Source: a virus
Lineage: Duplodnaviria; Heunggongvirae; Uroviricota; Caudoviricetes
Strand: one strand, 5' to 3'
DNA: 5,349 nt
Virus record (IMG/VR): IMGVR_UViG_2684622670_000010
Coordinates: 1-5,349 of that record
Shown here one piece after another: positions 1 through 5,349 of this stretch (positions are counted from its first letter, which is position 1; every line of letters starts with the position of its first letter). The notes below the pieces were generated by a model. It saw nothing but the letters and a program-made list of their open reading frames with translations, was not told the DNA's origin and ran no database searches. The position numbers were made by a program, and so were the translations under genes.

Positions 1-436
1 GTACCGGTTTAACCTCGTCACGGGGCTTTCTGATGGCTGAAAGACGCTTTACAAGCTCGTCCATCGCCTGACTCGATGTATCGATGGTTCCGCTCTGAAT
101 TGGTTCACGCATTTCATCCATGATTTCCAGCACCAGACGGCGGTGATAGTTATCCGCGACCATTCCGGCATATCCCTTCAGGTTTGCGGCGCTCGGGCAG
201 TTTTTGCTGGTCATCAGGATTGACGTGAAATGCTCCTCTCCGCACGCCTCGGCAACCATCAGCGCGTCGATTAGGTTTCTGTTTCTCGCCTGCTTGCGGA
301 TAACCTCGAAGGCTTTCCGGTAGAGCGGAATTGAAAACGCTTCCGGCTCAAGCGTTGCCAGAACGTCACTGGCAATTGGTGTTAATCCACCAATCAGCAG
401 GCCACCGATAACGCTCGCTTCGATATCCTGTTTCAT
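1..436 (-). CDS. DnaB-family replicative helicase, N-terminal part (partial; start codon at 436..434, gene runs off the left edge of the window)
   Basis: Hand translation of the minus strand from ATG 436..434 gives 145 codons with no stop ([34 protein letters not shown]...[34 protein letters not shown]...). The SVIGGLL and KNxPSAAN-x-YA-x-V motifs resemble the N-terminal domain of E. coli DnaB as recalled from memory. The start overlaps the O stop in an ATGA arrangement, and a GGGGGA Shine-Dalgarno lies 4 nt upstream. Position after an O-like gene matches the P22 gene 18 / gene 12 layout. Absent from the ORF track only because it is truncated by the window edge. Confidence 0.75.
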
Positions 437-1254
437 GCAATCCCCCTGTCTGCAAACTTCCCTTCCCGAACTCCCGTTAACGAATCTTCCCTCAGCAGGT
501 AATCAAAATCTGCCGTCCAGCCCGTGTCGTTGTCTCCGAAGTAAAACGGCTTGGCCTGATGCACAAACGCCCTGACATACGCTCTGAAACCGTCCACGTT
601 TGGCGTTTTCAGTTGCGGGATGATTTTCTTCAGGCGGCGTTTGCGTTTCTCGTTGACCGCAACAGCGTGTGGCAGTCTGTCACCGACTTCGGTGTTGTAG
701 GCGTTCAGGAAGGATTCGTAGTCGATGCGTTCTGCCTTGCGACGTTCAGGTTTAACCTGCCCATCGCCGCCCCCGTTAGGGGGTAAGGGGGTATTTGTAT
801 TTATTGTCTTTTGTATATTGTCTTTTGTGTTTAGCTGACTTGGCTTATACCCATTAGCCGAGTCGGCTAATGTTTTATTAGCTGTTTTAGCTAATGTTAA
901 GCTGTCCTGGCTAATCCACTGAGAAACCACCTTGTTCACTCCGATTTTCACGCCATCAGCAATGAGGAATTTACGCTCAATAAGCTGGCGCTTGGCAGCG
1001 CAAACATGAGTGTGATGAATACCTGTCATGGCTGCTATCTGCGTGTTTGTGAGTCGATCCATCGGCTTATTGAATCCGTATGTCTTGCGCATGATAGCGA
1101 GCATCACCTTCAACTGCCGGACAGTTAAATCAGCCATCAGCAGACTGTCGGTAATCTCGTTAGCAACGCGCATGAAACCATCTTCGGTATCTGCCACGCG
1201 ATGCTCCACGACCTCCAGTTGAGGCCTGTAATCAGCTAACTTAACGACGCCCAT
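433..1254 (-). CDS. O: Replication initiation protein, lambda O / P22 gp18 family (273 aa)
   Basis: ORF in the supplied track. Residues about 40-75 ([34 protein letters not shown]) match the conserved N-terminal ori-binding region of lambda O as recalled (DLTKRQFKVLLAILRKTYGWNKPMDRIT). Strong SD (AGGAG, 6-nt spacer) before ATG 1254. Iteron repeats and an AT-rich tract lie inside the coding sequence, as in lambda O. Followed by a translationally coupled helicase gene. Confidence 0.9.
770..830. other. ori flank: AT-rich DNA-unwinding region (792-830) plus a GC-rich palindrome (770-791)
   Basis: 792-830 is almost entirely A/T and holds a 12-bp direct repeat ATTGTCTTTTGT at 803-814 and 817-828. 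Immediately next to it is CCCCC-gtta-GGGGG (770-783) followed by a second GGGGG (787-791). The order iterons, AT-rich tract, palindrome, read in the O coding direction, matches the lambda ori layout as I recall it. Confidence 0.5.
831..915. repeat. Putative ori iterons: four about-19-bp repeats with internal dyad symmetry
   Basis: Seen directly: TTAGCTGACTTGGCTTATA (831-849), TTAGCCGAGTCGGCTAATG (854-872; core TTAGCCGA-G-TCGGCTAA is a perfect palindrome), TTAGCTGTTTTAGCTAATG (878-896), TTAAGCTGTCCTGGCTAAT (897-915). Start spacing is 23, 24 and 19 bp. They lie in the part of O that encodes the inter-domain linker, as the lambda iterons do. Confidence 0.6.
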
Positions 1255-1402
1255 GTTTCACTCCTGCTTTTGCTAGTCTGTAAACACCAACAAGGCGCTC
1301 TGCGAACGCCCTGTTATTTGCTGCGGCTACCACTAATCCCTCAGGTGAATCAGGGTGTCGAATCTCTTCTTTTTCCTGGTATTTCTTACGACGTTTTGTC
1401 AT
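1241..1402 (-). CDS. Hypothetical small basic protein (53 aa) between cII and O
   Basis: Hand translation from ATG 1402..1400: [53 protein letters not shown], stop TAA at 1243..1241. Strong SD: AGGAG, 5-nt spacer, then ATG. The 3' end overlaps the O start by 14 nt. Not in the ORF track (shorter than its apparent cutoff). No recognised homolog, and it overlaps the predicted pO promoter, so it may not be translated. Confidence 0.35.
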   Translation of the reverse strand: MTKRRKKYQEKEEIRHPDSPEGLVVAAANNRAFAERLVGVYRLAKAGVKHGRR

Positions 1403-1411
1403 AATTACTCC

Positions 1412-1488
1412 TGTAGATTGATCCAGTAATTCCCTCAGAATTGCATATCAATTTGCTTAGAGTCCCCGGCGGCCACCGGGGATTTTTT
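1412..1488 (+). ncRNA. oop: oop-like antisense RNA (about 77 nt) overlapping the 3' end of cII
   Basis: Extended -10 promoter on the plus strand (TG-t-CATAAT at 1397-1405) with a predicted start near 1412. Intrinsic terminator at 1464-1488 lies inside the cII coding sequence on the opposite strand. The geometry (about 77 nt, about 53 nt antisense to the cII 3' end, origin in the cII-O interval) matches lambda oop RNA. The -35 is weak and the 5' end is a prediction. Confidence 0.45.
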
Positions 1489-1731
1489 CTTTGTGATTCC
1501 ATCAAGCGCATACTTAAAAGCCCTGCTAATCGGACTGATGTCTGATGCCATTCCGAAAGCACACAAGACCGAAGCAATAAATCTCCAGTCCGTTCTGCTT
1601 ATCTTCGATTCATGACAGCCAATCATCTTTGCCAGACCGCGCTGTGTAAGCGTTGACAGGTTGATGAGTAAATCTGTTTCTGCGCGATCAACGTCGCGCT
1701 GTGATAGTTTGCTGTAACTTGTTTGTTCCAT
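1435..1731 (-). CDS. cII: CII-family transcriptional activator (98 aa; P22 c1 / lambda cII analog)
   Basis: ORF in the track. The HTH segment (GLAKMIGCHESKISRTD) and the C-terminal tail (KKKSPVAAGDSKQIDMQF) parallel lambda CII (recalled ...NKKRPAATERSEQIQMEF). Sits between cro/nutR and the O gene, as in lambdoid phages. Confidence 0.85.
   Translation of the reverse strand: MEQTSYSKLSQRDVDRAETDLLINLSTLTQRGLAKMIGCHESKISRTDWRFIASVLCAFGMASDISPISRAFKYALDGITKKKSPVAAGDSKQIDMQF
1464..1488 (+). terminator. Rho-independent terminator (oop-type) embedded antisense within cII
   Basis: CCCCGG (1464-1469), loop cggcca, CCGGGG (1476-1481), then A and TTTTTT (1483-1488). GC stem plus U-run on the plus strand only. 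Confidence 0.6.
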
Positions 1732-1741
1732 TTCTTACTAT
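1709..1741 (+). promoter_or_regulatory. Candidate PRE (CII-activated promoter for repressor establishment), reading toward cI antisense to cro
   Basis: TTGC (1709-1712), 6 bp, TTGT (1719-1722) resembles the CII site TTGC-N6-TTGC flanking a -35. A -10-like TACTAT (1736-1741) follows at a 17-bp spacing. The cII start codon on the opposite strand (1731..1729) falls in the spacer, as at lambda PRE. The second repeat is imperfect. Confidence 0.35.
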
Positions 1742-1795
1742 TTCCATAGGTAAATAATCACTAATACCCATCTTTCGATGAGCGCTTAATTAGTT

Positions 1796-1830
1796 ACCGC
1801 GTTGTCGGCGGTGCAGATTGATAAAGAGCG
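1796..1830 (-). promoter_or_regulatory. nutR (boxA + boxB N-utilisation site) in the cro-cII intergenic region
   Basis: Minus-strand reading: boxA CGCTCTTTA (1830..1822), 9-nt spacer, boxB ACCGC-CGACAAC-GCGGT (1812..1796), a 5-bp stem with a GACAA-containing loop. As recalled, this matches the P22 nutR boxB (ACCGCCGACAACGCGGU). A rho-dependent tR1 is expected downstream but cannot be seen from sequence. Confidence 0.7.
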
Positions 1831-1837
1831 ATGTTAC

Positions 1838-2065
1838 TTATGCAGCCAGAAGGTTCTTTTTGCTTATTTCAAGCATTTCGCTTGCTTGATATTTGCCACC
1901 AGAAATCTCTTCGATTTTTGATGCATATTTCGTTTTCCCAAAAAACTCAGTCTTAGGGAGGAAGCCGTTTTTAAGCCACTTATAGACAGCCCTTTCGCTA
2001 ACTCCACAAGCCTTCGCAACTTCAGGGATGCCGACACCTTTAATCGGCTCATCAAGATTTTGCAT
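1838..2065 (-). CDS. cro: Cro-like HTH DNA-binding protein (75 aa from ATG 2065; the track ORF extends to an upstream ATG at 2098)
   Basis: Divergent from the repressor gene. HTH-like segment IPEVAKACGVSERAVYKWLKNG. SD AAGGA lies 7-8 nt before ATG 2065; the upstream ATG 2098 has no SD and sits inside the predicted PR -10. Lysine-rich C-terminal tail. No recalled similarity to lambda or P22 Cro, so the call rests on position and the HTH. Confidence 0.7.
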   Translation of the reverse strand: MQNLDEPIKGVGIPEVAKACGVSERAVYKWLKNGFLPKTEFFGKTKYASKIEEISGGKYQASEMLEISKKNLLAA

Positions 2066-2143
2066 AGGAATATCCTTTTTCGTACTTTCAGTACGCATTA
2101 TGATTGAACTGAAAGTTTTTGCAAGTGCTTTAGTATCGTACTC
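2066..2143. promoter_or_regulatory. OR region: divergent PR (toward cro) and PRM (toward cI) with three dyad-symmetric candidate operators
   Basis: PR on the minus strand: -35 TTGCAA (2119-2124), 16-bp spacer, -10 CATAAT (2102..2097). Candidate operators: GTAC-tttca-GTAC (2082-2094), GAAC-tgaaa-GTTT (2106-2118), AGTA-tcg-TACT (2132-2142), with centres 24-25 bp apart. The cI ATG at 2144 has no SD, and a -10-like TAGTAT (2131-2136) would start a leaderless mRNA, as at lambda PRM. Confidence 0.55.
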
Positions 2144-2851
2144 ATGGTTCAGAATGAAAAAGTGCGCAAAGAATTCGCCCAGCGGCTAGCGCAAGCCTGT
2201 AAAGAAGCTGGTCTTGATGAACATGGTAGGGGGATGGCCATAGCCCGTGCCCTTTCTCTTTCGTCCAAAGGCGTTAGCAAATGGTTTAATGCTGAGTCTT
2301 TACCGCGTCAGGAAAAAATGAATGCGCTTGCGAAATTTCTAAACGTTGATGTTGTTTGGCTTCAGCACGGCACTTCGTTAAATGGAGCGAATGATGAAGA
2401 TACTCTTTCATTTGTTGGCAAATTAAAAAAAGGGTTAGTGCGCGTGGTTGGTGAGGCAATTCTTGGTGTTGATGGTGCCATCGAGATGACCGAAGAGCGC
2501 GATGGGTGGCTCAAGATTTATAGCGATGATCCAGATGCCTTTGGTCTTCGTGTGAAAGGAGACAGCATGTGGCCCAGAATAAAATCAGGAGAATATGTAC
2601 TCATTGAGCCTAACACCAAAGTATTCCCGGGTGATGAGGTGTTTGTCAGAACCATCGAAGGACACAACATGATCAAGATTCTTGGCTATGACAGAGACGG
2701 AGAATACCAATTTACAAGCATCAACCAAGACCATAGGCCAATAACGTTGCCTTATCATCAAGTAGCAAAGGTGGAGTATGTGGCTGGTATTCTGAAACAA
2801 TCTCGCCATCTGGATGACATCGAGGCAAGGGAGTGGCTGAGAGATTCCTGA
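2144..2851 (+). CDS. cI: Prophage repressor, CI/LexA family (N-terminal HTH domain + C-terminal S24 peptidase autocleavage domain; 235 aa)
   Basis: ORF in the track. N-terminal HTH (GMAIARALSLSSKGVSKWFNAE). C-terminal S24 catalytic serine motif GDSMWP and a downstream lysine (NMIKIL). Divergent from cro with the operator region between. No leader, consistent with PRM-type expression. Confidence 0.9.
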   Translation: MVQNEKVRKEFAQRLAQACKEAGLDEHGRGMAIARALSLSSKGVSKWFNAESLPRQEKMNALAKFLNVDVVWLQHGTSLNGANDEDTLSFVGKLKKGLVRVVGEAILGVDGAIEMTEERDGWLKIYSDDPDAFGLRVKGDSMWPRIKSGEYVLIEPNTKVFPGDEVFVRTIEGHNMIKILGYDRDGEYQFTSINQDHRPITLPYHQVAKVEYVAGILKQSRHLDDIEAREWLRDS

Positions 2852-2957
2852 CATCAGAGTCATAGAGTGAGTTTTCTAGTTAGAAATAGTGGTCAATGGG
2901 TACGCTTAGGTAAACCGTTTAAACATAATAAACAAGCCATATAAGATGAAATAAATC

Positions 2958-3335
2958 ATGAGCGATAAAGAGTTTAAAGTACTTGATTTTGATGATTTTG
3001 CTCATTATTTGAGCACATTGAACGGCGAACAAATTTGTCCAATGTGTATGGAAGAGTCATGGACGCTTTTCGCCCCAAACAAGCTTCCTCCAGAAGACGA
3101 GGATAGGTATGTAATAAGTTCTATCCCAGGATCACTTATTTCAAGTAAAAAACCTGAAAAATCAAATCTCTTCTTCAGAAGTTACAACAACGATGTCCTC
3201 CTGATGCAATGCAGAAATTGTGGATACATGGCATTTTTTAATTATAAAAAAGTCCAAGAAAACCTTGAATCAGGGGATTATATAAAAAAAGAAGATATAG
3301 ATATGGTGGATGAAAATGACAAATCAGAAGACTGA
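2958..3335 (+). CDS. Hypothetical protein (125 aa) with two CxxC pairs (putative zinc ribbon) and an acidic C-terminus; first gene of the AT-rich cassette after cI
   Basis: ORF in the track. CPMC (residues 27-30) and CRNC (85-88); tail DIDMVDENDKSED. Sampled 60-nt lines give about 25-38% GC against about 52% in cI. Weak SD. Separated from the cI stop by an AT-rich 106-bp spacer. No recognised homolog. Confidence 0.6.
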   Translation: MSDKEFKVLDFDDFAHYLSTLNGEQICPMCMEESWTLFAPNKLPPEDEDRYVISSIPGSLISSKKPEKSNLFFRSYNNDVLLMQCRNCGYMAFFNYKKVQENLESGDYIKKEDIDMVDENDKSED

Positions 3336-3795
3336 TTTCTTCCGTCCAATGGAGTATGATAATAACTATGAGCAATTTGGTGTTATAGAAGCACACAGGA
3401 ATGGTCGTTCTACTCCGTCATATCAGCCAGGCACCATTGGTAAGGATATCCCGGTTATTATTGCGCATAAGTTAAGCGATCAACCAGCAGGGGGTGAGCC
3501 ACAGATGAGCGTAAAATCACTGTCACGTTGGGAGTTTTGGCTAGGGATTTTCACTGCCATTATTGGGATATTTTCCATTGTTGTAGGAGCAACGTGGACA
3601 ATTTCTAATAATATCAATGATAAGATTAATGCATCAAGACAAGAGCTAACTGGGAACATCCAATCCAGTCGAGCAGAAATCACGGCAAGAATTGACAGGC
3701 TCGAAGATAAGATGGAGTCTAATTTCAAAGAAACATCATCGAATCTGTTCAAAATACAGGCAATTCTAGAAGCAAAATCCGACAAAGAAAAATAA
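3316..3795 (+). CDS. Hypothetical single-pass membrane protein (about 159 aa; the track ORF begins at 3310); second gene of the cassette
   Basis: Hydrophobic segment WEFWLGIFTAIIGIFSIVVGATW (about residues 74-96) flanked by K/R on the N-terminal side. C-terminal about 65 residues are polar and heptad-like (ELTGNIQSSRAEITARIDRLEDKMESNF). GGTGGA lies 5 nt before ATG 3316. The start overlaps the upstream gene's stop (3333-3335) by about 20 nt, suggesting translational coupling. About 30-42% GC in sampled lines. Confidence 0.6.
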   Translation: MTNQKTDFFRPMEYDNNYEQFGVIEAHRNGRSTPSYQPGTIGKDIPVIIAHKLSDQPAGGEPQMSVKSLSRWEFWLGIFTAIIGIFSIVVGATWTISNNINDKINASRQELTGNIQSSRAEITARIDRLEDKMESNFKETSSNLFKIQAILEAKSDKEK

Positions 3796-3800
3796 GAAAG

Positions 3801-3827
3801 TCCGGCCTCAGCGCCGGGTTTCCTTTG
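3801..3827 (+). terminator. Rho-independent terminator ending the cI-cassette transcript (tImm-like)
   Basis: UCCGGC (3801-3806), loop cucagc, GCCGGG (3813-3818), then TTTCCTTTG, 6 nt after the stop of the 159-aa gene. The U-tract is interrupted, so predicted strength is moderate. The A-rich 5' flank could allow some bidirectional activity. Confidence 0.5.
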
Positions 3828-3994
3828 CCTAACGATCGCCCTCCCATATTTAATAGCCGCAAATGTGGTAAACCGCGAACCAACTCACCAGCAATACTCC
3901 CTCCAACTACAGACCAATCTGCAGCATTTACAAAAATAAATTTCCTTATATATCAAAATCATATCTCGCTGCATTAATAAATCACAAAAATTTC

Positions 3995-4036
3995 GTACCA
4001 ATAGTTCTTGATAATATCGAACTATTGGTTCATTAT
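3995..4036 (+). promoter_or_regulatory. pL with overlapping OL operators
   Basis: -35 TTGATA (4008-4013), 17-bp spacer, -10 CATTAT (4031-4036), predicted start near 4043. Two dyads of the same type as in OR: GTAC-caata-GTTC (3995-4007) and GAAC-tattg-GTTC (4019-4031), centres 24 bp apart, overlapping -35 and the spacer/-10. A longer 10-bp inverted repeat CCAATAGTTC (3998-4007) / GAACTATTGG (4019-4028) spans the promoter. Confidence 0.5.
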
Positions 4037-4081
4037 CATCACATCAGCAGGACGCTGGAAGCCAAACGGAACAGATTGGCA

Positions 4082-4116
4082 GGCTCTTTAACTTCGATGG
4101 GGCGCTGACAAAGCGC
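4082..4116 (+). promoter_or_regulatory. nutL (boxA-like + boxB) downstream of pL
   Basis: boxA-like GGCTCTTTA (4082-4090), 11-nt spacer, boxB GCGCT-GACAA-AGCGC (4102-4116), a perfect 5-bp stem with a 5-nt loop. As recalled, this is identical to the P22 nutL boxB RNA (GCGCUGACAAAGCGC). Lies about 40 nt after the predicted pL start and about 120 nt before N. Confidence 0.75.
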
Positions 4117-4235
4117 AAACAGATACCAAACGAGATGGGTTTGGCGGTGATGTGAATTGCAGCTGCAACGACAGCAACCAGAAGATCAGCATCTGGCGCA
4201 TCACCACCAAAGCCATTTCACATGAGGAAAACATC

Positions 4236-4571
4236 ATGACGGTAATCGTGTACGGAAAATCAACATTTGCAGGAAATGCCAAAACTCGCCGTCATGAGCG
4301 GCGCAGAAAGCTGGCTATCGAGCGTGATGCCATCTGCAACATCATCGATTCGATCTTCGGCACAGACAGTGAGGAGCCTGTTCAGGAAGCCCCGAGAAAA
4401 CGTTTAAGCCTTTCTGAAAAAGCAATATCACTCGGAAGCCTTCGCTGCAAGAAGGCAGAAGAAGTCGAGCGTAAACAGAACCGTATTTACTACCGCAAGC
4501 CACGCAGTGAAATGGGTGTGACTTGTGTTGGTCGCCAGAAAATGAAATTAGGCAGCAAACCACTTATTTGA
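4236..4571 (+). CDS. N: N-family transcription antiterminator (111 aa) with a P22-type arginine-rich motif
   Basis: Internal ATG 4236 of track ORF 4152..4571, preceded by SD GAGGA with a 7-nt spacer. The N-terminus MTVIVYGKSTFAGNAKTRRHERRRKLAIERD contains GNAKTRRHERRRKLAIER, which I recall as the P22 N boxB-binding peptide. The C-terminus (RIYYRKPRSEMGVTCVGRQKMKLGSKPLI) parallels lambda N as recalled (RTWYSKPGERGITCSGRQKIKGKSIPLI). First gene after pL/nutL. Confidence 0.85.
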   Translation: MTVIVYGKSTFAGNAKTRRHERRRKLAIERDAICNIIDSIFGTDSEEPVQEAPRKRLSLSEKAISLGSLRCKKAEEVERKQNRIYYRKPRSEMGVTCVGRQKMKLGSKPLI

Positions 4572-4579
4572 GGTGATAT

Positions 4580-5029
4580 ATGGAAGAACAAGCAAACAAG
4601 ATTCTCGTAGAACTACTGCAAAAAGCCAGCAATGGAATAGACGCGGCCGTTTCATTTAGCCAGGCACAGATTCCTGATGTTGTTCATCAGTTGCTGCTAT
4701 GGAATATGGTTGACAGTCTGATTAAAACATTAATAGCCATTCTAACAATCCCACTGGTTTTCTGGTTTATGAAGAAGCAGTGCCAAAGAGTTGAGATAGG
4801 TAAAATCGGTGATGAAGGATATTCATGGGAGAAGGGAAATCCCAAATACAGGCCGACAATGGTTTGGGATAGCAAAGGTGATATTAATCTTCTTATCATG
4901 CCATTGGTTGGAGTTTTGACTCTGTGGGGGATTTTTATTATTGGTGTAGTAACCAATATGACTTGGTTAAAAATTTGGCTGGCTCCAAAGCTTTACCTTA
5001 TCGAATATGCAGCATCATTGGTTAAGTAA
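4580..5029 (+). CDS. Hypothetical small membrane protein (149 aa, two predicted TM segments) immediately downstream of N
   Basis: ORF in the track. The ATG lies 8 nt after the N stop and is preceded by GAGGTGA. Hydrophobic segments IKTLIAILTIPLVFWFM and LLIMPLVGVLTLWGIFIIGVVTNMTWL. Followed directly by an intrinsic terminator. No homolog recognised. Confidence 0.6.
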   Translation: MEEQANKILVELLQKASNGIDAAVSFSQAQIPDVVHQLLLWNMVDSLIKTLIAILTIPLVFWFMKKQCQRVEIGKIGDEGYSWEKGNPKYRPTMVWDSKGDINLLIMPLVGVLTLWGIFIIGVVTNMTWLKIWLAPKLYLIEYAASLVK

Positions 5030-5033
5030 TTTC

Positions 5034-5060
5034 AGGCCGCATAGTCGGCCTTTATTTTTG
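5034..5060 (+). terminator. Rho-independent terminator (tL1-like) after the N / membrane-protein pair
   Basis: AGGCCG (5034-5039), loop catagt, CGGCCT (5046-5051), then TTATTTTTG (5052-5060), 4 nt after the stop codon. Confidence 0.7.
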
Positions 5061-5178
5061 GCACTAACAACAGAATAAACACAGCACTGTGTATTCATTC
5101 CAACGAGTGAATACACGGAGCAATGTCGCTCGTAACTAAACAGGAGCCGACTTGTTCTGATCATTGGAAATCTTCTTT

Positions 5179-5206
5179 GCCCTCTAATGTGAGGGCGATT
5201 TTTTAT
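5179..5206 (+). terminator. Second rho-independent terminator
   Basis: GCCCTC (5179-5184), loop taatgt, GAGGGC (5191-5196), then GATTTTTTAT (5197-5206). Confidence 0.6.
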
Positions 5207-5224
5207 CTATGAGGATATGAATAG

Positions 5225-5349
5225 ATGTCAAACATCAAAAAATACATCATTGATTACGACTGGAAAGCATCAATAGAAATTGAAATCGACCATGACGTAA
5301 TGACAGAGGAAAAACTTCACCAGATTAATAATTTCTGGTCAGACTCTGA
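5225..5349 (+). CDS. Hypothetical protein, N-terminal 41 codons only (runs off the right edge of the window)
   Basis: ATG 5225 preceded by GAGGA (5211-5215, 9-nt spacer). Open frame to the window end: MSNIKKYIIDYDWKASIEIEIDHDVMTEEKLHQINNFWSDS. AT-rich. Not in the ORF track because no stop falls within the window. Confidence 0.4.
   Translation, partial: MSNIKKYIIDYDWKASIEIEIDHDVMTEEKLHQINNFWSDS

Follow-up and report, generated by a model that had tools for sequence, protein, structure and literature searches.

The oop RNA of phage lambda is a textbook antisense RNA whose mechanism has been described in several reports (PMC3349717, PMC5869508, PMC3985674). It is stated to overlap the lambda cII gene by 55 nt (PMC3349717). 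Lowering of cII through RNase III has been documented for lambda only (PMC5869508, PMC3349717), and a LexA site within oop-pO has been cited (PMC5869508). Hayes 2012 (PMC3349717) mapped the gene order cII-oop-"orf"-O-P, with an additional open reading frame (ORF) between oop and O, in 23 lambdoid phages, HK97 and Nil2 among them. In HK97 the ORF at this place is gp53. Members of the gp53 family are labeled 'orf54' or 'orf' in Fig. S2 of Hayes 2012, are annotated as a hypothetical protein in Nil2, Stx2 phage 1717, HK629 and HK75, and also include ES18 gp58 and epsilon34 gp49.

Results

Layout of the cII-O region

The window, which is the whole 5,349-nucleotide stretch of viral DNA analyzed here, covers a lambdoid immunity/replication region whose early-right operon lies on the minus strand (Table 1). 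The interval between the cII stop and the O start (1255-1434) measures 180 bp, and the lambda counterpart measures 32 bp (38654-38685), in agreement with the 180 bp against about 30 bp given in an earlier sequence-only reading of this DNA. Positions 1395-1800 of the window share 91% DNA identity with lambda cII. The O-type protein is 51% identical to P22 gp18 and 41% identical to the N-terminal domain of lambda O. The interval very probably consists of two overlapping genetic units of standard lambdoid architecture, with oop on the plus strand and a protein gene on the minus strand.

Table 1 Positions of the features in and around the cII-O interval of the window.
Feature	Position	Strand	Remarks
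O-type replication initiator	433..1254	-	273 aa; Pfam Phage_rep_O, 5.7e-33
ori repeats in O	831-915		four 18-nt repeats
Small ORF/O junction	1241..1265	-	O SD AGGAG 1261-1265 and ATG 1252-1254 inside the last codons of the small ORF
Small protein gene, HK97 gp53 family (PHROG 1331)	1241..1402	-	53 aa; SD AGGAG 1408-1412
pO -35 position, TGGTAT	1377..1382	+	17-bp spacer; in small-ORF codons K7-Y8-Q9
33-bp segment conserved among lambdoid phages	1395..1427	-	holds oop 5' end, SD, -10/ATG and first codons; upstream mosaic junction
pO extended -10, TGTCATAAT	1397..1405	+	TG 1397-1398, CATAAT 1400-1405; identical to lambda TTTGTCATAAT
LexA-box-like CTG-N10-CAG, CTGTAGATTGATCCAG	1411..1426	.	at oop start; sole such motif in the window
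oop-like antisense RNA (predicted)	1413..1489	+	77 nt, ends +/- 2 nt; 5' stem-loop and terminator hairpin
cII	1435..1731	-	98 aa; Pfam Phage_CII, 2.1e-31; last 55 nt complementary to the oop-like RNA
tO intrinsic terminator inside cII 3' end	1459..1492	+	stem 1459-1469/1476-1486; T-run 1483-1488 plus CTTT

The oop-like RNA and its terminator

The alignment to lambda picks up exactly at TTTGTCATAAT and continues through the terminator. The start of the predicted RNA was placed by aligning it to the 5' G of lambda oop, and the resulting 77 nt are identical to lambda oop at 56 positions (73%) and 91% identical to the HK97 copy. The RNA would be complementary to the last 55 nt of cII in the pR transcript and to the bases that follow, up to 1 nt upstream of the small-ORF SD. 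Its predicted fold has two hairpins and a minimum free energy of -32.6 kcal/mol (z = -6.3), a stability equaled by none of 200 shuffled sequences. The conserved 33-bp segment matches the published pO/oop segment ACTGGATCaATCcACAGGAGTaATTATGaCAAA (Hayes 2012, PMC3349717) at 32 of 33 positions, with 0 such matches expected by chance.

A terminator scan identified the tO stem with 11 pairs and the loop CGGCCA; the scan alone is weak evidence, as it returned four terminator-like sites in 1.3 kb against 1.2 expected. Over 11 aligned homologs the helix was 96.7% paired, against 40-51% for slid controls, and compensatory double changes were observed in four of the 11 pairs, a covariation reached by none of 500 shuffles. 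The 5' stem of oop is less well supported (72-89% of cells paired). About 50 different hairpin sequences were found at the tO place among relatives, and the hairpin and T tract are retained even where they lie outside any coding region (locus L329). A strict terminator regular expression left 46 of 159 sequences without a match and was set aside, since inspection showed a hairpin followed by an interrupted T tract in nearly all of them. In about one quarter of the loci the predicted oop-type RNA is entirely intergenic. An Rfam search of the whole window at E <= 1 returned 0 matches, which says little because no oop family was seen in Rfam.

The records of the close relative HK629 and of P22 annotate oop at the matching place. 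The P22 oop, with identical -10 and +1 sequence, was detected by RNA-seq (PMC13397905), and OOP-BTP1 was detected by dRNA-seq (PMC7067206). Both of these phages carry the unrelated orf48 and another -35 in place of the gp53-type arrangement. BTP1 was considered as direct evidence for the gp53-type promoter and rejected on the grounds that it carries the P22-type orf48.

The sequence-only reading had proposed a plus-strand intrinsic terminator in the 3' end of cII, an extended -10 about 77 nt upstream of its end, and a match to lambda oop. The terminator was located and its helix covaries, the distance from the predicted start to the end is 77 nt, and the match extends to sequence, position, length, fold and the 55-nt overlap with cII. 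These results support the plus-strand unit as a true homolog of lambda pO-oop-tO, with the RNA itself being a prediction.

The putative pO promoter

The -35 position of pO matches TTGACA at just two of six bases, and for this reason a simple -35/-10 scan did not call the promoter. It coincides in position with the annotated -35 of the P22 oop promoter (TGGTCA). A -10-like hexamer 17 bp from TGGTRN is retained in 155 of 159 unique relatives, and where the N-terminus of the small ORF is one codon shorter the -10 is shifted by 3 nt. The Y-Q-E codons of the small ORF are near-invariant at synonymous sites (TAC in 102, CAG in 108 and GAA in 107 of 110 sequences), whereas flanking codons vary. We infer that this position, a weak match to consensus, functions as the pO -35. 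The CTG-N10-CAG motif at the start of oop is not significant by itself (one found, about one expected in the window); its position is homologous to that of CTGTTGATAGATCCAG in lambda, and by homology only CTGTAGATTGATCCAG may be a LexA site.

The small ORF

The small ORF encodes a protein 100% identical to HK97 Gp53 that aligns with phrog_1331 over residues 1-53 of 53 (E = 1.4e-37). It contains 14 lysine and arginine residues and has a pI of 10.7. The earlier description of a 53-aa lysine/arginine-rich ORF with a near-ideal SD was accurate (AGGAG, 5 nt, ATG at 1400-1402), as was the placement of its start codon within the pO -10, where CAT is the complement of the ATG. A comparison with relatives for frameshifts and stops, which the same reading had suggested, found none: the ORF is uninterrupted in all of about 320 loci, including 20 missed by the search motif, and purifying selection is confined to its own frame.

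The set contains 110 distinct DNA and 63 distinct protein sequences from Escherichia, Salmonella, Enterobacter, Citrobacter, Cronobacter and other hosts, with indels that are in-frame and of two codons. Entropies at the three codon positions were 0.40, 0.25 and 1.01, the third position varying most. Over the 110 distinct sequences the pooled pN/pS was 0.19, the median dN/dS was 0.09 and 0 stops were present, while the other five frames had either ratios above 1 or 85-258 stops. Strong three-base periodicity and a pN/pS of 0.19 were seen in the central 37 codons, clear of the overlapping DNA elements. Matches were found in 999 of 5426 complete E. coli genomes, or about a fifth. Judged by this pattern of substitution, the small ORF is a real gene at the evolutionary level, and because its amino-acid sequence is under purifying selection, the peptide itself probably does something.

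Of 302 loci, 299 have an overlap of exactly 14 nt between the small ORF and the O-type replication gene. The window has the same 14-nt overlap, with the small-ORF stop (1241-1243) ending 14 nt past the O ATG, which bears out the earlier claim that the end of the ORF overlaps the O start. The ORF remains with O where another gene is inserted upstream, and the divergent members P0077 (the most divergent) and P0064 also overlap a Phage_rep_O gene. An identical small ORF is common to many mosaic phages with different flanks. The SD of O is strong, with a 6-nt spacer. A buried O ribosome-binding site that would force coupling was considered and rejected, as its unpaired probability was 0.44 against 0.38 in the ORF interior; the fold of the 226-nt mRNA departed only slightly from random (z = -2.0).

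Scans of the 53-aa protein with Pfam, NCBIfam and PADLOC gave no match. An AlphaFold2 model from a 35-sequence alignment was of moderate confidence (pLDDT 67.6) and showed a disordered basic N-terminus followed by two helices (residues 20-29 and 31-46). Neither Foldseek searches of PDB and BFVD nor a profile search of PDB sequences returned anything but noise (E > 5). When 1.8 billion representatives were searched exhaustively with a HMMER profile, only 24 small proteins were retrieved, all of the gp53 family and never a domain of a larger protein. A full-text literature search with the peptide sequence found no paper.

Discussion

Our main reading, to which we assign a probability of roughly 0.85, is that the interval combines a pO-oop-tO unit with a gp53 gene that has an O-linked accessory role. 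RNA polymerase would start about 7 nt after the extended -10 TGTCATAAT, near 1413, and terminate at the hairpin and T-run near 1489, yielding a transcript of 77 nt. On the basis of its homology with lambda oop, the transcript would pair with the rightward pR transcript over the cII 3' end and the cII-to-ORF spacer, and the pairing would lead to RNase III-dependent cleavage, lower CII and favor lytic growth. The oop-like RNA is probably LexA-repressed, and pO would also damp convergent pR transcription. The small ORF would be read from the pR transcript as the first cistron of the replication module, with an SD and ATG that are those of lambda O. With the SD and ATG of O lying inside its last codons, it is probably co-translated with O. 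Gp53 would act as an accessory to the O-type initiator, most likely by modulating O or ori, or else a host replication factor, in the early stage of infection. Since no relative was found in Pfam, NCBIfam, PADLOC, PDB or BFVD and the AlphaFold2 model is of only moderate confidence, gene linkage is the one line of evidence that points to this role. P22 gp18 functions alongside a leader ORF of unrelated sequence and lambda O does without one, and gp53 is therefore no general requirement of O-type initiators.

An extension of this reading treats the sense/antisense pair as a co-evolving dual-use element. The Y-Q-E codons would serve as the pO -35, which would explain the frozen synonymous sites and the 17-bp spacing. 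The conserved target of oop-type RNAs would be the junction just upstream of the first replication cistron and not the cII coding sequence, as suggested by the loci in which the predicted RNA is entirely intergenic. Under this proposal oop would tune the gp53-O cistrons in addition to CII, with gp53 as a new small regulator of initiation by O. Taken as a whole, we consider this extension speculative and rather unlikely.

On the plus strand, the hairpin could arise simply from cII coding or terminate transcription in both directions, with pO dead since the lambda -35 was replaced and no oop RNA made. The 2/6 match to TTGACA and the consensus scan without a promoter call fit this proposal, but a -10 with a TG extension is known to be able to work without a -35. 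Nearly all divergent relatives (155/159) also keep the -10-like hexamer and its 17-bp geometry, with compensating shifts, and synonymous sites are frozen at the -35 position while flanking codons vary. An origin as a by-product is countered by the covariation of the terminator stem and by the persistence of the hairpin and T tract outside the coding region in L329. We regard a dead pO as very improbable.

For the minus strand, it could be that only translation of the small ORF matters, for ribosome delivery to O, for mRNA protection or as a bridge from the conserved recombination segment to an O gene with a start further downstream, with an inactive peptide. Unrelated ORFs do fill this slot (gp53, and orf48 in P22 and BTP1) with a common SD/ATG, all overlap an O-like start, lambda has none, and the 14-nt overlap is constant. 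Against this, selection on the amino-acid sequence is indicated by dN/dS values of 0.09-0.19 and, across genera, by substitutions that are conservative and indels that stay in frame. O has a strong SD of its own and a start region with no more structure than the ORF interior, and so gives no sign of needing coupling. An inactive peptide thus seems quite improbable. That the ORF is non-coding, its conservation coming from DNA or RNA elements (the pO -35, the O ribosome-binding site, a recombination linker) and from recent common descent, would accord with the functional DNA elements at both of its ends and with identical copies in mosaic phages with different flanks. This explanation is effectively refuted by the periodicity, pN/pS of 0.19 and 0 stops of the central 37 codons and by the failure of the alternative frames, and we give it almost no weight. 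The reading of an active pO-oop-tO unit opposite a protein-coding gp53 gene is preferred.

Both the oop RNA and the gp53-type ORF have already been described in related phages, so that the observation is correct but ordinary and carries little weight as a discovery. The additions made here are modest: the Y-Q-E codons fall at the pO -35 position, are almost free of synonymous change and preserve the 17-bp spacing. The gp53 family emerges as a small protein that is widespread, strongly conserved and probably expressed early in Shiga-toxin and other lambdoid prophages. It is annotated as hypothetical in HK97, Nil2 and Stx phages. The analysis shows a real gene tied to the replication initiator. 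Mutagenesis must respect three overlaps, of the ATG with the pO -10, of codons 7-10 with the pO -35 and of the last codons with the ribosome-binding site of O; with these mapped, a clean genetic test of gp53 is feasible.

Comparison with known systems

The closest described locus is that of HK97, where gp53 has 100% amino-acid identity, lies at the same place between oop and O and has the same overlap with O; the window holds another copy. P22 orf48, which is present but unannotated in BTP1, occupies the same slot, is similar in size (48 aa) and carries ACCAGGA at nt 23-29, the pO -35 position. Its start is the same SD/ATG within the conserved 33-bp segment, and its end overlaps gene 18, which is O-like. 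It differs in that this overlap is 8 nt against 14 and in having no detectable protein similarity to the gp53 family. Homology of orf48 to gp53, as suggested by wording in the literature, was rejected, as the two are unrelated beyond the first codons and ACCAGGA, and orf48 is a positional analog only.

With lambda oop the locus shares the position and strand relative to cII, the 77-nt length, the 55-nt overlap with the cII 3' end, the -10 TTTGTCATAAT, the +1 region, the two-hairpin architecture and a CTG-N10-CAG at the start. The -35 is TTGAGT in lambda and TGGTAT here, where it comes from the small ORF instead of O. The register of the 5' stem is shifted (AGATTGAT/ATCAATTT here, AGATCCAG/CTGGATTT in lambda), and pO is about 150 bp further from the ori repeats than lambda pO. 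The intertwining of oop and the small ORF noted in the sequence-only reading is real but inherited, as the lambda O start codon sits in the same pO -10. The lambda O start has the SD GGAG, a spacer, the ATG and then the five bases ACAAA, all of which recur at the start of the small ORF here. In lambda this start opens O itself, whereas here it opens the 53-aa ORF, and O begins 148 nt further with its own SD.

Layout of the window and its nearest relatives

The window (5349 bp) contains the immunity and replication region of a lambdoid prophage in reverse orientation. Positions 1100-1800 share 98.6% identity with Escherichia phage SH2026Stx1, 97% with each of Nil2, Stx2 phage 1717 and phage 2851, and 95% with HK97. 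Four 18-nt repeats resembling TTAGCTGNNNNGGCTAAT, spaced by 20-24 bp, occur at 831-915 within the O gene and are presumably the ori iterons of this replication module. Two ORFs directly 3' of cI, at 2958-3335 (+, 125 aa) and 3310-3795 (+, 161 aa), occupy the slot of lambda rexA/rexB and are followed by a hairpin and T-run near 3797-3825. Neither had a match in a Pfam search, and both may be exclusion or defence genes expressed in the lysogen. Just past the N gene lies a 149-aa ORF with hydrophobic stretches (4580-5029, +), also without a Pfam match; a hairpin resembling a terminator comes after it, near 5031-5055.

Features of the window, by position and strand
Feature	Position	Strand	Detail
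O-type initiator	433-1254	-	Phage_rep_O 6e-33
Small ORF	1241-1402	-	53 aa
pO -35 position	1377-1382	+	TGGTAT
Extended -10	1397-1405	+	TGTCATAAT
cII	1435-1731	-	Pfam Phage_CII 2e-31
Intrinsic terminator	stem 1459-1469/1476-1486; T-run 1483-1488	+	11 pairs
cro	about 1838-2065	-	
cI	2144-2851	+	
N antiterminator gene	4236-4571		Pfam N_peptide 2e-26
P/DnaB-like gene		-	start only

An oop unit opposite the 3' end of cII

The predicted RNA spans 1413-1489 on the plus strand (77 nt), its start at G1413 being set by alignment with lambda. In this alignment, homology to lambda is missing across the small ORF, restarts exactly at TTTGTCATAAT and extends through the terminator. The predicted RNA shares 73% identity with lambda oop and 91% with the HK97 copy, and, like lambda oop, it overlaps cII by 55 nt. 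Hayes et al. (2012, PMC3349717) described a 33-bp segment shared by 23 lambdoid phages, and 1395-1427 agrees with it at 32 of 33 bases. A simple sigma-70 scan did not call the promoter at 1377-1405, owing to the poor match of its -35 hexamer. The predicted fold (-32.6 kcal/mol, z -6.3) consists of a stem-loop at the 5' end and the hairpin of the terminator, and so shares the two-hairpin architecture of lambda oop. Across 11 aligned homologs the terminator helix was 96.7% paired, and four of its 11 pairs carried compensatory double changes; covariation this high was seen in 0 of 500 shuffles, and pairing fell to 40-51% once the partner was offset by 1-3 columns. When the register was fixed the 5' stem was less well supported than the terminator helix, its register in lambda and in the window being offset by a few bases. 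The sequence CTGTAGATTGATCCAG at 1411-1426 is homologous to that of a LexA site reported inside lambda oop-pO (PMC5869508), and as a motif on its own it was not significant in the window.

Related units are already annotated in HK629 ('similar to coliphage lambda oop RNA') and in P22 (oop promoter and terminator). The RNA has been detected for P22 (PMC13397905) and, as OOP-BTP1, for BTP1 (PMC7067206), and a 2025 review lists OOP under 'lambda and Stx phages' (PMC12197685). The 5' sequence of P22 oop, GAUUGAUCCAGU, is the same as that in the window. Judged by homology, fold and the covarying terminator helix, the plus-strand unit is a homolog of lambda oop, in agreement with the sequence-only reading.

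The small ORF as a gene

That reading had also described, within a 180-bp cII-O interval, a lysine/arginine-rich 53-aa ORF whose expression was unclear. The terminator, extended -10, Shine-Dalgarno sequence and start codon, and the ORF itself, were all found where it had placed them; the interval measured 180 bp (1255-1434) versus 32 bp in lambda. The ORF is preceded by AGGAG at 1408-1412, with a 5-nt spacer to the ATG at 1400-1402, and stops 14 nt beyond the O ATG. Its product (pI 10.7, 14 K+R) is identical to HK97 Gp53, matches PHROG 1331 at 1.4e-37 and is labelled by PGAP as a hypothetical protein.

About 320 loci were gathered from viral contigs and genomes. An ORF of 52-55 aa was uninterrupted in all of them except one viral contig (L166, 1191-2181), the sole non-canonical copy, in which the small ORF and O are fused in frame into a 329-aa product, either as a natural frameshift variant or by sequencing error. 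Twenty loci missed by the search motif were conservative variants. The family comprised 110 distinct DNA sequences encoding 63 distinct proteins (Escherichia, Salmonella, Enterobacter, Citrobacter, Cronobacter, Lelliottia and others), with identities down to about 62% and in-frame two-codon indels, and mean entropy at codon positions 1, 2 and 3 was 0.40, 0.25 and 1.01. Selection was assessed on the 37 central codons, which are free of overlap with other known signals. Here pooled pN/pS was 0.19, median pairwise dN/dS was 0.09 and there were 0 stop codons, versus 85-258 stops or ratios >1 in the other five frames. Stops or frameshifts in relatives had been named as what would count against the ORF; since it is intact and dN/dS is low, that objection falls away. 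By these measures, the small ORF is a real gene under protein-level selection. For the two units together, the observation is confirmed and its interpretation supported.

Intertwining of the small ORF with pO

The ATG of the small ORF is the complement of CAT within the pO -10. In lambda the O gene itself opens at this Shine-Dalgarno sequence and ATG (GGAGTCATTATGACAAA), and therefore the placing of a start codon within the pO -10 is ancestral; in the window the small ORF has replaced O at this start. In 155 of 159 distinct upstream sequences TGGTRN is separated by 17 bp from a -10-like hexamer. In variants with an eight-codon N-terminus the -10 is TG-extended and reads CATAAT or CATACT, and in seven-codon variants it is shifted by 3 nt and reads TAAAAT or TAGAAT. 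The Tyr-Gln-Glu codons at the -35 position are near-invariant (TAC 102/110, CAG 108/110, GAA 107/110), with third-position entropies of 0.07-0.15 versus a median of 1.3 elsewhere, and neighbouring codons vary freely. Both the gp53-family ORF (window 1373-1381) and the unrelated orf48 of P22 (1872-1878 of the P22 locus) have ACCAGGA as their nt 23-29, coincident with the pO -35 position. These frozen synonymous sites suggest selection on the pO -35 within coding sequence. CCAGG within this heptamer is a site for Dcm methylation.

At L327 (2447-2526), the member that diverges most from the rest of the family, a near-consensus antisense promoter, TTGATA-17-CATAAT with a TG extension, likewise overlaps the ATG. 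The hairpin close to it, however, carries the T-run on the sense strand and so resembles a terminator that is rightward or bidirectional more than a classic tO. At 77 of 280 loci, about a quarter, the upstream gene stops at least 78 nt ahead of the small ORF, so that the predicted oop-type RNA is wholly intergenic and antisense to no coding sequence. At one locus (L329, 2414-2501) the upstream gene encodes a YdaT-like protein instead of CII, and the predicted RNA comprises a hairpin at 2464-2433 and a T tract.

Linkage to O and possible function

At 299 of 302 loci the overlap between the small ORF and an O-like gene (start MGVV...) is exactly 14 nt. An identical 53-aa gene adjoins cII C-termini of at least three types (loci such as L010-L089) and two very different O proteins, a 273-aa HK97 type and a 296-aa Sf6/HK629 type, alike only in their first ten residues (window 1225-1254). 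These varied flanks place recombination junctions on both sides of the ORF, one within the 33-bp pO/oop segment and the other some 30 nt inside O. Two contigs (L167/L168, ~650-1190) have an inserted 178-aa gene (MILTVSKNALLSAMIFQAKGDVRYYLNG...) that separates the cII-like gene from the small ORF, which still adjoins O; no oop-like promoter and terminator pair was evident upstream of the small ORF. The most divergent members (P0077, P0064) retain the overlap with a Phage_rep_O gene, their upstream neighbour coding for CII, for a YdaT-like protein or for an unknown product. The conserved overlap and co-retention beside O indicate that the small ORF belongs to the replication module.

No match to the 53-aa protein was found in Pfam, NCBIfam or PADLOC, and a profile search of 1.8 billion representatives returned 24 small proteins, all of the same family, and nothing else. 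The AlphaFold2 model (pLDDT 67.6) has a disordered basic N-terminus and helices at 20-29 and 31-46, without a significant neighbour in PDB or BFVD. The overlap could be read as that of a pure coupling leader for O. This reading is unsupported because the predicted mRNA structure does not bury the O initiation region, and amino-acid conservation of the small ORF also speaks against it. Our best guess, from gene linkage, is that the small protein may be an accessory to, or modulator of, O-dependent initiation.

Comparison with known systems

The gp53 family is no universal partner of O-type initiators: lambda O has no leader ORF, and P22 gp18 is 51% identical to the O protein of the window, yet is accompanied by the unrelated orf48. 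In the P22 RefSeq record (NC_002371, 1850-1996) orf48 is labelled 'tail protein', very unlikely given its position and size, and in that of BTP1 (NC_042346) the 173 bp that separate the cII-like gene from O include an unannotated homolog at 30566-30712. The combination of oop and small ORF in the window is correct and already known, given the cII-oop-'orf'-O-P layout of Hayes et al., the PGAP annotation and the 999 complete E. coli genomes, out of 5426, with a match to 1200-1520. To this the present analysis adds a quantitative demonstration of protein-level selection on the small ORF, the conserved pO geometry and the near-absence of synonymous change at its -35 position, the constant 14-nt overlap with O, and the finding that at least two families without relation to each other, the gp53 type and the P22 orf48 type, fill the published 'orf' slot.

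What the first reader, a model, noticed from the sequence alone, without database searches (positions are those of the whole stretch)
2066..2143. Operator grammar: GWAC-N5-GTWC dyads in OR, with leaderless cI and a truncated view of cro
OR holds three dyad-symmetric elements spaced 24-25 bp apart (2082-2094, 2106-2118, 2132-2142). The same 4-5-4 half-site pattern recurs twice in OL (3995-4007, 4019-4031), which supports these as the repressor operators. The cI start codon has no SD and sits about 7 nt after a -10-like hexamer, implying a leaderless PRM transcript. The 86-aa cro ORF in the track would begin inside PR, so the real start is probably ATG 2065. The third OR element has different spacing (AGTA-tcg-TACT), so the operator definition is provisional. 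Also present is a 9-bp inverted repeat ACTTTCAGT (2083-2091) / ACTGAAAGT (2108-2116) that bridges the first two sites.
Basis: partly seen in the sequence, partly recalled or inferred. Interest (0 to 1): 0.45.

Follow-up and report, generated by a model that had tools for sequence, protein, structure and literature searches.

The report
Known phage 933W repressor operators

Summary
The window is a lambdoid prophage immunity region carrying the switch of Shiga-toxin phage 933W. Cro is 100% identical and cI 98% identical to the 933W proteins. GWAC-N5-GTWC is the core (positions 2-5 and 2'-5') of the published 15-bp 933W repressor operator. It matches exactly 4 times against 0.12 expected by chance.

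The five real sites are OR1 2081-2095, OR2 2105-2119, OR3 2137-2151, and two OL sites at 3994-4008 and 4018-4032. All five are base-for-base identical to 933W. The OR sites coincide with oR1-oR3 as annotated in NC_000924.

- **Right:** OR1, OR2, both OL sites, a two-site OL, cro starting at ATG 2065, and a -10 (TAGTAT) 7 nt before an SD-less cI ATG.
- **Wrong:** the third OR element (2132-2142). The true OR3 core is 2138-2150, centred on the A of the cI ATG, 32 bp from OR2 rather than 24-25.
- **The 9-bp inverted repeat** is only OR1 and OR2 sharing a central pentamer in opposite orientation.

A natural immunity-swap locus with a different cI DNA-binding domain has none of these motifs.

The leaderless cI transcript is strongly implied by the geometry, but I could not read a mapped 5' end. 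This is already known biology and of low interest.

The parts
2081..2095 (.). OR1, 15-bp 933W repressor operator CGTACTTTCAGTACG (highest-affinity site). It lies just downstream of the PR -10 and covers the expected PR start.
   Evidence: Identical to 933W and maps onto the annotated 'operator oR1' of NC_000924. Exact motif match. Matrix score 16.5, among the top 5 of 5335 15-mers. T at positions 3 and 3', as the literature states for OR1.
2105..2119 (.). OR2, TGAACTGAAAGTTTT. It lies in the PR spacer between the -35 and -10 and overlaps the putative PRM -35.
   Evidence: Maps onto the annotated oR2. It is the only site with a half-site lacking G at position 2, exactly as PMC3317979 states for OR2.
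2137..2151 (.). OR3, CGTACTCATGGTTCA, centred on A2144, the first base of the cI ATG. This site gives negative autoregulation of PRM.
   Evidence: Maps onto the annotated oR3. Exact motif match at 2138-2150. Matrix score 15.7. With this site included, position 6 is T in 7 of 10 half-sites and C in 3, as published.
2097..2124 (-). PR: -35 TTGCAA (2124..2119), 16-nt spacer, -10 CATAAT (2102..2097). It drives cro.
   Evidence: Promoter scan. Coincides with the annotated putative pR of 933W.
2109..2136 (+). Putative PRM: weak -35 CTGAAA (2109-2114), 16-nt spacer, -10 TAGTAT (2131-2136). The predicted start is at or 1 nt before A2144, giving a leaderless cI mRNA.
   Evidence: Coincides with the annotated 'pM; putative maintenance promoter' of 933W. 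Read directly from the sequence. The consensus scan does not detect it because the -35 is weak.
1838..2065 (-). cro, 75 aa, starting at ATG 2065, with an AAGGA Shine-Dalgarno 7 nt upstream.
   Evidence: 100% identical to 933W Cro. PGAP aa on an identical OR. HTH domain hits. The upstream ATG of the 86-aa ORF lies inside the PR -10 and reads ATA in 933W.
2144..2851 (+). cI repressor, 235 aa: N-terminal HTH domain plus S24 autopeptidase domain.
   Evidence: 98% identical to 933W cI, with all four differences at residue 171 or later. Pfam HTH_3 and Peptidase_S24. S41, K42 and K46, the published DNA-contact residues, are at those positions.
3994..4008 (.). OL site distal to N (OL2 by lambda convention), CGTACCAATAGTTCT. 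It abuts the PL -35.
   Evidence: Identical to 933W. Invariant in 10 of 10 aligned loci. Exact motif match. Matrix score 16.6.
4018..4032 (.). OL site proximal to N (OL1 by lambda convention), CGAACTATTGGTTCA. It lies in the PL spacer and overlaps the PL -10 by 2 bp.
   Evidence: Identical to 933W. One variable column, 4027, in 10 aligned sequences. Exact motif match. Best matrix score in the window, 17.7.
4008..4036 (+). PL: -35 TTGATA (4008-4013), 17-nt spacer, -10 CATTAT (4031-4036). It drives N.
   Evidence: Promoter scan. Both hexamers are invariant across 10 loci.
3802..3817 (+). tM-like hairpin CCGGCCTCAGCGCCGG followed by a T-rich tail: the end of the PRM operon (cI plus two cargo ORFs).
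   Evidence: Conserved with the stretch that 933W annotates as 'tM; putative terminator for pM transcript'. The scan flags the hairpin.
4236..4571 (+). N antiterminator, 111 aa, the first gene of the PL operon.
   Evidence: Pfam N_peptide, E = 1.9e-26.

Best explanation
This is the immunity switch of Shiga-toxin phage 933W (imm933W), sitting in a mosaic lambdoid prophage.

**Operators.** Dimers of the 235-aa cI repressor bind five 15-bp rotationally symmetric operators of the form N-G-W-A-C-Y-N-(A/T)-N-R-G-T-W-C-N. Three are in OR and two are in OL.

**Repression of the lytic promoters.** OR1 lies over the PR start and OR2 lies in the PR spacer, so together they shut off PR and cro. The two OL sites flank the PL -35 and overlap the PL -10, so they shut off PL and N.

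**Autoregulation.** According to the literature on identical sequences, repressor at OR2 stimulates PRM and repressor at OR3 represses it. OR3 is centred on the first base of the cI ATG. Binding is non-cooperative, there is no OL3, and the relative dissociation constants for OR1:OR2:OR3 are about 1:14:26. The concentration range between activating and repressing PRM is therefore narrow, repressor levels are low, and the prophage induces easily.

**Transcripts.** The predicted PRM -10 (TAGTAT) ends 7 nt before the SD-less ATG, so cI is most likely translated from a leaderless mRNA, as in lambda. Cro is the 75-aa protein starting at ATG 2065.

**Shown here:** identity of all five sites, cI and Cro to 933W; motif enrichment; conservation of the sites; loss of the motif when the DNA-binding domain is swapped.
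**Taken from the literature:** affinities, lack of cooperativity, activation and repression of PRM.
**Inferred:** the leaderless start, and Cro binding the same sites.
For: - Cro is 100% and cI 98% identical to 933W. cI residues 1-170, which include the DNA-binding domain, are identical.
- The OR region differs from 933W at only 2 of 131 bases (2096, 2103). Both lie in the OR1-OR2 spacer.
- The NC_000924 annotation of oR1, oR2, oR3, pR and pM maps exactly onto 2081-2095, 2105-2119, 2137-2151, 2124..2097 and 2109-2136.
- PMC3317979 describes a 15-bp site with conserved positions 2-5 and an A/T centre, G at position 2 except in one OR2 half-site, A and C invariant at positions 4 and 5, and T in 7 and C in 3 half-sites at position 6. 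It reports five natural sites and no OL3. The half-site counts in this window reproduce every one of these statements.
- The motif matches exactly 4 times against 0.12 expected. The five sites are the top five of 5335 15-mers, scoring 12.0-17.7 against 7.4 for the next best.
- In 12 loci with this cI N-terminal domain the motif sits at the same four places, with only one extra hit, inside stk in 933W. L007 has the same cI C-terminal domain (94% identity) but an unrelated N-terminal domain and a different cro. It has zero hits in 12.4 kb and carries TTATC..GATAA dyads instead.
- Across 10 OL sequences, 1 of 30 operator positions varies against 18 of 61 non-operator positions (Fisher p = 0.002).
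- Relative affinities and the lack of cooperativity come from PMC5977221 and PMC3202840.
Against: - I could not read the primary footprinting and promoter-mapping papers (PMC524892, PMC524894, PMC3133280 are not held). The site sequences are therefore matched through the GenBank annotation and the textual description, not the published figure.
- If PRM starts at A2144, OR2 is centred at -32 and covers the whole putative -35 hexamer. That is one helical turn closer than in lambda (-42) and an unusual position for an activator site. Either activation works differently from lambda or the start is not where predicted.
- I found nothing in the held literature on 933W Cro binding.
Confidence: 0.95

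Rival explanations
1. The reader's third element, AGTA-TCG-TACT (2132-2142), is a genuine repressor or Cro site with shorter half-site spacing, either instead of or in addition to 2137-2151.
For: It is a perfect 4+4 palindrome. It overlaps the PRM -10, which is where lambda's OR3 sits, and it would give a lambda-like 25-bp spacing from OR2.
Against: A 15-mer in that register scores -18.3 on the half-site matrix. The 933W record annotates oR3 at the equivalent of 2137-2151. The published half-site statistics are reproduced only when 2137-2151 is used. A palindrome with 4-bp arms is common by chance, and this one is fully explained by TAGTAT next to the CGTACT half-site.
Confidence: 0.03
2. The 9-bp inverted repeat (2084-2092 / 2108-2116), and the 11-bp one in OL, are separate functional elements, for example an RNA hairpin, a cruciform or the site of another protein.
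For: Both inverted repeats are perfect. In OR and in OL the two adjacent operators share their non-symmetric central pentamer in mirror orientation, which simple half-site conservation does not require.
Against: The arms lie entirely inside the operator cores. PR and PRM transcripts each start inside or beyond the pair, so neither carries both arms; only a read-through establishment transcript would. The spacers between the arms show no symmetry. With only two pairs, mirror orientation has a substantial probability by chance or by an ancestral inverted duplication.
Confidence: 0.05
3. cI is not translated from a leaderless mRNA. The maintenance transcript starts elsewhere, or translation starts at a downstream codon such as the in-frame GTG at 2162.
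For: A start at A2144 puts OR2 at -32 over the putative PRM -35, an awkward position for the reported activation. PRM is only a 'putative' feature in the GenBank record and the consensus scan does not detect it. I could not read a mapped 5' end.
Against: TAGTAT (2131-2136) is the best -10-like hexamer correctly placed on the + strand between OR2 and the ATG, and it ends 7 nt before A2144. No SD precedes either ATG 2144 or GTG 2162. The published contact residues S41, K42 and K46 match the sequence only when numbered from ATG 2144. OR3 centred on the ATG is well placed to block a start there. Lambda cI sets the precedent.
Confidence: 0.1
4. The dyads are chance palindromes in AT-rich intergenic DNA and not operators.
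For: None beyond the general frequency of short palindromes.
Against: 4 exact hits against 0.12 expected, with 0 of 200 shuffles reaching 4. Identity to experimentally studied sites. Conservation across loci. Loss of the motif in the immunity-swap locus.
Confidence: 0.01

Closest known systems
Bacteriophage 933W immunity region (cI, cro, OR1-3, two OL sites; NC_000924; Koudelka et al. 2004, Tyler et al. 2004, Bullwinkle & Koudelka 2011, Bullwinkle et al. 2012)
   Same: All five 15-bp operators are base-for-base identical. Cro is 100% and cI 98% identical. PR, the putative PRM, PL and tM are in the same places. OL has two sites and there is no OL3.
   Different: - Two spacer substitutions flank the PR -10 (2096 C for T, 2103 A for G). 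The first creates the spurious upstream ATG of the 86-aa ORF.
- One substitution lies in the OL spacer (4016).
- There are four conservative changes in the cI C-terminal domain.
- The surrounding modules differ: a different replication module, an N of a different type, and two unknown ORFs where 933W carries stk, a RuvC-like gene and a DUF3024 gene.
Bacteriophage lambda OR/OL switch
   Same: Divergent cI and cro, three OR sites overlapping PR and PRM, OR1-OR2 spacing of 24 bp, autoregulated PRM, a cI start without an SD (leaderless in lambda), a repressor with an S24 autocleavage domain, and PL controlled by OL.
   Different: - The operator is 15 bp rather than 17 bp, with an unrelated sequence.
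- OL has two sites rather than three.
- Binding is non-cooperative according to the literature.
- OR3 is centred on +1 of PRM (about -19 in lambda) and OR2 at about -32 (-42 in lambda).
Immunity type of locus L007 (same cI C-terminal domain, different DNA-binding domain; probably the H-19B type, since the literature says H-19B shares its C-terminal domain with 933W)
   Same: The cI C-terminal domain is 94% identical, the downstream cargo ORFs and upstream replication genes are the same, and the layout is the same.
   Different: The cI N-terminal domain is unrelated, cro is 77 aa, and the operators are TTATC..GATAA-type dyads. There is no GWAC-N5-GTWC anywhere, and its cI ATG is preceded by a GAGGGA Shine-Dalgarno-like run.

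Membership tests
imm933W (933W-type immunity region) | cI repressor with the 933W DNA-binding domain (contact residues S41, K42, K46) | tested here: met
   231 of 235 residues identical, with all differences at residue 171 or later. S41, K42 and K46 are present. These residues are named in PMC3317979.
imm933W (933W-type immunity region) | 15-bp rotationally symmetric operator: positions 2-5 G-W-A-C, A/T centre, Y at position 6 | tested here: met
   Half-site counts: G in 9 of 10 at position 2, A in 10 of 10 at position 4, C in 10 of 10 at position 5, T in 7 and C in 3 at position 6, A or T at the centre in 5 of 5 sites. This matches the description.
imm933W (933W-type immunity region) | Three sites in OR at the positions annotated in NC_000924 | tested here: met
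   oR1, oR2 and oR3 map to 2081-2095, 2105-2119 and 2137-2151 and are identical in sequence.
imm933W (933W-type immunity region) | Only two sites in OL (no OL3) | tested here: met
   Only 3994-4008 and 4018-4032 score as sites. The next best 15-mer anywhere in the window scores 7.4 and lies at 77-91. The literature states there is no OL3.
imm933W (933W-type immunity region) | 933W Cro | tested here: met
   75 of 75 residues identical.
imm933W (933W-type immunity region) | Non-cooperative binding with affinity order OR1 > OR2 > OR3 | not testable with these tools
   Reported for 933W. It should carry over because the sites and the DNA-binding domain are identical, but it was not measured here.
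Leaderless cI mRNA (lambda PRM type) | No Shine-Dalgarno sequence upstream of the start codon | tested here: met
   2125-2143 reads GTGCTTTAGTATCGTACTC, with no GGAG- or AGGA-like run.
Leaderless cI mRNA (lambda PRM type) | A -10 hexamer placed so that transcription starts at the A of the AUG | tested here: met
   TAGTAT at 2131-2136 ends 7 nt before A2144. It coincides with the annotated putative pM.
Leaderless cI mRNA (lambda PRM type) | Mapped 5' end at the AUG, and translation from that RNA | not testable with these tools
   PMC4848623 says the 933W PRM start has been mapped and shows it in a figure, but the figure and the primary papers are not held. No held paper calls 933W cI leaderless.
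Lambda-paradigm switch (three OL sites, cooperative pairwise binding, OL-OR loop controlling PRM) | Three OL operators | tested here: not met
   Only two sites in OL.

The most novel reading that the evidence does not exclude
If the maintenance transcript really starts at A2144, OR2 is centred at about -32 and fully covers the putative PRM -35 hexamer, one helical turn closer than lambda's -42. The reported 'activation' of PRM by repressor could then arise largely from relief of competition with the overlapping, face-to-face PR promoter, not from a lambda-like contact with sigma region 4. The mirror-image arrangement of the asymmetric operator cores in both OR1/OR2 and the OL pair could be part of that architecture. 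The primary papers may already address this; I could not read them.
Probability: 0.1. Interest if true: 0.35.

Novelty: already known. Interest (0 to 1): 0.08.

Why it matters
The 933W switch sets how easily Stx2 prophages induce, and therefore how much Shiga toxin is made, so the biology matters. It has, however, been studied since 1999-2012.

What this check adds is practical:
- This prophage, and relatives such as the one in the E. fergusonii ATCC 35469 chromosome, can be assigned to the 933W immunity group with all five operators intact.
- The 86-aa cro call that some gene callers produce is an artefact.
- OR3 should be annotated over the cI start codon.

The same OR sequence occurs in 427 of 5,426 complete E. 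coli genomes, so it is a common and well-known module.

Tried and rejected
- I tried to read the primary papers (PMC524892, PMC524894 also by DOI, PMC3133280, PMC93574). None is held. I relied on PMC3317979, PMC5977221, PMC3202840, PMC4848623 and the GenBank annotation instead.
- A search for '933W' plus 'leaderless' found three papers, none of which addresses 933W cI.
- PMC8951638 gives no operator sequences.
- Allowing one mismatch to the motif adds only OR2 and three coding-region hits (78, 1304, 4478). That total of 8 is not significant against 4.1 expected, so these are not extra operators.
- I looked for a third OL site by matrix scan and found none.
- A PDB sequence search with cI returned only spurious pseudoazurin hits, so no relative has a solved structure.
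- I considered a lambda-like PRM using the palindromic TTGCAA (2119-2124) as its -35 with a start near 2154. I rejected it because that start lies downstream of the cI ATG, and the ATG at 2154 is out of frame.
- I considered GTG 2162 as the cI start. I rejected it as less likely, because it has no SD and the published residue numbering fits ATG 2144.
- For the cargo ORFs, Pfam and PADLOC gave nothing and PHROGs gave only families of unknown function.

Full report
**What the window is.** The ORF map is a classic lambdoid early region. On the minus strand are a replication O-like gene (433-1254), cII (1435-1731) and cro. On the plus strand are cI (2144-2851, HTH plus S24 peptidase), two unknown ORFs, a terminator hairpin, an intergenic promoter region and an N antiterminator (4236-4571). 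Megablast shows that the cro-OR-cI core is about 98% identical to many Stx-converting phages. Direct comparison with phage 933W (NC_000924) gives Cro 75/75 identical and cI 231/235 identical, with all four differences at residue 171 or later. The window therefore carries the 933W immunity module inside a different mosaic of flanking modules; no phage record or complete E. coli genome covers 80% or more of it.

**Checking the observation.** The pattern GWAC-N5-GTWC matches exactly four times, at 2082, 2138, 3995 and 4019. The chance expectation is 0.12, and 0 of 200 shuffles reach 4. The ATG at 2144, TAGTAT at 2131-2136, the 7-nt gap between them and the absence of an SD are all as described.

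**What the sites are.** The 933W GenBank record annotates three 15-bp operators plus putative pR and pM. With the mapping window = 8927 - L001 coordinate, these fall at:
- oR1: 2081-2095
- oR2: 2105-2119
- oR3: 2137-2151
- pR: 2124..2097
- pM: 2109-2136

. The 131-bp OR segment differs from 933W at only two bases, 2096 and 2103, both in the OR1-OR2 spacer. The two OL sites (3994-4008 and 4018-4032) are identical to 933W, with one change in the spacer between them.

PMC3317979 describes the 933W site as follows:
- It is 15 bp long and rotationally symmetric about a central A/T pair, with positions 2-5 strongly conserved.
- Position 2 is G except in one OR2 half-site.
- Positions 4 and 5 are invariant A and C.
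- Position 6 is T in 7 of 10 half-sites and C in the other 3.
- OR1 carries T instead of the consensus A at positions 3 and 3'.
- There are five natural sites and no OL3.

The ten half-sites in this window reproduce every one of these statements, but only if OR3 is 2137-2151. A matrix built from the half-sites ranks the five sites as the top five of 5335 15-mers, scoring 12.0-17.7 against 7.4 for the next best. In leave-one-out tests each site still ranks 7th or better. That element is therefore not an operator. It is the PRM -10 (TAGTAT) next to the left half-site of the real OR3. The true spacings are 24 bp (OR1-OR2), 32 bp (OR2-OR3) and 24 bp (the OL pair).

**Independent comparative support.** An exact look-up of the two cargo proteins returned 12 further loci. 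With 933W (L001) and E. coli 30EVA2 (L002), that makes 14 loci in all.
- Twelve loci carry the 933W-type cI N-terminal domain. One was too short to include OL, and one is the swap locus described next. In all twelve, the exact motif sits at the same four positions. The only extra hit is one inside stk in the 16-kb 933W locus.
- L007 is a natural immunity swap. It shares the flanks and the cI C-terminal domain (94% identity over residues 82-235), but its N-terminal domain is unrelated and its cro is a different 77-aa protein. It has no motif hit in 12.4 kb, and its OR and OL carry TTATC..GATAA-type dyads instead. The motif therefore tracks the DNA-binding domain and not the neighbourhood.
- In OR, none of the variable positions among 13 loci falls in an operator or a promoter hexamer.
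- In OL, which is more diverged, 1 of 30 operator positions varies against 18 of 61 other positions in 3960-4050 (Fisher one-sided p = 0.002). Counting the PL hexamers as functional as well gives p = 1e-4.

**Promoters and gene starts.**
- PR is TTGCAA, 16 nt, CATAAT (2124..2097, minus strand). PL is TTGATA, 17 nt, CATTAT (4008-4036, plus strand). The scan finds both.
- OR1 lies over the expected PR start and OR2 lies in the PR spacer. The OL sites abut the PL -35 and overlap the PL -10.
- The 86-aa cro ORF starts at an ATG (2098..2096) that overlaps the PR -10, so it cannot be on the PR transcript. That codon reads ATA in 933W. PGAP calls the 75-aa protein on a 100%-identical OR. Other gene callers split between 75 and 86 aa on identical DNA. 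ATG 2065 has an AAGGA run 7 nt upstream.

**Is cI leaderless?** The annotated putative pM places the -10 (TAGTAT) so that it ends 7 nt before A2144. There is no SD, and OR3 is centred exactly on that base. Any promoter regulated by OR2 and OR3 leaves room for at most a few nucleotides of leader. The published residue numbering (S41, K42, K46) fits a start at ATG 2144. Lambda cI is the precedent. I could not read a mapped 933W PRM 5' end. PMC4848623 shows one in a figure that is not held. The claim is therefore strongly implied but not verified here.

One point deserves care. A start at 2144 puts OR2 at about -32, over the putative -35, whereas lambda's OR2 is at -42.

**How it works.** For identical sequences, the literature reports the following:
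- The repressor binds non-cooperatively, with relative dissociation constants for OR1:OR2:OR3 of about 1:13.6:26.4.
- OR1 and OR2 repress PR.
- OR2 occupancy stimulates PRM and OR3 occupancy represses it.
- The activation and repression ranges nearly overlap, so repressor levels are low and Stx prophages induce readily.

From my own recollection of Koudelka et al. 2004, which I did not check here, autocleavage occurs at a Leu-Gly in the linker. This cI has Leu107-Gly108 and no Ala-Gly or Cys-Gly in the linker. Cro presumably uses the same sites, but that is an inference.

**The inverted repeats.** OR1 and OR2 share the asymmetric central pentamer (TTTCA / TGAAA) in opposite orientation, which produces the 9-bp inverted repeat. 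The two OL sites do the same (CAATA / TATTG), which produces an 11-bp perfect inverted repeat. These are the operators themselves and not a bridging element. Why both pairs are mirror images is unexplained. An ancestral inverted duplication is the simplest idea.

**Verdict.** This is an accurate blind rediscovery of a well-characterised regulatory grammar, with one misplaced site. It is already known, widespread (427 of 5,426 complete E. coli genomes carry this OR) and of low interest. The less ordinary item in the window is outside the finding: the two unknown ORFs in the cI operon.

Noticed in passing
window 2958-3335 and 3310-3795 (+), ending at the tM hairpin 3802-3817: Two overlapping ORFs of unknown function sit between cI and the PRM-operon terminator, in the position of lambda rexAB. 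One is 125 aa with two CxxC pairs. The other is 161 aa with a hydrophobic stretch followed by a charged tail. 933W carries stk, a RuvC-like gene and a DUF3024 gene in this slot, and E. coli 30EVA2 carries an SDH-family Clp-fold serine proteinase. The ORFs have no Pfam or PADLOC hit and match only PHROG families of unknown function (4293 and 24865). The DNA is absent from 5,426 complete E. coli genomes and almost absent from the phage collection, but exact protein copies occur in dozens of contigs, including the E. fergusonii ATCC 35469 chromosome, always directly after this type of cI. They are candidates for a lysogen-expressed exclusion or defence cargo.
   Followed up: partly
L007 5040-5230 and 6990-7110: A natural immunity swap: same flanks, cargo and cI C-terminal domain, but an unrelated cI N-terminal domain, a 77-aa cro and TTATC..GATAA-type dyads in OR and OL (for example TTATCATTCCGATAA at 7077). 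Its cI ATG is preceded by a GAGGGA Shine-Dalgarno-like run, so leaderless cI would be specific to an immunity type. It is probably the H-19B type; I did not verify that.
   Followed up: partly
window 2081-2119 and 3994-4032: In both OR and OL the two adjacent operators are mirror images of each other, including their non-symmetric central pentamers. The inner half-sites are alike and the outer half-sites are alike, giving 39-bp super-dyads whose spacers are not symmetric. This is unexplained. It could be an inverted duplication or a constraint of an unknown kind.
   Followed up: partly
window 2096 and 2103: These are the only two OR differences from 933W, and they flank the PR -10 hexamer. C2096 is the first base downstream of it and creates the spurious ATG of the 86-aa cro ORF. 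A2103 is the base just upstream of it. 48 of 428 E. coli records are at least 99% identical to the window over 2040-2160; the rest are mostly in the 95-99% band. Any effect on PR strength was not tested.
   Followed up: no
L010 3796-3808 and L011 3315-3327 (equivalent to window 4027): Two loci carry G to T at position 6' of the N-proximal OL site, which turns that half-site's position 6 into A. PMC3317979 reports that A-T or G-C pairs at position 6 bind the repressor much more poorly, so these prophages may have a weakened OL site.
   Followed up: no
window 4103-4117 (+) and 1757-1818: GCGCTGACAAAGCGC between PL and N is a boxB-like hairpin (nutL), and 933W has the same sequence in its nutL region. 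The cro-cII intergenic stretch 1757-1818, where 933W annotates nutR, is not homologous to 933W. The N protein here (111 aa, with GNAKTRRHERRRKLAIERD near its N terminus) is also of a different type. I read this by eye and did not fold or test it.
   Followed up: no
window 1708-1721 (+): TTGCTGTAACTTGT, a near match to the lambda cII-box TTGC-N6-TTGC, lies inside the first codons of cII and points toward cI. It is a candidate PRE -35 region. I read this by eye only.
   Followed up: no

Follow-up and report, generated by a model that had tools for sequence, protein, structure and literature searches.

The stretch of DNA analysed here (hereafter the window; 5,349 nucleotides of the Caudoviricetes record IMGVR_UViG_2684622670_000010) carries two overlapping genes, A and B, between a cI repressor gene and OL/pL, where phage lambda has rexA and rexB. 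Our results support the view of the pair as an accessory cassette that is exchanged horizontally and occupies the rexAB position, and from its slot and its neighbours it is a good candidate for a new phage-exclusion module. On genomic context we read it, at slightly under an even chance, as an exclusion or abortive-infection module that would be expressed in the lysogen and act at the inner membrane.

The gene order on the + strand is lambda-like: cI, gene A, gene B, a hairpin, OL/pL, nutL and N. The repressor gene (2144-2851, + strand), which is context and not cargo and the first gene of the presumed operon, encodes a cI-type protein with HTH_3 and Peptidase_S24 domains (Pfam PF00717, 4.2e-16; PF01381, 1.2e-5; phrog_4 transcriptional repressor, 7e-49). 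It is followed by the AT-rich spacer of 106 bp noticed in the original prediction (2852-2957, + strand; GC 33.0%), within which the left mosaic junction falls at 2862/2863. Genes A (2958-3335, + strand) and B (3316-3795, + strand) are co-oriented with cI and overlap by 20 nt (3316-3335, + strand). An overlap of 8-26 nt is kept in every relative examined and, together with the GGTGG that precedes it here, suggests translational coupling. There is no strong Shine-Dalgarno sequence ahead of A. Since a scan of the cI-A spacer found no promoter-like or terminator-like sites on the + strand, and since the start and stop codons overlap at this junction in other lineages, A and B are very probably co-transcribed with the repressor gene.

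Directly 3' of B lies a GC-rich terminator-like hairpin (3802-3817, strand undefined; -12.4 kcal/mol, z = -1 against shuffled sequences). An intrinsic terminator had been proposed at this point; the hairpin is there, but its + strand T-tract is interrupted (GTTTCCTTTG) and the terminator scanner called it on the minus strand only. A CCCGGC...GCCGGG hairpin with a T-run also stands behind B in most related loci, and the T-runs are better there. Further downstream, and again as context, OL/pL (3997-4036, + strand) consists of an inverted repeat, ACCAATAGTTC ... GAACTATTGGT, overlapping a promoter-like TTGATA-17-CATTAT. The nutL region (4083-4116, + strand) contains a boxA-like GCTCTTTAA (4083-4091) and a hairpin GCGCTGACAAAGCGC (4102-4116), which from general knowledge of lambdoid nut sites we take to be boxA and boxB. 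The N antiterminator gene (4236-4571, + strand; 111 aa from the ATG at 4236) was confirmed by PF25694 N_peptide (3.6e-26), and the placement of the pair in the rexAB position agrees with the lambda gene order. An Rfam search of the window gave no match.

The limits of the cassette are set where homology to Stx2a phages sharing both cI and N is lost and regained. When the window was compared by blastn with one of these phages (L001), positions 1474-2862 matched at 97.6% and 3917-4572 at 95.5%, with no match between, which delimits an exchangeable cassette at 2863-3916 (+ strand). A horizontally acquired unit had been suggested earlier; the exchange is borne out, but the unit reaches about 90 bp beyond the end then assigned to it. 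Of 5426 complete E. coli genomes, 427 contain DNA 95-99% identical to cI, and the cassette is absent from all 427. A near-identity DNA search for the cassette, which covered 50,697 phage records as well as 5,426 E. coli genomes, found no match. The AT bias is likewise real but modest: GC is 39.0% in the cassette (A 34.9%, B 40.0%) against 45.4% in the remaining window, and cI stands at 45.9%, not at about 50% as first stated. Same-cI Stx2a phages hold a DUF3024/PADLOC PDC-S43 gene and an NYN protein in the slot, and three sampled E. coli genomes hold an SDH Clp-fold protease, a HigB toxin-antitoxin set and a 299-aa unknown protein. The cI-to-pL slot is a cargo hotspot that includes defence-type and toxin-antitoxin genes; BstA of Salmonella phage BTP1 is also cargo of this slot (PMC8585504). 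BstA, the DUF3024/PDC-S43 and NYN pair, and HigBA have the same niche and presumed lysogenic expression as A-B, but they are unrelated to it, being single soluble proteins, nucleases or toxin-antitoxin sets.

Gene A encodes a 125-aa acidic protein (pI 4.47; 25 acidic against 14 basic residues) with an acidic C-terminal tail, and its predicted CxxC...CxxC pattern takes the form of two knuckles (Cys27/30/85/88) and a variable, low-confidence loop at about residues 41-77. It is a member of PHROG 4293 (phrog_4293, 6.6e-15), whose profile covers residues 2-112 and is matched by the distant members P0033, P0042 and P0049 as well. The family comprises 91 representatives at E<1e-3, nearly all of them 80-140 aa long, and extends well beyond Enterobacterales. 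All four cysteines are invariant across 67 diverse homologues, and it is from these residues only that A is predicted to bind zinc. With a pI below 6 in 62 of the 67 family members, a role for A as a nucleic-acid binder was rejected. The AlphaFold model (pLDDT 54) has a core of H11-20, E35-38, E80-85, E91-95 and H96-105, with the second CxxC between two predicted strands; Pfam zinc-ribbon matches were sub-threshold, and Foldseek searches of this low-confidence model against PDB and BFVD returned generic zinc-ribbon proteins only (E of at least 0.06).

Gene B encodes a predicted bitopic membrane protein of 159 aa that belongs to PHROG 24865 (phrog_24865, 8.8e-17, spanning residues 78-160; the partner at locus L021 also matches, 8.5e-10). 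An alternative ATG at 3310 would give 161 aa, but the start at 3316 is likelier because the methionine of MTNQ... is the start in most homologues. In line with the single-pass protein with a coiled-coil-like C-terminus that had been foreseen, there is one hydrophobic segment (residues 74-92, a predicted TM helix), and AlphaFold renders residues 71-158 as one continuous helix (pLDDT 81-93 per 10-residue block from residue 71). The N-terminal ~70 aa are variable and modelled with low confidence over residues 1-65. The C-terminal amphipathic or coiled-coil helix, about 65 aa long, is strongly conserved, and in relatives it carries insertions of exactly 11, 11 and 7 residues, in register with the coiled coil. 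The most conserved part of B is this helix and not a variable "sensor" surface, which would fit contact with a host or self component equally with defence. The positive-inside rule gives conflicting weak signals among sub-families, and the flanking charges are ambiguous.

The two genes travel together. A survey of co-occurrence, suggested at the outset along with one of slot content, found a bitopic membrane protein directly after the A homologue in 34 of 35 related loci, including all 17 of the first scan, and this pairing persists where A is only ~20-30% identical. Both reading frames keep their length, order and overlap down to ~20-35% identity. Unsaturated pairs have dN/dS values of 0.08-0.48 in A and 0.28-0.39 in B, and the proteins evolve fairly fast, reaching 0.39-0.48 when close relatives are compared. 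Distant A homologues have partners with the reversed domain order, coiled coil followed by TM and a Pro-rich tail, so that an A-binding surface is not assignable; these partners show weak, sub-threshold matches of XhlA/hemolysin/holin type (phrog_1193, 1.4e-5; phrog_689, 7.5e-4). The distribution of the pair is patchy and rare: a profile scan of genome contigs with B gave no match, the same scan with A gave only Klebsiella spallanzanii and one doubtful partial match, and a scan for one sub-family was empty. The broad alignment of A is too diverse to serve as a scanning pattern.

A prophage repressor gene lies directly upstream of the pair in 29 of 34 assessable loci, and the repressors are of three types: S24 cI/C2, short HTH CI and RHH Mnt. 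The ATG of A overlaps the mnt stop codon in phage N7 and six IMG/VR loci, and the stop codon of an S24 repressor gene at locus L025; three loci (L028, L030 and L038) have the pair with no repressor adjacent. Its occurrence behind three repressor types points to use of a lysogenic promoter and not to partnership with one repressor, and the idea of a repressor-specific partner was rejected on these grounds and on the repressor-less copies. In P22-like phages the pair is found between mnt and gene 16, in the immI slot that holds sieA in P22, and an mnt-A-B segment of the N7 type occurs in 41 complete E. coli genomes. One distant pair adjoins a putAbiC gene.

That neither protein could be recognised by inspection was mirrored in the databases, where Pfam, NCBIfam, PADLOC and PDB assign them to no characterised family. 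Searches of Pfam, NCBIfam and PADLOC with A, B and distant members gave nothing above threshold; in PADLOC-DB 2.0 neither A nor B had a match at E <= 1, and distant members had none of note. Sequence-profile searches of the PDB with three profiles yielded zinc-knuckle noise only. A and B are classified only in PHROG 4293 and 24865, both annotated as of unknown function, and a literature search on PHROG identifiers, accessions, locus tags and descriptions found no paper on the proteins. Confident homology to a non-defence function would have counted against the exclusion reading; the profile searches with A and B and the structure search with A found none.

Rex-type systems include mycobacteriophage Sbash gp30/31, Gordonia phage CarolAnn gp44/43 and P. 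putida RexABpp. They are two-gene systems of a soluble and a membrane protein and follow an exclusion or abortive-infection logic (PMC12894663). Lambda RexAB is characterised by the exclusion of T4 rII or other phages, accompanied by depolarisation of the membrane. The analogy between A-B and Rex, drawn in the original prediction, holds for the slot, where cI-rexA-rexB-OL-nutL-N is mirrored gene for gene, and for the layout of a soluble and a membrane protein encoded on the repressor strand before a terminator and pL, with expression expected in the lysogen. It does not extend to the proteins themselves. By BLASTP, A had no similarity to lambda RexA (best E 17) and B none to lambda RexB (E 0.18 over 27 residues). 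RexA is a 279-aa DNA-binding protein, whereas A is an acidic, predicted zinc-ribbon protein of 125 aa, and RexB has four TM segments where B has a single TM helix and a long helix. On the best reading, the pair would be Rex-like in logic and unrelated to Rex in sequence, and "sensor plus membrane effector" is to be taken for A-B as an analogy. B also resembles P22 SieA in being a small, probably inner-membrane protein of a prophage, whose N7-type copy sits in the sieA slot. SieA, however, is a single multi-pass inner-membrane protein that carries the motif FxRYPxEAxxFNK (PMC10883804), whereas B is single-pass with a second, presumably cytosolic partner encoded by gene A; B has no similarity to SieA, and the motif is absent from it. 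XhlA and CCDC90-like proteins are bitopic with a coiled coil beside the TM segment, as in the B family, but B has the reverse order, TM then helix, and those proteins act in lysis cassettes and not behind repressors. B did not match Pfam PF10779 (XhlA) or the PHROG holin/hemolysin profiles.

According to our preferred reading, the A-B moron operon would ride the lysogenic transcript from cI through A and B to the hairpin, and its action at the inner membrane would most likely shield the lysogen from other phages. A would be a cytosolic acidic zinc-ribbon protein, kept in a fixed ratio with B by translational coupling, and may bind B as a trigger or as a brake. B, anchored by its one TM helix, could oligomerise through the long conserved helix. 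A superinfecting phage would then disturb A or the A-B complex and cause B to perturb the membrane, with an effect that might be depolarisation or growth arrest, as in Rex-like abortive infection, or a block of an envelope step of infection. Several lines of evidence favour an anti-phage role: the position and operon logic behind cI, the strict pairing of A with B, the association with three repressor types, the patchy and rare distribution, the AT-rich composition, the fairly fast evolution, and the one distant pair adjoining putAbiC. To these may be added the cargo-hotspot slot, the use of the sieA slot in P22-like phages (PMC10883804), and the soluble-plus-membrane architecture shared with Rex-type systems (PMC12894663). 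Counted against it are the lack of similarity to validated or candidate defence proteins in PADLOC, a weak model of A with no fold match, the ambiguous topology of B, the opposite domain order in the partners of distant A homologues, and the conserved helix. Membrane proteins made in lysogens can also have functions outside defence, as lambda Bor and Lom do.

A different anti-phage mechanism, which we regard as unlikely, is superinfection exclusion by a block of entry, in which a periplasmic helix of B, akin to i-spanin or FtsB/FtsL, would block the injection of DNA or an entry factor of the host. In this explanation A would be only an assembly or regulatory partner of B. A cytoplasmic N-terminus, the default in the absence of a signal peptide, would put the ~65-residue conserved helix of B in the periplasm. 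The conservation of that helix extends across hosts, which is what contact with host machinery would predict, and B bears a weak resemblance to an Rz-like spanin PHROG (E 0.07). To our knowledge, however, the entry blockers SieA, T4 Imm and HK97 gp15 require no cytosolic partner. In P22-like phages the pair does take the place of sieA, beside the ejection-protein genes, and SieA is a known entry blocker that needs no such partner (PMC10883804), but the immI position may simply be a cargo slot. The dissimilarity of B and SieA also weighs against a block of entry, as does the coiled coil of the distant partners, which must be cytoplasmic.

More improbable is a role in lysogeny without anti-phage function, either as a membrane-linked input to the lysis-lysogeny or induction decision or as an envelope-altering lysogenic conversion. 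The persistent and often translational linkage to repressor genes and the conserved helix of B would suit it, and lambda lysogens also express membrane proteins with non-defence roles, Bor and Lom. The three repressor types are structurally different, however, repressor-less copies exist, and phages with identical cI do without the pair. An addiction or toxin-antitoxin-like arrangement, with B as a small holin-like membrane toxin and A as its antidote, would stabilise the prophage and serve no phage defence. We consider it a fairly remote prospect: the tight coupling, the strict co-occurrence and the HigB set in the same slot are in keeping with it and the gene for the presumed antidote leads the pair, but nothing points to an unstable A or a toxic B, and toxin-antitoxin and abortive-infection roles can coexist. 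The holin and XhlA matches of the distant partners, which it could also invoke, lie far below family thresholds. Finally, the idea that the reading frames arose by chance within AT-rich spacer DNA, prompted by the composition, the lack of a strong Shine-Dalgarno sequence before A and the bare annotation "hypothetical protein", is refuted by conserved length, order and overlap, dN/dS well below 1, the invariant cysteines and the in-register indels.

Returning to the exclusion or abortive-infection module, we propose, more tentatively than for the pair itself, that PHROG 4293 proteins and their obligate bitopic coiled-coil partners may form an unrecognised class of prophage immune modules in which the zinc-ribbon protein gates the effector. 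Such a class would be associated with at least three unrelated repressor types in Proteobacteria and would differ in mechanism from RexAB, SieA and all families in the present defence catalogues.

Genes that temperate phages express while dormant are sited in the cI-to-pL slot of lambdoid phages and in the immI slot of P22-like ones, and several founding examples of phage exclusion originated there. Both slots house the A-B pair, which is compact (~0.9 kb), conserved and entirely without annotation. It also offers a rule for discovery, namely to inspect genes whose translation is coupled to that of prophage repressors. Should the pair prove to be a defence, it would add a new mechanism that combines a soluble with a membrane protein, and with it a small zinc-ribbon regulator or sensor of a new kind; if it is not, its tight coupling to repressors would indicate a novel lysogeny function.

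The window comprises a lambdoid immunity region. Its minus strand carries three genes, O-like for replication (433-1254), cII-like (1435-1731) and cro-like (1838-2098), and its plus strand carries, in this order, cI (2144-2851; HTH_3 and Peptidase_S24), gene A (2958-3335) and gene B (3310 or 3316 to 3795). Between B and the plus-strand N antiterminator gene (4236-4571, ATG at 4236; PF25694, 3.6e-26) are a GC hairpin (3802-3817), an inverted repeat that resembles an operator and overlaps a promoter-like TTGATA-17-CATTAT (3997-4036), a boxA-like GCTCTTTAA (4083-4091) and a boxB hairpin GCGCTGACAAAGCGC (4102-4116). From cI through cargo, hairpin, OL/pL and nutL to N, the arrangement is that of lambda (cI, rexA, rexB, OL, nutL, N). 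The nutL boxB (within 4083-4116) and the arginine-rich motif GNAKTRRHERRRKLAIERD of N (4236-4571) look P22-type, although the cI belongs to an Stx-phage immunity type. Directly 3' of N, a plus-strand 149-aa ORF (4580-5029) has two hydrophobic stretches and matches phrog_3054 (unknown function, 5e-64), with no match in Pfam, PADLOC or NCBIfam; one related locus (L010) holds a copy at 58% identity. In lambda and P22 this position is taken by accessory genes of the early left region (ral and sieB, for example), so the ORF may encode another accessory membrane protein.

The slot between cI and pL acts as a hotspot for cargo. Window segments 1474-2862 (cII, cro, cI) and 3917-4572 (OL to N) are 96-98% identical in Stx2a phages, which have no match between 2862 and 3917 and hold 1526 bp in place of the 1054-bp cassette; this loss of homology beside the same cI bears out the original prediction of a horizontally acquired unit. 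The Stx2a replacement (L001 3658-5004, phage LC616039) encodes a DUF3024 protein (PADLOC candidate PDC-S43, 7e-42) and then a 285-aa NYN-domain protein. The two are present in many Stx2a phages and have the look of a candidate defence pair that is still uncharacterised. Compared with LC616039 the window has other mosaic breaks as well: 811-1473, with the part of the O-like gene for the N-terminal half and a 53-aa ORF, and 4573-5033, after N, are replaced, and the flanks are 96-98% identical. The window's cI is present at 95-99% identity (coverage of at least 80%) in 427 of 5,426 complete E. coli genomes, and the cassette was found in none of those 427. What else can occupy the slot, a question raised with the original prediction, is further illustrated by three sampled E. 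coli chromosomes, in which the same cI is followed by co-oriented genes for an SDH-family Clp-fold serine protease and a 56-aa ORF (L042 3432-4505), a 299-aa hypothetical protein (L043 3438-4337), or a HigB toxin, an HTH protein and a 134-aa ORF (L044 3445-4786).

Base composition sets the cassette apart only modestly. Its GC content is 39.0% against 45.4% in the rest of the window (A 34.9%, B 40.0%), and the 45.9% of cI is lower than the 50% or so originally put forward. The presumed intrinsic terminator before OL/pL exists as a hairpin (3802-3817; -12.4 kcal/mol, z = -1 against shuffles, not exceptional), but its plus-strand T-tract is interrupted and the scanner called it on the minus strand only; relatives have the same post-B hairpin with better T-runs. 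No plus-strand promoter-like or terminator-like site was found in the 106-bp spacer between cI and A.

It is well supported that A and B form a mobile two-gene operon, and that the pair uses the predicted lysogenic transcript of whichever repressor lies upstream. A tblastn and IMG/VR scan found A homologues at 17 viral loci, each with a B homologue immediately 3' (17/17), an A-stop/B-start overlap of 8-26 nt (20 nt in the window) and, usually, a post-B hairpin with a T-run. In these 17 close loci the gene directly 5' of A encodes a cI/C2-type repressor in 11, either 27%-100% identical to the window cI or P22 C2-like, and is mnt in the other 6. In phage N7 (L002, a Lederbergvirus) the order is ant and arc, then mnt, A, B and ORF14, then gene 16, with the mnt stop overlapped by the ATG of A; the interval from mnt to gene 16 is occupied in P22 by sieA (PMC10883804). 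The N7-type mnt-A-B stretch (1,047 bp) occurs in 41 of the 5,426 E. coli genomes, where A and B are annotated as hypothetical proteins only. ORF14 of N7 (L002 5922-6242) is a third co-oriented gene encoding 106 aa with a hydrophobic N-terminus; it has no family match and no counterpart in the window's cassette.

The arrangement extends to more distant homologues of A (E 1e-15 to 1e-4), whose contigs were examined. Four of them (P0033, P0042, P0047 and P0058) each come directly after an HTH_3 + S24 or HTH-only repressor and have an overlapping small gene 3', and at seven further IMG/VR loci the upstream gene encodes a short HTH CI repressor (four), an S24 repressor (two) or an integrase (one). 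The most distant loci are more varied: at one, an HTH protein is encoded two genes away on the 5' side, at another the pair is isolated next to putAbiC, and one borderline hit is without a membrane partner. Overall, a bitopic membrane protein follows A at 34/35 loci and a repressor gene lies directly upstream at 29/34 assessable loci, although many of these loci are close relatives of one another, so that the counts do not represent independent events. The membrane partner is not always of B type: some partners run, in the reverse of B's domain order, from a low-complexity N-terminus through a coiled coil to a TM segment and often a Pro-rich tail, and these fall in other unknown-function PHROGs and weakly match XhlA/CCDC90-type models. 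The partner of one distant A homologue (L026 3796-4380) weakly matches the model of the alpha-pore-forming cytotoxin subunit MakE, far below threshold (3e-6; 26 bits, cut-off 360), which may reflect coiled-coil composition only. In a GC-rich relative (L027 2324-2707), the genes for an HTH protein and the A homologue flank one for a 127-aa protein that has CxxC...CxxC at its N-terminus and two hydrophobic segments; it may represent an additional zinc-ribbon membrane component in this variant.

The original description of an overlapping, co-oriented pair was confirmed with small corrections, and it is well supported that the operon encodes a cytosolic four-Cys protein and a single-pass coiled-coil membrane protein. 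A is, as described, a 125-aa acidic protein (pI 4.47; Cys27, 30, 85 and 88). An exhaustive profile search (E<1e-3) gave 91 representatives (50% clusters), nearly all of 80-140 aa and most matched over most of their length. Among 67 aligned members only the four Cys are invariant, Trp35 and Gly89 are nearly so, and pI is below 6 in 62, which argues against a classical nucleic-acid-binding role. In a close relative (L006 6001-6357; 96% identity up to residue 112) a frameshift gives an A of 118 aa that ends RRYRYGG instead of in the acidic tail, while B is intact. This points to a dispensable tail or to a decaying copy. B is most likely 159 aa from 3316, since most homologues start MTNQ... and GGTGG precedes that ATG. 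As foreseen, it has one hydrophobic segment (residues 74-92) and a coiled-coil-like C-terminus: AlphaFold models residues 71-158 as a single continuous helix (mean pLDDT 81-93 per 10-residue block from 71 on) and residues 1-65 with low confidence. In the homologue alignment the N-terminal 70 residues are variable, with an aromatic-x-Pro motif weakly retained, and conservation is strong across the juxtamembrane segment and the helix, where it extends to many charged residues (I100, R108 and E110 invariant; K103, K119, D127, D134 and L151 nearly so). Insertions within this helix are of exactly 11, 11 and 7 residues (L012, L015 and L021 in alignment A10), hendecad and heptad lengths that alter its length and keep its register, as expected for a coiled coil under register constraint. 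For unsaturated pairs dN/dS was 0.08-0.48 for A and 0.28-0.39 for B. That the two are made together and retained together across long evolutionary distances is well supported.

Neither protein was recognised in the original prediction, and the searches agree. No Pfam or NCBIfam family reached threshold, PADLOC gave no match, PDB profile searches returned zinc-knuckle noise only, and Foldseek with a weak A model found generic zinc-ribbon proteins (E of 0.06 or more). A and B fall in phrog_4293 and phrog_24865, both annotated "unknown function", every member in the databases is labelled "hypothetical protein" (e.g. E. fergusonii EFER_2074), and a literature search found no paper on either.

Four lines of evidence lead us to infer that the pair acts against superinfecting phages: the niches occupied (the rexAB position and the sieA-holding slot of P22), the kind of alternative cargo in the same slot, the patchy distribution with relatively fast evolution, and a soluble-plus-membrane design recalling Rex-type systems (PMC12894663). 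The exclusion reading originally proposed is partly supported, from context only. The pair sits behind cI as rexAB does in lambda; A has no similarity to RexA and B none to RexB. Our tentative preference is for a Rex-like mechanism, in which A would control or trigger an oligomeric B acting at the membrane. An entry-blocking role, with the B helix in the periplasm, is possible though rather unlikely; the N7-type pair lies in the sieA slot, whereas B has no similarity to SieA. The charges flanking the TM segment of B are weak and differ among sub-families. A non-defence function in lysogeny or conversion would fit the linkage to repressor genes, and we consider it improbable. A toxin-antitoxin-like stabiliser, for which the HigB set offers a precedent in this slot, is marginally less probable still.

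In conclusion, the module lies outside RexAB, SieA and every catalogued defence family. Genome collections contain the A-B family pair only rarely; members of the A family also occur on metagenomic contigs well outside the Enterobacterales clade. The module is best filed as a candidate of the lysogen-expressed two-component exclusion kind, from an unannotated protein family pair, and it represents a testable lead.

Follow-up and report, generated by a model that had tools for sequence, protein, structure and literature searches.

The open reading frame that follows the antitermination gene N in the early-left operon of a lambdoid prophage is a genuine protein-coding gene, and its product is an ordinary member of PHROG 3054, a catalogued, uncharacterised and very large family of predicted two-pass membrane proteins. 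The stretch of DNA analysed, 5,349 nt in length and termed here the window, comprises the prophage's immunity and early-left region, written in the pL direction (Table 1). The identity of the gene and the timing of its production in this prophage, i.e. together with N at the start of lytic growth, can be given with high confidence. With respect to function, the best explanation overall, of low confidence, is that the protein is a stand-alone membrane effector of the lytic cycle, e.g. an exclusion or membrane-protection protein. The sequence of the locus is ordinary. Its importance rests on the breadth of the family and on an unusual conservation pattern, in which near-invariant termini surround a swappable membrane core. 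Assigning a function to one member would allow thousands of phage genes to be annotated, and could reveal a conserved envelope target that is manipulated by many unrelated phages.

Table 1. Features of the 5,349-nt window. Regional identities of the protein are mean pairwise values among 118 diverse family members.
Feature	Position	Strand	Basis or properties
O-type replication gene	433-1254	minus	
cII	1435-1731	minus	
cro-like gene	1838-2098	minus	
S24/LexA-type cI repressor gene	2144-2851	plus	
Two overlapping ORFs at the rexA/rexB position	2958-3335 and 3310-3795	plus	
Operator-like dyads bracketing the pL -35 hexamer	GTACCAATAGTTC 3995-4007, GAACTATTGGTTC 4019-4031		GWAC-N5-GTWC pattern
pL-like promoter	4008-4036	plus	TTGATA / 17-nt spacer / CATTAT; promoter scan
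nutL	4082-4116	plus	boxA-like GGCTCTTTAAC 4082-4092; boxB GCGCU-GACAA-AGCGC 4102-4116; sequence, folding
N antitermination gene, 111 aa	4236-4571	plus	PF25694 N_peptide E 1.9e-26; phrog_271 E 2.3e-46
Strong Shine-Dalgarno sequence of the target ORF	4570-4577	plus	GAGGTGAT; overlaps the N stop codon
Target gene, predicted 149-aa two-pass membrane protein	4580-5029	plus	PHROG 3054 / Sf6 gp34-like
Conserved N-terminal helical segment, aa 1-42	4580-4705	plus	48% identity; motif F26..Q..(I/L)P(D/E)V..QLL.W
Predicted TM1, aa ~43-63	4706-4768	plus	hydropathy; inside AF2 helix 2-68; 20% identity
Variable loop, aa 64-102	4769-4885	plus	12% identity; length 10-66 aa family-wide
Predicted TM2, aa ~103-126	4886-4957	plus	hydropathy; AF2 helix 106-125; 10% identity
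Conserved C-terminal amphipathic helix, aa 127-149	4958-5026	plus	67% identity, highest in the protein; AF2 helices 128-134, 136-148
Intrinsic-terminator-like hairpin and T-tract closing the N-ORF unit	5034-5060	plus	
Conserved lambdoid 'boundary' sequence	5061-5224	plus	14-bp hairpin ~5087-5118; tL2a-type terminator 5177-5198
Start of lambda ea10 homologue (DUF2528), cut off by the window end	5225-5349	plus	alignment

Organization of the immunity and early-left region

At the DNA sequence level, the placement of pL relative to the operators and nutL agrees with that in lambda and P22. The dyad pattern GWAC-N5-GTWC is found at four sites in the window vs. 0.12 expected from a pattern count. 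Two of the sites bracket the -35 hexamer of pL and the remaining two are located between cro and cI (2082-2094 and 2138-2150); we infer that the four are putative repressor operators. The pL-like site is the sole promoter-like site on the plus strand 5′ of N in a scan of positions 3700-5349, and in the same scan neither a sigma-70-like promoter nor a terminator-like site was found between pL (4008-4036) and the target ORF. The boxB of nutL folds into a 5-bp stem with a pentaloop (-8.6 kcal/mol, z = -3.2). It is of the P22 type, and the N protein bears the arginine-rich motif of P22 gp24 (GNAKTRRHERRRKLAIERD).

The unit has the order pL-nutL-N-ORF-hairpin, with the target as second cistron. By analogy with lambda and P22, this order would place the target with N in the antitermination-independent, immediate-early transcript of the first minutes of lytic growth. 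An earlier note on this DNA had suggested early co-transcription with N from pL, and the anatomy of the unit agrees with it, expression being extrapolated from lambda and P22. That note also allowed for low-level expression in lysogens. This part is not borne out: operator-like sites flank pL and the scan gave no internal promoter, so that the gene is probably controlled by the repressor via pL and silent in lysogens, as the lambdoid analogy would predict. For Stx-converting and other lambdoid prophages, the gene would further define the products that are made beside N at the onset of induction.

Anatomy and coding capacity of ORF 4580-5029

ORF 4580-5029 (plus strand) has an ATG start and encodes 149 amino acids. 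The N stop codon (TGA, 4569-4571) is separated from the ATG at 4580 by an 8-nt gap (GGTGATAT), and the Shine-Dalgarno sequence extends across this gap. Alleles of E. coli, Salmonella and Shigella retain the junction (T/C)(G/A)AGGTGA(T/G)AT-ATG regardless of the upstream gene. A hairpin (AGGCCG-CATAGT-CGGCCT, with TTATTTTT) is found at 5034-5051, 5 nt past the target stop codon. The hairpin region has a folding energy of -9.7 kcal/mol (z = -2.3) and is kept in 57 of 80 close relatives; the 3′ half of the hairpin and its T-tract are common to the sequence downstream of lambda ral. The tight linkage to N and the intrinsic terminator directly after the gene, both of which had been noticed previously, are thus as described.

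A word-indexed search yields 516 homologues of the target protein at E ≤ 1e-3, and 2,552 clusters at 50% identity match the family profile in an exhaustive profile search. The alleles of Pantoea, Leclercia and Kluyvera have N-terminal 42-aa segments that are 88-90% identical, yet the identical codon is used at only 15-16 of the 37-38 conserved residues. Turnover of codons with retention of residues is the signature expected of purifying selection on the protein. Because of the 516 homologues, the 2,552 clusters and the synonymous turnover with retained amino acids, ORF 4580-5029 is shown to be a genuine protein-coding gene.

Protein regions, variation and predicted structure

A Kyte-Doolittle scan with a 19-residue window reveals two hydrophobic segments, at aa ~43-63 (peak 2.0) and ~103-126 (peak 2.45), as had been noted for the 149-aa product. 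Of the 118 aligned members, 104 have recognisable motifs at both ends together with two distinct hydrophobic peaks, the mean peak hydropathy being 2.3. On the basis of hydropathy, the target is a small, predicted two-pass membrane protein.

Conservation is highest at the two ends. F26 and P32 are invariant among the 118 members, and conservation reaches at least 90% in the motifs QLL.W and APK..L.EYA. The C-terminal motif reads WL(K/Q)IW(I/L)APK(L/V)(Y/W)L(I/L)EYAAxL(V/I)K. The loop has a K/R-rich start (KKQCQR), and W83, G86, P88, T93, W96 and G100 are conserved among enterobacterial alleles; SPN9CC_0015 (121 aa) and other short alleles are almost without a loop. Selection acts mainly on the N-terminal ~42 and the C-terminal ~23 residues, and the core need only stay hydrophobic.

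At the DNA level, the first ~116 nt and the last ~70 nt of the E. coli, Salmonella and Shigella alleles are 95-97% identical, with no megablast match in the middle of these alleles. The same alleles have identical codons at 35-36 of 39-40 conserved N-terminal residues. With ends that are near-identical in DNA and codons and a core that is unmatched, the enteric alleles are recent intragenic mosaics, in which the TM-loop-TM core has been exchanged as a cassette.

The AlphaFold2 (AF2) model, built with 118 sequences, has a pLDDT of 80.3 and, as a monomer, a pTM of only 0.54. In it, a long helix (residues 2-68) spans the N-terminal segment and TM1; a short loop with some beta structure leads to TM2 (106-125), and a helix at the C terminus (128-148) follows. 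Two membrane spans would put both conserved ends on the same side of the membrane. As to which side, the cues conflict. K/R residues number 0.58 in the 15 residues before TM1 vs. 3.53 after it, and this charge bias points to ends outside and loop inside, whereas the opposite orientation is suggested by the TM2 flanks and by alleles with a short loop.

The PHROG 3054 family

The target is a full-length member of phrog_3054 (E 5.1e-64; residues 1-149 vs. profile positions 1-137 of 137). The motif residues F26, P32, Q37-L39, W41, A135-P136-K137, E142 and Y143, in columns that are at least 90% conserved among the 118 diverse members, are all present. The protein of gene 34 of phage Sf6 (NP_958210) is 49.7% identical to the target over 100% of the query. 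Other named members are HF4s_0037 ('TM helix-containing protein'), SPN9CC_0015 and a protein of phage HK639. The alleles of Sf6, HF4s and SPN9CC share with the target the two-TM layout and the terminal motifs, and these three and that of UTI89 also share the pL-operon neighbourhood; the alleles differ in the TM-loop-TM core, and the gene that precedes is N here and ral in Sf6.

Carriers of the family include lambdoid and P22-like prophages as well as virulent N4-like, phi92-like, Vibrio, Pseudomonas and jumbo Ralstonia phages. The hosts are Gamma- and Betaproteobacteria, among them Enterobacterales, Vibrio, Pseudomonas and Burkholderiales. A near-identical, full-length copy of the target gene is present in 130 of 5,426 complete E. 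coli genomes (about 2.4%), and related alleles are found in 238.

The names given to ~240 homologues and to five clusters are 'hypothetical protein' or 'Phage transmembrane protein' only, and proteins 99% identical to the target have already been deposited under these two names. Nothing on the PHROG 3054 family was found in the literature. The target protein has no match in Pfam (E ≤ 1), NCBIfam or PADLOC scans, with no PADLOC-DB v2 family of defence components at E ≤ 1, nor does it match PDB sequences. A Pfam scan of the 118 diverse relatives gave scattered chance hits to membrane families, each in at most three members; holins and antiholins, in Pfam as in PHROGs, are not among the families matched by the target or by these relatives. 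The earlier note saw no similarity to a known protein. This is correct for characterised proteins and incorrect in so far as the target is a full-length PHROG 3054 member, with relatives that include Sf6 gene 34.

Genomic contexts

In the window the target fills an accessory slot of variable content that lies between N and the tL2a/ea10 region. Occupants of this slot in other phages are sieB, orf28 and ral in lambda, gene 36, ral and gene 34 in Sf6, and sieB plus a short allele of the family in SPN9CC; other E. coli prophages with the same flanks have ral or an Nmad5 gene there. Among the 128 loci with an identifiable upstream gene, this gene is an N- or Nun-type antiterminator in 56 and ral in five. 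Linkage to N is typical of enterobacterial alleles and is not a property of the family.

Other locations differ markedly. In ~10 of 37 species-representative genomes the gene closes the lysis cassette, directly behind the spanin genes Rz/Rz1. The gap after Rz/Rz1 is -4 to 8 nt in prophages of Buttiauxella, Dryocola, Proteus, Providencia and Xenorhabdus, and in Proteus the family gene overlaps the Rz stop codon. About a quarter of the species-level prophage loci are thus at the lysis-cassette end, and a lysis-related role is possible. Two P22-like contigs carry the gene in the late operon between gp4 and gp10 homologues. A Vibrio myophage has it within the tail module, inserted on the opposite strand and accompanied by a bidirectional terminator. 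In virulent N4-like, phi92-like, Vibrio and Pseudomonas phages the gene is found amid early or middle genes, and a jumbo Ralstonia phage has three copies.

Neighbour clustering over 44 and then 131 loci revealed no universal neighbour that might be a partner gene, and the products of the genes that follow the homologue in HF4s, an N4-like phage and a phi92-like phage bear no relation to one another. Since no neighbour is common to all contexts, the family gene is self-contained cargo, found at the borders between modules in temperate and virulent phages alike.

Comparison with known membrane and exclusion proteins

The target was compared with P22 gp17, orf78, orf87, Ral, SieA and SieB, and no relation to any of these was found. 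For SieA, BLASTP gives E 0.16 over 38 aa and hhalign a probability of 0.21%. The hhalign probabilities are 0.23% for P22 SieB, 0.14% for lambda SieB, 0.17% for RexB and 0.40% for HK97 gp15, and PF14163 (SieB) has no match in the target in the Pfam scan at E ≤ 1. At the sequence level, then, the target has no detectable relation to SieA, SieB, RexB or HK97 gp15. The homology and structure search that the earlier note had recommended has produced the match to PHROG 3054 and no relation to an exclusion protein; in fold searches with the AF2 model, only homologues or generic helical hairpins were retrieved.

SieB is an abortive-infection protein. In lambda and P22 its gene occupies the slot just downstream of N and encodes a membrane protein; the earlier note had named it for its place in the pL operon. 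The location is indeed shared, but sieB has a promoter of its own, runs against pL and is active in lysogens, whereas the target is co-oriented with pL and N, and the hhalign probability is ~0.2%. In addition, SPN9CC carries both sieB and a family member.

SieA of P22, with 162-164 aa, resembles the target in being a small phage protein of the inner membrane, acting alone and encoded by an accessory gene; for the target a shared action is proposed only. SieA blocks DNA delivery at the inner membrane, and three types of the protein, with three predicted TM helices, have been described (PMC10883804). It differs from the target in this number of helices (the target has two), in having its own promoter, in expression from the prophage and in its location in the immI region.

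T4 Imm and HK97 gp15 are small inner-membrane exclusion proteins. Imm is, like the target, a small stand-alone membrane protein, made early in lytic growth as the target would be, and family genes are also found in virulent phages; the likeness is one of timing and size alone, and Imm has ~83 aa vs. 149 aa in the target. In these two respects T4 Imm would be the nearest analogy. HK97 gp15 is encoded by a small membrane cargo gene at a module boundary, and some family members are similarly located in tail or late operons. This moron-encoded protein differs from the target in its size, 62 aa, and in its expression from the prophage.

Possible functions

As a stand-alone effector of the lytic cycle, the protein might function as follows. 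The two conserved terminal helices would form one small juxtamembrane module, and this module would bind a conserved component of the host envelope or inner membrane, or self-assemble. The protein would act alone in the lytic cycle and render the inner membrane of the infected cell refractory to entry of a second phage genome; by an alternative outcome of the same action, the inner membrane would resist membrane-directed suicide. The timing would be akin to that of T4 Imm, and unlike that of the lysogen-expressed sieA, sieB and rex.

Exclusion or membrane protection as the actual mechanism is rather doubtful, and an exclusion role, which the earlier note had also considered, is a reasonable guess. 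No experiment or annotation ties any family member to exclusion. Furthermore, proteins that target the injection machinery are usually diverse at the target contact, whereas the extramembrane ends are the most conserved parts of this family. Because these ends are conserved across very different hosts, a host target or self-assembly fits better than a variable competitor protein.

Perhaps PHROG 3054 represents a widespread class, so far unrecognised, of phage membrane effectors that act alone. This broader reading is speculative and on balance improbable. According to it, the module of N- and C-terminal helices, possibly periplasmic as the TM1 charge bias would have it, would engage a universal component of the proteobacterial envelope, and the freely swappable TM-loop-TM cassette would tune the module. 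If so, there would be a general mechanism of exclusion, anti-abortive infection or envelope takeover common to temperate and virulent phages, and the target would be the first protein besides N that this prophage makes on induction.

The conserved ends raise the question of whether the protein is a host-takeover factor with no role in exclusion, its terminal helices inhibiting or re-directing a conserved inner-membrane or juxtamembrane protein of the host. Candidates would be a component of division, proteolysis, transport or respiration, with a benefit to phage replication. This explanation is unlikely in its own right, and is nearly as likely as the exclusion or membrane-protection mechanism, because conserved ends and a free core favour a host target or self-assembly. 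Strong conservation of the ends across phages of Enterobacterales, Vibrio, Pseudomonas and Burkholderiales points to a conserved host target, and the gene is found in early or middle regions of virulent phages. Kil and cIII, small peptides encoded in the pL operon, have FtsZ/ZipA and FtsH as their targets, and in lambdoid phages the family gene shares the pL operon with kil and cIII. Takeover has, however, no nameable target, homology to Kil, cIII or characterised takeover proteins is not seen, and the late-operon and lysis-cassette sites would be unusual for an early factor. A role in counter-defence or membrane protection, i.e. neutralisation of membrane-acting abortive-infection effectors or prevention of a premature loss of membrane potential, seems distinctly less probable. 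T4 rII, which acts against RexAB, would be the functional analogue. Such a gene would be useful to virulent and temperate phages alike, location in accessory slots and swapping of alleles are typical of arms-race genes, and the three copies in the jumbo Ralstonia phage are in keeping with it. These points are circumstantial, however; there is no similarity to a known anti-defence protein or defence component, and the hypervariable part consists of the membrane core and loop, which offer no obvious recognition surface.

The loci directly after Rz/Rz1, with their short or overlapping junctions in five genera, and a small size with two TM helices, as in class II holins, suggest a regulator of lysis timing (antiholin-like or holin-accessory) or another lysis-cassette component. 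The prospect is slim. The gene in the window and most enterobacterial alleles belong to the early pL operon, a long way from the lysis genes, the copies in virulent phages adjoin replication or early genes, and neither Pfam nor PHROGs gives a hit to holins or antiholins. Holins are also extremely diverse, whereas the ends of this family are conserved across phages with differing lysis systems. In addition, the end of the lysis cassette is a known cargo slot, for which lambda bor is an example. The least likely of the rivals, and very improbable, is superinfection exclusion or abortive infection by a lysogen-expressed protein of the sieB, sieA or rex type. It draws on the position between N and tL2a, which sieB occupies in lambda and P22, and on the copies that are independent inserts in late operons, like the HK97 gp15 moron. 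Against this, pL has repressor operator-like sites and no promoter-like site was found from pL to the ORF, the target is oriented with pL, unlike sieB, and the protein shows no relation to PF14163, SieA, SieB or RexB and coexists with sieB in SPN9CC. The family is also common in virulent phages, which have no lysogens. The stand-alone, lytic-cycle membrane effector is thus retained as the preferred reading.

The boundary sequence downstream of the gene

The target unit is followed by a conserved sequence of lambdoid phages. About 140 nt of this boundary region are identical, save for a few substitutions, in the window, in lambda (the ral-ea10 intergenic region) and in Sf6. Folding energies of its two structures are -21.7 kcal/mol (z = -7.2) and -14.2 kcal/mol (z = -4.6). 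Scanned against Rfam at E ≤ 1, the whole window yields no match, and the conserved hairpin region at 5061-5224 is thus not a known RNA family. The Sf6 record annotates the sequence as bsq4 and tL2A. From position 5045 on, the window is near-identical to lambda throughout the ral-ea10 intergenic region and into the beginning of ea10; in the alignment, positions 5225-5349 are identical to the ea10 start, and the RefSeq name of the homologue is 'DUF2528 family protein'.

Mosaic alleles and an apparently chimeric N

The target gene, which encodes the 149-aa protein with two transmembrane (TM) segments (window 4580-5029), is highly similar to its counterparts in Salmonella phage SPN9CC (L003) and in two other compared loci (L010 and L051) only at its ends. 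At the DNA level, 95-97% identity is found only over the first ~116 nt and the last ~70 nt. Between these ends, the alleles have unrelated sequence, of at least three types, in place of the TM-loop-TM core. Alleles of the gene are intragenic mosaics.

The adjacent N gene (4236-4571) also looks chimeric in sequence. The arginine-rich motif in its N-terminal part is of the P22 gp24 type, and so is the boxB of nutL (4082-4116). The C-terminal half is unlike P22 gp24 and resembles the N 3' end that adjoins other alleles.

In SPN9CC, the short allele is situated after sieB and not after N. Despite sieB upstream, the sequence ahead of the allele, ...tttactaccgcaagccac|tatttaaggtgatat (L003 2961-3000, compared with window 4478-4579), retains a remnant of the 3' end of N, and this suggests that the cassette travelled together with a piece of N. 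Relative to the window, the remnant lacks an internal segment, deleted between two 'ccac' repeats. An intact SPN9CC-type allele is also detected by tblastn in phage HK633 (L002, region 2691-3366) at 3001-3363. Two other open reading frames, HK633_045 and HK633_044, are annotated across it in the HK633 record, and these calls are probably a mis-annotation.

The P22-like contigs L057 and L058 display a different arrangement. There, a gene for a 166-184 aa protein (L057 3826-4380; L058 4504-5004) lies upstream of the family member and overlaps it by 4 nt, and the two genes are inserted between gp4 and gp10 homologues. The upstream proteins share a conserved C-terminal domain and belong to phrog_2452 and phrog_35158, both without assigned function. 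The two genes could be a local cargo unit.

Conserved non-coding stretch and the rex position

About 140 nt of the stretch 5061-5224 are common to the window prophage, lambda and Sf6, with only a few substitutions among the three. The counterpart in lambda is the ral-ea10 intergenic region; that in Sf6 is labelled 'bsq4 boundary sequence' and tL2A. A search of Rfam with the whole window gave no match to this stretch. Conservation this strong in non-coding DNA suggests a function as an RNA or as a recombination linker.

Directly 3' of cI, at the position of lambda rexA/rexB, are two overlapping open reading frames. Neither protein has a match in Pfam, NCBIfam or PADLOC. In other E. coli prophages, with flanking genes ~96-97% identical, the same slot carries Ser/Thr kinase + DUF3024, DUF1828, SDH Clp-fold protease or NYN genes. 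The slot resembles a variable hotspot, and the pair in it is a candidate for a two-gene defence cassette expressed in the lysogen.

Features downstream of cI and within the stretch 5061-5224 (window positions)
Feature	Position	Strand	Properties
ORF 1 of pair	2958-3335	+	125 aa; CxxC...CxxC zinc-ribbon-like motifs; phrog_4293
ORF 2 of pair	3310-3795	+	161 aa; one TM helix and C-terminal coiled coil; phrog_24865
Hairpin	3802-3817		listed with the ORF pair
14-bp hairpin	about 5087-5118		-21.7 kcal/mol, z = -7.2; very stable
tL2a-type terminator	5177-5198		inside 5061-5224
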